The notes under the pieces: model-generated
Told to the model about the DNA's origin: nothing
Databases searched by the model: none
The model's input: only the letters and a program-made list of their open reading frames with translations
Shown: positions 1 through 64,000 of the stretch, piece by piece
How the letters are laid out: each line of letters begins with the position of its first letter
Position numbering within the stretch: the stretch's first letter is position 1
Made by a program: the position numbers and the translations under genes
Source of the DNA: Promethearchaeota archaeon
GTDB lineage: Archaea > Asgardarchaeota > Lokiarchaeia > Sigyniarchaeales > SOKP01
Assembly: GCA_016840165.1 (NCBI GenBank)
Contig: JAEOSU010000032.1
Coordinates: 1-64,000 of the forward strand
Reading direction: 5' to 3'
DNA: 64,000 nt

Positions 1-39
1 AAATATAAAAAGAAAAAAAATTTAATAAAAAATGTTAGA

Positions 40-3000
40 TTACTCATTCGTTTTAGGTGTGTCTTCGGAGATTTCCGTTGGTACTTTCTTAATCAGCTTG
101 TCTGTTTTAATAGGAGGTGCTGGTGTGCGTGCTTTTAGCATCTTCTCACTTCTATCTAATTCTTCTTGATATGCTTCGCTAATAGACTCTTCTCGAGTTT
201 CAATACGTCTACTAGGAGCTTTCTCTTTGTTTAATGTTTTTGCATATTTCCTAATCGTTCTAACTTTCCTGGGGAATCTGAAGATCTTACGATAGAGATA
301 GATATAAATCACAACTGCACTTGTACTTCCTATTGCTATGAAAAGTAATGTCAAAAATAAAGCTAGTTCGGCTTCAGGGATAATCGCAGAAAGAGTTATA
401 CTTAAAGCTGCAACTTCATATTCTTCTCCAGCAAAAGCAGTTATCAGAATCTTGAATGATCCAATCGGAAGATTTTCTAAGGTAACTTCATAGACTCCAT
501 CTCCGTCAGGATCAGTCAAATCACCAGTTCCAATATCCCATGAATATTTAACTTCGGCTCCTAATATCAACGCATCTAAATCGGTATTGTTTAAAATTAC
601 TCTTAATGTCAAGCTCTCTCCAGGTCTTCTTATATATCTATCCTCCCCAGTTAGAGTAATAATTTCAGCTCGGAATGGACGAACAACAATTCTTAGATCC
701 TCTGTTTGATATTGAAAGTCAAATTTTTCAGCAGCAACAGTAATTATTTTTATACCTCTTTCTAAATCTGATGAATTAATCATAATACTATATTGTTCTA
801 AAGACAAATTTTCAGTTAAATTATCAGAATAATCTCCTGAGAGAGTTAAATCAGCGCCATCAATAAATTTACCAGAAGTATCTTGGTATTTTATTGTGAT
901 ATTTAGCATCATCCCTATCGGTATATCAATTGAAGGATTAGTTGTCCTATCTATGTTATTTAAGTATATACGTAACTGAGTCAGTCTTTCCGTCACTTGA
1001 AGAATTGTTCGGATAGATTGTGGGTTATAGAACGTAATATTTGCAATAACAGATAAATAGTCAATTCCTTGACCGAGATCTGAAGCATTAATCATTCTGG
1101 TATATTGTTCTAATGACGGAATTTCGGGAATATCCTGTATATAGCTTCCTATTATAACTTTTACTGAGGCTGAACCTAAATGATTGAATTGAGCATCGGT
1201 ATATTTTACTGTCACATTTAATTCTTGCCACACTTCAATTGATATTAGCTCATCATCAAATTTTTCCGTTCCATTTATATATAGCTTAATATTAGACTCC
1301 AATTCATTAATATATATTCTAATTGGTATTGATTGTGGAATGTTTTTCGTAGCACCTACATTGATGATTAATGTATACAAGTTTCCAGGGTTATATCCAG
1401 GTCCAGAAGCATTACATATTAAATTATATACGCCTTGAGAGATACGATTAAATGAATATTCTCCCACCCAGTCCGTAGAAAGAGTCGTCGGATCAATGCC
1501 TCCTCCCGTATAAAATTCAGTATAATTAAATTGGATTGTAAAATTAGATTTATATGATACATCAGTAAGAAAATCGTTCTCAACTGTGATCGTGGTTTCT
1601 TTAATTACATCTATCGTGATATTCGTTTGAGTATTTACGTAATTTGCAGAATTTGCATAGATAGTGACTGTATTATTTCCCGCTAAACCTCCTATTGTAT
1701 TAAATTCTAATATATAAAATCCAGGAGCAGCTTCACTGAAATATTGAATGATCCCTGGATGAGTGAAATTGTAAGTGTACACTGTTGCCCCTTCAATCGC
1801 ATCAAAGTTCTCTAAATCGTTAAATGAGACTTTAAGATTTATAGACGTTCCTTCCAAAATATTTTCAAAAAAATCTTCTTCAGGAGTTAATTTGGAAAAG
1901 TGGGTGACTCTAAATGTTTTATATATAATACCAGTCTCATTTAATCCATAAGAAGTATGGGTATTATTCCAGGTTATTATTACTTGATACAGTCCTTCTT
2001 CATAATTAGGTGGTGTTAATGGGATCTGAATCGGATTAAAATTTGCATAACCATTTAGATCTAAATTGGCATATTGTTCTTGTTGTGTCCATAAGGAACC
2101 ATTTGGAAACCGTATTTGAAGTTGAGCTTTAGTACTTTGAATATAGGATGATATAAGAGACGTTTCTGTAATTTTTGCGGTAATATTTACAAATTCTCCT
2201 GATATAAAACCATTTTCTGGTTGCCAAGAACCAGTAGAATTACCATATATCAATAAGGCCTCACAATAATTAGGAGAAACTGCGGAAAACTTCCAGAAGC
2301 CGTCAGGAATCGAACTAATACTATTTACTGGGATTGATAAAGTCCCGGATATGGAATCATCGCATAAACCAAGAATATTTACTGAAGGCTCCTCAGGAGT
2401 GTATACTGCAGTGATTATCATATCGTTTGGAAAATCAATTTTCATCACCGATTCTGAATATCCCGTAGGAACGGCTATAAAACCAAAAAATTCCCAATTT
2501 ACTGAGCTATCATTACTTACTTCAAACTTCGTACCTAAAGATGCAGTTTCAGTTTCATAATTAGTTTCAGGAATAGCTTTCGAAGCAAATAGGTTTAATT
2601 GGGAATTAAGATCAACGGAGTAGCTACCAAGGACACTTATATCATTACCACTGAAATTAGCGATAATTGAACTCATTTGCCAATCACCCTCGAGTGAGAC
2701 CGATCCTTTTCCCCAACTAATATCTTGAACAATAGTTTGATTTACTCTTAAATCAAGATTAGAAGGTAAAGCTTCAGTTTTGGTTACTAATTCAAGATTA
2801 TCGAAATATAATCTTTGATAATCATCATCTGTAAATCCGGAGTAATTTCCTCCTCCGATACATTCTAAATTTGCCCTTAATTCGATTAATTCATTATCTA
2901 TCGGAGTATTTGGGAACACATTGGTAGTATTTATCCAAATATTTTGAGGTATGGAGAAACTATGCCAAGCATTTACACCATATTGTCTTAATGTATAAGT

Positions 3001-3735
3001 GCCAATTGAATATACTCGTATATTGTTAATATATATCGCAAATGCCCAAGAATTGAATCTTGCCAATACATTTGGATATAAATCAAAATTCAATGTAGCA
3101 CTAATCACCTTTCCTCTTGGGATCGAAATCGTACTATTCCACCATAATCGATCATCAGGATCATAAGTTCTATAGGGACTTGGCAAAATACCCAAGGCAC
3201 CATCCATTCTTAGTTCTAAGCAATCATGCCCTCCTACATTGCTTCGATAATTACCGCTCATTAGATTAGTTGCTAATCCTGTATCATTGAATCCAAATGT
3301 CCAATTCTGAAAATTATTAATAATCCAAGTAGTATCATCATCTCCTGCACTATCACTACCATCATCATTACCAAACGCAAAAGTCCCATTATTCCAATTT
3401 CTTTCATCTTTAAGGTCATCTATAGATACATCTAACTGGTATGCCTTCCAACCACTTCCTAAAGGAATACTTGCAGTATCCGATTCCCCTTCATCAAACG
3501 AAATTGGCAAGTCTGTGTCTGTCCTATTCGCCCAATGCGTAATGTTCAAGGGTGCTCCGTTTCCGCTGAAAATATTGCTAGCTGTAATACCTTGGTTATC
3601 AAGATCAATGAACTCATTTATCTCATGGTTATTAATGACAAAACCATTATTCAAGAAGTTTCCTAGTAAAATCAAATTGAAACTCAATAAGACAAGTACA
3701 ATGATTTTATTGTATTTTTTAGATCTATAGTTCAC
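40..3735 (-). CDS. Large membrane-anchored cell-surface protein (1231 aa) with beta-rich Ig-like repeats, C-terminal TM helix and conserved basic cytoplasmic tail
   Basis: N-terminal hydrophobic signal/anchor, many N-x-S/T sequons, DPDGDGVYE motif, C-terminal TM then FPRKVRTIRKYAKTL; full-length paralog of 3732..7463; GTG start overlaps the upstream TGA stop. Confidence 0.8.
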   Translation of the reverse strand: MNYRSKKYNKIIVLVLLSFNLILLGNFLNNGFVINNHEINEFIDLDNQGITASNIFSGNGAPLNITHWANRTDTDLPISFDEGESDTASIPLGSGWKAYQLDVSIDDLKDERNWNNGTFAFGNDDGSDSAGDDDTTWIINNFQNWTFGFNDTGLATNLMSGNYRSNVGGHDCLELRMDGALGILPSPYRTYDPDDRLWWNSTISIPRGKVISATLNFDLYPNVLARFNSWAFAIYINNIRVYSIGTYTLRQYGVNAWHSFSIPQNIWINTTNVFPNTPIDNELIELRANLECIGGGNYSGFTDDDYQRLYFDNLELVTKTEALPSNLDLRVNQTIVQDISWGKGSVSLEGDWQMSSIIANFSGNDISVLGSYSVDLNSQLNLFASKAIPETNYETETASLGTKFEVSNDSSVNWEFFGFIAVPTGYSESVMKIDFPNDMIITAVYTPEEPSVNILGLCDDSISGTLSIPVNSISSIPDGFWKFSAVSPNYCEALLIYGNSTGSWQPENGFISGEFVNITAKITETSLISSYIQSTKAQLQIRFPNGSLWTQQEQYANLDLNGYANFNPIQIPLTPPNYEEGLYQVIITWNNTHTSYGLNETGIIYKTFRVTHFSKLTPEEDFFENILEGTSINLKVSFNDLENFDAIEGATVYTYNFTHPGIIQYFSEAAPGFYILEFNTIGGLAGNNTVTIYANSANYVNTQTNITIDVIKETTITVENDFLTDVSYKSNFTIQFNYTEFYTGGGIDPTTLSTDWVGEYSFNRISQGVYNLICNASGPGYNPGNLYTLIINVGATKNIPQSIPIRIYINELESNIKLYINGTEKFDDELISIEVWQELNVTVKYTDAQFNHLGSASVKVIIGSYIQDIPEIPSLEQYTRMINASDLGQGIDYLSVIANITFYNPQSIRTILQVTERLTQLRIYLNNIDRTTNPSIDIPIGMMLNITIKYQDTSGKFIDGADLTLSGDYSDNLTENLSLEQYSIMINSSDLERGIKIITVAAEKFDFQYQTEDLRIVVRPFRAEIITLTGEDRYIRRPGESLTLRVILNNTDLDALILGAEVKYSWDIGTGDLTDPDGDGVYEVTLENLPIGSFKILITAFAGEEYEVAALSITLSAIIPEAELALFLTLLFIAIGSTSAVVIYIYLYRKIFRFPRKVRTIRKYAKTLNKEKAPSRRIETREESISEAYQEELDRSEKMLKARTPAPPIKTDKLIKKVPTEISEDTPKTNE

Positions 3736-6700
3736 TCTTTACCACCTCCAAGTTCTTTAAAGCTTCCAGGTTCAGTACTTGGTTTTACCATTTTATCAAT
3801 AATCGTTTGCTCCTCACTTGGTTTTCCCTTTAAAAATCGTTTAGAATCAGACGTTTGAGTTTCATATGCCGACCTAATAGCTTTCTCTCGTGGTTCAATT
3901 GATGTCCTTGGAAGATTTTTGCTCTTTAAAGTGCGCTTATACTTTCTGACTTTCCTTACCGGCTTTGGATATTTTAACACACGCATATATAGAATTAAAT
4001 ATCCTAATAGTGAGACTCCTACTACAATTGTGCTAATGAGTATTATCATAACGAAGAATAATTCTTCTGGTGGTCTTATTACTGTTAATGTAATCTTAAA
4101 ACTTGGAATATCGTAGTTATCTCCTACGTACGCAGAAATAATAATTGTATAGGTACCCTCGGGAACGAATCCCAGATTTGCTTCATAAACCCCATCATTA
4201 TCCGTATCTGTAAACATTCCTCTTCCAAATACCCAGCTATAATTAACAGAAGCCCCAAGTAGAGGGTTTCCTAATAAGTCATTTAATTTAATGTTTAAGC
4301 TTACTGGTTCATTAGGATTGGCGATTTTAATAGGTGAACCCGATGTTGTATTTATTTTGAGACTAATTCTTTGAACTTGGATACGAATGACATCTGATTG
4401 CTGTTCATAATTAGCTCGATAAGCAGTAAGTTGTAGTGATCGAATTCCAATTGCTAAATTAGTTGTATCAATCAGGATTGTATATTGTTCATAAGTAATG
4501 TTTTCAGTTAAAGTATCTGAATAATCTCCTGATAAAGAAACTGTCGCTCCAGGTATATGTGCTCCCAATATATCATAATACCTTACAGTTATGTTAAGTA
4601 TTGAGGTCACGATAATAGATTCAAAGGGATCTATTGTTTTATCGGCTCCATTAATAAAAATGTTATAATTTGTCTGTCTTTCAATTATTTCGAATATGAA
4701 CGGCAATGAATTAGGTTTATAGTTTTCCTTCTCAGCATAAACAATTAAATTATCGATTCCTTGCCCCAGATCAGTGGCATTTAATAGAATCGAATATTGC
4801 TTATAAATTAAATCCTCTTGCAAAGGTCTAGTAAAACTCTGGCTAACAAGACTCACAACTGCTCCAGAAATGTGGTTGCCAAAAGTATCTTCATAGCGAA
4901 TAGTAATATTGACTTGTTGCCAAACTTGAACAATAAAGACCTCATTCGGTTCTGTATCTGTACCATTTAGTTTTAACTCGATTTGGGAATCCAATTCTGT
5001 TATATATACCCTTATAGTCTTTATCTGAGATTCATATTGATAAGCACTGGCATAGATATTAAAGGAATATAAATTACCTGCTATATAACCCGATGTATTG
5101 CAAATTAAATTATATCTCCCCTGAACAATTCTGGTAAAATAGTGATCGCCTCCCCAGTCCGATATTAATTCAGTAGGATCGACACCTAATCCCGTTTCAT
5201 TATCCGTATAGTCTATTTGAATTGTAAAATTGTTGTTATATTGGGCATCCTCTATAAAATCGTCATCCACATCAAGATTCGTTCGCTTTATGACCTCGAT
5301 TACAATATCAGCTTGTTTATTTACATAATTATTCGACTCCGCATAAATTGTAATGGTATTATTACCAGAATTTGCAGCAGTTAGATTAAATTCAAGAAAA
5401 TAAAAACCTGGGCTAATTTCTCCAAAATATTGTTCAATACCAGGATTTATGAAATCATAAGTATACACATTTGCTGCTTGGATCGGATTATTTGTAACAG
5501 CATCATTAAACGATATTTTCAGGTTGATAGTTGTATTCTCGTAATTATCTTCATAAAAATTACTTTCTGGAGTCAAAATTGAATCATGAACTACTCTAAA
5601 ATTCTTATAAATTATTCCACTTTCATTAAAACCAAACCCAGAATGGGAATTATTCCAGGTTACAATTGTTTCATATAATCCAACTTCATAATCAGGAGGA
5701 GTACTCGGAATTTGAAAACTCTCAAACTTTACAAATCCACTGGAATCGGGTTGGGTGGTCTGACTTAATTCTGTCCAAATCGTATTGTTCGGAAATCTTA
5801 TAGTAAGAGATGCAGTGGTATATTGAATATAGGAAGATATTATTCCTGTATTCGATATTTGAGCTGTGATATTAACATATTCACCACTTAAGTATTCATA
5901 ATCCTCAACCCATGTACCAGTGCTATTACTATATATCACAAGATTTTCCCCATAGTTTGGCGAAATAGCCTTAAACCTCCAGAATCCATCGGGTGTGTCT
6001 GAAATGCTGTTAACAGGAATTAATAATATTCCTGCTGTAGTATTATCGCATTGACTCAAAATATTCAAATCGGGATTTTGAGGATCATATACTGCTGTTA
6101 TTGTAATATCTTGAGGAAATTCTACCTTCATTAACGTTTGTTCATAACGTGTAGGCACTTTAATCCTTCCATAACATACCCATTCCACGACGGAATTATT
6201 AGTAGCGCTAAAACTCGTGCCTATAGAATCTTCGTTGGTTTCATAATTACTTTCTGGTAAATCTTTGATAGCAAATAAGTTAATAACTGATAAACATTCT
6301 ATTTCATAAGAACCCAACTCACTGATATCATCACTGCTAAATGATAAATCTAACTTATCATTAATACCTTGCCAGTTACCATTAATTTCTACATTTCCTA
6401 AACCCCAATCATCATCTACAATTGTAGTACCGTTTAGTTTTAATCCCAAGTCGGATGGCTGTGCTTCAGCCGTTGTTTCTAGCAGTACATTGTCAACTAA
6501 AATTTGCTGATAATCTGTATTTTCACCATCCTCAAAACCATAACTAGCACTGTTTGCTGAATATTCTAAAGCGACTTCAATAGAAATTGTTGTATCATTT
6601 AAAAATCCTGAACTAAAGACATTAGTGGTATTAGTCCATATTCCTTGAGGAACTGAAAAATCATGCCACATATTTACCCCCATGCTTTTTAATGAGTATA

Positions 6701-7463
6701 TTCCTATGGTAAACACACGAACGTTATTGATTGAAATTGTTAATTCCCAGGAATTAAAGCTTATTAAATGAACTGGATTTAGCTGAAAACGTAAAATATT
6801 ATCAATCACTCGTCCTCTCGGAACTTGGAAACTACTTTCCCACCAGCATTTATCTCCAGTTTGATAATAATATCGATTTGCTGTATGAGGGTTTCCATTC
6901 ATTCTTAATTCTAAACTATCATGCCCAGCACTGAGAGGAGCTGAACCATCAAGATAATTCCCCGACATATCATTGTTATAGCCGGGGTCATCAAAATCAT
7001 AAAAAGTCCAACTTTGAAAAGGATTTGAAACATCAGAGGTATCGTTTTCAGGACATCCATAACTATTATCATCATCTCCATACTGAAATGTTCCATTATT
7101 CCAATTTCTTGTATCATAAAGATTTTCAATCTTTGCATCTATTTTATATGCTTCCCAGTCAGAAAATAACGGAAATTGTATGATACCAGTTTCGCCTTCA
7201 TCAAAAGTAGTGTAGAGCTGTGCATCTGTTCGATTTGCCCAATGAGTAATATTCCAAGGTGCTCCTATTCCCTCATAAGTGTTATCAGCGGATAGATCTT
7301 GACTATTTATTAAATGTTCCTCCTTAATATCCTCATCTAAGTTTAAGAAATTTCTTGAATTTGTATGTGTCAGGTTACTTGCAGTTATAATAGTAAAAAT
7401 AAAGCCTAATAGCAACGAACATAATAAAATTATCTGTTTTCTTGAGTTTCTTTTTAATGTCAT
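3732..7463 (-). CDS. Large membrane-anchored cell-surface protein (1243 aa), tandem paralog of 40..3735
   Basis: Shared motifs GAPxNITHWANRTD, RNWNNGTF, PDGFWxF, DxDxDGVYE; C-terminal TM plus YPKPVRKVRKYKRTL tail. Confidence 0.8.
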   Translation of the reverse strand: MTLKRNSRKQIILLCSLLLGFIFTIITASNLTHTNSRNFLNLDEDIKEEHLINSQDLSADNTYEGIGAPWNITHWANRTDAQLYTTFDEGETGIIQFPLFSDWEAYKIDAKIENLYDTRNWNNGTFQYGDDDNSYGCPENDTSDVSNPFQSWTFYDFDDPGYNNDMSGNYLDGSAPLSAGHDSLELRMNGNPHTANRYYYQTGDKCWWESSFQVPRGRVIDNILRFQLNPVHLISFNSWELTISINNVRVFTIGIYSLKSMGVNMWHDFSVPQGIWTNTTNVFSSGFLNDTTISIEVALEYSANSASYGFEDGENTDYQQILVDNVLLETTAEAQPSDLGLKLNGTTIVDDDWGLGNVEINGNWQGINDKLDLSFSSDDISELGSYEIECLSVINLFAIKDLPESNYETNEDSIGTSFSATNNSVVEWVCYGRIKVPTRYEQTLMKVEFPQDITITAVYDPQNPDLNILSQCDNTTAGILLIPVNSISDTPDGFWRFKAISPNYGENLVIYSNSTGTWVEDYEYLSGEYVNITAQISNTGIISSYIQYTTASLTIRFPNNTIWTELSQTTQPDSSGFVKFESFQIPSTPPDYEVGLYETIVTWNNSHSGFGFNESGIIYKNFRVVHDSILTPESNFYEDNYENTTINLKISFNDAVTNNPIQAANVYTYDFINPGIEQYFGEISPGFYFLEFNLTAANSGNNTITIYAESNNYVNKQADIVIEVIKRTNLDVDDDFIEDAQYNNNFTIQIDYTDNETGLGVDPTELISDWGGDHYFTRIVQGRYNLICNTSGYIAGNLYSFNIYASAYQYESQIKTIRVYITELDSQIELKLNGTDTEPNEVFIVQVWQQVNITIRYEDTFGNHISGAVVSLVSQSFTRPLQEDLIYKQYSILLNATDLGQGIDNLIVYAEKENYKPNSLPFIFEIIERQTNYNIFINGADKTIDPFESIIVTSILNITVRYYDILGAHIPGATVSLSGDYSDTLTENITYEQYTILIDTTNLAIGIRSLQLTAYRANYEQQSDVIRIQVQRISLKINTTSGSPIKIANPNEPVSLNIKLNDLLGNPLLGASVNYSWVFGRGMFTDTDNDGVYEANLGFVPEGTYTIIISAYVGDNYDIPSFKITLTVIRPPEELFFVMIILISTIVVGVSLLGYLILYMRVLKYPKPVRKVRKYKRTLKSKNLPRTSIEPREKAIRSAYETQTSDSKRFLKGKPSEEQTIIDKMVKPSTEPGSFKELGGGKE

Positions 7464-7697
7464 TTTTATTTCCTTTCTTTTTAAGCTTTTGAAATTAATT
7501 GATGTTTAAGATTTCAATTATATAATAAAGATATAATTAAAACAATTTAATTTAGATAGAATTCTTACTATATATTTATAACTATTCCTTACAATGACAA
7601 TATATTGAAATTCGATGAAAGAAAAAATAATTCTCTCCCTATGTGTAAAAAAATAAGAAATGACAAAAAAATTAAAGAAATGAAGAATTTTTACTTT

Positions 7698-9407
7698 TTA
7701 TTTTGCTTTTTTACTGGAATCTGGAGTTTTATCAATTTCAGTTATCTTCTTTTTAAGTAATTTCCCATTTGCTGGAGTTCCTTTTAGAAATTTAGATGAT
7801 TTATCAACTTCTTGATTATAAACTTTCCCAAATGATTTACCAGGAGGAATTATTGGTACCCCAGGTCTTTTTTCTTGGTTTAATGTCTTTCTATATTTTC
7901 GAACTTTCCGCACCGGTATTGGATATCTGAGGTAATAATAATATGCTATAAAGTAACCACCAATAATTGTCGCAGCAGCTAATGCAAGAATAAATAAACC
8001 AAGAAACGAAAATTGTGGATCGGGAAAAGTCTCACTATAAGTTATAAGCAAATATACATCATCTATAGATATAGTATAATTTTGCTCTAACCCAAAATCT
8101 TCTGCAAGATATACTTGTATTTCTAATGTAAAATTCTCATAGGGAATTATTTTCGATGTGATATCAAATCCTCCTTGTTGAATTTCTATTAATTCTGGCT
8201 CGTAAACATAATCAATTAAGAATTTTTGGGGTTCACATCTTCGGTCGTTTATATAAATAATAATACGAGAATCTTTTGATGCTTGAGTCCAAGTTTTATC
8301 AATTCCGTATTTAAATCTCAAATTAGCATCTAAGATACGAACATTAGAACCATTTACTGCTTTCAGATCCTGCTTCCATGAAAGTTGCGTGCCTTCATTA
8401 ATCTTTTTCACATAATTAAACGTTAAATTGAGGTTTTTGAATCGTAACTCAGTCCAATCATCTAAATCAAGATTAGATTGATTATCTTCACAATATATAT
8501 ATATTCCCAAAACAACACAAAACTCGTCATGACCAGTATCATTTGCAAGCACATTATTTAAAGCATCTATGATCGCCTGATTTCCATATTCGCCGATTAA
8601 ACCTTCAATAGTATATAGTGAAAGTGATTCATTCCCGAGCAAACGCGTTTGATTAAACGCTATTCTATAAGTGTTTAATTCAGCGATCTCACGGGGTATA
8701 TTACCTATATTTATTGAACTTATTTCTACATAAAATTGAGCAAAATCATATTTCTCATGTTGGTTTAGTAACCATCCTGATCTCGCATATTGATCTCCTG
8801 GTGTATCGACATATGTATCAACTGTTCCATTAATGGTCGCACTAAAATCAACAGAGGTAATAATGTAATCTGACATATCCACTCCCAAGCTTACATTCGT
8901 TTTCCAATGCATTTCTGGAGTGTTTTTAGGTTGACCACCAGTTTCACCTTCCCACCATCGATGTGTACACCAAGCACCTTCATCATCAACTCCATAATAT
9001 GGACCAGGTATATCTGTTCTCTGAGGTACAAGCACTAAATCAGATTTATTAAATGGAATCCAATCAGCCGTCGTATCGTTATTTAATAGTACTTGTTTTT
9101 CATAACTTTCTCCAATTATTTCATAGTTAGCTTGACCCGCACTCGTAAATAATGCGGCATCGGATGAGTCTCCGTTAATGGAAGAATCCCATTCTGTAAC
9201 TGGAGTTGCAAAAGTTGGATTGCTGTTCCACAATTGGTCTGTATATGTTTCGGTTCTTGAAGATTGTATATATTTCAATTCATTGGATTTATTGGAGTTA
9301 AAAGGTTGTAAATTTGAAAAGTAATATCCACTTATAAAAAAACACGTATATAGAGCAACAATCCCAAAAATTATAATATATCTAGTTTTAAGATGAAAAT
9401 TAAACAC
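7698..9407 (-). CDS. Membrane-anchored surface protein (569 aa) with a different ectodomain but the same cytoplasmic tail
   Basis: N-terminal TM, sequon-rich ectodomain, C-terminal TM then YPIPVRKVRKYRKTL; GTG start. Confidence 0.75.
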   Translation of the reverse strand: MFNFHLKTRYIIIFGIVALYTCFFISGYYFSNLQPFNSNKSNELKYIQSSRTETYTDQLWNSNPTFATPVTEWDSSINGDSSDAALFTSAGQANYEIIGESYEKQVLLNNDTTADWIPFNKSDLVLVPQRTDIPGPYYGVDDEGAWCTHRWWEGETGGQPKNTPEMHWKTNVSLGVDMSDYIITSVDFSATINGTVDTYVDTPGDQYARSGWLLNQHEKYDFAQFYVEISSINIGNIPREIAELNTYRIAFNQTRLLGNESLSLYTIEGLIGEYGNQAIIDALNNVLANDTGHDEFCVVLGIYIYCEDNQSNLDLDDWTELRFKNLNLTFNYVKKINEGTQLSWKQDLKAVNGSNVRILDANLRFKYGIDKTWTQASKDSRIIIYINDRRCEPQKFLIDYVYEPELIEIQQGGFDITSKIIPYENFTLEIQVYLAEDFGLEQNYTISIDDVYLLITYSETFPDPQFSFLGLFILALAAATIIGGYFIAYYYYLRYPIPVRKVRKYRKTLNQEKRPGVPIIPPGKSFGKVYNQEVDKSSKFLKGTPANGKLLKKKITEIDKTPDSSKKAK

Positions 9408-9637
9408 CTCTTATTTTTTCAAACAACTCAAAATTAATATGGATTATTTTAATATAATAAGTTACTTTAGGAAATACTGATATAAAAAACAAATACTTCA
9501 ATTATATAGGAATCGGGATTTTGAAGAAAATTTGAATATTGAATTGGATAAGTTTAATTTAATACATTACTTAAGAAATAAATATATATAATTAGATTCA
9601 CTAAATTAATTTAAAAACTATTTAGAGGCAAATCAAA

Positions 9638-10894
9638 TTGATTCAAGCGATATTGACATTTCAATTTAAATTAAATCAAAATGAAGATACCGGAGAGATC
9701 AATCCCGAGTTTAGTCCTATTCAATTAGTTTTTCAAAACGATCAGTTTAATGAGGAAAATTATAACGAGCTCATTCAAATAAATGATATTTTTTCAACGT
9801 TTTATTCTCATACTACGGGAATTACAGGGATGAAATTTGGATATAGCAACTTTTATGAAGGACGTTTAAAAGAAACTCCTTATCAGATCGTATCTTATTT
9901 TAAACAATTAGCAGAGGGTACCCAATATCTTGCTATTTCAATCTATGAATTAGATGACGATATAGAGCTCTATGAAGATTTAATGAAAGATATGACCAAA
10001 AGATTAGACACTATTTTTGAAAAGCTTACAAAAGCCGCAAATACTCGCCAATTGGATTTAATATCCAATGTAAATATCCGATTAATGAATGAATTAAAGT
10101 ATACGATCTTTCAGATTGAACGATTAAGCCAGTTGGATAAGCTCCAAAAAGTTGCATTGATCTATAATAATGATGAGCGGATGAAAATTTTACAAACTCT
10201 TAGAGAAAGACCGATTTCCAAAAAGGAAATGAAATCGATCGTTGAAAAAATGAAACCAACGGCGAACATCGATATATTAATGCGACCATTCTTGGAATTA
10301 AATCTTATACGCCGAGATTGGATTAAAGGGGAAAAAGATAAGAAAACAGGAATCATAAAAAATCAAGGAGAATATTTATTCTTGGTCAAAGATATCCTAT
10401 TTTCAAGAATTCCTAATGAAAATTTATTAAAACATTTTAAAGATACTAATAATGAGCTTCTTCCAATTTTCACCCAAAAATCTGTTGACTATTTTGCGGA
10501 ATATGATCCCTACGAACAAAAACAAGAAGATCTGAAGCATTTGGCTGCTATACTCCTCAATCCTGATGTCTACGACTTTTTTGTCTTAATGCGATCCAAT
10601 CATTATCCATTAGATAAAATCCCAAAAATCTTCTCAGAATTCGCAGTAACCGAAATCTTGCTCGACAATCTCAAAAAACTGAATATCATAACGGAAGTTA
10701 AAGACCAGAATAAACGCAGCTGGATCCTTCTCTTAACAGATATCAGACCATTAATTATTTTCCCTGAATACTTGTTGCCAAAAATTAGAGAAGCCTACAG
10801 AAATGAGGGAGAAGAAGGGAAAATCACCTATGAAGTCGCGAAGAAGGCACTGAATTTATTGGAAGTCACATATCCAGAAAAAGTCACATTTTAA
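9638..10894 (+). CDS. Hypothetical protein, probable N-terminal longin-like domain plus tandem C-terminal winged-helix domains
   Basis: 418 aa ORF with TTG start; longin-like strand/helix pattern (MIQAILTFQF...YQIVSYF...YLAISIYELDDD+helix); two wHTH-like segments (ERMKILQTLRERPISKKEM...FLELNLI; YDFFVLMR...NLKKLNIITEV). Domain calls are by eye. Confidence 0.5.
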   Translation: MIQAILTFQFKLNQNEDTGEINPEFSPIQLVFQNDQFNEENYNELIQINDIFSTFYSHTTGITGMKFGYSNFYEGRLKETPYQIVSYFKQLAEGTQYLAISIYELDDDIELYEDLMKDMTKRLDTIFEKLTKAANTRQLDLISNVNIRLMNELKYTIFQIERLSQLDKLQKVALIYNNDERMKILQTLRERPISKKEMKSIVEKMKPTANIDILMRPFLELNLIRRDWIKGEKDKKTGIIKNQGEYLFLVKDILFSRIPNENLLKHFKDTNNELLPIFTQKSVDYFAEYDPYEQKQEDLKHLAAILLNPDVYDFFVLMRSNHYPLDKIPKIFSEFAVTEILLDNLKKLNIITEVKDQNKRSWILLLTDIRPLIIFPEYLLPKIREAYRNEGEEGKITYEVAKKALNLLEVTYPEKVTF

Positions 10895-10928
10895 ATCAGA
10901 TAAAATAAAAACGAGATGAGAATATTAA

Positions 10929-13157
10929 ATGTATTTATTTAAAGATCAAGATGAAGTAGAAATTAAGTATTCTTGTAAGATTTGTTTAAAAGATATCCCA
11001 TTTAAAATAACCAAAGAGGAATATAAGGATACTACCAAATTTCCCATCAAAAAAGAATCACTTCATGGGGATCCTGAACATAAACTAATAGTATATTTCA
11101 ATCAATACTTAGAAGTTGAAAACTTTGAAATTAAGCATACTGTAAAGCGTGAAGAAGTATCTTATTCTGAGGAATTAACGCGACAAGTTTTAAGTGAGCT
11201 TGATTTAACAAGCAAAGAAATTGAATTATATTTTAGAACCACTGGCAGAGAAGCAGTTTCAGTGGGTGAAATGGCGCTTTTAATTAATGAACCAAAAGAA
11301 ACATGCCAAAAAATCGCAGAAAAATTCATAGAAAAAGGACTTTTCAAAGAAATAGTCGGAGCACAGCCTCATTATACTGCCCTCCCACCATATGCGGCTT
11401 TAGTCAGCCAACTGAGGAAGTTCCGTAGTTATATCTCCGATATTAAAACTAGTATCCCTCAACAATTAAATCAATCATTTGCTCAATTGGAAGGGAAAAC
11501 TGCTGCACCAAAAGTAGCAGTAAAACCCGAAGATTCAAGTAAACTCATGAAAGAACTGAAGGAAAATATGCTGACGCAAATTCAATCACAAAAGAAAGAG
11601 TTTGATGAAACTTTAGCAGTCATGGATCAAATTCGAGGAATAACAAAAGATATTTCTAGTTTAGAAGGAGTGACTGACAAAATTGTAGAAAGTCCACAAT
11701 TAGGTAATCTCTCTTCAAAATTCGATGAAATTAATAAGAAAACTTCTCAAATCATAAAGGATCAAGTATCTGACCTGAAAAATGAATTTGATAATATCAA
11801 AACCACCGTTTCTGGTAATCTCCAAAAACTAAGATTGGGTGTTATTCAACAAACTGTCGACCAAGTCCTCGATAAAGTAGTGAATGCTCGCCTAAAAGAT
11901 ATTACTGATTCTATTAATGTTCAATTAAGTGTCAATCAGATGGCTTTTACTGATGAGTTAAAGAAGGCATCAACAGGAGTGAATACTGAAATTGTTTCAA
12001 AATTAAAAGACTCTTTAAAAGATGCTTTAAAGAACATCGATGGACTCGCAACCAAAGCAGAGCAAGACAAAGAAAAGATCTATTCGGATATTGCAGAAAA
12101 TTTTAATAAAGCGGTTCAAATGGCTGAGGAAAAAATTGAAGGAATTTCTGGAAGTGCTTTTGAGGGTCTTGGAGATTTGAAAGATACATTTTCGAATCAG
12201 ATAGTGAAGACTCTTGATGATACATTGGATGATATCCTTAACAGGTTAGAAACTTCTGAGAAAGTAACCAAGGAATTCTGGGATCAAGCTAGAACTGGAC
12301 GAGGATTTACTATGAAGGATATCTGGTTTATCAGGTCTCCAGAAAGTGCTAAAGCTCACATAAATGAAGAGATCTCGAAAGCAAAAATGCGAGTATTGAT
12401 TGTTGCACCACTCTTAACCGATATTGATATTGATGCGATTAAGAGCCGGCCTTCTCACGTGAATTTTAGAATTGCTACAAATTTTAACCTTGCGGATCCT
12501 GCCCATGCTTCGATTATCAATGAATTCGACAAAATGGACAATGTAGATTACCGACAGCGCGGATTACAAAATTTATGGGGCATTAACAAGGATTATGAGG
12601 AAGTAATTATCTGTGTATTATCTAAAACGGAAATTAAGGGTGATACTATAACAGAAATAGCAGGAATCGGCAGTATTATCGAAGAACATATTAAGATATT
12701 TGTCCCAATACTCGAGGAGGCTTGGATGTCTGCAAGAAAGGAAGTTGTTCATGGAATTAAGCAAGAGGTACTTCAAAAAGCAGCTCCTGAGACGCCTCAA
12801 CCACGAGTTCTTCCAAAACCAGAAGTGGAAATACCAAAACCCGCGGAGAAGGAACCAGTAAAAGAGTTAGAAGAACCTCTTCCTGCTGAAAAACCATCAC
12901 CCGAAGCTCAGGCTCTTCTGAAAAAGCAGTTTGATTTAATTTTTGATGGAATTGAGACTTTGACAGGATTAGAAATTTCAAAGGCTCTCGAGAAATTTCA
13001 GAATGAATACATTAAGAAATTAGGATATAATAGTATACTTAAAAATATTCATAATACTAGTACCGATCTTCGCAGCAAAACCTATGTGCTCAGTCAGTCA
13101 GAAAGGGAAGACATTAAAATGAAAATGAAATTTTGGGTTCAAAAACTCGGTTTTTAA
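10929..13157 (+). CDS. TrmB-like HTH protein with N-terminal CxxC/His motif, long coiled-coil insert and PLD-like effector domain
   Basis: LDLTSKEIELY...KFIEKGLF...YTALPP resembles the TrmB HTH; ~300 aa amphipathic helical region; AHINEEISKAKMRVLIVAP resembles the TrmB C-terminal/PLD-like fold; Pro/Glu-rich linker. Confidence 0.55.
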   Translation: MYLFKDQDEVEIKYSCKICLKDIPFKITKEEYKDTTKFPIKKESLHGDPEHKLIVYFNQYLEVENFEIKHTVKREEVSYSEELTRQVLSELDLTSKEIELYFRTTGREAVSVGEMALLINEPKETCQKIAEKFIEKGLFKEIVGAQPHYTALPPYAALVSQLRKFRSYISDIKTSIPQQLNQSFAQLEGKTAAPKVAVKPEDSSKLMKELKENMLTQIQSQKKEFDETLAVMDQIRGITKDISSLEGVTDKIVESPQLGNLSSKFDEINKKTSQIIKDQVSDLKNEFDNIKTTVSGNLQKLRLGVIQQTVDQVLDKVVNARLKDITDSINVQLSVNQMAFTDELKKASTGVNTEIVSKLKDSLKDALKNIDGLATKAEQDKEKIYSDIAENFNKAVQMAEEKIEGISGSAFEGLGDLKDTFSNQIVKTLDDTLDDILNRLETSEKVTKEFWDQARTGRGFTMKDIWFIRSPESAKAHINEEISKAKMRVLIVAPLLTDIDIDAIKSRPSHVNFRIATNFNLADPAHASIINEFDKMDNVDYRQRGLQNLWGINKDYEEVIICVLSKTEIKGDTITEIAGIGSIIEEHIKIFVPILEEAWMSARKEVVHGIKQEVLQKAAPETPQPRVLPKPEVEIPKPAEKEPVKELEEPLPAEKPSPEAQALLKKQFDLIFDGIETLTGLEISKALEKFQNEYIKKLGYNSILKNIHNTSTDLRSKTYVLSQSEREDIKMKMKFWVQKLGF

Positions 13158-13208
13158 CCCCTCCTTAAATATAACAAAACTATTATTTTAGACTTTCTTT
13201 TTCTTTTT

Positions 13209-14204
13209 ATGGTACAAGAAGTAATTACTGTTAATTCGGGAAAGATTTACGATTATCTCGATCATATCGATGTTAGAGCCTATGGAAAACCACGTATGCT
13301 CTCGGTTTACTTAATTGAATTCGATAATGGATCGATTCTATTCGACTGTGGTTCGTCATTAGATACGAAGAAAATATTACGTTATTTTAGAAACAATCAT
13401 GTTCCTTTAGATTCGTTTCGATATTTAGTTACCTCACACCATCACTTTGATCATAATGGAGGAATGTATCTCCTTTATGCTAAGCTCAAAAAATATAACC
13501 CTAATGTGAAAATCTTAACCAATAAAATAACCATGAACTTACTTAATAATTATGAAGAACATTTAAACAGAGCGAAGCGAACTTATGGAGATTTAATTGG
13601 AACAATGAAACCTATTGAGAAAAATGCATTTAAAATAATAGAACCTAGTAAAAATTTTAGCTCTGACGTTAATAAGCTTGAAATTATTGATAGTTTCTAT
13701 AAAAATAATAATGAAATTAAATTGGGTATTTTCCATACCCCAGGTCACACCCCAGATCATCAATGTCCATTCTTAATTAGGAATAATGAATTAGAATTTA
13801 TATTTTGGGGCGAAGCGGTTGGAACGATTTACCATGCATCTAAATTGTTGACAATGCCTACTTCTATGCCTACGTATTTTAATTATAATGAATTTATGGA
13901 AACATTAGCCAATCTTAAAAAATTGAATCCTCTAAAAGCAGGATTTGGTCATTTTGGGGTCATTAATGGAAAAGAAAATGTGAGAAAGATCTTAATTGAA
14001 CATGAGATGTTTCTTAAGAAATTTAGAGAGGAAATTATACTAGCTTATCAAGAGAAGCCTGAGACAAAGCATGTAATGGAAAAAATATTTCCACTTTTAA
14101 CTCCAAGGACTGATTTAAACATTGAAGGCAACTCTATCTTCAATGGTATCGCGTTGGGTATTGTGTATGGCATGATGATGGATTTAGGATATAGAAAAGC
14201 ATAA
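13209..14204 (+). CDS. MBL-fold metallo-hydrolase
   Basis: SHHHFDHNGG, TPGHTPDH, GHFG metal-binding motifs. Confidence 0.9.
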   Translation: MVQEVITVNSGKIYDYLDHIDVRAYGKPRMLSVYLIEFDNGSILFDCGSSLDTKKILRYFRNNHVPLDSFRYLVTSHHHFDHNGGMYLLYAKLKKYNPNVKILTNKITMNLLNNYEEHLNRAKRTYGDLIGTMKPIEKNAFKIIEPSKNFSSDVNKLEIIDSFYKNNNEIKLGIFHTPGHTPDHQCPFLIRNNELEFIFWGEAVGTIYHASKLLTMPTSMPTYFNYNEFMETLANLKKLNPLKAGFGHFGVINGKENVRKILIEHEMFLKKFREEIILAYQEKPETKHVMEKIFPLLTPRTDLNIEGNSIFNGIALGIVYGMMMDLGYRKA

Positions 14205-14209
14205 TCTTT

Positions 14210-15097
14210 TTATTTAATAAGCCCCATTGTTTTTAATCCATCGATAAACCACTGTATTTCAAATTCTAATCCGTGAATATTCTCCCTTGTATGAATGCTT
14301 GACTCTGGAATGAATTTCTCATGATATTTTAATGAAATGTAGTTTAAAGAGGGATCCTCGTTGTACCATTTGATAATTGATGTTTTAACATCTAAATGAA
14401 AATCTTTTGTATTATCCATAATATCATTGAGCTCTTCACCTTTCCAGACGCCAAAATGAGCCAGGGATATTGAATCCAACTTATCTCTCATATCTTTTAA
14501 CTTATTTAAGGTTTTGAAATATTCAGATTCATTAAAATCTGGTGGCACAAATTCGGGCATTATAGTCTGATGATCGAGCTTATCAATTATGGCATCTCCT
14601 ACAAATAGATTCCGGTTTTTCTTATCGAAAATGGCAATCGAATCATGAGTATGACCAAAAAAATTAAACACTTCTAATTTCAACCCATTTAAATCAATAA
14701 TATCCCCCTCTTTTAAAGGTGTAACATCTTTAATTGGATCTATTGTATATCCAAAATACTTATTCATCGCTTCTGGTAATTCGAGATTTTGTATTGCATT
14801 TTCTGAGGCTAAAACTTCTATATTATTTTCATTCATTAACTTCTTAAATTTTTCAACTCCTTGTACATGATCAAAATGGCTATGTGTTAATAGAATTTTA
14901 TGAATTGGGTATAGTCCAAAATTTCTCAATTTTTTTATTACTTTTCTAACGGCTAATTCATCACCTATATCAATCATCATTCGCATTCCTTTATTTTCAA
15001 TGACATAAAGTGAAAGCTGTCCTGGCAATCGAAAAACCATCCCATCAATGAGATAAGAATTATCATTAAATTTTCCTTCAGAATTTAGAAAGACCAT
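14210..15097 (-). CDS. MBL-fold metallo-hydrolase
   Basis: THSHFDHVQG, GHTHDS, FVGDA, AHFG motifs. Confidence 0.9.
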   Translation of the reverse strand: MVFLNSEGKFNDNSYLIDGMVFRLPGQLSLYVIENKGMRMMIDIGDELAVRKVIKKLRNFGLYPIHKILLTHSHFDHVQGVEKFKKLMNENNIEVLASENAIQNLELPEAMNKYFGYTIDPIKDVTPLKEGDIIDLNGLKLEVFNFFGHTHDSIAIFDKKNRNLFVGDAIIDKLDHQTIMPEFVPPDFNESEYFKTLNKLKDMRDKLDSISLAHFGVWKGEELNDIMDNTKDFHLDVKTSIIKWYNEDPSLNYISLKYHEKFIPESSIHTRENIHGLEFEIQWFIDGLKTMGLIK

Positions 15098-15191
15098 TCT
15101 TTACTCCCCTATTTTTTTAATTGGTTTAATTGCCAATAATATTTAAAATGATTCCCATATAATTTAAAATGAGATTGCTTCTTCTATTATT

Positions 15192-16403
15192 ATGATGACT
15201 GATTCTGTTGAAGAATTCGATATATGCATAGTGGGTGCTAGCATTGCGGGAAATTATTTGAGTCATTTATTGTCGAAAACAGATTTAAAGGTCGTAATTA
15301 TAGAGGAGCATGAGGATATTGGCTTGCCCTTACAATGTGCTGGAATTATCTCCCAGAAAATCTCTAAACTAATAAATCTCCCCAATAAAATAATAAAAAA
15401 TAGAGTAAGAATAGCAAAACTAGTATCTCCAACCGGTAATTCTATTGAATTGTCCGGTAATGAAACTCCTTTTATCATAGATAGGGTTTTGTTAGATAAA
15501 CACTTTTATGCCCTTGCTAAAACCAATGATAATCTTCGTTTTTATTTAGGAGAAAGAGTTAAATCGTTATCAATTAATAAAGAGACGCCCAACCAATCGA
15601 TTACTATTACCACACCAAGAAGAATATTAAAAGCCAAATTGCTTGTCGGATGTGATGGACCTATTTCTTTCGTTGGAAACTTTCTAAATATCCGAAATAA
15701 ATTGTTATACGCTACCCAAATTCGAATTAAAGCTCAATTTAGCGAGAATAAAGCGGTTTTAATCTTTAATCCCCGATGGAAAGAATTGTTCGGTTGGATT
15801 GTTCCTGAAGGCGATAAAATTTTTCGAATTGGAATAGCATGTTCGAGTCAAATTCGAGAAAATTTTATGCTCCTATTAGAGAGTCTAAATATTGACTATC
15901 AGGATAGAATAGACCAGCAAGGGGGTTTGATTCCCTATGGGATGATGAATAATTGTGCATTTGATAATATTATTCTACTTGGAGACTCAGCAGGACAAGT
16001 AAAAGCAACAACTGGAGGTGGAATAGTTATGCTTATTACTGCAGCAAAGATCGCAAGTAAATGTATACAAAAAGCCTTTAATGCTAAAGATTTCTCCAAA
16101 AAATTCCTTAAAAATCATTATGAGTTGCCTTGTAAGAAATCCATAGGGAGAGAATTAAAAATTCATTTTCTCATTAGGAAAATTTTAGAATTATTTGATA
16201 AAAATGATTTTGATTCTTTTTTTAAGATAGTAAAGGAATATCAAATTGAAAAGATAATCTCAGTCTATGGTGATATGGATTTCCCAAGAGAGTTGGTTAA
16301 TAAGATGTTGAAAAATCCGATAATCATCAAATTTTTACTAAAATTTATTATTCGAAAGCCAATTCATTTAGTGAAGTTTCTTTTTATATCTTTAAGGTTT
16401 TAA
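15192..16403 (+). CDS. Geranylgeranyl reductase family FAD oxidoreductase (DGGGPL reductase-like)
   Basis: N-terminal dinucleotide fold, GLPLQCAG, CDG, FGWIVP, LLGDSAGQVKATTGGGI. Confidence 0.85.
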   Translation: MMTDSVEEFDICIVGASIAGNYLSHLLSKTDLKVVIIEEHEDIGLPLQCAGIISQKISKLINLPNKIIKNRVRIAKLVSPTGNSIELSGNETPFIIDRVLLDKHFYALAKTNDNLRFYLGERVKSLSINKETPNQSITITTPRRILKAKLLVGCDGPISFVGNFLNIRNKLLYATQIRIKAQFSENKAVLIFNPRWKELFGWIVPEGDKIFRIGIACSSQIRENFMLLLESLNIDYQDRIDQQGGLIPYGMMNNCAFDNIILLGDSAGQVKATTGGGIVMLITAAKIASKCIQKAFNAKDFSKKFLKNHYELPCKKSIGRELKIHFLIRKILELFDKNDFDSFFKIVKEYQIEKIISVYGDMDFPRELVNKMLKNPIIIKFLLKFIIRKPIHLVKFLFISLRF

Positions 16404-16471
16404 GGAAATAAACTATATAAAGTTTTAAAATGAGATGTATATATAATAAATACTTTTAATTGATGAAATAA

Positions 16472-17650
16472 ATGGAGTGTCGAGAAAGAGTTTTAGCAGC
16501 TTTAAATTTAGAAGAACCCGATAGAGTTCCTTGCCATACTATTCTAATTGATGCGAATAACGTCGATGAAATATTAGGAACACCACAGCTTTCTGATTTC
16601 GATTTATTAGCACAAATTAAAGAGAGTAATCCCGAAAATTGGAGAGAAGAAATAAGCGATCTAATTGAAAGTGTAGAGACTTCTATTTTCTCCCGTTGCG
16701 TTGAGGCAGCAGCAGCTATTGGGCTTGATGCGATGCAAGTTGGTATTGTACCTCTTCGGTTCGTTGATGTTCCGGGCGATAATCGGGATTTAATGAAAGA
16801 TATTTTTGGTAGAATATGGGAAGCACGCGATAATGAAGGAAACTTTAATCCATATTATTTATATGGAACAACTGATTCAATAGAAAAATGGAAGGAAGTC
16901 AAAGAATATCTAGAGGGTCCCGCAATAGAAAAATATAAGCCATTTGTTAAGAAATTTTACCGGCGTATTAATAAAAAGCATAAAGATAAAATTTTTGTCT
17001 TGGTAACCAATGATTTAGCGGGCGTGTTTGAAAGTGCTTCTCAAGGATTAGGAATGAAGTTTTTCGCAAAGATGTTGCATAAAAATCCTAAATTTATTAA
17101 AGAAGTGCACGATTCTATTGCAGAGTTTACAGCTGAACTATATAAAAGCTATATGGAAGTTGGAGCGGAAGTTTTCATAGAATCAGGAGACTTAGCTTAT
17201 AAAACAGGTCCAATGATGAGCCCTAAGAAATTCTATGAAGTGTTATTACCCGCATATAAAACTATCACCGATACAGTCCATGAGGGTGGAGGTAAAATAG
17301 TCTTGCACACCGATGGTCACGTTACACCATTATTAGACTTTGTTATCGATTGTGGTTTTGATGGGCTTCAATCATTAGAACCAACTGCGAACGTGAATTT
17401 AGCAGAAGTGAAAAAGAAGACTGTAGGAAAAATCTGCCTGATGGGGAACATCGACGTGGCACACACACTCGTTTATGGGACAAAAGAAGAGGTATATAAT
17501 GATGTAAAATATGCGATCAAAACTGCTGGTCCTGGGGGAGGTTTCATGGTAAGTGCTGCAAATATGCATCCTGCAGTCAAGGTTCCTAATCTTCGCTGGA
17601 TGGTAGAAGCCACTAAAAAATTTGGAGAATATCCTCTAAAATTTGATTAA
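16472..17650 (+). CDS. Uroporphyrinogen decarboxylase-family protein (MtaA/CmuA-like methyltransferase fold)
   Basis: RERVLAALNLEEPDRVP, DLAYKTGPMMSP, LHTDG, CLMGNID, GPGGGF. Confidence 0.85.
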   Translation: MECRERVLAALNLEEPDRVPCHTILIDANNVDEILGTPQLSDFDLLAQIKESNPENWREEISDLIESVETSIFSRCVEAAAAIGLDAMQVGIVPLRFVDVPGDNRDLMKDIFGRIWEARDNEGNFNPYYLYGTTDSIEKWKEVKEYLEGPAIEKYKPFVKKFYRRINKKHKDKIFVLVTNDLAGVFESASQGLGMKFFAKMLHKNPKFIKEVHDSIAEFTAELYKSYMEVGAEVFIESGDLAYKTGPMMSPKKFYEVLLPAYKTITDTVHEGGGKIVLHTDGHVTPLLDFVIDCGFDGLQSLEPTANVNLAEVKKKTVGKICLMGNIDVAHTLVYGTKEEVYNDVKYAIKTAGPGGGFMVSAANMHPAVKVPNLRWMVEATKKFGEYPLKFD

Positions 17651-17682
17651 AATTTTAATTTGATGCTACTCATTAATTTTGT

Positions 17683-18048
17683 TTATGGTGATACCGCTGA
17701 AAAGAAGGCAATTTCATTAAATAATATATACCAAATAATCATAAAAACAATTACTACTCCCGATGAGATTGCGCCAAACCATTTTACACCTCTGGGAATT
17801 CCTAAATCTTCATTCTTACGTTGTACAATCGCTCGAACCCCAGCAACTAAATAGATCAAGGTTAGAATTAAAGAAACAAACCATAAAAACAATATAAATA
17901 ATGTAAGGGTGTAGATTGGTTGACCCTCCCATGTAATTGCGTTAATAAATTGCCAATATGTCACTATCAAATATGTTGGGATTGACCCATAAACTGCAGC
18001 ACTAAGAAAAGAAACTACACTCCATAAATATCCTCTAGCTGAAGACAT
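17683..18048 (-). CDS. Small hypothetical membrane protein (3 TM)
   Basis: 121 aa ORF with three hydrophobic segments, filling the space between genes. Confidence 0.65.
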   Translation of the reverse strand: MSSARGYLWSVVSFLSAAVYGSIPTYLIVTYWQFINAITWEGQPIYTLTLFILFLWFVSLILTLIYLVAGVRAIVQRKNEDLGIPRGVKWFGAISSGVVIVFMIIWYILFNEIAFFSAVSP

Positions 18049-18185
18049 ATATCTCTAACCTTTTTTATGAAACTTTATTCGTTTTATTCGAGTCTTATTA
18101 ATTATATTTTCAATAATTTATAAGATTTGTATCTATAGATTGTAAACAAAAATAAATAAAAAAATTAAATAAATTAATGGTTTTA

Positions 18186-19883
18186 TCAGTGAAGAAAAGT
18201 TCCTAAAAGTCCCAGAAAGCCTTGGTATGGTGCAAATGTAGAAACTACCATGACAAATAATATCGCAGCGATTAATGTACCCGCAATTGTATTCCCTGTT
18301 TTCTTATAAGTGTACACTGAAATGCCAGCAATGAGAAAATTAAGAGGAATCGCAATGGGCATCATTACACCAAAATAGAATAAATTACCCACTAAAGCGC
18401 TGATTAAAAGGATATAAAACGTGAAATAGGTTAAAAGAACTCCGAAGTGGATAAGTATTGCTTTTAGAGTGCCTTTTTGTGTTCTTTGAATTTTCGATTG
18501 AATAACAAATTGGAAAAGAATACTAAAAACTAAGAACATCAGAAATGCTATTACAAAATAGATTGCATCAACCCATGCTTTCGAAATAGAAGGGATCATT
18601 CCCACATAATTTAATCCTATAGAAGAATATAAAACCAGATATAACAGTGTAATAAGTATAAAACCATATAGAATAGATTTACCGATATCGGATATTGGAC
18701 TTTTGAAGGGAATTTTTAGCATATTCAGTAGAGGGGTGTCATTCTTTTTGCCAAGTCTCCAAAGTAGAATTAATATTCCAAATATTTGACCAAAAAGCAT
18801 AGTGAGAACAAAGCCAACTATAGCTAATGGAATAGGAAGAAATATCCAAATAATTATAAATATTCCTACTATCCCTAACGGAATTGAATATAATAATGAT
18901 TTAATCGCTATTTTATTAGCAGTGATATCCCTGATTTCGATTTTTAATTCATCTTCGGTATCTTTATCATTAAATTTCATTAGTTTTGAAATAGGTTCAA
19001 GTAACATAATAAATAATCCTATTCCCCCAATCACTTGAATTACAAGGATTAATAATCTAACGTTGCCATAGAAATTCTCCTCTGGAGTATTCGTATCTGG
19101 AAAAGTGTTTATTATCCAATCCCGCGCTTGTCTGGTAAAATCTGTGTCCCATGCAACTGCTAAATGATTACTATTATCGTCTAAATATATTTTTGTTGCG
19201 TTTCCCGTCTCAAATGATCCATATAATTGATTAGTATCTATTAAAGAGACACTTAATTCCGTCCTTTGTGCCACTGAAGCTTTTAAATAATCTAAATCTT
19301 GGACTTCATCAAATTTTGCTTTAATCATAAGTACGTTCAAGGGATCCGTGGAAGTGCCCTTACGAATATCACCTAAACTTGTTCCAACCCCGATAAACGC
19401 TTTAAAATCAGTACTTTGATTTACAATCAAGTTTCCAGGACCTCCCCCCATACTATAGCCAATATATGCAAGATTATTGGTATCGATGTCAGTGCGGCTA
19501 TTTAAATAATTAATTATAGCTTCGACATCATTGATAAGGTTGCCTCTTTCCAAACTCCCAGTACTCTGCCCATGTCCTCTAAAATCAAAAGGAACAGCTA
19601 CAAAACCTGCAGCGGCTAATTCTAAAGCATAACCCTTCATCATTTCCTTATTTGCCATAAATCCATGGCCAATTAGAACTGCTTTTTTATTTGATTCCTC
19701 ACTGTTTGTCGGCTCAAATACATTGAAAGAAATAAATACGCCATCATCCGTTGTCGCTGTTAATCCATATGTACTTTTTACATTAAATGGAGTGATAAAG
19801 ATAAAGATGGTACCAACTATAAATAAACCTAAGAATACGCAGAATAAGAGTAACTTTTTTTTTGAAAGATTGAATTTATTCAT
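18186..19883 (-). CDS. Alpha/beta-hydrolase with N-terminal anchor and multi-pass C-terminal membrane domain
   Basis: GHG oxyanion motif, DFRGHGQS, GYSMGG nucleophile elbow, NSNH; about 8 TM helices in the C-terminal half. Confidence 0.85.
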   Translation of the reverse strand: MNKFNLSKKKLLLFCVFLGLFIVGTIFIFITPFNVKSTYGLTATTDDGVFISFNVFEPTNSEESNKKAVLIGHGFMANKEMMKGYALELAAAGFVAVPFDFRGHGQSTGSLERGNLINDVEAIINYLNSRTDIDTNNLAYIGYSMGGGPGNLIVNQSTDFKAFIGVGTSLGDIRKGTSTDPLNVLMIKAKFDEVQDLDYLKASVAQRTELSVSLIDTNQLYGSFETGNATKIYLDDNSNHLAVAWDTDFTRQARDWIINTFPDTNTPEENFYGNVRLLILVIQVIGGIGLFIMLLEPISKLMKFNDKDTEDELKIEIRDITANKIAIKSLLYSIPLGIVGIFIIIWIFLPIPLAIVGFVLTMLFGQIFGILILLWRLGKKNDTPLLNMLKIPFKSPISDIGKSILYGFILITLLYLVLYSSIGLNYVGMIPSISKAWVDAIYFVIAFLMFLVFSILFQFVIQSKIQRTQKGTLKAILIHFGVLLTYFTFYILLISALVGNLFYFGVMMPIAIPLNFLIAGISVYTYKKTGNTIAGTLIAAILFVMVVSTFAPYQGFLGLLGTFLH

Positions 19884-20010
19884 AATTTAATATTTCAACG
19901 TCATTCTATATAAAAGAATTAATCCAAATATGCAATACATTCCAATATGCCCTAATTTTTAATTTATAGTAGAATGTGAAGATAAAAAAAAAGGAAATAA
20001 TAATTGATTT

Positions 20011-21711
20011 TTAATTGATGAAATTAAAAATAAATTCTATCATATTCTGAAGTGATGCTGCCGTACCAATTAATAGCGATATAAAGACACAAGAAGCAAT
20101 AGATCCAGCAATAATATTCCCCGAACTTCTATATGAAACAGTCCAGATCAAAGTAGCAAGTAGAAAAACAACACTAGCTATTGGAATTAAAAACCCAAAG
20201 TAAAAGAAACTCCTTATTATTAATGAGAGCACTAATACATAGACAAATGTATATATCATCATAAACATATATGTAAGGAGGGTGACTTTTGCAATACTTT
20301 TATTAGAATTATTAAATTTTGGCTGAAGGGTGTATTGATAAACTAAACCGAAAATCATGAATGTGAAGAAAAATAATACCATGTATACCGGAATCCATAA
20401 AACCTTGGTAAGTGAAGGGACAAATGAAAAATAATTCATCCCAATGGATAAGTGCAAGATAATTATAATGATTGATGCTAATATTACCCCCAAGAGAATA
20501 TGCCTTAATGATTCAAGTCTATCACCTTTAAATGGTTTTCCAAGAACTGATCGAAATGATAGATCCTGTCTTTTCCCCAATCGCCACAAGTAAAGTAACT
20601 GAGCAAATGCTTGACCAAAAAATAGGCTAACCAAAAATCCAAATAAAGCTAATCCGAGTGGTATATTAATAATTAACATAATAAATATCCCAGGGAAACC
20701 TAAGAGTAGGGAAAATGCTAAAATTTTTAATGAAAATTTTTTTATAGATAAATCAGGTGTTTCAATGATGTGCATCTCTCTTTCTTCTTCTTTTTTAGGA
20801 ACTATGATTTCACTTAATGGTTTAATTAAACTTAAGAAGAATCCAATTCCCCCAATAATTTGAATTACAAGAATTATTAACCTAATATTACCATAAAAAT
20901 TCTCATCAGTTTGAATCACATCTGGGAAGGAATTAATTACCCATGTTTTTACCTCTCTCACGAAGTCAGTATCCCAGTATGAAGACAAATGATTAGAGTT
21001 ATCGTCATAATAGATTTTTGAGGCATTACCCATCTCAAAACTACCATACAGTTTCTGAACGTTTACATCTTCAACTGGTCTATTGATTCTTTCTGCGAAG
21101 GGTATTTTAATTTCATCCACTTCAATTAGTTCATCAAATTTTCCTACAACCATGAGAACGTTTAAAGGATTTGAGGAATTTCCCCTCCTCAAAGAAGAAC
21201 TATTGTATAAAAATGTCGCAGTTCCTAAAAAACATTTAAAATCTAAATCATTATTCACTAAGGATTGGCCAATACCCCCCATTGAAAAACCTACATATCC
21301 AAGATTATTAATATCAATGTCTCCTCGTGAATTTAAATACTGCTTTATTGCTATTATATCTTCTAGCAATGATCCTCCACCGATAGGTCCAGTACTTTGT
21401 CCATGTCCCCTAAAGTCTAATGTTACTGCGACAAATCCTGCTGCAGCAACTTCAATAGCATAACTATTCATTAATTCTTTATTTCCAAGTACACCATGTC
21501 CCATTATTACAGCTTTTTTATTATTTCCACCATCAATTGGTTCAAAGACATTAAAAGAAATTAAAACTCCGTCTGAGGTTGTTGTTGTAAGATTATAGGT
21601 CCTTTTTACGTTAAATGGTGTGATAAACATGAAAATAGTACTTACACCGAATAAAGCAAGGAAAGTCATGATAAGTGCGCTCTGCTTTTTTGATAGATTT
21701 AATTTGTTCAT
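20011..21711 (-). CDS. Alpha/beta-hydrolase with multi-pass membrane domain, tandem paralog of 18186..19883
   Basis: DFRGHGQS, GFSMGG, DDNSNH, ENFYGNxRL shared with the neighbour. Confidence 0.85.
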   Translation of the reverse strand: MNKLNLSKKQSALIMTFLALFGVSTIFMFITPFNVKRTYNLTTTTSDGVLISFNVFEPIDGGNNKKAVIMGHGVLGNKELMNSYAIEVAAAGFVAVTLDFRGHGQSTGPIGGGSLLEDIIAIKQYLNSRGDIDINNLGYVGFSMGGIGQSLVNNDLDFKCFLGTATFLYNSSSLRRGNSSNPLNVLMVVGKFDELIEVDEIKIPFAERINRPVEDVNVQKLYGSFEMGNASKIYYDDNSNHLSSYWDTDFVREVKTWVINSFPDVIQTDENFYGNIRLIILVIQIIGGIGFFLSLIKPLSEIIVPKKEEEREMHIIETPDLSIKKFSLKILAFSLLLGFPGIFIMLIINIPLGLALFGFLVSLFFGQAFAQLLYLWRLGKRQDLSFRSVLGKPFKGDRLESLRHILLGVILASIIIIILHLSIGMNYFSFVPSLTKVLWIPVYMVLFFFTFMIFGLVYQYTLQPKFNNSNKSIAKVTLLTYMFMMIYTFVYVLVLSLIIRSFFYFGFLIPIASVVFLLATLIWTVSYRSSGNIIAGSIASCVFISLLIGTAASLQNMIEFIFNFIN

Positions 21712-21863
21712 AATATATCTATTCTCTTTTATTGTATAAAAATATATGATTTACCTATAAATGAGTCATTTAACAAAATCAATCTTTATATTATTAATGA
21801 AATATTTTTATCATCTCTAAACTTTTTAAATCCCAATTAAATAACTCTCTATTTAAAATAACA

Positions 21864-23144
21864 ATGGAACAAAAAATAAGAAATCGATGGATAATTGTTA
21901 TCGCCGCCATATTAATACAACTAGCTTTGGGCACAATCTATTCTTGGGGGACATTGACAATTTTTGTAAGTCCTTATCTCAATCAAATCAGAGAAGTTAC
22001 GGTTTACGTATTTGGAGTAGGTCTTTTATCATTTGCAATCACGATGATTTTTGCGGGGCAATTACAGCAAAAATATGGACCAAAGAAAATTGCCATTCTA
22101 GGTGGAATATTAATTGCTATTGGAGTCATATCCTCAGCATTTATGACAAGTTTTATAGGATTACTTATAACATATGGGATCATTTTTGGTGCGGGAATTG
22201 GATTTGGTTATGTCTGCCCCATCGCAGCAGCAGGGAAATGGTTTCCCGATAAAAAAGGCCTGATTAATGGTTTAGCGGTGGCAGGATTTGGAGCGGGTTC
22301 TTTTATTTTTAATTATGTAATAAAAGCTATCGCAAATCCAACTAACTTAGATGTTGATGATCCAGGATTTTTAGCAGCAATTTCACCTAATATTCCTTGG
22401 GTTTTCATTATAATAGGAATTATTTATACAATTTTGGTTCTTGGTGGTGCGATACTTCTAAGTAACCCTCCTGAGGGCTGGACTCCACCAGGTTGGACAC
22501 CTCCTCCTCCTTCAGAGGAATCTGGTATTTCTGGTTTAGAACTCAAACGTACAGAAACAGTTAAATTACCCCAATTTTGGATGCTATGGCTAGCATTCAT
22601 TTTGAGTGCGATATCCGGTTTAATGGTCATTGGATCATATGCTGCATTTGCTAAAACACAAGATGTATCCGAAAATTTTATCTATATCATTGGTACAGCT
22701 GATTTTGTCACTATAGGAAGTTTAGCAGCTTTGTTTAATGGATTAGGAAGGATTGTGTGGGGAAAATTGGCAGATTCAATTACTTACAAAAGAGCGATGT
22801 TATTAATGTTTTCAACTCAAGCCATACTAATGTTCTTGTATTTCACAACTAATGTAAATGCAATCTATTTTGCGATCCTAACTTGTTCTATATATTTCTG
22901 TTTTGGTGGAAACTTTAGTTTATTTCCCACTGCGACAGCAGATTTATTTGGTTCAAAAAATTTAGGCCCTAATTATGGAATTGTGTTTACTGCTTATGGT
23001 GTTGCGGGTTTTATCGGAGCGGTGGGTGTTAATCTATTTGTAGCGATATTTGGAAGCTATTTATTATTATTTATTGTAATGGGAATTATGTCAATTGGCT
23101 CAGCAATCTTAATATATCTTACTAAACCACCAAAAAGACAATAA
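21864..23144 (+). CDS. MFS transporter, oxalate/formate antiporter (OFA) family
   Basis: 12 TM; KWFPDKKGLINGLAVAGFGAG, FNGLGRIVWG, FGSKNLGPNYG. Confidence 0.9.
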   Translation: MEQKIRNRWIIVIAAILIQLALGTIYSWGTLTIFVSPYLNQIREVTVYVFGVGLLSFAITMIFAGQLQQKYGPKKIAILGGILIAIGVISSAFMTSFIGLLITYGIIFGAGIGFGYVCPIAAAGKWFPDKKGLINGLAVAGFGAGSFIFNYVIKAIANPTNLDVDDPGFLAAISPNIPWVFIIIGIIYTILVLGGAILLSNPPEGWTPPGWTPPPPSEESGISGLELKRTETVKLPQFWMLWLAFILSAISGLMVIGSYAAFAKTQDVSENFIYIIGTADFVTIGSLAALFNGLGRIVWGKLADSITYKRAMLLMFSTQAILMFLYFTTNVNAIYFAILTCSIYFCFGGNFSLFPTATADLFGSKNLGPNYGIVFTAYGVAGFIGAVGVNLFVAIFGSYLLLFIVMGIMSIGSAILIYLTKPPKRQ

Positions 23145-23189
23145 TATCGTTGGAAAAAATTTTTCTTTTTTTTAATTTTTTATTTTCGG

Positions 23190-24257
23190 TTAAATTTTAG
23201 CTTCATTCTCTATAAAAGCTTTAAGTAGTTCTATGGTATTTGAAATATCATCTAATTTCAGTAATGATGTTGGAGAATGAATATATCTGCATGGAACAGA
23301 TACAACTGTACTCTTTACACCTTCTCGAGTCATTTGGATTTTACCTGCATCCGTCTTACCATACATGGGCTTTTTTATTTGATAAGGAATGTTTCCTATT
23401 TTTGCGTTTTCTATCAATCTCTTGTTTACATGTGGAGAACTAATTATTGATTTATCAGCGACACTGATGGCTGGCCCCTTCCCAATATAAACGGGTATTT
23501 TTGAGGGCTTAATATTCGGTACATCTGCGGCTGTTGTGTTCTCAACTGCGATCGCTAACGTCGGATTTAATTTAAAAGCTCCAGTTACCGTACCAATCCT
23601 GTCAAATTCCTCTTGGACTGCGAAATTAAAAAGTAGAGTTTCGTTTTGGCTATTAATATCTTTCAATTCCCTTAATAAATGAATTAAGACATTACATCCT
23701 GTTCGATCATCAAAAGCTTTGCCTCGAACCATGTTGTTAGGAAAATCTACGAAAGGTGATACCAAAGTACCTACTGATCCAACTGAGATATTTGAAGCCT
23801 CTACCTGTTCTTTCGAATTCAAACCGATATCAATATACATCTGGTCGATACTTACAGTTTTCTTACGTTCACTGGGAGAAGTTAAATGCGGAGGATTTGA
23901 ACCGATTATTCCATGAAAATTTTCCCCAGAATCTGTTGGAATAACTATCGTCTGACCAAGTAAAATACGCGTATCCCACCCCCCCACAGGGACAAATCGC
24001 AAAAAACCCTTCTGATCTATATGAGAGACCATGAAACCTATCTCATCCGTATGAGCATCAAATAACACTCTCTCACTTTCTTTAGTCCCTTGTATAATAA
24101 CCAGAATATTACCCAGTGGATCCTTCCAAGCTTTATCCGCTAACCCTTCCTTTTCAATTATAGATAAGATGAAATTGCCTACCTCATCCTCATATCCCGA
24201 CACGCCAATTAAATCGGATAATTCTTTTTGTAGGACTTTTATACTGTCAAGATTCAT
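23190..24257 (-). CDS. M42 family metallo-aminopeptidase (TET-like)
   Basis: DAHTDEIG, KAFDDRTG, QEE, TDAG, CRYIHSP. Confidence 0.9.
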   Translation of the reverse strand: MNLDSIKVLQKELSDLIGVSGYEDEVGNFILSIIEKEGLADKAWKDPLGNILVIIQGTKESERVLFDAHTDEIGFMVSHIDQKGFLRFVPVGGWDTRILLGQTIVIPTDSGENFHGIIGSNPPHLTSPSERKKTVSIDQMYIDIGLNSKEQVEASNISVGSVGTLVSPFVDFPNNMVRGKAFDDRTGCNVLIHLLRELKDINSQNETLLFNFAVQEEFDRIGTVTGAFKLNPTLAIAVENTTAADVPNIKPSKIPVYIGKGPAISVADKSIISSPHVNKRLIENAKIGNIPYQIKKPMYGKTDAGKIQMTREGVKSTVVSVPCRYIHSPTSLLKLDDISNTIELLKAFIENEAKI

Positions 24258-24378
24258 ATTTTCACCTAATAAAATTAGAATACAAAGCTTTGAGTTTTAA
24301 TATAATTGTAGAATATTTAAATTAGTTTAATAGCTTTGTTCTAATTAAAAACTTACCACCTCCGATTAAATTTTCAAA

Positions 24379-25182
24379 ATGTACTCGATAATTCATGCCC
24401 TAGTATCGGTTATCATTGGAACCTTATTGGTAATAATCTATTTCTTAAAGTATCGAGGGACTCCAATTAATGTTTGGAAACCGCAAATCGCGTGGGTTCG
24501 CGCGTTCATCTACTTTTCATTATGTAATCTTGTCTTTGCCGTCTCAGGTACATTAGATACATTGATAACTCAACCTATAGTTCGTGTTGACCAAATCACA
24601 AATCCTACTTGGATTTTATATCTAGTTGTTTGCTTTCTCTACATTTTTTTCGCTTATTGGATTCTTTGGTCCCGTATGACCCTCACTTTCGATCGTCAAT
24701 ATCACTTATTAGTAGAAATTCTTTTCGGTATTATTTGGGGCATCAGTACTGGTGGCTTGCTCCTTTCTTTTTACCATCTATGGTCTCTTACTGCTTTAGC
24801 ACCCTGGATGATTTATCTTCTAAGTTACCTGTCTTTGGCTATAATCCAGTACTTTACTCATGATTATTTCTGGGACGTCTATGTGAGTCCCGAACATGAC
24901 ACTCCACGATCAATCATCATCAAAACCAGTGTATGCCATATACCAAATGTTGCACTAAGCTTAGGATTTCTTATTCTGTGGGATAATTATGCGATTTTTA
25001 TCTTTTTTTTCATTTTTGCTTTAACTGCAACAACGATTTTTCAAAAATTTCCTGTTCCTTGGGCGAAAGGTAAGTTTCATGCACCAATGGTTAAACAAGG
25101 TATTTTTGGTCTTTATCGAGGGGCTGGTTATACTAAAAAAACCAAACCTTCTAAAATTTCAAATCCTAAAGATTTTAATTAA
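24379..25182 (+). CDS. Hypothetical multi-pass membrane protein
   Basis: 267 aa, about 7 hydrophobic segments, polar HDYFWDVYVSPEHD loop. Confidence 0.7.
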   Translation: MYSIIHALVSVIIGTLLVIIYFLKYRGTPINVWKPQIAWVRAFIYFSLCNLVFAVSGTLDTLITQPIVRVDQITNPTWILYLVVCFLYIFFAYWILWSRMTLTFDRQYHLLVEILFGIIWGISTGGLLLSFYHLWSLTALAPWMIYLLSYLSLAIIQYFTHDYFWDVYVSPEHDTPRSIIIKTSVCHIPNVALSLGFLILWDNYAIFIFFFIFALTATTIFQKFPVPWAKGKFHAPMVKQGIFGLYRGAGYTKKTKPSKISNPKDFN

Positions 25183-25242
25183 AATCATTGAAAAATAAAA
25201 ATATTGATTAAAAAATAGCTATTAATAAAATTTTAATAAGAA

Positions 25243-26934
25243 TTATTTACTTCGCTTTTTCAGCTCGTTAATTGCTTTTTCCGCTAATAATATCGCATCA
25301 GTATAGCGCGATTTATGTTTTTGAACTTCAGCCTCTAATTCTATGGTCCTATTTTGTAAATCCAAGATTAATTCACTGGACTCCTCGTTAGATTGAGGCA
25401 TTAATTCTGGATTTTCCATGCTTTCTTTTAGATAGTTATACTTTTCCTTCCAAACTTTCAATTCCGTTTGAAGATCTTCTATATCATCATCGAATGTAAT
25501 ACCCTCTGTAGATAATTCCTCTCCCTCTTTAACTTCAATTCCAACTAATCTCTCTTTAAGCATCTCTATTTCTTCTTCTAATTCCTTGATCTTAATTTTT
25601 AGTTCTGCTATCTGATCCAAATATTCTGCTGAAGTCTTTGGAGCAGTAATCTCTTCAAAAATCGTCTTCCCCGTTTCTAATTCATTTGCCGATTTATCTC
25701 CTAATATCCGTTGCTTTCTCTTCTGCAATTCATCAATTGTTTGTTGAGGTAGAAAATCAAGTGGATTAAATCCAATCCCTCCATGTTGAGTTTCTCGTTC
25801 CCGAATTTTAACAAATAAGGGGATACCTTTAACCGCTTCTCCACATATGATACACTCTCCTTTATCTAATCCTGAAATGTCTTTTTTATTATCCCGACTT
25901 AAATCCTCAGCACTCGATATAGTCACATCAATATCTCGTATATCGGTAAGGTTATGGACCACCCATGAACCTGCCTGCGCTCGAATGGTGGTATCAAGAA
26001 GTTGGGGTCTTTGCGTACCTATTACGATGTTTGCTCCGAATTTCCGCCCTTCCTGAGAGAATAACTTAACTGTTTCACAAGTTTCAGTCCTTTTCTTCCC
26101 AGCAAAGAGGTGAGCTTCATCTAAAAAGAGATAAAATGGAGTTATCCGTCTAGCGGTGCTGGCTTGGTAGAGTTTTTTAAGTAACTTTCCTGCAATCATC
26201 TCTTGAACGTTTAGCTCCATCCCACGCATGTTTACAATAGTACATAGATTTGGTGCAACCAAATCCTTCGCATCCAATGAAAATAGATATTCAATATCGA
26301 CATCTCCTCCTTTATTGATTTTTAGATCCGCAAATTCAATGATTTTATCTACAAATTCACTTTGATTATTTTCAGAATCATCTGGTTCTCCGGCAGCTAC
26401 CTTTAATGATCCATATTCTCCATGGCGATCCAAAATAACAACGGGAATACCCTTTCTCATAAATTCCTCGCATAAAACTCCCATTGTATAAGATTTCCCC
26501 GATCCACTTTTCCCAGTAATGAAAATCCGCCCAAAATTTTTCACAAGCAAGTGTACTGAAAATGGATACCCAATTAACTTTCCTAAAGAAACCGATTCTT
26601 CCGGAGCATTATGAATGCCTAAAAGCTTTTCGATTTGTTCTCCAGTTGCCTTATAAACTTCGGCTCCCACTTCAAAAGGTCTTTTTGGTCTTTCTCCCAG
26701 GACTACTAAATCGGCAATGATTCCTGATGAATCACTAAACATATCACTTATACTCAGCACGTAATGAGGCCTCGTTCCGTCATCTTTCTTTTCTCCATAG
26801 ATAGTTAGGTATGTGTTACGAACTACGCTCGGATCACTAATCTGCATCGTGACCTCGTAAGCAGTGGTCTTTCCCATCAATCTTCCGACGGGATTATCTT
26901 TTCCTTGCGACTCACTTTTTTCCTCATCTGACAT
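25243..26934 (-). CDS. HerA/FtsK-superfamily ATPase (DUF87) with C-terminal coiled coil
   Basis: Walker A GKSGSGKS, LDRHGEY, Walker B FLDEAH, EGRKFG, TQRP; acidic heptad-repeat C-terminus. Confidence 0.85.
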   Translation of the reverse strand: MSDEEKSESQGKDNPVGRLMGKTTAYEVTMQISDPSVVRNTYLTIYGEKKDDGTRPHYVLSISDMFSDSSGIIADLVVLGERPKRPFEVGAEVYKATGEQIEKLLGIHNAPEESVSLGKLIGYPFSVHLLVKNFGRIFITGKSGSGKSYTMGVLCEEFMRKGIPVVILDRHGEYGSLKVAAGEPDDSENNQSEFVDKIIEFADLKINKGGDVDIEYLFSLDAKDLVAPNLCTIVNMRGMELNVQEMIAGKLLKKLYQASTARRITPFYLFLDEAHLFAGKKRTETCETVKLFSQEGRKFGANIVIGTQRPQLLDTTIRAQAGSWVVHNLTDIRDIDVTISSAEDLSRDNKKDISGLDKGECIICGEAVKGIPLFVKIRERETQHGGIGFNPLDFLPQQTIDELQKRKQRILGDKSANELETGKTIFEEITAPKTSAEYLDQIAELKIKIKELEEEIEMLKERLVGIEVKEGEELSTEGITFDDDIEDLQTELKVWKEKYNYLKESMENPELMPQSNEESSELILDLQNRTIELEAEVQKHKSRYTDAILLAEKAINELKKRSK

Positions 26935-27119
26935 TAGTTTTCACAATTATGATTAATAGTTTTTTAGTATTATATGGAAATACACATATATTAATAATTC
27001 CAACTATGCTAACCAATTAAAAAAGCATATATAAATATTGCTACGACCAGTTTTAATTTCTTAAAGTACTATTTATAATCTTAAACTAAAGAAAGATCCC
27101 CGTTAAGAATTTATTCAAA

Positions 27120-28049
27120 TTAGATTTCTTGATATATAATACTTTTCTTAACCATTCTGATTGGCTTATATGACTCTTTAGCTCGTCTTAATCCTTCAAT
27201 ACCTAAATCTTGTTCCCGATTAACATATATAGCATCTTTAAAGCAATTTTTTAGGAACAAATTATTGATCGCTTGATATGCTCCCTCATATTCTGCATGT
27301 GCTTTTTCAATATGAATCACTAAAGTGTTATCATTCAACATTTCGCCAAAGGTATAGGCAGCACACTTATCATCTACACAAAGCAAACCTCCAGAGAAGC
27401 CAAGTGAAGAAAAATTATTCAAAGCTTCATAGATTGCTTCTTGTTCTGCTTCTAAACTCTCATCCTCAGTACAAGCTCGAATCACACACCACTCTAATTG
27501 AAGTTCTTTGCATTTCTCAACAAGATCTTCAGTTAATATTTTAAAATCATAATTATAATTACTTAAGAATTTTTGCAACCATCTTCTATTTTGGCGATAC
27601 TTGTTTCCTGCTAAATTAAGAATCTCTTCTTTATCATAAATATAGTCCCAATTATTCCTATCTTCAAGACAGGCTAATTTTAATTCGGTAAACTCTCCAG
27701 TGCCCTCTAATTTACTACAAATCTCCTCTGGAACTCTATGAACTTCTAAGTTACCAATTTGTTCAAAAAGTTCAAGAATTATCTTTTCGGGATAAGGACC
27801 AATCGGAGGAAAAAAATACATGTATTCTTTAGAGCCAGAATTGATTGGTTTTTTTCTAGTTTTTAAATAATCATAAGAAAATAAGAGTAAATGCTCCTTA
27901 TATTTAAAATATAAAAAATTATAATAATTTCTCCACATAAAAACATTCGTGAAGGTGAATTCGGAGTTTTGTGGAGAATATTTCCGAAAATAACCGTCAA
28001 ATAACTCTTTATCTTGAAGGGTGATTTTCTTCGCGTCGGTTAAGTCCAT
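27120..28049 (-). CDS. DUF2156 / phosphatidylglycerol lysyltransferase C-terminal-like domain protein
   Basis: SEFTFTN, WDYIY, LAGNKY, HIEKA, YVNREQDLGIEGLRRAKESYKP. Confidence 0.85.
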   Translation of the reverse strand: MDLTDAKKITLQDKELFDGYFRKYSPQNSEFTFTNVFMWRNYYNFLYFKYKEHLLLFSYDYLKTRKKPINSGSKEYMYFFPPIGPYPEKIILELFEQIGNLEVHRVPEEICSKLEGTGEFTELKLACLEDRNNWDYIYDKEEILNLAGNKYRQNRRWLQKFLSNYNYDFKILTEDLVEKCKELQLEWCVIRACTEDESLEAEQEAIYEALNNFSSLGFSGGLLCVDDKCAAYTFGEMLNDNTLVIHIEKAHAEYEGAYQAINNLFLKNCFKDAIYVNREQDLGIEGLRRAKESYKPIRMVKKSIIYQEI

Positions 28050-28375
28050 GCATTAATAAATATTGTACCAAACATAAAATAATTTCTTTTTTAAATTATT
28101 GAGTAAAGCACATAAAATTTTGATGATTTTTATTTATCAATAACAAATTTTTAAGATACAATAATTATCTCCCACAAATATTTCTAAATGATCATTTTTA
28201 AAGAATATCATGATTCGAAGATATTTTTTTAGAGCAGATCTAATTTTACTAGTAAAATACGCTTCCAAATACTAAAATTTATCAGTAATACTCTTTAAAC
28301 TATTGATAAACAACATTTATAAATTTACCATCTCTATTTAAACTCAAAATATAAAAAAAAGTTTATAGGATTCAA

Positions 28376-29071
28376 ATGAATAAGAAATTTCAAGTAATAA
28401 TTGCTATTTTTTTAATTATTTTATGCCTATCTTTAATTCCCGTTATTCATAATATTGTAGATGTTCTTGGACTGGGTCGGTACAATTTGAACCAAGACTT
28501 CAACCACTCTTTTACTCAAGGAACTGGTGGTGTTAATATTCATTTATATCTAGAACTTACTCAAGATGATAGATATATTGCAAAGGTTAATTTTAATACT
28601 ATTTCAACTGGTTCAATAGATCCAGTGGGAATTGTTCACCTTGAATATTCTATCTATAAAAATGAAGATGCAGAAATTTATCTAAATCAAACATTAGTTA
28701 CTCCAACAAATTCAATTGCTAAAATTCATTATAATCTGCAGTGTGCAAAATTTGATGTAATTACTTGTACCGGAGAAGTTAATATCAGATTTTTAGAGAA
28801 TTCTATTGAAAAAGAAGTATCAATTGATTATGTATTAAGTGTGGTTATCACCACCACATCAGTAGAAATTTCTAATAACTGGTTTGTAATATCAATGTGG
28901 CTATTAGTCCTTGATTTTGGAATAGTTGGATATTTGGTTGTAATTATAGCAAAAACAATTAGAAGAATTCAATTTGATAAATGGTACACCGAAGAGCATA
29001 AGAAAACTGATGAAGCGTTTTTCAAAAAAATACGGAAAAGACTTGAAGAAGAAGATAATATTCCTACATAA
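28376..29071 (+). CDS. Hypothetical membrane protein (N- and C-terminal TM helices)
   Basis: 231 aa ORF with two hydrophobic segments flanking a beta-rich loop. Confidence 0.65.
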   Translation: MNKKFQVIIAIFLIILCLSLIPVIHNIVDVLGLGRYNLNQDFNHSFTQGTGGVNIHLYLELTQDDRYIAKVNFNTISTGSIDPVGIVHLEYSIYKNEDAEIYLNQTLVTPTNSIAKIHYNLQCAKFDVITCTGEVNIRFLENSIEKEVSIDYVLSVVITTTSVEISNNWFVISMWLLVLDFGIVGYLVVIIAKTIRRIQFDKWYTEEHKKTDEAFFKKIRKRLEEEDNIPT

Positions 29072-29078
29072 AAAAATT

Positions 29079-29510
29079 TCACAATAAATATCTTTCTATA
29101 CCATCTTTTTCATTTTTTAGTTTAGTTAAAGTATCTTCTAAAATTTTAATAATTCGCTCTTTATACCCTTCTTGTTCTGGATATTCATAGCTAAAACTCT
29201 TCCAATAAGGACGTTTATGCCCCACCTTGAACTTTAATCCATTTAATTTGGTCATATAAGAATCACTATCCAATTTTGTTGCAATTTGATCAGCCATAAT
29301 ATACCAATGATATTTAGTCCCTACTTTTGCACCAGAATTTGAAGGAGCTGCATAATTTCTGGTTTTTATGCTATTGAATGTTATTTGCCATTCATCAGGG
29401 GCAATTTTTTTCTCATACCAATGACCATCATTATAATTCCAATGATGAGATTGCCCTACTCGCATTCCAGTATAGATCCTATCATGATACTTCTTTAATT
29501 CATTGTACAT
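29079..29510 (-). CDS. Conserved hypothetical protein (Trp/His-rich)
   Basis: 143 aa; YTGMRVG.SHHW.Y..G.W, GTKYHWYI, KVGHKR motifs look like a conserved family; function unknown. Confidence 0.7.
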   Translation of the reverse strand: MYNELKKYHDRIYTGMRVGQSHHWNYNDGHWYEKKIAPDEWQITFNSIKTRNYAAPSNSGAKVGTKYHWYIMADQIATKLDSDSYMTKLNGLKFKVGHKRPYWKSFSYEYPEQEGYKERIIKILEDTLTKLKNEKDGIERYLL

Positions 29511-29669
29511 AACTCACTAAAAATAATTCATAATGCTATAAATGAACAATCAGAGTCCAGATTTAGTGTTTAACTTTATAACCATAGTCATGTTAGAAAT
29601 AGATTTAATTAAATAATTATAATAGAAAGAGAGTAATAAAATAAAAAAAGAAATAGATTGATTTATAGT

Positions 29670-30677
29670 TTATAATTTCTTAACTATAAGTTGAGCTAAT
29701 CGATTGGAATAGCCGTCTTCATTGTCATACCAACTAACAACGCCTACGAGGTTCCCAATCACTTTTGTCCATAAACCACAGAAGATTGAACTCGCTGGGT
29801 TTCCTACAATATCACTACTGACAATTGGATCGTCAGTATACTCTAGGATTCCTTTAAGACTTCCCATTGAAGCTTCTTTCATTTTGGCATTAATTTCATC
29901 AGCAGAAGCAGCAGTTTCAAGATTACATTTCAAATCAACGACACTACCATCTGGAGTAGGTACGCGCATCGCGATACCATCTAATTTCCCGTTTAAATCA
30001 GGAAATACTAAACCAATAGCTTTTGCCGCTCCAGTTGAAGTTGGGATGATATTTGCCGCGGCGGCACGACCACGAATCATTTTAACAGGATCACCTGCTC
30101 GAGCAGTATCAACAGTTCTTTGGTCTCCAGTGTAGGAGTGAATTGTGGTCATTATACCACTGGCTATTTTATAGTTATCATGTAAAACCTTCACTACTGG
30201 ACCGAGACAGTTAGTTGTACAACTAGCATTGCTTATGATCTTATGTTCATCAGTCAGTTTATCATCGTTGCATCCTAATACAACGGTTATATCCGGATTT
30301 GTAGCAGGAGCACTAATAAGTACTCGCTTTGCTCCAGCTTCTAAGTGTTTCGCAGCACCTTCTCTATTAGTAAAAAACCCCGTACACTCTACAGCAATTT
30401 GGATATCATTAGATCCATGAGGTAAATTGGCTGGGTCTCTTTCCGCAGTAATAGGTATTTCTTTACCGTCGATTACTAAAGATTTTTCTTTCGCTTCAAC
30501 AGTTCCCTTAAACCTTCCGAAAACGGTATCATATTTTAAGGCATAAGCTAAATATTTCGGTTCAAATAGGTCGTTAATTGAAACAACATCAATGTCATTC
30601 CAGTATCTTTTATGAATCGCTCTAAAGAAATTTCGACCAATTCTTCCAAATCCATTAATTGCAATTCTTTTTGCCAT
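29670..30677 (-). CDS. gap: Type I (bacterial/eukaryotic class) glyceraldehyde-3-phosphate dehydrogenase
   Basis: INGFGRIGR, SNASCTTNCL active site, IIPTSTGAAKA, WYDNE. Confidence 0.97.
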   Translation of the reverse strand: MAKRIAINGFGRIGRNFFRAIHKRYWNDIDVVSINDLFEPKYLAYALKYDTVFGRFKGTVEAKEKSLVIDGKEIPITAERDPANLPHGSNDIQIAVECTGFFTNREGAAKHLEAGAKRVLISAPATNPDITVVLGCNDDKLTDEHKIISNASCTTNCLGPVVKVLHDNYKIASGIMTTIHSYTGDQRTVDTARAGDPVKMIRGRAAAANIIPTSTGAAKAIGLVFPDLNGKLDGIAMRVPTPDGSVVDLKCNLETAASADEINAKMKEASMGSLKGILEYTDDPIVSSDIVGNPASSIFCGLWTKVIGNLVGVVSWYDNEDGYSNRLAQLIVKKL

Positions 30678-30754
30678 TATTAATCACTATTTTTGTTTTA
30701 GAATTTCATTTAAGACAAATCAAGCTAAATAATATTTCATTAATTTATTAATTT

Positions 30755-30775
30755 TTTAGTTTCGATGAAACTAAA
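30755..30775. promoter_or_regulatory. Perfect 9-bp inverted repeat upstream of gap, candidate operator
   Basis: TTTAGTTTC-GAT-GAAACTAAA, about 80 nt upstream of the gap start. Confidence 0.35.
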
Positions 30776-30870
30776 TAAAATTTAATTTTTCTAATTATGA
30801 ACTCTTTATATTCAGAATGGAAAGTTTATATAAAAACTGGGGTATTAGTTGAAAACTTCGTTATTCAATG

Positions 30871-31218
30871 CTACTTCTTGGTAGGGAAAGAATTTACATA
30901 ACATTTTAATGGGAAATGGAATGCGACCGCTGCTAAACATCGATTACACGATTCACAATTAACTCTATCAATCTTTCCTTCTTTAAACTTTTCTAAAAGA
31001 ATAAGCTCCCTAACAAATGGCCGAGACATTAAAATCATTTGTCCATAGTTATTTCCTACAGTCTCTTCCATTTCTTTTAAAGATCTCATTCCACCAACTA
31101 TAATTAACGGAACATTATTGAGATATAGTTTAATAATCTTTGTAGCATCAATATTGTATGGTTTATCAAATCCAACCATTCCAATTTGCTTTTTAAATAT
31201 TAATTTAGTTATTGGTTT
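30871..31218 (-). pseudogene. 3' remnant of an NADH:flavin oxidoreductase (Old Yellow Enzyme family)
   Basis: PLIIVGGMRS, MSRPFVRE, CESCNRC are C-terminal OYE motifs; most of the TIM barrel is missing. Confidence 0.7.
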
Positions 31219-31362
31219 CAGGAAAAAGGGATTGAAACAATCCTCATCGGAGTTTCTCGATACGATAATAATTGGCATAGTGCTAATGAGTTTGTATATA
31301 TTGAGGATTTAATAAATACTACCAAGTTGTATGCTTTAACGGCATTGAATTATTTAAAATAA
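31207..31362 (+). pseudogene. 3' remnant of an M20/ArgE/DapE-family metallopeptidase
   Basis: Manual translation SYWFQEKGIETILIGVSRYDNNWHSANEFVYIEDLINTTKLYALTALNYLK-stop; HxxNE followed by a terminal helix is typical of M20; in-frame TAA at 31201 upstream; not in the ORF track. Confidence 0.65.
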
Positions 31363-31521
31363 TTTTCTTCTTATTTTCTATAGATTTTAATTTTCTTAAA
31401 AGAGATTAAACTCAAAATAGTAAGTTTTAGTGTTAATCTTTAAATATTCTATTTTAAATTCAATATCTGATTTGTAATCCAATTTATAAACGTTAAAACA
31501 TAATCGAGGTATGAAAAAAGT

Positions 31522-31854
31522 ATGGTCTTAATTATGATAACTTCATGGATTCCCCAAGGGAAAGAAACTATAGTTGGAAGGAAGTATACTGAAGTTATGA
31601 GAGAATATCCAGGTGAATCTTTCGAAAAAGCGGTTTTACCTTTAGGTGTTGTCCCTACTGAAAAAGGTACTAAAGTTATTTCTATAGTTTCAGTAAAAGA
31701 GGGAGAATATGAAAAAGCTATTAAGCGAATAACAAAAAGAATGTTATCCTTATCAAGTGTAGCGGATTTGAATTATCAAATAGAAACCTTACTTTCCGGA
31801 AAGGAAGCACTTGATTTAATAGGATTGGGAATTCCTAAAAAATTGCCCATGTAA
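31522..31854 (+). CDS. Small hypothetical protein
   Basis: 110 aa ORF preceded by GAGGT. Confidence 0.65.
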   Translation: MVLIMITSWIPQGKETIVGRKYTEVMREYPGESFEKAVLPLGVVPTEKGTKVISIVSVKEGEYEKAIKRITKRMLSLSSVADLNYQIETLLSGKEALDLIGLGIPKKLPM

Positions 31855-31886
31855 AAATTAGAAAAAAAAAATTCTTGTAATAAAGA

Positions 31887-33860
31887 TTATTCTGCACTTG
31901 ATTTTAGTAACCTTAGTTCTTGGGAAACAATTTTAGTTAATTTCTCATCTGGGTTAGAAGTTCTTAAGATTTCATACGCTTCTTTTAGGTTTCCTAAAGC
32001 CATTTCAATGTTTCCCATTTTTTGATTCACTTTTGCGATATTTCGGAGAGATGTACCAATATTGAGTGGATCACCATATATTTTGTCAAGCTCATAAACC
32101 TCTTTGAAAATGCTTAAAGCCTTTTCAAATTCGCCTTTATCATAATAAACAGACGCACAATTACTTTTAACCGAAGCAATTCCTCTTAATTGGCCCAATT
32201 GTTGATATATATCCTTTGCTTTTTCATAATATTCTAGTGCCTTTTCTAGATTATTTTTAGAAATGTTATAGGTTAATCCCATGATATTAAATAAATCTGC
32301 CATTCCTGAAAAATCACCTACTTCCCTGAATAGAGCATAACTTTTCTCCAGACATCCGAATCCTTTCTCATAATCCCCTTTCTCTTGATAAAGTTGCCCA
32401 AGATCTTTCCAAGTATATGCGACTCCATAGTTATAGTTTACATATTCATACATAGAAATTGCCTTTTTATAACTAATTATTGCTTCATTGTATTTCTTTA
32501 AAGTTTCTTGTATAAATCCAATATTGTGTAGACAATCTCCCATACCACGATCATTTCCGATTCTCTGAAAGAGATAATAAGCAGAACGAATAAAAAGATC
32601 TGCCATCTTATAATTACGTACAGTCATATACAGCATAGCTATATTCGTTTTAATTTCAGCGATCATTTGAATGTCTTCTTTTGATGCTAATGTGACTGAA
32701 CTGTATTTTTGATCAAATAGCTTATTTCCGTGCATAAGATACTTAAATGAAGTATCATAGTCAAGAGATACTCGAAATAGCTTTCCTGCCAAATAATAGG
32801 ATTTTAATTCAGATACTTTTGGAAAATTAGATTCTAGCCAATCTTGGAATATTTTATTGGTTTGATTTCTTGATGGATCCAAATTTGATATAAATTGGGG
32901 AATTTTTAAAATCGCTCTCATTTTAGCAGTAATTTCACTAGTATTACCTTTCACTTTATAACAGTCTGTTCCATAATGCATTACTCGATAATGCATAAAA
33001 TCTTCAGCTCCCGAAAGTTGAGATAATTTGGGAAAATCTTGGTATTTATTCGATAATGAAAGTGAGTATTTCTCGATAGATACTGTGGAATTATTTGTAT
33101 GTTCAATCCAAATAATCTGATTAATATCTTCGATCCGTGCTAACTCTGGGAGTACATCTAAACCGTCTCCTCCTCCATAACCTAGAAATACTAAAGTTTT
33201 ACCTGAGCATATTCTTTCTAGTATAGAATGGATATATAACGGCAATACAAAAAGATCTTCTTGCTGTTTCATGCTCTTCCCGATAGCATCCATCGTAGTA
33301 ATGATACTATTCTTCGTATTTTCGCCCGTAATTAAATTCTTATTAGATCCATGGAGTTTAAATAACACTCTTAAATCCCTATCTAGTATATTCTTATAAT
33401 CATTTTCAGTAATTGCTACTTTGAGATCTTTTATCTGAAAAGTGGGCGTTCCTTGGGACTGAAGGGAAAATATCGCATGTTCTATCAATTGATCAAAATT
33501 TGTTGTCATTACATAGTGTTGGTTATAAATTATTTGCGCAAGAAAGAAATGAATCGAATTTGGATTAGTAGGCAAACCAAAAAAGTCGATTAATTTGAGT
33601 TCATGGTCAATTTCATCTCTAAATACTTGGATGAGTGATTCATATTTAATCTCCAAAGAATCTTCATCTAAAACCTCTTTAGGACATATATAATTAACCA
33701 ATGTATTAATCAGCATACGAGCAGAGGGTAAATTAGAAGGTGAATCAATAGAAATGCCTGCCCCAGCTAAAAAAGCATATTTTCCATCTATATGAAATAT
33801 ATCCTCTAAATTTCCATCAAATTTATTGAAATTGGATGTCCTATTCATATGAAATATCAT
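31887..33860 (-). CDS. SIR2-like domain plus tetratricopeptide-repeat protein
   Basis: FLAGAGIS...LP, MTTNFDQLIE, KLHGS, FLGYGG.D; about 7 TPR-like repeats in the C-terminal half. Confidence 0.85.
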   Translation of the reverse strand: MIFHMNRTSNFNKFDGNLEDIFHIDGKYAFLAGAGISIDSPSNLPSARMLINTLVNYICPKEVLDEDSLEIKYESLIQVFRDEIDHELKLIDFFGLPTNPNSIHFFLAQIIYNQHYVMTTNFDQLIEHAIFSLQSQGTPTFQIKDLKVAITENDYKNILDRDLRVLFKLHGSNKNLITGENTKNSIITTMDAIGKSMKQQEDLFVLPLYIHSILERICSGKTLVFLGYGGGDGLDVLPELARIEDINQIIWIEHTNNSTVSIEKYSLSLSNKYQDFPKLSQLSGAEDFMHYRVMHYGTDCYKVKGNTSEITAKMRAILKIPQFISNLDPSRNQTNKIFQDWLESNFPKVSELKSYYLAGKLFRVSLDYDTSFKYLMHGNKLFDQKYSSVTLASKEDIQMIAEIKTNIAMLYMTVRNYKMADLFIRSAYYLFQRIGNDRGMGDCLHNIGFIQETLKKYNEAIISYKKAISMYEYVNYNYGVAYTWKDLGQLYQEKGDYEKGFGCLEKSYALFREVGDFSGMADLFNIMGLTYNISKNNLEKALEYYEKAKDIYQQLGQLRGIASVKSNCASVYYDKGEFEKALSIFKEVYELDKIYGDPLNIGTSLRNIAKVNQKMGNIEMALGNLKEAYEILRTSNPDEKLTKIVSQELRLLKSSAE

Positions 33861-33914
33861 CTAAGATTAAATGATAAAAAATTAGTAAAAAATAATATTA
33901 ATAACTAAAAAAAA

Positions 33915-34688
33915 TTAAGCTTCTTCTTCTTCTTCTAATTCTTTGCCCATTAATCGCATTACGGCATCAGCAAGCTTATTCTGGCTTCGACTCATTATTC
34001 CTTTAATTTTACCCTCTACTCCAGTTACTCTTAGCATGATACCGTTCCATACTGAGCCAGGTTCCCCTTTAACATTTTTAAATCTATCGCGATGAACTTC
34101 TACTTCAATATTATCATACTTTTTAGCGGCCTCAGAGCATTTAAAGCATAATATACATTTATCTTTATCCACAACGATCTCTTTTCCGTCTCGAGACATC
34201 GCATCTACTGAACATTCATCCACAAACTGATCGATAATCTTTGTATCCTTTTCATTGCAAGTTATTTTTATCGACCCTTCTACGACTTTTCGTACTTTGC
34301 GACCATCTTCCAAGGTTCTTACTTCTTCCTCAAATTCGGGAAGAGAACCATTTTCAACCAGTAATATTTTACTTTCTCCATTGATTAGCAACTCTAAGGT
34401 ATGTCCTGGGCATATCCAACTACAGCTGCCACACCATATGCACTTATCAGTATCTACTACAATTTTCTTATCAGATTCGATCCTCATCTCTTCTGGAGTC
34501 CCAATAGCAGTCTTTTTGAGAGGTTCATCATAAATAGATATCGTAACGGGGCAAACTCGATGACAAAATCCACATTCAATGCATTTAGACTCATCATATT
34601 TCAATATCATTTCATGATTGAGCATTTTATATACATAATGCGTGATATTCTCATCTACTTGGACAGCTTCCTTTTTCGGTAATGACAT
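33915..34688 (-). CDS. Polyferredoxin (FwdF-like 4Fe-4S protein)
   Basis: CIECGFCHRVCP, CIWCGSCSWICP, CILCFKC motifs. Confidence 0.8.
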   Translation of the reverse strand: MSLPKKEAVQVDENITHYVYKMLNHEMILKYDESKCIECGFCHRVCPVTISIYDEPLKKTAIGTPEEMRIESDKKIVVDTDKCIWCGSCSWICPGHTLELLINGESKILLVENGSLPEFEEEVRTLEDGRKVRKVVEGSIKITCNEKDTKIIDQFVDECSVDAMSRDGKEIVVDKDKCILCFKCSEAAKKYDNIEVEVHRDRFKNVKGEPGSVWNGIMLRVTGVEGKIKGIMSRSQNKLADAVMRLMGKELEEEEEA

Positions 34689-34731
34689 AACTTTTCACTT
34701 TTAACAATATTTTTTTAAATAATAAAATAAA

Positions 34732-35871
34732 TTATGTTTTTTCTAATTCCATTTTTCTAATTGCTTTCCCTGATCTAAAAGGAATATCTTCAACGCTTTC
34801 TCCAGTGGTATAACTAAATGCTTTTTTGAATTCTTCGTTTAAAGATTGAAAGTATAGAGATAACGGTAAGTGTACAGGACAGTTATTATCACAATTTCCG
34901 CATTCAACGCAACGATCAGCGACATGAGCAATTCGGGTTAATTGATAAGTCTCTTTATTGATTGTTTTATCCTTACGCTTTTGTTGTAAAATGCAATCAA
35001 CACAATAGCAAACGGGACACCCTCTGATACACATACCACACATGGTACATGCTTGTAATCGAGCAATTTTCTCTTCTTGCGGGGTTTTATCCCATTCTTC
35101 CAAGTCTTTTGCTCTTTTTGCTAATGCCTTTTCCTTAATTTCCTTCATCTTTTCTGTGTGAGTGGTTTTCACATCTCCAGGAAGATCCTTTTTAGCTATT
35201 TTTGATGTCTCAATAAGATTAGCGCCTTTATCGGAATATGCTTTTAATATAATTTCCTCTGAATCAATTGGAATCCCAATATCACTTATACCTAGATCCG
35301 CTATCACAGGGATCTTCCGAGTACATCGTGAGCAATTCTCAGCAATGGTTAAATTCACTTCTTTTGTTTTCCCATCGTCCATTAGAAGGATTAAGCCATT
35401 ATCCCCAACTTTTTCTTTTACCACTTTTGTAGTGTCAACATCCTTGATCTTCTTTATCTCCCGGGAAACATTAATTATCATGCCTCTATCTTCGAAGGCA
35501 ATGATAAAAAGATTATCCAAATTAATTTGCTTAATTTTAGCTAATTCTATCAACGCCCGAGTGTCACAAGGACGAGCGATAAGGGCTACTTTTTCTTGCA
35601 TTGCTCCATTTACTGATTTATGTAAAAATTTTGCAGCCGAATCTGTTCTGGCATAACCATATGTGATGAGATTGGTTAATGGAAAATCTTTGATAGCATC
35701 TGGCTTCTCATATACTACAGGGGATACCGAAAATCGATCTTCTTCATTAGTTTTTTTGTTAACTTTTGTTTCTGCTCCAATGATTTTGTCAACGATTTTT
35801 TCGTTCAAGAGAGCAGTAAGTAGTTTTGGAAAATCTTCTATTTTTATCAGATACTCTGCTATTGCTTCCAA
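34732..35871 (-). CDS. FdhB/FrhB-family (F420-interacting) beta subunit with C-terminal 2x[4Fe-4S]
   Basis: ARPCDTRALIELAK..QI, CSRC, ADLGI, CTMCGMCIRGCPVCYC, CVECGNCDNNCP; TTG start. Confidence 0.85.
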   Translation of the reverse strand: MEAIAEYLIKIEDFPKLLTALLNEKIVDKIIGAETKVNKKTNEEDRFSVSPVVYEKPDAIKDFPLTNLITYGYARTDSAAKFLHKSVNGAMQEKVALIARPCDTRALIELAKIKQINLDNLFIIAFEDRGMIINVSREIKKIKDVDTTKVVKEKVGDNGLILLMDDGKTKEVNLTIAENCSRCTRKIPVIADLGISDIGIPIDSEEIILKAYSDKGANLIETSKIAKKDLPGDVKTTHTEKMKEIKEKALAKRAKDLEEWDKTPQEEKIARLQACTMCGMCIRGCPVCYCVDCILQQKRKDKTINKETYQLTRIAHVADRCVECGNCDNNCPVHLPLSLYFQSLNEEFKKAFSYTTGESVEDIPFRSGKAIRKMELEKT

Positions 35872-35985
35872 ATTTATTCAACTCAATATATTTTCCTTAA
35901 ATTTTTTTATATGAATTACTTTAAAATTCCTTTTCCAATGCAATTTATTATTAAATTACTATTTTATGTGTATTATGGGGCTTCC

Positions 35986-36033
35986 ATTACTTCAACTGAG
36001 TTCTCATTTTTTTAACTCAGTATCATAAGTTAA
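35986..36033 (-). promoter_or_regulatory. Eukaryote-like SECIS element in the 3' UTR of the hdrA-mvhD selenoprotein genes
   Basis: Minus strand reads ACUU-AUGA-U-ACUGAGUU-AAAAAAAUGAG-AACUCAGU-U-GA-AGU: AUGA/GA quartet, perfect 8-bp upper helix, apical AAA; AUGA lies about 20 nt after the mvhD stop. Confidence 0.88.
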
Positions 36034-36044
36034 CACATTTTTAT

Positions 36045-36509
36045 TTAAGCCTTAGCTTTCGCTTTGGCTTTTTCTTTTTTTTGTGTGTCGCTTTTTGGAC
36101 GGAGTGGACTTGGACCTAACTTCCGTATTTCCTCATCGAATTCCGTTGCTACTTTTTGAAACTTCGCACCTTCCGCAGAACTGCAGAATTCCATCCTCAA
36201 TCTTTTGGGATTAACTCCAATGGTTTTAGCAATTTTTTCTAGATATTCTACTTGTCGATAAGCAAAATAATTTCCGTCTTCATAATCGCATTCACCAGGG
36301 TATCAACCAACTACTAGAACGCCATCGGCTCCTCTTCCAAAAGCTCTCATTATTAAGTCCGCTCCAACTCTACCAGTACAGGGAACTAATACAGTACGTA
36401 ATGACGTCGGATACTGTGCTCGAATTGTTCCTGCCATATCTGCGCCACCATATCCTCATTTCAAACACAAAAATGCTAATATCTTTATCTTTTTTTCATT
36501 CTCTGCCAT
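36045..36509 (-). CDS. mvhD: Selenocysteine-containing MvhD/VhuD [2Fe-2S] subunit (154 aa, Sec18 and Sec69)
   Basis: Manual translation MAENEKKIKILAFLCLK-TGA-GYGGADMAG...VPCTGRV...GADGVLVVG-TGA-YPGECDYEDGN...SSAEGAKF...KLGPSP; TGA at 36458-36456 and 36305-36303 align with Cys of paralog 46564..47049; absent from the ORF track. Confidence 0.95.
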
Positions 36510-36523
36510 TTAATCACCCTTGT

Positions 36524-38500
36524 TTACTCCTCGAGTGGTAATAATTCATCAATATAAGCCATATATTGAATGTCTTTATAATGTGCTAGTTCTATTGCTT
36601 TCGAAGGACAAGTAGCCGCACATATTCCGCAACCTCTGCAGCTAATAAGATCAACTACAATTAATCCCTCTTCGTTGACTGAAATAGCACTATAAGGACA
36701 AGCTTCAATACATTTGTAGCATTTAGCGCAACGTTCGTCTATTGGTTTAGCACGGATTAATTCCATGGTATATTCCTCATGTTTCATAGGAATTCCAGCA
36801 GTCGAAGCAGCTCCTTTAGCCTGACTAACAGCAAGATCTATCGACTTCTGGCCTTGGCATGAACCTGCTAAATAGACTCCTGGAACTTTTGTATTAATAG
36901 GGTCGAGTCTGGCATGCACTTCTTTTAAGAAACCATCAGAAGTCTTTTCGATATTCATTACCGAAGCAATCTGATTGGTTCCTTGAGATGGTAGTGATGC
37001 TGAAGACAAGATTACCATATCAAATTCCATCTGCACTACGGAGTCGGTTCCTACTGGTTCAAGCTGTACTTTCAGATTCTTAGTTATTGGATCCTCTTCA
37101 ATTTTACCAATTAAACCCTTAATGAAGATAATCCCTGCATCTCTTGCTCGTCGATAGTACTCTTCATACATTTTCCCGCCACAGCGCATGTCTATATAGC
37201 TTACTACTATCTCGGAATCGGGGTATTCAGACATTATCAGTTTTGAATTTTTTACGGAAAGATTGCAACAGACGACACTACAATACTCATTTGTGTTTAA
37301 ATCTCGAGATCCTACGCAGTTGATAAATAAAACTCTTTTTGGACGAGTTCTATCAGAAGGTCTTTTCAAGTGACCGAAAGTTGGACCATTAGGAGCAAGT
37401 ATTCGTTCTAATTGGATTTGAGTGATTACATTATCATAAGTACCATATCCATAATCATCTCCTTGATAGAGGTCCCAACCAGTAGCTACGATTATTGTTC
37501 CTATTTCTAATTCTACAATTTCGTCTTGCTGACTAAAATCTATCGCATCAGTATCACATGCATCTACACAAGCAAAACATTCGACACAAGAGTTTCTCTC
37601 AATATTAGAGATTGCTGGAACCGCCTGAGCGAATGCTATATCAATACATTTTCGAGCGGACAGATTTTCATCAAAGTAATTCGGGACATAGATAGGACAC
37701 ATTTCCGTACAACTGCCACAACCGGTGCATAGTTTTTCATTGACAAACCGTGCCTTTCGATTCACTTGCACTCGAAAATTACCAATATAGCCATCGACCT
37801 TTACCACTTCGCTATAAGACATTATTTCGATATTTTCATGCCTATCAGCTTCAAGCATGCGTGGTCCGAGAATTCAAATACTACAATCATCCGTAGGGAA
37901 TGTTCGATCAAGCTGGGACATTCTCCCTCCAATAGTAGTATTTTTTTCGACTAAATACACTTTATAGCCTGCATCACCTAAATCAATCGCAGTACTTAAA
38001 CCTGCAATGCCTCCACCTATTACTAAAGCAGTTGGATTGACTGGTACTGTTTTCGTAGGTATATCTTCTAACAGTTGGGCTCTTGAAATACCTGCCTTTA
38101 TCAGTTCGATCGCTTTTTGAGTAGCTTCATCATAAACTTCTTTCGATTGGTGTACATAACTACAGTGTTCTCTAATATTTGAAAATTCTAAATATCTTTG
38201 TGGCATCCCTGCCTCTTTTAATATTCCATGGAACACTGGTTCATGCGTTAATGGTGTTCAAGCGGCTACAACTATGCGATCAAAGCCTTTCTCTTCAATT
38301 TGTTCTTTTATGTATTCCGCTCCACCGGACGTACACATGTTGAGATATTCGTATGCATATACATTTGGCAATTTATTAATCTCTTCGACGATCTTTGGAA
38401 CATCTAAAGTTCCCGCGATGTTTATCCCTCACCGACACACAAATGTGCCAACAACTGGCAATTTATCGTTTTTATCTTCCTTGGTCTGTTTTTCAGACAA
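36524..38500 (-). CDS. hdrA: Selenocysteine-containing heterodisulfide reductase subunit A (658 aa, Sec24, Sec81, Sec209)
   Basis: One continuous frame from TTG at 38500 (GGTG upstream) through TGA at 38431-38429 (FVCR-U-GINIAG), 38260-38258 (VAA-U-TP) and 37876-37874 (FPTDDCSI-U-ILGPRM); joins ORF-track fragments 37874..38236 and 36524..37858. Confidence 0.95.
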
Positions 38501-38681
38501 GTTTTACACCTTTTTAAATATATCCTCCTAATTTTTTAAGAGTGTAAGTTACAAAATCTCTATTTACTAGTGTCTAATAGATTGTATTTATGATATTGTT
38601 AATAGTTCTTATTTTTTAAGTTCAATTGTTATTAAATTTCATTGAGGATAAACATATTTTTACAAGAATGGAAATTTCCTT

Positions 38682-39863
38682 TTATTTTAAATCTAATTGT
38701 AATAATTTCTTGAGGTCATTTCGATTATTAGGTAATCTATATTCTTCCAGAAGTGTGATTAAATCTGTTGTTTCCAAACTTTCATCAATCCATAAATTAT
38801 TATTCAATACTAAGACCCTCAGTACCATCTTTTGATAGTTATTAAGTTGTTTTAATGTCCAAATATTTTGTTCTGGAAGATCGGGAAATACAATCCATAA
38901 TAATGAATAAATTACGTTTAAGGCTTGAATACCACTCAATTTCGATAATACATTTGAAAAATCAGGAACAACTTTTTCGGGGAATTGTACTGCACAGAAT
39001 TTGATAACTTCTGAAATGAATCCTAATAATTCCCCATCATTCCAAGGAAATTCAAAGGGAGATAAATTCATTTCCATTATATTAGGTATTTGCTGCAAAA
39101 TATAATCTATTGGAGTTATATCAACCTCTTCTTTTAAAATATTCACTAGAGCAATTGCTGCAGCTATCTTTACTATAATCGATTTATGTTCTGTAAGAAA
39201 GTTTTTAATTAATAGCTCATCTTTCTTATCTTCTAAATAAGAATCCAGCATAGATAATGAGATCAATGAATTTGCGAGGATTTTATCATCTTTTTCACTT
39301 TTAATTAAATTCCGAATTTTTGGTATAGAATCTGATGCAGCTTCTCTAAACCAAGCAACTCCAAAAATCGCCATTGTTTTTATGGTTGGATCTTTGTTAT
39401 CTAATAAATCGTAATAGGTCTGGACTTCCTTTAGAACAGCTTTATATGAATTGATAAAATCATCAACGTGTTTTAGCCAATCGATGTTAACATCTTCTAG
39501 ACCCTCTGTTTCAGCTTCAGCTTTTAATTCTTCCGGATTAATAGCCCAATCATCTACATTTGGACCTTTAGGCAAAAATGCTTCTGGATAACCTAATGCC
39601 AGATCAACCGTGAATTTAATAAGAATTGCTTTTTCTGGAACGTTTGGATCACGAATTAGCTCAAATATAAAAGGAATCGCATAAGATGTTGCCTCATATC
39701 GAGTTCCTTGATGAAAGATATTGCCATAAAGTTCCCATAAGGCCTCCTTCCTTTCTTCCTCGTCCATAGAGGCCAAAGATCTAATTAGGATCGGTACATC
39801 AGAGGCTTCACCATAAGCGTGCTCAAGGTTAGCCCAATCTATCTCATCTAACCCTTCAAGCAT
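38682..39863 (-). CDS. HEAT/alpha-solenoid repeat protein
   Basis: LDEIDWANLEHAYG.ASDVP, IFHQGTRYEAT N-terminus; helical repeats (IVKIAAAIAL). Confidence 0.7.
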   Translation of the reverse strand: MLEGLDEIDWANLEHAYGEASDVPILIRSLASMDEEERKEALWELYGNIFHQGTRYEATSYAIPFIFELIRDPNVPEKAILIKFTVDLALGYPEAFLPKGPNVDDWAINPEELKAEAETEGLEDVNIDWLKHVDDFINSYKAVLKEVQTYYDLLDNKDPTIKTMAIFGVAWFREAASDSIPKIRNLIKSEKDDKILANSLISLSMLDSYLEDKKDELLIKNFLTEHKSIIVKIAAAIALVNILKEEVDITPIDYILQQIPNIMEMNLSPFEFPWNDGELLGFISEVIKFCAVQFPEKVVPDFSNVLSKLSGIQALNVIYSLLWIVFPDLPEQNIWTLKQLNNYQKMVLRVLVLNNNLWIDESLETTDLITLLEEYRLPNNRNDLKKLLQLDLK

Positions 39864-39979
39864 ATTAAGGATCCCATTTCGAATATAATCTAATCAAATA
39901 AAAATTGAATATTTTAAATATTTCTTTGTATTAAAACCCAAAAGATATTATTACTAATCCCATTCAAACATATAAGAAG

Positions 39980-41155
39980 ATGCAAGAATTTGAGAAGCTA
40001 ACCATCAATAAATTAATTTTAAGTAAACAACACCTCACAAAAGACTCAAAACTTAATAATATCCTAAAAATCACTGAAGATTTATGCGGATTACATGCAA
40101 CGGGGACGGTAGAACCATACATTCAACTTTTTGTTCGAACACTAAACTTCAAGAAACAGGATTTAGACGCGGAATTATACACCAAAAAGACTCTCGGCAA
40201 AATTCGTGGTATGCGAAAAACTTTGTTTATACTCACCAAGGAGTTGATGCAAATCGTCTATCCATTTGCTCGCAATTTTACTCTAAACCGAGAAGAAAAA
40301 TATCTGGAATACCGAAATATATCACTAAAAGAATATGATGCCTTATCGAGAAAAATATTAGACCTCCTCCAAAATAGAGAACTTTCTACTCGTCAAATTA
40401 AACAGCAAATTAATTCAAAAAAAGATTTAGTCGCAATAATTTCTATTATGTGTGATCAGATGCTCTTAATCCGAGGAAAACCAGTAAGTAGTTGGAGAGA
40501 CCGGCGACTTTTGTATACTCCTTTTAAAAAATATTTCCCTAATCTAAATTTGTCTAAATATAGCGAAAATGAAGCATTAAACCTCATAATTAAGAAGTAT
40601 ATACGCTCATATGGCCCTGCAACGATTGATGATATTGTTTGGTGGTCTGGAATAACTAAGACGAAATTAAAACCCATTCTTACGAACTTGGAAACAGAAG
40701 TAACGACCATTCGCATTTCAAACCTGAACCATAAATATTTGTTCCCTTTAACCGATCTAAACTTACTTGAGAATCGTTCTGCACAAGAGAGCACGGTAAA
40801 TTTGTTGCCTTTACTCGATCCCTATATGATGGGATATAAGAATCGAGAACGTTATGTTGATATCAATAAATATGAGTATATTTTTGATCGATCTGGGAAC
40901 GCCACTCAAGTAATTCTTCAAGATGGATTTGTCATAGGGATTTGGGATGTAATTCTAAAACCAAAACCAACATGTAAATTATATTTCCTTAAGGAAATTG
41001 ATGATACTATCTTGAAGAAAGTTAATTCAAAAGCGAGAAAATTATCAAAATTCATAACCGGGAAGGAGCTTGAAATTCATATCTGTAAGTCTATGGTACC
41101 TTTAACTGAAAAAACTATGGGTGGATTTATGTCTCCTCTAAAGAACTCCAAATGA
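39980..41155 (+). CDS. HTH_42 winged-helix protein, AlkZ/YcaQ-like DNA glycosylase family
   Basis: GLHAT, RGMRKTLF, YGPATIDDIVWWSG, LLPLLDPYMMGYKNR, DGFVIGIW. Confidence 0.8.
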   Translation: MQEFEKLTINKLILSKQHLTKDSKLNNILKITEDLCGLHATGTVEPYIQLFVRTLNFKKQDLDAELYTKKTLGKIRGMRKTLFILTKELMQIVYPFARNFTLNREEKYLEYRNISLKEYDALSRKILDLLQNRELSTRQIKQQINSKKDLVAIISIMCDQMLLIRGKPVSSWRDRRLLYTPFKKYFPNLNLSKYSENEALNLIIKKYIRSYGPATIDDIVWWSGITKTKLKPILTNLETEVTTIRISNLNHKYLFPLTDLNLLENRSAQESTVNLLPLLDPYMMGYKNRERYVDINKYEYIFDRSGNATQVILQDGFVIGIWDVILKPKPTCKLYFLKEIDDTILKKVNSKARKLSKFITGKELEIHICKSMVPLTEKTMGGFMSPLKNSK

Positions 41156-41203
41156 ATTTAAAATAATTTAGATATTATATAAAAAAAGAAAAATAAAATT
41201 GAA

Positions 41204-41746
41204 TTACTTCTTTAATCCAAATTCAGTCACATCGCCAAATAGGCGTTTCACAGCTTCTATACGAGTTTCTTCTCCAATTTGTTCAACGCTCTTCAAGCTA
41301 ATTGCCTCCTTAGGACAAACAGCAATACATTGAGGCTCCTTTTTTCCAACCTCAGGATCGATGAATTCTTCCTTCATGCTTTCACATAAATCGCATACAA
41401 TCGCTTTTTGATTTTCTAAATGTAAGGTTATTACTCCAAAATCACATGCCCGAATACAAAAACCACATCCATTACACTTATCACTATCAACCATAATCGA
41501 TCCTTCCTCGTCTTTATCTAATGCTTTTTCTGGGCAAGATCTAATACAAGGAGCATCTTCACATTTTTGACAGGCAAGTGCAATGTTAAAAATGGGTTCG
41601 ATTCGTACACGATGGATTCTGGTGTTTATTGGATTAAACTCTCCGTCGTGAACGAAACTACAAACACTTTCACATGTCTCACAACCAGTACAAAGCTCTG
41701 GATCAACAATAATGAATTGATGAATCCGTTTTCGTTTAGCTGACAT
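41204..41746 (-). CDS. 4Fe-4S dicluster electron-transfer subunit associated with AOR
   Basis: CTGCETCESVC, CQKCEDAPC..SCP, CNGCGFCIRAC, CDLC...CP; directly abuts aor. Confidence 0.9.
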   Translation of the reverse strand: MSAKRKRIHQFIIVDPELCTGCETCESVCSFVHDGEFNPINTRIHRVRIEPIFNIALACQKCEDAPCIRSCPEKALDKDEEGSIMVDSDKCNGCGFCIRACDFGVITLHLENQKAIVCDLCESMKEEFIDPEVGKKEPQCIAVCPKEAISLKSVEQIGEETRIEAVKRLFGDVTEFGLKK

Positions 41747-43687
41747 TTATTTCTTCTTACCTCCGGAAGCGGGTTTTAAATTTCCAATTACAAAATCGAG
41801 ACCTAATCTTTTCAAAGTCGCATCAGTAGGAATTCCTGTTTCTGGATCCCAACCACGTGCTTTATAATATCCGCTGAGTAGCGTTTGGTATCCCTCTTCT
41901 TTGAGTGTGACTCCCTTTGTAGGACCCTTGGTATGTGCTTCTTTAAAGAACTTCTCTGGCGGATGATCATCTGCTCGAGTCCATCCTTCCCGAATGTTAA
42001 AGCATTTCGAAAGATTTACGATAGCCTCACCTCTAAGATTGATAGATTCTTCCGTGTGAGGAATCCCTGTAACTAGCTCATAAACCTTGGCCATCTCAGC
42101 ATCATTTTCGTAGATACCACGAGTGAATTTGCATACTATATAAGAATCAATAACCGCGTAGATATCCTCTACCGAAATAATAGCTTTCGCCCTTTCAAGT
42201 GGTTGATCATAGGCAAAACGATCAAATTTTCCTTTCGCATCTAGACCATAGGCTCCATTGCGCAAATGACAAGCTCCACGAATGGACACACTCTCACCTA
42301 CGGCAAAGGATGTCATTCCATGAAGGTCAAAAGCCGGTAACTCTAATCCTTTGATATGCATACCATAATATCCCGCATCTTTTCGACCTTTTTCTTCTAA
42401 GCGTATTCCTGCTTGTCGAGTACCGTCACCAAAAATCTCTCCAGCGAATCCTTTTCCCATTATCATCTCTTCGGTAAATCTTACTAAATTTTTTGTAGAA
42501 CCAAAGGGTAATTTATATCCTAAATCTTTTTCAGTTACAAGACCTTTTTCAAAACATTCCATACACATCGCGGCAGTAACCCCGCCCGAAATTGCGTCGA
42601 TTCCTAGATCGTCACATAAAGCAACACATTTAAACACTGTAGGCCAATCAGGATTACCGCAAGCACTTCCAAAACTATAACAGATCTCGACATCAATACT
42701 TGCAAATAAGTTTGGCCAATCTGGATGGGTTTTGGGAACTTGGGCAATATGATCACAAGCTATAGAGCACTGAGAACACGCAACTTTTTTTACCACCCAA
42801 TCAATATTTAAAGTATCTCCTGTAAATGTGCCGTTATCGATTTCTTCCCAGGTTCCCTCTTGATGATTTCGAATAGGAAACATACCAAGCTTGTTATAGC
42901 TAGTTATACCCGCGGGAGTTCCTAAATCTCGATATTTCGCAGTAGCTGGACCGTTTGCGACTTTAATCAATTTTTTAGCCATTTTGTAAAATTCAACTGG
43001 GTTTGCTACTTTTGTGGCTTTAGTTCCTCTAAAACAAATAGCCTTTAAGTTTTTAGAACCCATAACTGCACCCATGCCTGTTCTTCCCGCTTGGCGGTTT
43101 CTATCATTGGTAATACAAGCTAGTTTACTCATTCTTTCTCCTGCTGGACCAATTGCCATGACCGCTAATCTTTGATCTTGAAATTCCTCTCGGAGCAATT
43201 CTTCAGTTTCCCAACAGCCTTTGCCCCATACGGTTTTTTCACACGGTACCAGATAATAATCATCATCATCAACAACCAAATAAACAGGTTCGGGAGATTT
43301 TCCTCTGAAAACAATCATATTAATTCCCGCTCTACGAGCTTGAGCTCCAATTGAACCAGAAGAAATAGACATTCCAAACATTCCTGTTAATGGTGATTTT
43401 GCAAATACTCCATATTTAGAACTAGTTGGGAGAATTGTTGTTGGAAAAGGACCAATCGCCCATATAAATATATTATCCGGTCCTAATGGATCCACACCAG
43501 GTTTTAGCTCATCCCATAATACTTTAGCTGCAAAGCCATATCCTCCAATCCAATCTCGACAGAATTCTTCAGAAAGCATAGTTTTATCTATTTTTCCATT
43601 AGTTAAATCAACATCAAGTCGTATTTGAGAATAGCCCTTTACTCGATCTGGAATAGATATATCTTTAGATTTACTCATATTGTACAC
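41747..43687 (-). CDS. aor: Tungsten-dependent aldehyde:ferredoxin oxidoreductase family protein
   Basis: AKSPLTG, AGRTGMGAVMGSKNLKAI, CSQCSIAC, DDLGID, KGLELPAFD, RGACH, YYKARGWD; the start may be ATG at 43678. Confidence 0.93.
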   Translation of the reverse strand: MYNMSKSKDISIPDRVKGYSQIRLDVDLTNGKIDKTMLSEEFCRDWIGGYGFAAKVLWDELKPGVDPLGPDNIFIWAIGPFPTTILPTSSKYGVFAKSPLTGMFGMSISSGSIGAQARRAGINMIVFRGKSPEPVYLVVDDDDYYLVPCEKTVWGKGCWETEELLREEFQDQRLAVMAIGPAGERMSKLACITNDRNRQAGRTGMGAVMGSKNLKAICFRGTKATKVANPVEFYKMAKKLIKVANGPATAKYRDLGTPAGITSYNKLGMFPIRNHQEGTWEEIDNGTFTGDTLNIDWVVKKVACSQCSIACDHIAQVPKTHPDWPNLFASIDVEICYSFGSACGNPDWPTVFKCVALCDDLGIDAISGGVTAAMCMECFEKGLVTEKDLGYKLPFGSTKNLVRFTEEMIMGKGFAGEIFGDGTRQAGIRLEEKGRKDAGYYGMHIKGLELPAFDLHGMTSFAVGESVSIRGACHLRNGAYGLDAKGKFDRFAYDQPLERAKAIISVEDIYAVIDSYIVCKFTRGIYENDAEMAKVYELVTGIPHTEESINLRGEAIVNLSKCFNIREGWTRADDHPPEKFFKEAHTKGPTKGVTLKEEGYQTLLSGYYKARGWDPETGIPTDATLKRLGLDFVIGNLKPASGGKKK

Positions 43688-44096
43688 TTACTTTTATTTA
43701 TTGATATTCAATTTTTCTGAACAATTTAATATAGATAATAACTCTTTATTAGGTTACTTGTTAATCTAAATAACCCCATCTTTTAGTTATTTCCTAATAT
43801 TAAATTTATGAAAAATCTCTATTGAATGATTTAAATTAGAATTAATTTTTATTTTATTTAAAATTCCCTAATTTTCTTATATAACAGAGAATCTGTTAAG
43901 ATTTCCTAAATTGATTTGTATTGAATTATATCTATTCATTTATTTTGTATTTCAGATATTCAATTAATTGTATTCTGAAAAGTTAAAACCTATGAAAAAT
44001 ATAACTAAAATAATACGATTTTACAAAAATCAGCCTAAAATGGAAGTTACTACTATTAAATACGAATGAAGCCCTTATAAAGGTGTCAAATTAATC

Positions 44097-45452
44097 TTGG
44101 ACTTACTAAACTTTTTAAAAAAGAATGTTATTTCTGCTACTGGATGTACCGAGCCAATAGCTATAGCTTATGCTGTATCATTGGCGTATTATGCTTTATT
44201 TCAAGAAAAAATTACGAATGATGTAAATGATTCTTTCAAATTCTTTAATAAAGTACCTGAGATTAAACCTGAGAATATCGAGATGATTAACATCAAAGTA
44301 GACCAGAATATCTATAAAAATGCCTATTCTGCTATAATACCAGGAACAAATGGTTTGAAAGGAATAGAGGTTGCAGCTGCGCTAGCCTTATATCAAAATC
44401 CGAAAGCAAAATTAAATATATTTAAAAATCTAAATTTGGTTAACTTTAACAAGATTGAGCAAATTCTAAATAGTGATGTCATAAAAGTATCATATTCAGA
44501 AGATTCACTTACTGATTATTTACTAAAAATAGATATAAGTCTAAAATATAAATCAAATGATGTTCTAAAAACCTCTCAAGTAAAAATCCGTGAGACTCAT
44601 GACAATGTAGTGGAAATTAAGGTAAACGGAATAGATTTATACAAAAAAACTAATAATCAAACAAATGATAAGGAGAAAAAAAAATCATTAAATTTGAACA
44701 CAATTTTAGAAATCGTTGAAACCGCAGATAAATCCGTCTTAGATGAAGTAGATAAGGGTATTTTAATGAATATGAAAGTCGCTAATGAAGGTGGGACTAG
44801 AAGATATGGGCTTGAAATTGCTAAGAATCTTAGGTACATCTTTAATGAAGATGGATGTTCAGATTCCATTATCTCTGAAATCCGTAGTAAAGTAGCTTCT
44901 GCAGCGGATGCTAGAATGGGCGGAACTAATTTACCCGTTATGACAACTTCGGGATCGGGAAACATGGGAATCACAGCAATTATACCAGTCGTAATCATGG
45001 GAGAACGAAGGCATATATCGAGAACTAAAATTAAAAAGGCTGTGTTATTGTCTCATTTAATCACATCAATTGCGGATCAATATCTTGGTCATTTATCTGC
45101 GTTGTGTGGAGTTGCTATTAAAGCAGGATTTGGAGTTGCTGCAGCTATAACATATATGTTAGATGGCTCTCAAGCTCAAATTAGCTATGCAATCAATTTG
45201 CTAGCTGCAAACAATATCGGATTTCTATGTGATGGAGCAAAGCCGGGCTGCGCGTTAAAAGTTTCGACTGCTGCAGGTATTGCAACCGAATGTGCCCTAA
45301 TGGCGTTAAATAATCAGAAAATAAGTCATGATAATGGAATCATCTTTGAAAACCCAGATGATACCCTCAAAGGCATAGGGAATTTATGCCATTCACTTTA
45401 TCAACTAAATAAAGAAATCATAGAATTAATTGAGAAGAGTGTTATAAATTAA
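44097..45452 (+). CDS. Fe-S L-cysteine desulfidase / serine dehydratase alpha-like family protein
   Basis: GCTEPIAIA, DARMGG..LPVMTTSGSGN, GHLSALCG, CDGAKPGCALKV. Confidence 0.88.
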   Translation: MDLLNFLKKNVISATGCTEPIAIAYAVSLAYYALFQEKITNDVNDSFKFFNKVPEIKPENIEMINIKVDQNIYKNAYSAIIPGTNGLKGIEVAAALALYQNPKAKLNIFKNLNLVNFNKIEQILNSDVIKVSYSEDSLTDYLLKIDISLKYKSNDVLKTSQVKIRETHDNVVEIKVNGIDLYKKTNNQTNDKEKKKSLNLNTILEIVETADKSVLDEVDKGILMNMKVANEGGTRRYGLEIAKNLRYIFNEDGCSDSIISEIRSKVASAADARMGGTNLPVMTTSGSGNMGITAIIPVVIMGERRHISRTKIKKAVLLSHLITSIADQYLGHLSALCGVAIKAGFGVAAAITYMLDGSQAQISYAINLLAANNIGFLCDGAKPGCALKVSTAAGIATECALMALNNQKISHDNGIIFENPDDTLKGIGNLCHSLYQLNKEIIELIEKSVIN

Positions 45453-45455
45453 AAC

Positions 45456-46571
45456 CTATTTCTTCCTTTTCAAACCAACCATTTTTTTCAGCCAATTGGT
45501 TTTCTTAATTTTCCATTCTTTTGTTTGTTCTATAGGTACTGTGTATTGTTCGATTAAACCCACCGATAATAATGAATGAATTAAATTATGAGCTTTTTTG
45601 TTGCGAGTAATGATCATTGAGTAGCCTTTTGGAGCACCTGAAGCCCCAACACTGATATCAGAGAACTTACCCGTGAAATCATCACAATCATGGCAATGAC
45701 TCCTAACTGCGGGGTCTAATTTCTTAATATCGACTTCAAACTCATTGTCATTTTTATCTCTGATGAAGAAATTTTTCTTGATCCAAGTTTTTTTAATATT
45801 CTTAGGCTTAACTTTAGTTTCAGCCTGTAAGAGTTCGTATAATTTGTCGTAATTAAAATTCTCAAAACAAAATAAGCTAATAGCATATTTAACTACATGA
45901 GCGGGTTTAATATGAAGAAATCGCATCTTCCCTATTGCCCGTATTTGACATGGAGTTCCTACAAAGACTAATCTTAGCTGTTCGATGTCTAAAATTCTTT
46001 TTTTCTCAATAATATCCAAAGAAATATTATATAAATCTTTTAACGGTAAAATCTGTGAGGAAATAGAATAACGCGTTCCTGAGGATTTTAATATATCTTC
46101 TTTACCATAAATGATTTTTGGAATTGTATTTAAATTATCATCATATAGAGATACAATCGCGGCATCTATCATATTCCTATCAAAGAGATATGATAATATA
46201 GTGGATACTACGCCTCCATCCTGACCTACTTCTTTAATCGCTTCCTGTGTGGTCTTAGCAGCAATTATCTCTTCTATATAACCTAACTCATCCTCGATTT
46301 TATAGAATTTATTTATCTTTTCTTGGATAGTATCTGTTTGGGGACATATATAATAACACAAACCACACTCCGTGCAATTATCTACAGTTTCAGGAGATTT
46401 ATATTTAGGAGTATAACCCTCCATTTTAATTACATTAAATCCTTGACTTTCACAATAAGCAACACATGCACCGCATGAGCAGCATTTTCCTGGATGAATT
46501 ACGGTCTCAAAGAGATCCTTGAAAACTTTTACTTCTTCTCCTTTTGAATCATTTTTCCTAATTTCAGTCAT
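45456..46571 (-). CDS. Coenzyme F420 hydrogenase/dehydrogenase beta subunit (FrhB family) with N-terminal ferredoxin
   Basis: CCSCGACVAYC, CTECGLCYYICP, GQDGGVVS, VGTPCQ, LFCFENF, CHDCDDF, DISVG. Confidence 0.9.
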   Translation of the reverse strand: MTEIRKNDSKGEEVKVFKDLFETVIHPGKCCSCGACVAYCESQGFNVIKMEGYTPKYKSPETVDNCTECGLCYYICPQTDTIQEKINKFYKIEDELGYIEEIIAAKTTQEAIKEVGQDGGVVSTILSYLFDRNMIDAAIVSLYDDNLNTIPKIIYGKEDILKSSGTRYSISSQILPLKDLYNISLDIIEKKRILDIEQLRLVFVGTPCQIRAIGKMRFLHIKPAHVVKYAISLFCFENFNYDKLYELLQAETKVKPKNIKKTWIKKNFFIRDKNDNEFEVDIKKLDPAVRSHCHDCDDFTGKFSDISVGASGAPKGYSMIITRNKKAHNLIHSLLSVGLIEQYTVPIEQTKEWKIKKTNWLKKMVGLKRKK

Positions 46572-47049
46572 TTATGCTAACCTCACAAGCACTTTCTAAA
46601 TTAATTAAATTTAATTTTTTAGGGATTTTTGATTCTCCTAGTTTTTTTACCGATTCTGTAAATTCTCTGATTAATTCTGCAAATTGTTTTCCTTCACTTG
46701 CAGAGATCCAATGCAATCGAAATCTCTCCTCTTCAATACCTATACTTTTGATAAGACGTTTAAGATGTTCCATCCTCCTTTTAGTAAATTCATTTCCTGT
46801 AATATAATGACAATCTCCAATATGGCATCCCGTAATTAAAACACCATCCACACCATTTTTAAATGCATTTAAAACAAAGGTAGGTTCAACCCTTCCAGAA
46901 CACATAACGCGAATTATTCTGACATTAGGTGGATATTGATATCTTGAAACTCCCGCTAAATCTGCACCTGCATATGAGCACCAATTACAGCAAAAAGCAA
47001 GAATTACGGGTTCAAAATCTTCTTGATCTTTTCTTTTTGTGTCTATCAT
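46564..47049 (-). CDS. mvhD: MvhD hydrogenase iron-sulfur subunit (Cys form)
   Basis: FCCNWCSYAGAD, VMCSGRV, GCHIGDCHY, WISASEG. Confidence 0.95.
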   Translation of the reverse strand: MIDTKRKDQEDFEPVILAFCCNWCSYAGADLAGVSRYQYPPNVRIIRVMCSGRVEPTFVLNAFKNGVDGVLITGCHIGDCHYITGNEFTKRRMEHLKRLIKSIGIEEERFRLHWISASEGKQFAELIREFTESVKKLGESKIPKKLNLINLESACEVSIND

Positions 47050-47082
47050 ACTTTATCCATCATTTTTTTATGTTTTTTAATT

Positions 47083-50000
47083 CTATACTATTCCTTTTAA
47101 TTCCTCAATCATTTTTTCGATTTGCTCTTTTCGATAATGATTTTGGTCAATCGCTTCAACCGGGCATTCAGCAACGCATGCACCACACCCCTTACACACG
47201 GCTTTAATTACTCTAGCTTTTTTCATTTTCACCTTATATAACCCCATTTCTTTCTCCACGTCATAAGTTTCTAAAGCATTATAAGGACACACTTCAACAC
47301 ATCTACCGCATCCTATGCATCTTAATTCATCAATATCAGCAGTAATTCCCTCTACAATTGCCTTTCCCTTCATCAAGAGAATTAATGCCCTTGAAGCGGC
47401 GCCAAGTGCTTGACTTATTGATTCATTAAGATTTTTTGGACTCTGAGCGGTTCCACACAGGAATATTCCATCAGTGGCAAAATCAACTGGTCTTAATTTG
47501 GCATGAGCTTCAAGAAAGAAACCATTCTTATCAATTGGTACCTTTAACATTTCAGATAGTTGTTTACTATCCTCCCATGATACTATTGGAGTTGCTAACA
47601 CGAGTCTATCGACTATGAGTTCATAATATTCCCCAACAAATGAATCAAACACTTCCAATGTTATTTTTTTATCACTTTTTTTAAGAATTGGTGGTTTGTC
47701 TGGTATATATTGAATAAAATTAATCCCTTTTTGTCGTGCTTCATAATACTTTAATTCTTCTTCAAAGAAAACTCTAACATCACGATACAAAATATATACT
47801 TGGGCATTGGGATATTTTTCTTTTACGATTAAAGCATTTTTTATAGATTCGCCACAACAAGTTAGTGAACAATAAGTTCTTCCTTTTTCCTCACGAGAGC
47901 CTACACATTGGATGAATGTGATAACTTCATTCTTGTTTAACTTTTCTTTATGAAGTAAACTATCGAATTCTAAATTTGTATAAACATGATTATTTTCATT
48001 ATACGCATAATAACCATTAGGTTTAAATTCTTTCCCTCCCGTAGCTACAATGATTGTTCCGATTTTTAGGCTTCTCTCATTATTTTCTTGGTTAATAAGC
48101 GCAATAAAATTTCCTAATGAACCACTTAAATTTTGTAAGGTAGAAGAGGTAAATATTTCTATATTTGGATTAGTTTCAACCTTTTCAATCAATGGATTTA
48201 TAAAATCTTCTGAAGGATGTTTATCAAGATTTAGGCTCTTCAATTCGCGAACTAATCCTCCTAATTGCTCTTCTTTTTCAATAAGATAAACCTTGAATCC
48301 TTTTTTAGCTATTGCTAATGCGGAGGTCATACCCGCCACTCCTCCTCCAATAATTAAAGTAGATGGGGTGATCTCCACTTCAATGTCGTCTAAAGGTTCA
48401 GCGAGACGTGTTTTTGCGATGGTCATTTGTATAAGTTCTTGTGCTTTCTTTGTTGCTTTTTCTGGGTCTTTCATATGGACCCAGCTAACTAATTCTCTTA
48501 TACTTGTAAATAATACTAAGTAGGGGTTAAGTCCTGCTTTTCTACATGTGGCTTGAAATAGTGGAAGATGGGTACGAGGCGTACATGACGCGATGATTAC
48601 TCGATTCAAATCATGTTCGGTTATTGCTGCCTGTATACTATGTTGAGATTCTTCAGAACATGTATATAAGTTTCTCTCAACATAGACAACTCCGGGTATC
48701 TCCTTGATCTTGTCTGCAACTGTGGCAACATCTACTACACCAGCAATATTTGATCCACAATGGCAAACAAACACACCGATTCGTGGTGGATCGTTTGGTG
48801 ATACTATCTTTTCAGGTATTTCTTCTTTTATCTCTTCAGCTTTTATAATTGAGCTCCTTCCTGAAGCGAAGCTTGAAGCGCCACATGCTTCAGATACTGA
48901 TGTTGAAATATCTTCAGGCCCATGAGCGCATCCACATGTAAAAATCCCCGGTATACTCGTTTCTATATTATTAAAAGAAGATTTTGGTTTAATAAAGCCA
49001 TACTCATCTATTTCTATACCTAAGATTTTATTCAATTTCTCTGAATTCTTATTAGGTACAACAGCTGGAAATAAAACTACCATATTTACGGTATCAAATT
49101 TAACCTCTCCCGTTGTAATATCGGTATGTCTTATTACTAAATCGTTCGTTTCTGGATTCTCATAGATTTTATTTGGTAATCCTTTGATATAATTAACATG
49201 ATAATCATCTTTTGCTTTTTCAATAAATTCATTATGGTTTTTCCCAATAGCACGTAAATCATTATAATAAACAAGGATTTCTGTATCTGGAGAATGTTCC
49301 ATTGTCATTATTGCTTCTTTTGAAGCATACATACAACAGATTTTTGAGCAGTAAGGTTTTTCATTAAAATTACGAGAACCAACACATAAAATAAAAGCCA
49401 TTTTATGAGGATGTTTTCTATCTGTCTGGCGCACAATTTCTCCACCTGTAGGACCTGAAGCGCTCATAATTCGTTCATATTCTAAAGATGTAAATACATT
49501 TGTATATCTTCCATGACCATAATTCTCTAAGGCACTTACGTCCATTAAATCAAAACCAGTAGCAACTAGAATTGATGATACTTGAATTTCAATTTCTTCG
49601 GGTTTTTGAGAGAAATCTATTGCTTCTGCTAAACAAGCTTTCGTACATAGTTTACAAATCCCATAGTTTAAATATAAACAACTTTTTTCATCGATAAGAT
49701 ATTTTGCTGGAACAGCTTGAAGAAATGGTATATATGCGGCATGATTATCCTTTAATCCTACTTCAAATTCATTTGGAACATCTCTTACAGGACAAATTGT
49801 GGCACAATCTCCGCATCCCGTACATTTTTCTGTATCAATATAGCGTGGTTTTTTTAAAATGGTCACCTTAAACTCATCGCCATCATTAATTGGGTCAACT
49901 TTCGATACCTCTGAATAAGTATAGAGATTAATCCGCGGATGACGGGAGCACTCCACCATTTTTGGCGCTAAGATACATATCGAACAGTCTAAAGTGGGGA

Positions 50001-50169
50001 AGGTCTTATCCAACTGAGCCATCTTTCCACCTATAGATGGAGTGATTTCTACTAAATTGACCACGTGACCTTGTTCTGCAAGATCTAAAGCAGCATTAAT
50101 TCCAGCTACTCCTCCTCCAATAATTAAAACTTGACTTCCATTATTCCTTTCTATAGCCATATCTATCAC
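47083..50169 (-). CDS. hdrA: Large HdrA-family protein with two FAD domains (Cys form)
   Basis: Two GGGVAG FAD motifs, QLDKTFPTLDCSIC, CSKICC, internal VFVCHCG/ASCTP domain, FLEAHAKLRP, terminal 2x[4Fe-4S]. Confidence 0.9.
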   Translation of the reverse strand: MIDMAIERNNGSQVLIIGGGVAGINAALDLAEQGHVVNLVEITPSIGGKMAQLDKTFPTLDCSICILAPKMVECSRHPRINLYTYSEVSKVDPINDGDEFKVTILKKPRYIDTEKCTGCGDCATICPVRDVPNEFEVGLKDNHAAYIPFLQAVPAKYLIDEKSCLYLNYGICKLCTKACLAEAIDFSQKPEEIEIQVSSILVATGFDLMDVSALENYGHGRYTNVFTSLEYERIMSASGPTGGEIVRQTDRKHPHKMAFILCVGSRNFNEKPYCSKICCMYASKEAIMTMEHSPDTEILVYYNDLRAIGKNHNEFIEKAKDDYHVNYIKGLPNKIYENPETNDLVIRHTDITTGEVKFDTVNMVVLFPAVVPNKNSEKLNKILGIEIDEYGFIKPKSSFNNIETSIPGIFTCGCAHGPEDISTSVSEACGASSFASGRSSIIKAEEIKEEIPEKIVSPNDPPRIGVFVCHCGSNIAGVVDVATVADKIKEIPGVVYVERNLYTCSEESQHSIQAAITEHDLNRVIIASCTPRTHLPLFQATCRKAGLNPYLVLFTSIRELVSWVHMKDPEKATKKAQELIQMTIAKTRLAEPLDDIEVEITPSTLIIGGGVAGMTSALAIAKKGFKVYLIEKEEQLGGLVRELKSLNLDKHPSEDFINPLIEKVETNPNIEIFTSSTLQNLSGSLGNFIALINQENNERSLKIGTIIVATGGKEFKPNGYYAYNENNHVYTNLEFDSLLHKEKLNKNEVITFIQCVGSREEKGRTYCSLTCCGESIKNALIVKEKYPNAQVYILYRDVRVFFEEELKYYEARQKGINFIQYIPDKPPILKKSDKKITLEVFDSFVGEYYELIVDRLVLATPIVSWEDSKQLSEMLKVPIDKNGFFLEAHAKLRPVDFATDGIFLCGTAQSPKNLNESISQALGAASRALILLMKGKAIVEGITADIDELRCIGCGRCVEVCPYNALETYDVEKEMGLYKVKMKKARVIKAVCKGCGACVAECPVEAIDQNHYRKEQIEKMIEELKGIV

Positions 50170-50172
50170 GTC

Positions 50173-50601
50173 CTAATTTCCATTATTATAAGGTCCTAAT
50201 GACACTATTTTTTCTGTAAAATCTTTAATGAGATTAATGAATTTTGATTTTTCTTCAGGTGAAACCCAATCTAAACAAACTCTATCGGGATTAATCTGTA
50301 ATAACTTGAGTAATTTTTTCGATTTTGCAACTCTTTCTTCTGCTTTTTCATTCCCATTAATGTAATGACATTGCTTTAAATGGCATCCACAAATGAGGAC
50401 TCCATCATTTCCCTGATTAAGTGTTTCAAGAATTAATGCTGGTTCAATTGTTCCTGAACATACAACCCTTTTTACTTTAATTGAAGGAGACCCTTGAATT
50501 GCACCAGCAGTTAATACATCCGTTTCAGTAAAACCACTCCAATTACATAAATAGGTCATAATTTTCGGTTCAAATGATTTTTTAATTTTCTTTTTAGCCA
50601 T
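50173..50601 (-). CDS. Divergent MvhD-like subunit
   Basis: YLCNWS, VVCSG, GCHLKQCHYINGN, SLGP. Confidence 0.85.
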   Translation of the reverse strand: MAKKKIKKSFEPKIMTYLCNWSGFTETDVLTAGAIQGSPSIKVKRVVCSGTIEPALILETLNQGNDGVLICGCHLKQCHYINGNEKAEERVAKSKKLLKLLQINPDRVCLDWVSPEEKSKFINLIKDFTEKIVSLGPYNNGN

Positions 50602-50613
50602 TAAATTTATCCC

Positions 50614-52962
50614 TCATTTTATGTATGATTGAATTATTTCTGTGATTTGTGTATTTGAGAAGTATTTCATTGAAATTGCACTTACGGGGCAAACCGTTTC
50701 GCATGCTCCACATCCGACACATGCATCGGGAATAATTTTCGATTTATATCGAATTAAGGATAAAGAGGGAGAAACACTATCACGTATAGCATTATATTCA
50801 ACAAGTGTTTCAACTCTTTCGATAGCATCAAAATTACAAGCGTCAATACAATCTCCACAGCAAATACATTTCTCCTCGCTTACCATTGCAACAGGGCTCA
50901 ATAATTTCCATCTATAATTCGTTCCCCTTCTGAGATCATAACATAGTAGCCATGATTCTCCGGGCGATAATATAACTGTATTAACATTGAGAGAAATTAT
51001 TTCTCCCTCCTTTTCATGCTTCAATGGCCTCGCCACACAAGCTTTTATATTTTCTAAACATTCAGTACAAATACCACAACTCAAGCAGCGTTTAGCTTCT
51101 TCAATCGCTGCTTCATTTTCCATTCTAACGGTGATATCGTCAAAATTAGTTATTCTATCCTTCACTGGAATTAATTTAATCTCTTCTCTTGGAGCATGAG
51201 TAACTCTTTCTAACCCTTCCATCTGATCGATATGAATTATCTCATCTTCGCTATAGTCGGGTATTGTTTCTTTAATTTTTGTAATATCGACTCCCTTTAA
51301 ATATTGATCGATTATAAATCCCGCTTTATTTCCTGTAGCTATAGCTTTAATTGCAGAGCCTGGGCCAGTAACAATCTCTCCTCCTGCAAATACTCCTTCT
51401 AATGAAGTTTGAAAAGTAATTTTATCAACTGCAATTCCTCTTTCGACTTTTATTTCTTTATCTAAAAAGTCAAGATCTCCTCCTTGCCCTACAGAAACAA
51501 TTATCATATCACCTTCAAATATTTCTTCTGTACATGCTTCAAGAACCGGATTGAAACGTCCATCAGCGTCAAATACAGAGCTACAAATTAATGTTTCAAC
51601 TCCGGTTACTTTTCCATTTTTTCCTATAAATCTATTTGGTCCTCTACTCACATTGAATATAATTCCCTCTTCCTTTGCTTCTTCAACTTCCCAAGGTTGA
51701 GCTGGTATAATATCATCTGACTCTAACATTATCATCTGAACTTTTTCAGCCCCCAATCGCAATGCTGATCTCGCTACATCGATAGCCACGTCGCCACCAC
51801 CAATCACTATCACATTCTTTCCAACGGTAACATGATTCTCTAATTTACAGCTCTTAAGGAATTCAATTGCATATCTGATATTTTTCAGATCTTCACCTTC
51901 GATATTTAATTTTCTGCTATTTTGCAATCCCACCCCAATATACACAGCATCATATTTCTTTTTTAAATCTTTAATACTGAGACCTGTGGAACCAACAGCG
52001 GTATTTGTTTTTATTTCAACGCCATACTTTTTAATATGCTCAATATCTGCATTTACTATCTCTGGTGGCAATCGATAATTAGGAACACCTAGTCGAACCA
52101 TTCCACCAGGAACGGGTTCTCTTTCGAAGATTGTTACGGCGTATCCACGTCTAGCTAATTGATAAGCTACAGTTAACCCTGAAGGCCCAGACCCAACAAT
52201 AGCAACTTTTTTATCTTTTTTCTCTTCTAAAAATTCTAGCTCGTCATCTAAATTTTCTCTAACGAAATCAGCCACAAATCTTTTTAAACCACAAATATTA
52301 ACGGGTTCATCCACTTCCCCTCTATTACATATTGTTTCACAGGGATGGTTACAAATTCGACCAATAATTGCGGGTAATGGGCATCTATCTCTAATAACAT
52401 TTAAAGCTTCTTGATATTGTTCCTTAGATATTAAAGAATTATATTCCTGTGCCTTTACATGCGCAGGACATTCATTCTCACAAGGTGGAACTTTTCTGCT
52501 CTCTAACAATATTTTTAAAGACATATTTTCAGGAAAATGAGGGTATATTTGTTCCAGTCCGCTTTCCCTTTCTTTTGGATCAATCGTTCCCTCTGAAAGT
52601 GATTTTAAATAACAATCCTCGCAAAGAGAACGTTCTTCTTTGGTAATAGTATCCGCTTTTTTCCTAACTTTAACTTTAAAATTACCTGGTTTGCCTTCTA
52701 AATTAACGATATCTGCATTTTCTATTAATTCAATATTAGGATTTTTCTCAATATCCATTATTTTTGGAGCATATAAACAAACAGAACAATCATTAATCGG
52801 AATAAAATTATCTGAATCCTTTTCAAATTCTTTAATTAGAGGATATTTTTCAATCAGGTATACTTTTACATCTAATTTTGCTAAATCTAAAGCTGCTTGA
52901 CATCCACCTATACCCGCCCCTACAATCAGAACTGAATTCTGTTCATCCGTCTCACTCTTCAT
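50614..52962 (-). CDS. HdrL-like fusion: partial HdrA N-terminus + GltD/NfnB-type NAD(P)H:flavin oxidoreductase + ferredoxin
   Basis: GAGIGG...DCSVC; PPCENECPAH, GRICNHPCETIC, GSGPSG, GGGDVAID, EAKRCLSC; terminal CICCGDC/CVGCGAC. Confidence 0.82.
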   Translation of the reverse strand: MKSETDEQNSVLIVGAGIGGCQAALDLAKLDVKVYLIEKYPLIKEFEKDSDNFIPINDCSVCLYAPKIMDIEKNPNIELIENADIVNLEGKPGNFKVKVRKKADTITKEERSLCEDCYLKSLSEGTIDPKERESGLEQIYPHFPENMSLKILLESRKVPPCENECPAHVKAQEYNSLISKEQYQEALNVIRDRCPLPAIIGRICNHPCETICNRGEVDEPVNICGLKRFVADFVRENLDDELEFLEEKKDKKVAIVGSGPSGLTVAYQLARRGYAVTIFEREPVPGGMVRLGVPNYRLPPEIVNADIEHIKKYGVEIKTNTAVGSTGLSIKDLKKKYDAVYIGVGLQNSRKLNIEGEDLKNIRYAIEFLKSCKLENHVTVGKNVIVIGGGDVAIDVARSALRLGAEKVQMIMLESDDIIPAQPWEVEEAKEEGIIFNVSRGPNRFIGKNGKVTGVETLICSSVFDADGRFNPVLEACTEEIFEGDMIIVSVGQGGDLDFLDKEIKVERGIAVDKITFQTSLEGVFAGGEIVTGPGSAIKAIATGNKAGFIIDQYLKGVDITKIKETIPDYSEDEIIHIDQMEGLERVTHAPREEIKLIPVKDRITNFDDITVRMENEAAIEEAKRCLSCGICTECLENIKACVARPLKHEKEGEIISLNVNTVILSPGESWLLCYDLRRGTNYRWKLLSPVAMVSEEKCICCGDCIDACNFDAIERVETLVEYNAIRDSVSPSLSLIRYKSKIIPDACVGCGACETVCPVSAISMKYFSNTQITEIIQSYIK

Positions 52963-54221
52963 TTTACACCCTCTTTATTTTCATTAACTCGTTTTTCAGA
53001 TAATCCCATTACTTCAGCAATAATGTTAGTAAGATCCGTTATTTCTAAATCAATTTTTTCTGATTCTTTTTCCTTCTTCTCATGTATAAAGCATTTAAAA
53101 TGAATTTGACATTTTGTACAAGTTGTTGTTAAAACATCAGCAACTTTTTTAGCTTCAGATAATCTATCTATTTGCATTAATTTAGTGAGATCATTACAAT
53201 TTATAAAGCAGCTAACACCACAACATGGTCCATTTTCCTTTACACGATCCATTTCATTAAATATAATCCCATTTTCTTCCATCGAATTCAAAACATCTCT
53301 GGGGGGATCATAAACCTTCATATGCCGTCCTAATCTACAAGGATCATGATAAGTAACTTTTTTATAAGATGAATCGCTAAATTTCAGAGTACCATCTTCA
53401 ATTTTCTCAGCGATTAATTCAGAGAGATGAATTACTTCAAAATTTACATTATCTAAATATTTTGGATAATCTAACTTTAAGGTCCTATAACACTCAGCAC
53501 ATGTTGTAATTATTTTTTTAACTCCTAATTTGTTGATCTCGCGAACATTATGCTCTGCTAAACTTTTGAATAAATCAAATTGTCCTTTCCAAAGTGCATC
53601 ATGTCCACAGCATTTTATGTTTTCAATAAGAACCGGGGGTTTATCAAGTACTTTATTTAAAATTTTTATACCATTTTGTACTATTTTTGACAAATTTACA
53701 TCTAAATAGTCAAATACAGTATCTAATATTGGTATACAACCAAAAAAGTATGCTACATCCCCTTTTTTAGAAAATTCATATCCCTCTGGGACCAATTCAG
53801 AAGTAATCTCAAAGCCTTTTGGATTATTCGCTTGAAGCTCGTTAATTGTGGTCAGAATTCCATTATGTGTTTCTTCATACTCAATTCCCTGATCAATTAA
53901 AGTCTTCCTTGCTAATTTAATAAATTCTATAAAATCCACATTTTGTGGACAATATTCTTGACATGTTCTACAAGTTAAACAATATCGAAGAGCACGATCA
54001 TCTATAATCTGATTCTTGAATCCGATACCTGTTAATCGAACCATTTGATGGGGATTTCTTGGAAAAAGCTCAGTAGCAGGACAACTTGAAGTACATTGAC
54101 CACATTGATAACAGGCTAATAAAGTTTTAACTTCTTCCTCATTGTAAATCTCATTTATAAAGTCTATACTGATATCTGAACTTTTTAAGGGAGTTGTATT
54201 ATTTTCTTCCATTAGCTTCAC
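52959..54221 (-). CDS. HdrD-like (Fe-S)-binding protein (HdrC-type 2x[4Fe-4S] plus two CCG domains)
   Basis: CYQCGQCTSSCP, CLTCRTCQEYCP, YFFGC, KCCG, TYHDPCRLGR, PCCG. Confidence 0.9.
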   Translation of the reverse strand: MKLMEENNTTPLKSSDISIDFINEIYNEEEVKTLLACYQCGQCTSSCPATELFPRNPHQMVRLTGIGFKNQIIDDRALRYCLTCRTCQEYCPQNVDFIEFIKLARKTLIDQGIEYEETHNGILTTINELQANNPKGFEITSELVPEGYEFSKKGDVAYFFGCIPILDTVFDYLDVNLSKIVQNGIKILNKVLDKPPVLIENIKCCGHDALWKGQFDLFKSLAEHNVREINKLGVKKIITTCAECYRTLKLDYPKYLDNVNFEVIHLSELIAEKIEDGTLKFSDSSYKKVTYHDPCRLGRHMKVYDPPRDVLNSMEENGIIFNEMDRVKENGPCCGVSCFINCNDLTKLMQIDRLSEAKKVADVLTTTCTKCQIHFKCFIHEKKEKESEKIDLEITDLTNIIAEVMGLSEKRVNENKEGVK

Positions 54222-54512
54222 GTAATTTTGTTTTCCTTAAAAATAAGAATAATATGTAATTTTTTCTGTACACTATTTTACATAATGATTTAATGAATTG
54301 TTAGATAATTAAAATATCTTTTAAATAGGGAATTATCAATTTTTTTTTAATCTAACGATTATGTAAAATTATGGGGATTCGCCTTGATCCTTTTCAAATT
54401 AATTTAAGTTTATATATATGAATTATTTAAGCAAATAATACGCAGTAAGTTAATAAAGGATTTTAATATATTAAGAATTAATTTTGATATGCCGTATATA
54501 TAAATCCAAAAT

Positions 54513-55328
54513 ATGATTATTGCTATCATCTATTTTTCAGCTACAGGCAACACGCAGAGAATAAAGAACGTTATAAAAGAAGAGCTAATAAATTTAGGTA
54601 ACGAGATACAAGAATTTAACTTAGCTAATCGAAGTGTCAGGGAAAATTTCAGTAGTTTTAAGTTATTTGATGCAGTCATTTTTGGATTTCCGGTTTATTT
54701 TTGGCGCGCTCCTCGATTAGTAAGAGAATGGTTCAAAACTAAGAATGGTATGAACCGTCGATGTTCTCTATTCTTTACATATGGAGGTGCTCATATCGGA
54801 GTCGCCCACCATAATATGAAACAAATTTTAGCCTCTTGTAGTTTTAATTTGATTACATCAGCTGAATTTTTAGCTAAACACACATTTAATGTTGCTGGAT
54901 TTCAGTTTATGGAAAATCGTCCCGATAATGAAGATTTTAAGATTGCTCGGAAATTTGCATCCATTTGCCATCATAAGTTTTTGGAGGAAATCGTTAATCC
55001 ATTGATATTTGATCTTCCTATTAAAAGTGAAGAAGAAGTAGATAAAATCGAAGTAAGTTTTAGAAGAGCAATTCCTACTCCCTATATTGACGTCAAACTC
55101 TGTACAGAATGTGGTGTATGTCAAAAAGTCTGTCCTACTAATGCTATGGATATTACAAAAGGAAAAGCCAGGAGAAATTATTGTATAAGATGCCTTAGGT
55201 GCTTATATAATTGTCCGGAAAAAGCTATTAAAATGCCTAATATGACTTCTCATTATAAATTAATGAAAAATACCTTGAGATTAACGGATGAGATATTAAA
55301 AAATAAAAAAAGCAGAATTTATTGTTAA
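54513..55328 (+). CDS. EFR1-family flavodoxin-ferredoxin fusion
   Basis: YFSATGNT, FGFPVY, CTECGVCQKVCP, CIRCLRCLYNCP. Confidence 0.9.
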   Translation: MIIAIIYFSATGNTQRIKNVIKEELINLGNEIQEFNLANRSVRENFSSFKLFDAVIFGFPVYFWRAPRLVREWFKTKNGMNRRCSLFFTYGGAHIGVAHHNMKQILASCSFNLITSAEFLAKHTFNVAGFQFMENRPDNEDFKIARKFASICHHKFLEEIVNPLIFDLPIKSEEEVDKIEVSFRRAIPTPYIDVKLCTECGVCQKVCPTNAMDITKGKARRNYCIRCLRCLYNCPEKAIKMPNMTSHYKLMKNTLRLTDEILKNKKSRIYC

Positions 55329-55471
55329 TAAAATCCTGACAACCATAGTATTTTTAATATTCTGACATATCGTTTAAGATTTATATTTAAACAAATTCTA
55401 TAATAACTTAATATTCTAATTAATTGATCTTTTCAAATTATCGAAAATAGTTATAATATTATTTAACAATT

Positions 55472-56584
55472 ATGCACCCCAAATATGCCTATAAGACACA
55501 AATCGGCCCTTCGATTGGTATCTCTTTAAAGGATTGGCTTAAATTGGTTCTCACTAATGGTAAGGTTGCCTTTAAAAACTATCCACGAGTCTTCTTAATA
55601 AATCTCATGAGTATATTTGGGATCCCTTTCAGGTTTTATGAAAAATGGCGCCTAAATAAAAAAATTAGTTCGACTGAGCTTTTAGATCAACCAATCTTTA
55701 TTGTGGGCCATTGGAGGAGTGGTACGACTCTCCTTCATAATCTTTTAGTTCAAGATCCCCAATTCGGATATATCACAATGTTACAAGCCGCTTTTCCCAA
55801 ATCGTTCATTACAAGTAATTTCTTTAAGCGATTTATGAATCGATTTTTACCACAAACAAGACCAATGGATGCAATGAAAATGGGGATATATGAAGCCCAA
55901 GAGGAGGAAATGGCTATGGGAAATATGTTTCCCTATTCTTTTTATAATGGCTGGTATTTCCCTCGTAGAATGATGGAATTTTATTTTAAATATGTAAGAT
56001 TTAACCAAATTTCATTAAGTCTGATGGAACAATGGAGACGTATTTATGATTTTTTATTAAAAAAAGCCACATTTTTCATGAAAGGAAGGCGATTGATTTT
56101 AAAAAACCCTGTAAATACTGCACGAATTAAGTTTCTTTTGGATCTTTACCCGAATGCAAAATTCATTCATATTTATCGAAATCCTTATGAGGTTTACGCA
56201 TCAACTCGTCATTTCTATAAAACAACAGTAGAAGCATTTATGTTACAACGCATAAATGATAAAAAAATTGAAGATAATATATTTAAAATCTATTCAGAAA
56301 TGATGAAATCTTACTTTAAAGAATCTAAACTTATACCTAAAGGTAATTTAATTGAACTTAAATTTGAAGATCTCGAAAAAGATCCTATATTTCAACTTCA
56401 AAGGATTTATAATGCATTAGATTTAAAAGGTTACGAGACAACAGAGCCTAAATTTTTAAAATACCTCCAAACGATAAAATCATATAAGAAAAACAAATTT
56501 AATTTTTCGAAAGAACTAATCGAACAAGTAAAGGAACATTGGAGCTTTACCTTAGAAAAGTGGGGTTATAAAGCTCCACAATAG
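55472..56584 (+). CDS. PAPS-dependent sulfotransferase family protein
   Basis: IFIVGHWRSGTTLLHNLL (5'-PSB loop), LKNP, FIHIYRNPYEVYAS, FEDL. Confidence 0.9.
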   Translation: MHPKYAYKTQIGPSIGISLKDWLKLVLTNGKVAFKNYPRVFLINLMSIFGIPFRFYEKWRLNKKISSTELLDQPIFIVGHWRSGTTLLHNLLVQDPQFGYITMLQAAFPKSFITSNFFKRFMNRFLPQTRPMDAMKMGIYEAQEEEMAMGNMFPYSFYNGWYFPRRMMEFYFKYVRFNQISLSLMEQWRRIYDFLLKKATFFMKGRRLILKNPVNTARIKFLLDLYPNAKFIHIYRNPYEVYASTRHFYKTTVEAFMLQRINDKKIEDNIFKIYSEMMKSYFKESKLIPKGNLIELKFEDLEKDPIFQLQRIYNALDLKGYETTEPKFLKYLQTIKSYKKNKFNFSKELIEQVKEHWSFTLEKWGYKAPQ

Positions 56585-56692
56585 ATTATAATCAAATTTA
56601 TTTATTATCGTTCCAATCACTATTGATTTATAAGAGTAAATTATTTACTTTTTAGCGTAATATTCATCTTAAAAAGAGATAAAGATGACAAA

Positions 56693-59600
56693 ATGGATCC
56701 AATTACGAATAATTTAACTTACCAATGTCCATTTTGTAATAATCTCCTTGAATCACGATTTTCCAAATGCTATAATATATATTGCGAGGGTCAAAAATTT
56801 GGACTCCATAATTATGTGATTTATAAACTTAATCCTGACCTAGGAGTTGGAAAAATTATTAAGGTTTTAGATATCCCAACTTCCCGATCATTAGATGAGG
56901 AAGATAATAGCACTCTCAAGCTCTTTAAAGTGGAATTTGAAAATAATATCGTGAAAATTATTCATCCTATTGATCTCATTCATTATTTATTTTCGATCAA
57001 TGAAAGAGTTAAAACTCATAAAGGATTTGGAGTGATAAATTCCTCTCATTTTTTAAATAAAGATGGACAAATTTCTTATGAATTACTCTTTTCAGATGGA
57101 AATATGCTTCAAATCTATGAATCTGATCTTTTAGCTCAATATATAACACCAATAAACAAGATTTTATCCCAAAACACTATAGATCCTCCCCAGCAATTTT
57201 TAATTAAATATTGGGCTAATTTGTTTTATTCATATTATACCTCTTATCAAGTTAAATGTATTACAAATTCTCGGCTATCTATGATGCCTCACCAAGTCAA
57301 TGTAGCACATAGATTATCGGAAGAGTTCTTTCCCAAAGTTATTTTAGCAGATGAGGTTGGGCTTGGGAAAACGATTGAGGCAGGAATATTTATCAAAGAA
57401 ATGATGGCTAGGAACTTAGCTGAACGTATTTTGATAATCGTCCCTGCGACATTAGTAAAACAATGGCAATTTGAGCTTCAGAATAAATTTAATATGGAGT
57501 TTACGATTTATGATGGGAAAAAAGTGAAAGAATTAAAAAAGAAACCACTCTTTCGCCAGAAAACAACTTTTCGCAACCCATTTTATTTCGATAATCTTAT
57601 TATTTGCTCTCTCCAATTTGCGCGAAATAGAAAATATATAAAACTCTTATCAGAGATTCCTTGGGATGTAGTTGTATTTGATGAAGCTCATCATCTCAGA
57701 CGGTATCTATTAAACTACTCCACAGGAAATTATAGAAACACCCTCAATTATGAACTTGCTTACAATTTAAGCCAAAATTCTCAATCTTTATTACTTTTAT
57801 CAGCTACACCATTACAATTGCATTCATTTGAACTTTATTCGTTAATCGAGTTGATTCAAAGAGAAGCATTCGATAATTTTTCAGATTTTGAGCATTTCCG
57901 AAAGAATATGCCTTTTATTAATCTTCTTATAACTAACATTAACCAAATAAAAAAATTGAATAATTTTGAAGTAAAAAATACCATTAAATTACTCAAAAAG
58001 CTTAATTATGTGGATCGTAAAAAGGAAGATAAATATATACTAGAAAACCTCCAAGACACGAACTTTAAATCCAAATTATTAAAGAAAATTGAAAGTGACC
58101 ATACACTATCAAAGTTTCTCATACGGAATAGAAAGAAAAATGTCTTTTCGGATGATATATTGAATACTCGGATCGTTAAAACTATTGTAGTAAATCCAAC
58201 ATCAGAAGAACTGAATGTTTACAACGAGATTCGACTCTATTTAGCTAAAATCTATAACTCATCTATGAGTAAGCACAATGTTGGGCTAGGTTTTATCATC
58301 ACTACTCTTCAGAAACTTCTTACTTCTTCAAAATATGCCCTATTAAAAAGTCTTGAAAGACGTTTGGAACAGATTGATAAATTAAAAAGCCTTAGCATCG
58401 GTCTATCTGCATTAAAAGAAGAAGATCCAGAGTTTTTCGAATCTGAATTGGAAAACGAGTATCTCGATACTGAGATCTCTTATCAAAGTAATAATGAAAC
58501 TAATAATAGTTCACAAAATTCTGAACTAGACCTAATTAACCAAGAAAAAATAATAAAGGAGTTTTATAATAAACTCAAAAAGATTCCATACGATTCAAAA
58601 TCAGAGAAATTATTCGAACTAATACAAGAAATTTATCAGCAAAATCCACATGAAAAAATTTTAATCTTCACTCAGTTTGTAGATACTTTATTTCATCTAA
58701 AGGAATTACTTGAAAAACAAAAAGAAGAGTATAAAGTAGAATTGTTTTACGGTGGGATGGATAAAGAAGAAAAAGATGAAGCTGTAGAGCGATTTCGGAC
58801 AAATGAGGGCTTATCTATATTATTATCTACGGAAATAGGAGGGGAAGGACGTAATTTTCAGTTTTCTCGAGTGCTTATAAATTATGATCTTCCCTGGAAT
58901 CCCATGAAGTTGGAACAAAGGATTGGAAGGCTTGATCGAATAGGACAATCTTCTAAGGAAATTTATATTTATAATTTCTTTTTAGAAGGCACTGTTGAAA
59001 CGGATATAATGTTTGCTTTAAATAAGAGAATTCATTTGTTTGAAGAATCAATCGGTCAACTGGAACCAATTATCGGGAAAATTGAAAAGGATATAAGAAA
59101 TATCATCTTTACTGAGGATGATGGTGCTAAAAGAAGAAAATTAAACGAATTTAACCGAAAATTGGATATTGAAGTAAAAAAAGCAAGAGAAAGCAAAATG
59201 CAATTAGATGATCTGCTAATCGATAAGAAATCTTTTCAAATTGATAATCTAATCACCTCAATTGCTGCGTGTGAAGAAGTTAAACTAAGTCATAATGAGT
59301 TATTTTTGTTAGTAAAGTATTGCTTCGAGCTTAGAGATCATAATTTTGGAGACTTTCATATTTCAGATGATTGTGAATTCCAATCTAAAGATATTGTAAA
59401 TTGTGAGATATTACTTCAACCTCAAAAAGGACTTTTAAAAAGATCAAGAAATAAATTATCTAAGGAATATTATGGTACGTTTGGATTAGATCTAGCAAGA
59501 GAAAAAGAAGAGATCGATTTTTTTGCATTAGGTCATCCTTTAATAGACGAAATCATCAATTTATGCCGATCTGATTTCTTCAAAGGCACCTTTACGATTT

Positions 59601-60304
59601 TAACTGTAAAGCGAGAATTAATTTCGGAATCATTAAAAAAGTTAGTTACAAGTATCAATGAAGCATTCATTTTCATTTACGAAGTTAAGTTTCAGGGCTA
59701 TATCACAGAAAAACAAAATTCAAGTATCGTTTTAGACAAACATGGAACGAAAATACCTAATCTTGAAAACTTCCTGTTAAATATTGAAAATTTCCATAAT
59801 CTTTACGATTTCCAAGAAAATAAGGAATCATCTATAAATTTAGAAGGAGAATTCATAGAAAATTTATTAAATTTTTCAAAAACTAATATAAAGCAAAAAA
59901 CATCGCAGTGGAAAAAAGATATCAAGAAGTTAAACGATAAAATTTTTAAACTCGAGATGAGAAAAAAAGATAAGATTTACAAATACAACAAGAAAGCGCA
60001 AACCATAAAACTTGAATCATTGAAACGTAAATTGGAGCAAAAAATTAACCAGAGACCATCAGTGCGTCAAAAAGACAATATTGCTAAATTGGATGATGAG
60101 AAGAAAAAGAAGGAGAGATTGGACCGGTATCAACGATTAGAAGAAGAAATCGGCGTTCTTGAACGGGACATTAAAGCAGTAGAAAAAATAATTGATGACC
60201 TTTCGTTTGAGTATGAAGATCGTAAAAATGAGATGAATAAGCGTAATTTATCGAAGTTCTATACAAATTTATCTTCATTTGCACTTATTAGATTTAGCGA
60301 TTAA
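56693..60304 (+). CDS. SNF2-family helicase/ATPase (RapA/HepA-like) with N-terminal Cys4 motif and C-terminal coiled coil
   Basis: LADEVGLGKT, DEAHH, SATP, GGEGRNFQ, WNPMKLEQRIGRLDRIGQ, GHPLID. Confidence 0.92.
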   Translation: MDPITNNLTYQCPFCNNLLESRFSKCYNIYCEGQKFGLHNYVIYKLNPDLGVGKIIKVLDIPTSRSLDEEDNSTLKLFKVEFENNIVKIIHPIDLIHYLFSINERVKTHKGFGVINSSHFLNKDGQISYELLFSDGNMLQIYESDLLAQYITPINKILSQNTIDPPQQFLIKYWANLFYSYYTSYQVKCITNSRLSMMPHQVNVAHRLSEEFFPKVILADEVGLGKTIEAGIFIKEMMARNLAERILIIVPATLVKQWQFELQNKFNMEFTIYDGKKVKELKKKPLFRQKTTFRNPFYFDNLIICSLQFARNRKYIKLLSEIPWDVVVFDEAHHLRRYLLNYSTGNYRNTLNYELAYNLSQNSQSLLLLSATPLQLHSFELYSLIELIQREAFDNFSDFEHFRKNMPFINLLITNINQIKKLNNFEVKNTIKLLKKLNYVDRKKEDKYILENLQDTNFKSKLLKKIESDHTLSKFLIRNRKKNVFSDDILNTRIVKTIVVNPTSEELNVYNEIRLYLAKIYNSSMSKHNVGLGFIITTLQKLLTSSKYALLKSLERRLEQIDKLKSLSIGLSALKEEDPEFFESELENEYLDTEISYQSNNETNNSSQNSELDLINQEKIIKEFYNKLKKIPYDSKSEKLFELIQEIYQQNPHEKILIFTQFVDTLFHLKELLEKQKEEYKVELFYGGMDKEEKDEAVERFRTNEGLSILLSTEIGGEGRNFQFSRVLINYDLPWNPMKLEQRIGRLDRIGQSSKEIYIYNFFLEGTVETDIMFALNKRIHLFEESIGQLEPIIGKIEKDIRNIIFTEDDGAKRRKLNEFNRKLDIEVKKARESKMQLDDLLIDKKSFQIDNLITSIAACEEVKLSHNELFLLVKYCFELRDHNFGDFHISDDCEFQSKDIVNCEILLQPQKGLLKRSRNKLSKEYYGTFGLDLAREKEEIDFFALGHPLIDEIINLCRSDFFKGTFTILTVKRELISESLKKLVTSINEAFIFIYEVKFQGYITEKQNSSIVLDKHGTKIPNLENFLLNIENFHNLYDFQENKESSINLEGEFIENLLNFSKTNIKQKTSQWKKDIKKLNDKIFKLEMRKKDKIYKYNKKAQTIKLESLKRKLEQKINQRPSVRQKDNIAKLDDEKKKKERLDRYQRLEEEIGVLERDIKAVEKIIDDLSFEYEDRKNEMNKRNLSKFYTNLSSFALIRFSD

Positions 60305-60377
60305 ATCGTAATATTATACATTTAAAAATACATTCTAACATTATATATTAAAAACACTCAAAGCCAAGCGATTTAGA

Positions 60378-60965
60378 TTGCAATTATTTAATGTCTATGA
60401 GAATGGTGTTCTAAGAAAAGTAGATAAAGTAGATTTTGCTGACCACAAAGTTTTTCTTATTGATGATGAAAATACAATTTATTTGTGGTATGGAAAGAAA
60501 TCTTCTCAAAATAAACGAAAATTGAGTGAAAAAAGGGCACAAAAACTCATAAAGACCAGAACTAAGAAAACGGACCTTGAAATCTTACACCAAGGAAATG
60601 AATTCGGAAGCTTTTTGACGATGATTGAACCATTAAAACAAGGAATATCCCATAAGGTTAGTCTGGAGAAAAGAAAAGAATTAAAAATTAAAATTGATGA
60701 TACCTTGGAATTAATTGAAGCAGGAATTACACCTGATTTCGAGGCAGAAATAACTTTAGATGCACACAAACTTTCAGAAGAGAAAAAGAGTTATGAAGAA
60801 CTGTGCCGTATTCTCGCCGAACTCCAATTAGAGCTTATAAGCACGGAGAAAAAGATAAAATCGGCAGAAATAGAAAAGAAAGCTATCGAAATTTATCGTT
60901 CTTCTTCCACATATGATGAGTTATGTTGGTTAATTACTGAACTTCGGTTACTGAGACAAAAATAG
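60378..60965 (+). CDS. Single-domain gelsolin/villin homolog with C-terminal helical (X-like) domain
   Basis: KVFLID...IYLWYGKKSS...RAQKL...ILHQGNE..SF is a gelsolin repeat signature; duplicated YEELCRILAEL/YDELCWLITEL. Confidence 0.8.
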   Translation: MQLFNVYENGVLRKVDKVDFADHKVFLIDDENTIYLWYGKKSSQNKRKLSEKRAQKLIKTRTKKTDLEILHQGNEFGSFLTMIEPLKQGISHKVSLEKRKELKIKIDDTLELIEAGITPDFEAEITLDAHKLSEEKKSYEELCRILAELQLELISTEKKIKSAEIEKKAIEIYRSSSTYDELCWLITELRLLRQK

Positions 60966-61036
60966 GATAATGCTTAAACTTATTATTTTTATTGTACTAT
61001 TTTTATAATTACAAAGCATTACTGAGAGTGATATAA

Positions 61037-61417
61037 TTGGAAGAAATTATAATAGAAAACGAAGAAATTGGTCAAATTCACGCGAAATTACTTAAAGAAA
61101 AAAATCCGAAAACTTGTCAAGCGATTTGGGATAGTTTACCCTTAGATTTGAATTTGTCTCGTTGGGGCGAGGAACTTTATGGAGCAATTCCAGTTAAAAT
61201 CCCCGAAGAAAACTCACAGTTAGAATGTGAAGTGGGTGATATTGGTTATTGGATACAAGGTTCGGGATTTTGTATTTTCTTTGGAAAAACTCCAGTAAGC
61301 TCAAGTGATAAACCTAAAGCTGCATCGGAAGTTAATATCTTTGCGCATATTGAGGTTGATCCTTCTATTTTCAAGCAATTTACTTCCTTTGAAGGTAAAG
61401 TGATAAAAGTAAATTAA
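61037..61417 (+). CDS. Cyclophilin-like fold protein (DUF369-type)
   Basis: PKTC.AIWDSLP, RWGEELY, VGDIGYW..G..FCIFFGKTP. Confidence 0.85.
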   Translation: MEEIIIENEEIGQIHAKLLKEKNPKTCQAIWDSLPLDLNLSRWGEELYGAIPVKIPEENSQLECEVGDIGYWIQGSGFCIFFGKTPVSSSDKPKAASEVNIFAHIEVDPSIFKQFTSFEGKVIKVN

Positions 61418-61454
61418 AAAAAATATTATTTTTATAAATTATTGATTTGCATTC

Positions 61455-62069
61455 TCATGTCGTTTTTTTTAATCTTCGCTTCCTAGTATACGTTTGATAT
61501 CTTTTATATCCGAAGGTACCTATCGAAATCACAAGCATAATAGTAAATAAAGTAAAGATACCGGGATTTTGAAAATCTGTTCCAATTAGTACCCCATGAA
61601 CATAAGCAAAAATTAATGCAATATAATTTAGGTAATGAAAGAATCTCCAATATTTTTTTATTTTCGTTCTCAGTATTGCGGCTAATGCACCAATATAAAT
61701 GATTATCAGAGCGGGCCGGCCTGCTAACTCCCAAAATGCAAGCCATGAAGAGACGTCGGGAATAAAAACTAAAATATTCATTACTGAAATAGCAAAAACA
61801 ACAGGATGGAGCGTCACCATAATCAAACCAAAAATAGAATAGATATGATGTTGCTTAACGAATGGTTTTCCAAAAATTTTATACAATTGTACCATAAATG
61901 GACTCATCGTTGTTGCAATAAACATCGAAGTGAATCCAAATAGAGCGCCTAAACGGATAAAAAAGCTGAATGCATCTGAGGGTGGTGTAAGCAAAAATAG
62001 AATAAAAACGAAGATAAACAAGAGTAGATTAATAAAAATCAATACTATAGCTTTTTTGCTAAATTCCAT
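61455..62069 (-). CDS. Ferric reductase-like transmembrane (heme b) protein
   Basis: 6 TM with His pairs: KQHH...TLHP and WRFFHYLNY...YVHG. Confidence 0.8.
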   Translation of the reverse strand: MEFSKKAIVLIFINLLLFIFVFILFLLTPPSDAFSFFIRLGALFGFTSMFIATTMSPFMVQLYKIFGKPFVKQHHIYSIFGLIMVTLHPVVFAISVMNILVFIPDVSSWLAFWELAGRPALIIIYIGALAAILRTKIKKYWRFFHYLNYIALIFAYVHGVLIGTDFQNPGIFTLFTIMLVISIGTFGYKRYQTYTRKRRLKKTT

Positions 62070-62206
62070 ATTTATCCTCTCTATGGTGGTATTTTTTATA
62101 GTAAGTTATGATATATATCTAATTATATTAAATTTTATAAAAATTAATCTGGATAACTCTTTTTAGTTTTTTTTTCATTAGAATATCATCCTAGTATGTT
62201 CCTTTA

Positions 62207-62230
62207 TTCGTGAAAGTGTGCTTTCACGAA
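62207..62230. terminator. Perfect 10-bp hairpin downstream of 62271..63848 (terminator, stabiliser or operator)
   Basis: TTCGTGAAAG-TGTG-CTTTCACGAA. Confidence 0.4.
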
Positions 62231-62270
62231 GATTTATTAAAAATAGAATAAAAAAGTAAAAATTTAAATC

Positions 62271-63848
62271 TTATAATAAAGCCATGATATTTGCTAATTC
62301 TTTCATCTTTTTCATGCCTTTAATCTTGAGTTTTCCTGTCAGCATCTTTATTAGCATTGCTCCTTTTGAAATATTCCCGCTTGAGAAATCAAAAAATAAT
62401 CCAGCGGGGCATGCGAGCATAGCGTCTACTTCTAAATCCTTAAGATTCACTTTATCGTTCTCAATATGTTGTACATCCAATTTTCCATTCTCTACTATTA
62501 TCAAGGCACTATATTTTTGATCAGTAAGATTATATAAGAAGCTCATTTTTGCATTTGCATATTGTTCCTTAAATTTACTTCTATTGTTTATAGCTCCCAT
62601 TTGCGACCATAAGAGTCCTGCAAGTCCTTTTTTTTCTTCCTCTTTTGGAGGTTTTTTCTTCCCTTCTTCAATTTTTAGCCATTCTTCAAATGATTCTCTC
62701 TTTGGAATCTCAACTTTTATATTATCTAAATTATCTGCTATTGGCAATTTTCCGTATGTATGAGCTGCTGCGACAGCAGCATGGATGTGGTCTGAAGGCG
62801 TATCATAGGGTACATTCATGAGGAAAAGACTTAAATTATGATCACGAGCAAAGGCATCAATATATCTCTTAACTGTATCTACAATTTTTTCAATTGGACC
62901 ATCACGTAGCAATCGTGCATTTAAGCCTGCGGTTACGGTTACAGGTATCCCTTCCTTGCGAAATTTTTCTGTATAATCACGAACTGCTTCAAGGGGATAA
63001 TCCTGCCAGCGTCCCATACCTAAAAATATGGCAGGAGTACCTCCCATGCTAGCAATTTCTACATCAAAACTGTCATGAAGGATTTTAGGATCAAATTTTT
63101 CTATTCTTTCTTCACAATAATCTCCGGATACGTTCATTGTCATTACTCCGAATTTTTTAACATTCTTCTCAAGTCTTTGATTATATGGGACTACCCATTC
63201 TTTCATTTCATCGGGCGATAAATTTGGAACGCAAGCCCAGGCATCAGCTCCTATTCCCATTAGTGCTCCAGTAGCTTCATTTTGAGCCTTAACCGAAGGG
63301 GTTAATACATCATCAACAATAAATTTAAATACTTCATGTGCAAAATCTGGCTTCTTTCTCATCGCTTTAATAAGTCCTGGAAAACCCATCAATCCTACTG
63401 CTAAGCTAAAGGGTGAACAAAAAGAAACCATCGCCATTCCTGCTTGTGCTAACCCCCCTCCTTTCAATAATGAAGGATACCGACCATCTTTATGAAAATC
63501 GACTTTTTTCATTTTTAATTTTTTAAGATCTTCTGGGGTTTTAATTAAGGGATCACGAAAATCAATAGTAGGCATCGAGTTTTCACCATAAATTAACTTA
63601 CCGCCTAAGGCTTCTACTTCAAGATCATAGATATCATGTCCACCTGCAGGACTATCTAAATTATAATAACGCCCTACTAATTCACCCATCTCGAAATTAT
63701 AGCTAAAATCGCTATAAAATTTTTTAGCCGGAGATTTAGTAAGATACATCACATGATCATGACATTGAGCTCCAATAGTTAATGTTCCCGTATCTCCTCT
63801 TGAAATTAAACTGCCTAAATCTTTTTTAACTTCTCCTGTTTGAGCCAC
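62271..63848 (-). CDS. UroD/MtaA-family methyltransferase-like protein fused to a C-terminal SCP2 lipid-binding domain
   Basis: YDLEVEALG, DGRYP, SPFSLA, NLSP, VPYDTP..HIHAAV; C-terminal VDAMLAC...MLTGKLKIKG.KKM SCP2 signature; GTG start. Confidence 0.8.
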   Translation of the reverse strand: MAQTGEVKKDLGSLISRGDTGTLTIGAQCHDHVMYLTKSPAKKFYSDFSYNFEMGELVGRYYNLDSPAGGHDIYDLEVEALGGKLIYGENSMPTIDFRDPLIKTPEDLKKLKMKKVDFHKDGRYPSLLKGGGLAQAGMAMVSFCSPFSLAVGLMGFPGLIKAMRKKPDFAHEVFKFIVDDVLTPSVKAQNEATGALMGIGADAWACVPNLSPDEMKEWVVPYNQRLEKNVKKFGVMTMNVSGDYCEERIEKFDPKILHDSFDVEIASMGGTPAIFLGMGRWQDYPLEAVRDYTEKFRKEGIPVTVTAGLNARLLRDGPIEKIVDTVKRYIDAFARDHNLSLFLMNVPYDTPSDHIHAAVAAAHTYGKLPIADNLDNIKVEIPKRESFEEWLKIEEGKKKPPKEEEKKGLAGLLWSQMGAINNRSKFKEQYANAKMSFLYNLTDQKYSALIIVENGKLDVQHIENDKVNLKDLEVDAMLACPAGLFFDFSSGNISKGAMLIKMLTGKLKIKGMKKMKELANIMALL

Positions 63849-63849
63849 T

Positions 63850-64000
63850 TTAAGACACCCCCATCAATTTCTTTGCTTTTTCTACACTATCAAATGCATC
63901 TTTACCCCACGCATCAGCACCTATTTCATCAGCAAATTCTTGAGAAGTAGGAACGCCCCCAATCATTAGCTTAATTTTATTCCTTAAACCCTCTTTGTTA
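63850..64000 (-). CDS. Corrinoid (cobalamin-binding) protein, C-terminal part; gene runs off the window
   Basis: Manual translation NKEGLRNKIKLMIGGVPTSQEFADEIGADAWGKDAFDSVEKAKKLMGVS-stop, typical MtaC/MtbC-type C-terminus. Confidence 0.88.
   Translation of the reverse strand, partial: NKEGLRNKIKLMIGGVPTSQEFADEIGADAWGKDAFDSVEKAKKLMGVS

Follow-up and report, generated by a model that had tools for sequence, protein, structure and literature searches.

The proposed shared SECIS of hdrA and mvhD and comparable systems

The arrangement considered here, in which hdrA and mvhD (vhuD) are served by a common SECIS, is already known: it was published for Lokiarchaeota in 2016 and extended to Asgard archaea in 2024. 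In its passages on Lokiarchaeota, Mariotti et al. (2016, Mol Biol Evol 33:2441; PMC4989117) report HdrA-VhuD tandem pairs that share one lokiSECIS, a single element acting for up to six UGAs over ~2 kb on what is likely a polycistronic mRNA, and give five possible Sec positions in HdrA. Huang, Xiao and Zhang (2024, ISME J 18:wrae111; PMC11227280), in the passages that concern this model, generalise it to Asgard archaea.

The pair that we analysed lies in a 64-kb window, the whole stretch of Promethearchaeota archaeon DNA under study. With the Lokiarchaeota systems, as characterized in those passages of PMC4989117, it shares the two genes, their order and their very short spacer; a multi-Sec HdrA that includes the canonical site near residue 200, together with two Sec in VhuD; an hdrA stop codon that is always UAA or UAG; and a single SECIS, located after VhuD and nowhere else, whose AUGA/GA core goes with a stem of 9 positions (8 of them Watson-Crick pairs, the ninth non-canonical) and an 11-nt loop starting with a run of A. 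Measured against the same passages nothing essential differs, the present locus, with its five UGAs, coming from a further genome of that class. One of its Sec positions, HdrA Sec81, alternates in close relatives with position 56. With the Asgard eSECIS-like element of hdrA/frhD it has in common the type I form and the AUGA_GA core. No difference from the corresponding passages of PMC11227280 was found, and the frequency of 79/80 public loci given below is in line with the counts published there.

Two more distant systems are comparable in part. The vhuD SECIS of Methanococcales and Methanopyrus, according to the relevant passages of PMC4989117, likewise lies in the 3' region, has an AUGA...GA-like motif and acts as one element for two UGAs ~50 codons apart; the same passages infer that hdrA, its neighbour, once possessed a separate SECIS that Lokiarchaeota have lost. 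In shape this SECIS is different, with a GAA_A internal loop and a GC-rich 3-bp upper stem, a pattern absent from the window. With the eukaryotic SECIS (RF00031; e.g. that of SELENOP) the present element shares the kink-turn AUGA/GA core, unpaired A residues in the apical loop and a (here proposed) kilobase-range action on several UGAs. In contrast, the eukaryotic mRNAs are monocistronic, SELENOP has two SECIS, helix II is longer, and SBP2 is needed, whereas the present genome has no SBP2-like gene and just two L7Ae-family genes; a further gene with an L7Ae domain would have been a candidate for such a protein. Nor does RF00031 score the present element: an Rfam scan of positions 33500-40500 at E<=10 returned no SECIS family, RF00031 included, and just noise at E>2. 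With no match to the Rfam model, the resemblance to eukaryotic SECIS is one of motif and geometry.

The hdrA-mvhD pair and its in-frame UGA codons

All features of the locus described below are on the minus strand. The gene for heterodisulfide reductase subunit A, hdrA (36524..38500), starts with TTG, ends with TAA and encodes 658 aa when translated through its UGAs; its product aligns end-to-end (residues 15-654) with the solved HdrA 9sfi_A (662 bits, E 9e-198) and contains Pfam Fer4 and Pyr_redox_2 domains. It is placed immediately upstream of mvhD/vhuD (36045..36509; 154 aa, stop TAA), whose product matches Pfam FlpD (1.7e-45) and the solved MvhD 8rvu_F (6e-38). The two are separated by an intercistronic spacer of 14 nt (36510..36523) with a Shine-Dalgarno-like GGGUGA; the spacer measures 12-18 nt in 15/15 orthologues, with a conserved Shine-Dalgarno AGAGGU. 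Across the 19 Sec-type loci examined, the hdrA stop codon is TAA or TAG in every one. The preliminary description of this layout, with three and two in-frame UGAs, 14 nt between the genes and TAA at both ends, proved exact in coordinates and counts. A standard gene caller breaks both hdrA and mvhD at the UGAs.

Both genes carry UGA at Cys positions, and the reading frames are open and conserved on either side of every one of these codons. In HdrA, the UGA for Sec24 (38429..38431) is TGA in 15/15 same-genus orthologues and corresponds to Cys in the solved HdrA. That for Sec81 (38258..38260) also aligns with Cys in the solved HdrA; in its column 4 orthologues have TGA and 11 a Cys codon (TGT/TGC), while column 56, Cys at the present locus, has TGA in 3 orthologues. 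The UGA for Sec209 (37874..37876), the canonical HdrA Sec position, is TGA in 15/15 orthologues and falls on the non-standard residue, X, in the 9sfi_A segment DDCAMXIL. In MvhD, the UGAs for Sec18 (36456..36458) and Sec69 (36303..36305) stand opposite Cys in CNWC and in GGCHIGDC of 8rvu_F, respectively, and two TGA are present in the mvhD of ~50 relatives among the matches listed. By alignment, then, the UGA positions are equivalent to Cys or Sec in homologues.

A single kink-turn SECIS downstream of mvhD

The SECIS core (35992..36026) starts 18 nt past the mvhD UAA and reads AUGA-U, an 8-bp helix ACUGAGUU/AACUCAGU closed by the 11-nt loop AAAAAAAUGAG, and U-GA. Its AUGA (36026-36023) and GA (35993-35992) form tandem G.A/A.G pairs in kink-turn geometry, followed by a stem of U.U plus 8 Watson-Crick pairs (9 positions) and an A-rich loop whose first nucleotides are a run of A; this geometry is identical in 7 other SECIS of the same genome. 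Two paralogues have the UGA within the SECIS AUGA as the stop codon of mvhD. The core is predicted to be embedded in an extended three-way fold (35966..36038; MFE z = -3.2), in which an outer helix AUGUGU/ACACAU encloses both the kink-turn hairpin and, beside it, a hairpin AUGG-AAGCC-CCAU; the sequence of this extension is conserved genus-wide and shows little covariation. From the AUGA, the hdrA UGAs are 2405, 2234 and 1850 nt away and the mvhD UGAs 432 and 279 nt; the 2,405 nt agree with the distance of about 2.4 kb initially estimated for the first hdrA UGA.

We searched the locus with a covariance model, R2, derived from 26 SECIS that did not include the present element. It recovered the element at 35986-36032 with 51.0 bits (E=1.1e-10), the next-best score in the 64-kb window, on both strands and with filters off, being 13.7 bits (E=0.7); the SECIS-like hairpin first noticed downstream of mvhD is thus real and far beyond chance. 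The runner-up, at 29004-29052 (+), was judged a chance match because of its weak score and its position within an ORF that has no UGA at all. An earlier model, R1, built solely from the other (paralogous) SECIS of the same genome, gave the present SECIS 16.1 bits, still the top match in the window; R1 was over-fitted to the stem sequence of its own genome and missed close orthologues, and it was replaced by R2. A permissive AUGA-stem-GA pattern, for which 0.2 occurrences per strand of 3.2 kb are expected, is present once at the locus, at the SECIS. Among 16 orthologues 5 of the 8 helix pairs covary, and across 76 distinct public sequences all 8 do, with the G.A/A.G positions invariant and non-Watson-Crick; the element follows mvhD in 79/80 public Promethearchaeota loci. 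Judged by its core, stem and loop, model score and position, it is a lokiSECIS, or Asgard eSECIS-like type I element.

Searches for further recoding signals

A separate SECIS dedicated to hdrA would speak against a single shared element, and we looked for one with the two covariance models, the permissive pattern scan and a Methanococcus-type pattern, at this locus and 18 related ones. The hdrA CDS, its 5' region and the spacer yielded no such element, and no AUGA-stem-GA hairpin with a stem of 7-14 bp precedes or lies within the present hdrA. Each of the 18 further complete hdrA-mvhD loci has one R2 match, of 45-60 bits and always after mvhD, with all other matches in them at or below 13.2 bits; the single-SECIS layout is seen in three paralogous pairs of the same genome and in 15 same-genus orthologous loci. 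Genome-wide, R2 has 10 matches, four of which follow the four Sec-type hdrA-mvhD pairs, and it has no match at the ~7 Cys-type hdrA-mvhD pairs: SECIS presence tracks Sec use. Both covariance models detect the known Loki shape only, so that an hdrA element of another kind would escape them.

Signals of other kinds were sought as follows. Bacterial-type SECIS hairpins 3' of each UGA were absent in the sense that no consistently stable hairpins occur there: for 4 of the 5 UGAs the downstream folding energy is ordinary (0.10-0.63 of in-frame positions are at least as stable), that after codon 18 of mvhD being unusual (fraction 0.02). No extra synonymous constraint follows the three hdrA UGAs, where conservation is 0.59-0.68 (average over the gene, 0.65). 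The GAA_A pattern of the Methanococcus-type SECIS has zero occurrences in the window and the 15 orthologous loci, as tested with a strict pattern, through which a looser element could slip.

Selenocysteine machinery of the genome

The genome encodes SepSecS (476 bits), EFSec (246 bits, above cut-off), a PSTK-like protein (153 bits, below the curated cut-off of 290) and a SelD that itself contains Sec (one UGA) and has its own SECIS. The tRNA-Sec gene (C63:16330-16482) adjoins SepSecS and is intron-bearing; it was located through a weak RF01852 match of 20.6 bits and confirmed by hand, and ARAGORN calls it as tRNA-SeC(tca) only once two ~30-nt insertions are removed in silico. On the unedited window and genome, ARAGORN with or without its intron option found no tRNA-Sec; two home-made tRNA-Sec pattern scans yielded nothing, and neither did an Rfam scan for tRNA-Sec in the 32 kb around EFSec. 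The presence of this machinery, together with the lack of a second SECIS or of any local signal in the searches above, supports the interpretation originally offered for the locus, that of a single distal SECIS.

Proposed mechanism and alternative readings

We propose, with a probability of roughly 0.8, that one distal kink-turn SECIS serves five UGAs across a cistron boundary on a co-transcribed hdrA-mvhD RNA. Transcription would begin at a promoter upstream of hdrA, for which the BRE/TATA-like box AATTGAAC-TTAAAAAATAAG (38608..38630), ~110 nt ahead of the hdrA start, is a plausible candidate: it is conserved in the 5'-flank alignment of 15 orthologous loci, and upstream of hdrA only. The spacer between hdrA and mvhD would appear to leave no room for a promoter, pointing to co-transcription of the two genes. 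The conserved hdrA leader of ~100 nt contains the motif UUAGGAGGAU and a Shine-Dalgarno GGUG 6 nt before the start codon (38501..38530), both conserved in 15 orthologues, and for mvhD translation would re-initiate 14 nt beyond the hdrA stop codon, by means of the Shine-Dalgarno of mvhD itself. The Loki-type SECIS would mark the RNA for EFSec/SelB loaded with Sec-tRNA-Sec; with EFSec thus recruited on the same RNA, all five UGAs would be read as selenocysteine, including the three in the upstream cistron up to 2.4 kb away, while the UAA ends of hdrA and mvhD are not recodable. Action across the cistron boundary and Sec insertion at the UGAs are predicted from the sequence and its comparison with relatives, and the SECIS-binding factor may be L7Ae, L30e or EFSec itself. 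The literature searched offered no evidence from transcripts, proteomics or selenium labelling, either for this organism or for any other Asgard archaeon.

Other readings differ in what they make of the UGAs and of the element. A reading of the UGAs as genuine stop codons, with hdrA and mvhD as pseudogenes or fragments and the hairpin as an ordinary terminator-like stem, agrees with the way in which a standard gene caller splits both genes, but is already contradicted by the comparative data and is extremely improbable: the frames are conserved past every UGA, as in the end-to-end HdrA alignment at 662 bits; two columns retain TGA in 15/15 and two more switch between TGA and Cys codons; the AUGA/GA core is invariant and its helix covaries in the 76 distinct sequences; and the Sec machinery of the genome is complete. 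A somewhat less remote, if still improbable, proposal is that hdrA has its own recoding signal in the leader or CDS, unseen by the Loki models, and that the hairpin after mvhD serves mvhD alone. The leader blocks, UUAGGAGGAU among them, are indeed strongly conserved; they resemble, however, promoter and ribosome-binding sites. In the paralogous pair C105, an AUGA...GA hairpin (stem of 11 bp) immediately precedes the hdrA start, but this hairpin is missing at the other Sec-type loci. M. jannaschii fdhA is reported, in the passages of Mariotti et al. (2016; PMC4989117) on that gene, to have a 5'-UTR SECIS. Set against such a signal in the present hdrA are the lack of an AUGA-stem-GA hairpin (7-14 bp stem) before or inside the gene, of the Methanococcus-type GAA_A pattern and of any excess of synonymous conservation around its UGAs.

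A further possibility is a variant of the shared-SECIS reading and does not contradict it, because the five upstream UGAs would still be served: the SECIS may be an internal, intercistronic element of a longer transcript instead of a 3'-UTR element. In this genome mvhD and the SECIS are followed by a FrhB/FdhB-like gene (34732..35871; Pfam FrhB_FdhB_C), starting ~95 nt after the extended SECIS, and by a polyferredoxin gene (33915..34688; Pfam Fer4 families), the last of a conserved row of four. This gene order is conserved in 16 genus orthologues: the FrhB/FdhB-like gene follows mvhD and the SECIS in 16/16 orthologous loci, its start 170-180 nt after the mvhD stop, and the synteny of the polyferredoxin gene is seen in 9, those that reach that far. 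A conserved GAGUUGGA precedes the fdhB-like start codon, and in the window no run of five or more U lies between the SECIS and that start. Against this, the spacer varies in length and its AT-rich sequence could hold a promoter, and its U4-U6 runs in several orthologues could terminate archaeal transcription. We regard the longer transcript as possible, at odds well short of even. More tentative still is the idea that, within such a four-gene transcript, the outer helix and side hairpin may enable the element to serve many UGAs across cistrons. Neither the internal position nor the extended fold is addressed in the passages of Mariotti et al. (2016) and Huang et al. (2024) that bear on the shared SECIS.

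Implications of the proposed shared SECIS

Beyond the 2016 and 2024 publications the locus establishes no new principle. It is a clean and complete example of the arrangement, with five UGAs, UAA stops, full Sec machinery and three paralogous pairs for comparison, and is usable as a template for bicistronic reporter work. One RNA signal that would recode stop codons in two cistrons, kilobases away, is unusual, and the arrangement would join prokaryotic operon structure to a eukaryote-style, distance-independent SECIS.

The hdrA-mvhD pair and its in-frame UGA codons

The minus strand carries two genes that are both fragmented under the standard code: hdrA (38500..36524; 658 codons, UGA at codons 24, 81 and 209) and mvhD, equivalent to vhuD (36509..36045; 154 codons, UGA at codons 18 and 69). 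HdrA aligns end-to-end with solved HdrA structures (9sfi_A, 662 bits; 5odc_A, 659 bits), and MvhD is a member of the Pfam FlpD family (1.7e-45) that matches the solved MvhD chain 8rvu_F at 6e-38. The genes are in different reading frames, with a GGGUGA Shine-Dalgarno sequence in the gap between them. The preliminary description of five in-frame UGAs, three in hdrA and two in mvhD, and of genes 14 nt apart that each end in UAA, is borne out by translation with UGA read as Sec.

In alignments with solved structures, HdrA codon 209 corresponds to a non-standard residue X, while codons 24 and 81 and both MvhD UGAs correspond to cysteines. When 15 orthologous hdrA genes (75-81% identical as proteins) are aligned by codon, columns 24 and 209 have TGA in all 15 and a Cys codon (TGT/TGC) in none; column 81 has four TGA and 11 Cys codons, and column 56, a Cys in the window, three and 12. 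Two TGAs are present in about 50 mvhD matches among those listed for related genomes. These UGAs are unaccompanied by a local recoding signal: folding energies of the following 60 nt are ordinary for four of the five, mvhD U18 being the sole UGA followed by an unusually stable stretch (lowest 2%), and the hdrA UGAs are followed by no extra synonymous constraint (codon identity 0.59-0.68 vs a gene mean of 0.65).

A single SECIS downstream of mvhD

A hairpin beginning 18 nt 3' of the mvhD stop reads, in RNA order, ACU-UAU-GA-U, ACUGAGUU, loop AAAAAAAUGAG, AACUCAGU, U-GA-AGU. It comprises a short C-stem, a 3-nt bulge, tandem G.A/A.G pairs, a U.U pair, an 8-bp helix and an 11-nt loop opening with seven A's: the predicted geometry is that of a kink-turn SECIS. 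This hairpin is enclosed by an outer helix (AUGUGU/ACACAU) and a side hairpin (AUGG..CCAU), the whole fold (36038..35966, minus) having a folding z-score of -3.2. The UGAs lie 2405, 2234 and 1850 nt (hdrA) and 432 and 279 nt (mvhD) from its AUGA, in agreement with the roughly 2.4 kb initially estimated for the first of them.

Whether hdrA has a dedicated SECIS was addressed with two covariance models of Loki-type elements, both built without the window's own. The first, from seven host-genome elements, ranked this hairpin first on both strands of the window with filters off, at only 16 bits because its source elements have stem sequence in common. The second, from 26 elements of the host genome and relatives, scored it at 51.0 bits (E=1e-10; 35986-36032), against at most 13.7 bits elsewhere in the window. 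A permissive AUGA-stem(7-14 bp)-GA scan of the locus found nothing beyond the SECIS itself (one site vs 0.2 expected by chance); neither a strict Methanococcus-type GAA_A pattern nor an Rfam SECIS matched there. The models and the permissive scan agree with the original observation of only one SECIS-like hairpin, 3' of mvhD. The same holds in a further 18 loci that are complete, three of them paralogous pairs of the host genome and 15 same-genus orthologues (about 450-550 nt 5' of hdrA included): the second model finds one strong match in each (45-60 bits), always just 3' of mvhD, and nothing else above 13.2 bits.

The runner-up in the window (128 kb searched) is at 29004-29052 (+), where an A-rich loop caps an AUGA...UGA hairpin that falls within the 3' end of ORF 28376-29071. 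This ORF has no in-frame UGA and, at 13.7 bits and E=0.7, the match is probably due to chance. The paralogous Sec-type pair on contig C105 has, besides a normal SECIS after mvhD, an extra AUGA...GA hairpin upstream of hdrA (L015:400-441; about 7099-7140 of the contig), its G.U-rich stem of 11 bp ending 12 nt short of the start codon; it is unscored by the second model and has no counterpart before the window's hdrA.

Conservation and distribution of the element

When 16 orthologous elements are aligned, compensatory changes are seen at five of the eight helix pairs, with pairing kept in 99% of cells. Of 80 public loci whose titles name Promethearchaeota or Promethearchaeia, or in a few cases other Asgard groups, 79 have one match to the second model directly 3' of mvhD. 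Covariation extends to all eight helix pairs in 76 distinct sequences, where the two G.A/A.G positions are invariantly non-Watson-Crick; this alignment, being fitted to the model, is somewhat biased towards the structure. The outer helix (AUGUGUU/AACACAU) and side hairpin (AUGG-nnGCA-CCAU) are near-invariant across many Promethearchaeota MAGs (the window and 79 public loci); a few changes look compensatory, e.g. CGUGUU/AACACG in public locus L095.

A strict pattern scan (8-bp stem, 11-nt loop) of the whole 3.6-Mb genome yields eight hairpins 3' of genes with an in-frame UGA: four hdrA-mvhD pairs, a 50-residue VhuU, a UxxU PrxL and two small membrane proteins. Of the second model's ten matches genome-wide, one falls at each of the four Sec-type hdrA-mvhD pairs; the Cys-type paralogues have none. 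About seven of the latter occur (window 46558-50169 and contigs C5, C12, C15, C30, C70 and C103), some of them as parts of fusion proteins 800-1170 residues long.

The PrxL gene (C9:67077-67647, 3.1-3.6 kb past the window end) encodes a U-K-H-U double-Sec motif, has its own SECIS (52 bits) and matches the published Loki PrxL.1 type. Further selenoprotein candidates are three small membrane proteins (61-70 residues; C82:26155-26340 (-); C37:3240-3446 (-); C103:13494-13706 (+)), whose genes each have a single UGA in frame and a Loki-type SECIS behind them. The motif is G-x-G-U-G-C, after a transmembrane helix, in two and S-U-G-D in the third. None is among the archaeal selenoprotein families named by the 2024 and 2026 papers. 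The three-part layout recurs, with other sequences, in the SECIS of PrxL and of the C82 protein. At C19:32035-32081 (-), the 200 nt upstream of a SECIS-like match (43 bits, one stem mismatch) showed no ORF that would be a convincing selenoprotein.

Transcriptional context

In 15/15 orthologues, 12-18 nt with a conserved AGAGGU separate the end of hdrA from the mvhD start. About 110 nt upstream of hdrA lies a conserved AATTGAAyTTTAATAAgAAG box resembling a BRE/TATA, followed by a conserved UUAGGAGGAU/GGUG leader. The spacer, Shine-Dalgarno sequence and upstream box indirectly suggest that hdrA and mvhD form one transcription unit. Each of the 19 Sec-type loci examined closes hdrA with UAA or UAG; in two paralogous mvhD genes the stop is the UGA of the SECIS AUGA itself.

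Downstream, on the same strand, an frhB/fdhB-like gene and then a polyferredoxin gene (window 33915-35871, minus) complete a row hdrA-mvhD-SECIS-frhB/fdhB-like-polyferredoxin, found in all 16 same-genus loci (for polyferredoxin, the nine reaching that far). The fdhB-like start codon is TTG in the window vs ATG in orthologues. Neither hdrBC nor genes for a large or small hydrogenase subunit adjoin the row in the window. Since same-strand genes follow, and the spacer of about 95 nt from the extended SECIS to the fdhB-like start is AT-rich, variable and, in the window, free of runs of five or more U, the SECIS could be either 3'-UTR or intercistronic; an intercistronic place within the conserved four-gene row is a modest possibility.

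Selenocysteine machinery of the host genome

The genome encodes SepSecS (476 bits), EFSec/SelB (246 bits, over the cut-off), a PSTK-like protein (153 bits, under the cut-off) and SelD, whose gene itself has one UGA in frame and, after it, a longer, type-II-like SECIS. The L7Ae family is represented by two genes only, and therefore by no SBP2-like extra protein. The tRNA-Sec gene, unseen on the genome sequence by ARAGORN and by initial pattern scans, was found through a weak Rfam match (20.6 bits): it is 153 nt long (C63:16330-16482, minus), directly upstream of SepSecS, with a 9-bp acceptor stem, G discriminator, encoded CCA and CUUCAAA anticodon loop. Its D arm and T loop each appear to hold an insertion of about 30 nt; for the Loki tRNA-Sec, the 2016 paper gives one intron of 31 nt, in the T loop (PMC4989117). 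ARAGORN calls tRNA-SeC(tca) once both insertions are removed in silico. The machinery sought for the proposed recoding is thus present, with the PSTK-like protein below its cut-off.

Relation to the published lokiSECIS model

Mariotti et al. (2016) describe in Lokiarchaeota a multi-Sec HdrA (five possible positions, the canonical one always included) encoded directly upstream of a VhuD with two Sec, the HdrA stop always being UAA or UAG, and 'only a single lokiSECIS ... downstream of the second gene', with a 9-bp stem and 11-nt loop; they infer a polycistronic mRNA in which one element serves as many as six UGAs across about 2 kb (PMC4989117). Huang et al. (2024) extended this to Asgard archaea in general (PMC11227280), and a 2026 review gives the same picture. 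Our literature search found no experimental test of this model, and the term lokiSECIS matched only the 2016 paper (PMC4989117).

The observation of five UGAs and one SECIS after mvhD is confirmed, and the comparisons support a reading, identical to the published model, in which one SECIS would serve both cistrons. A possible intercistronic position in a four-gene row, and the conservation of both the outer helix and the side hairpin, may go modestly beyond the published passages. The arrangement itself was already published in 2016 (PMC4989117), and the window adds a further, very clean instance of it.
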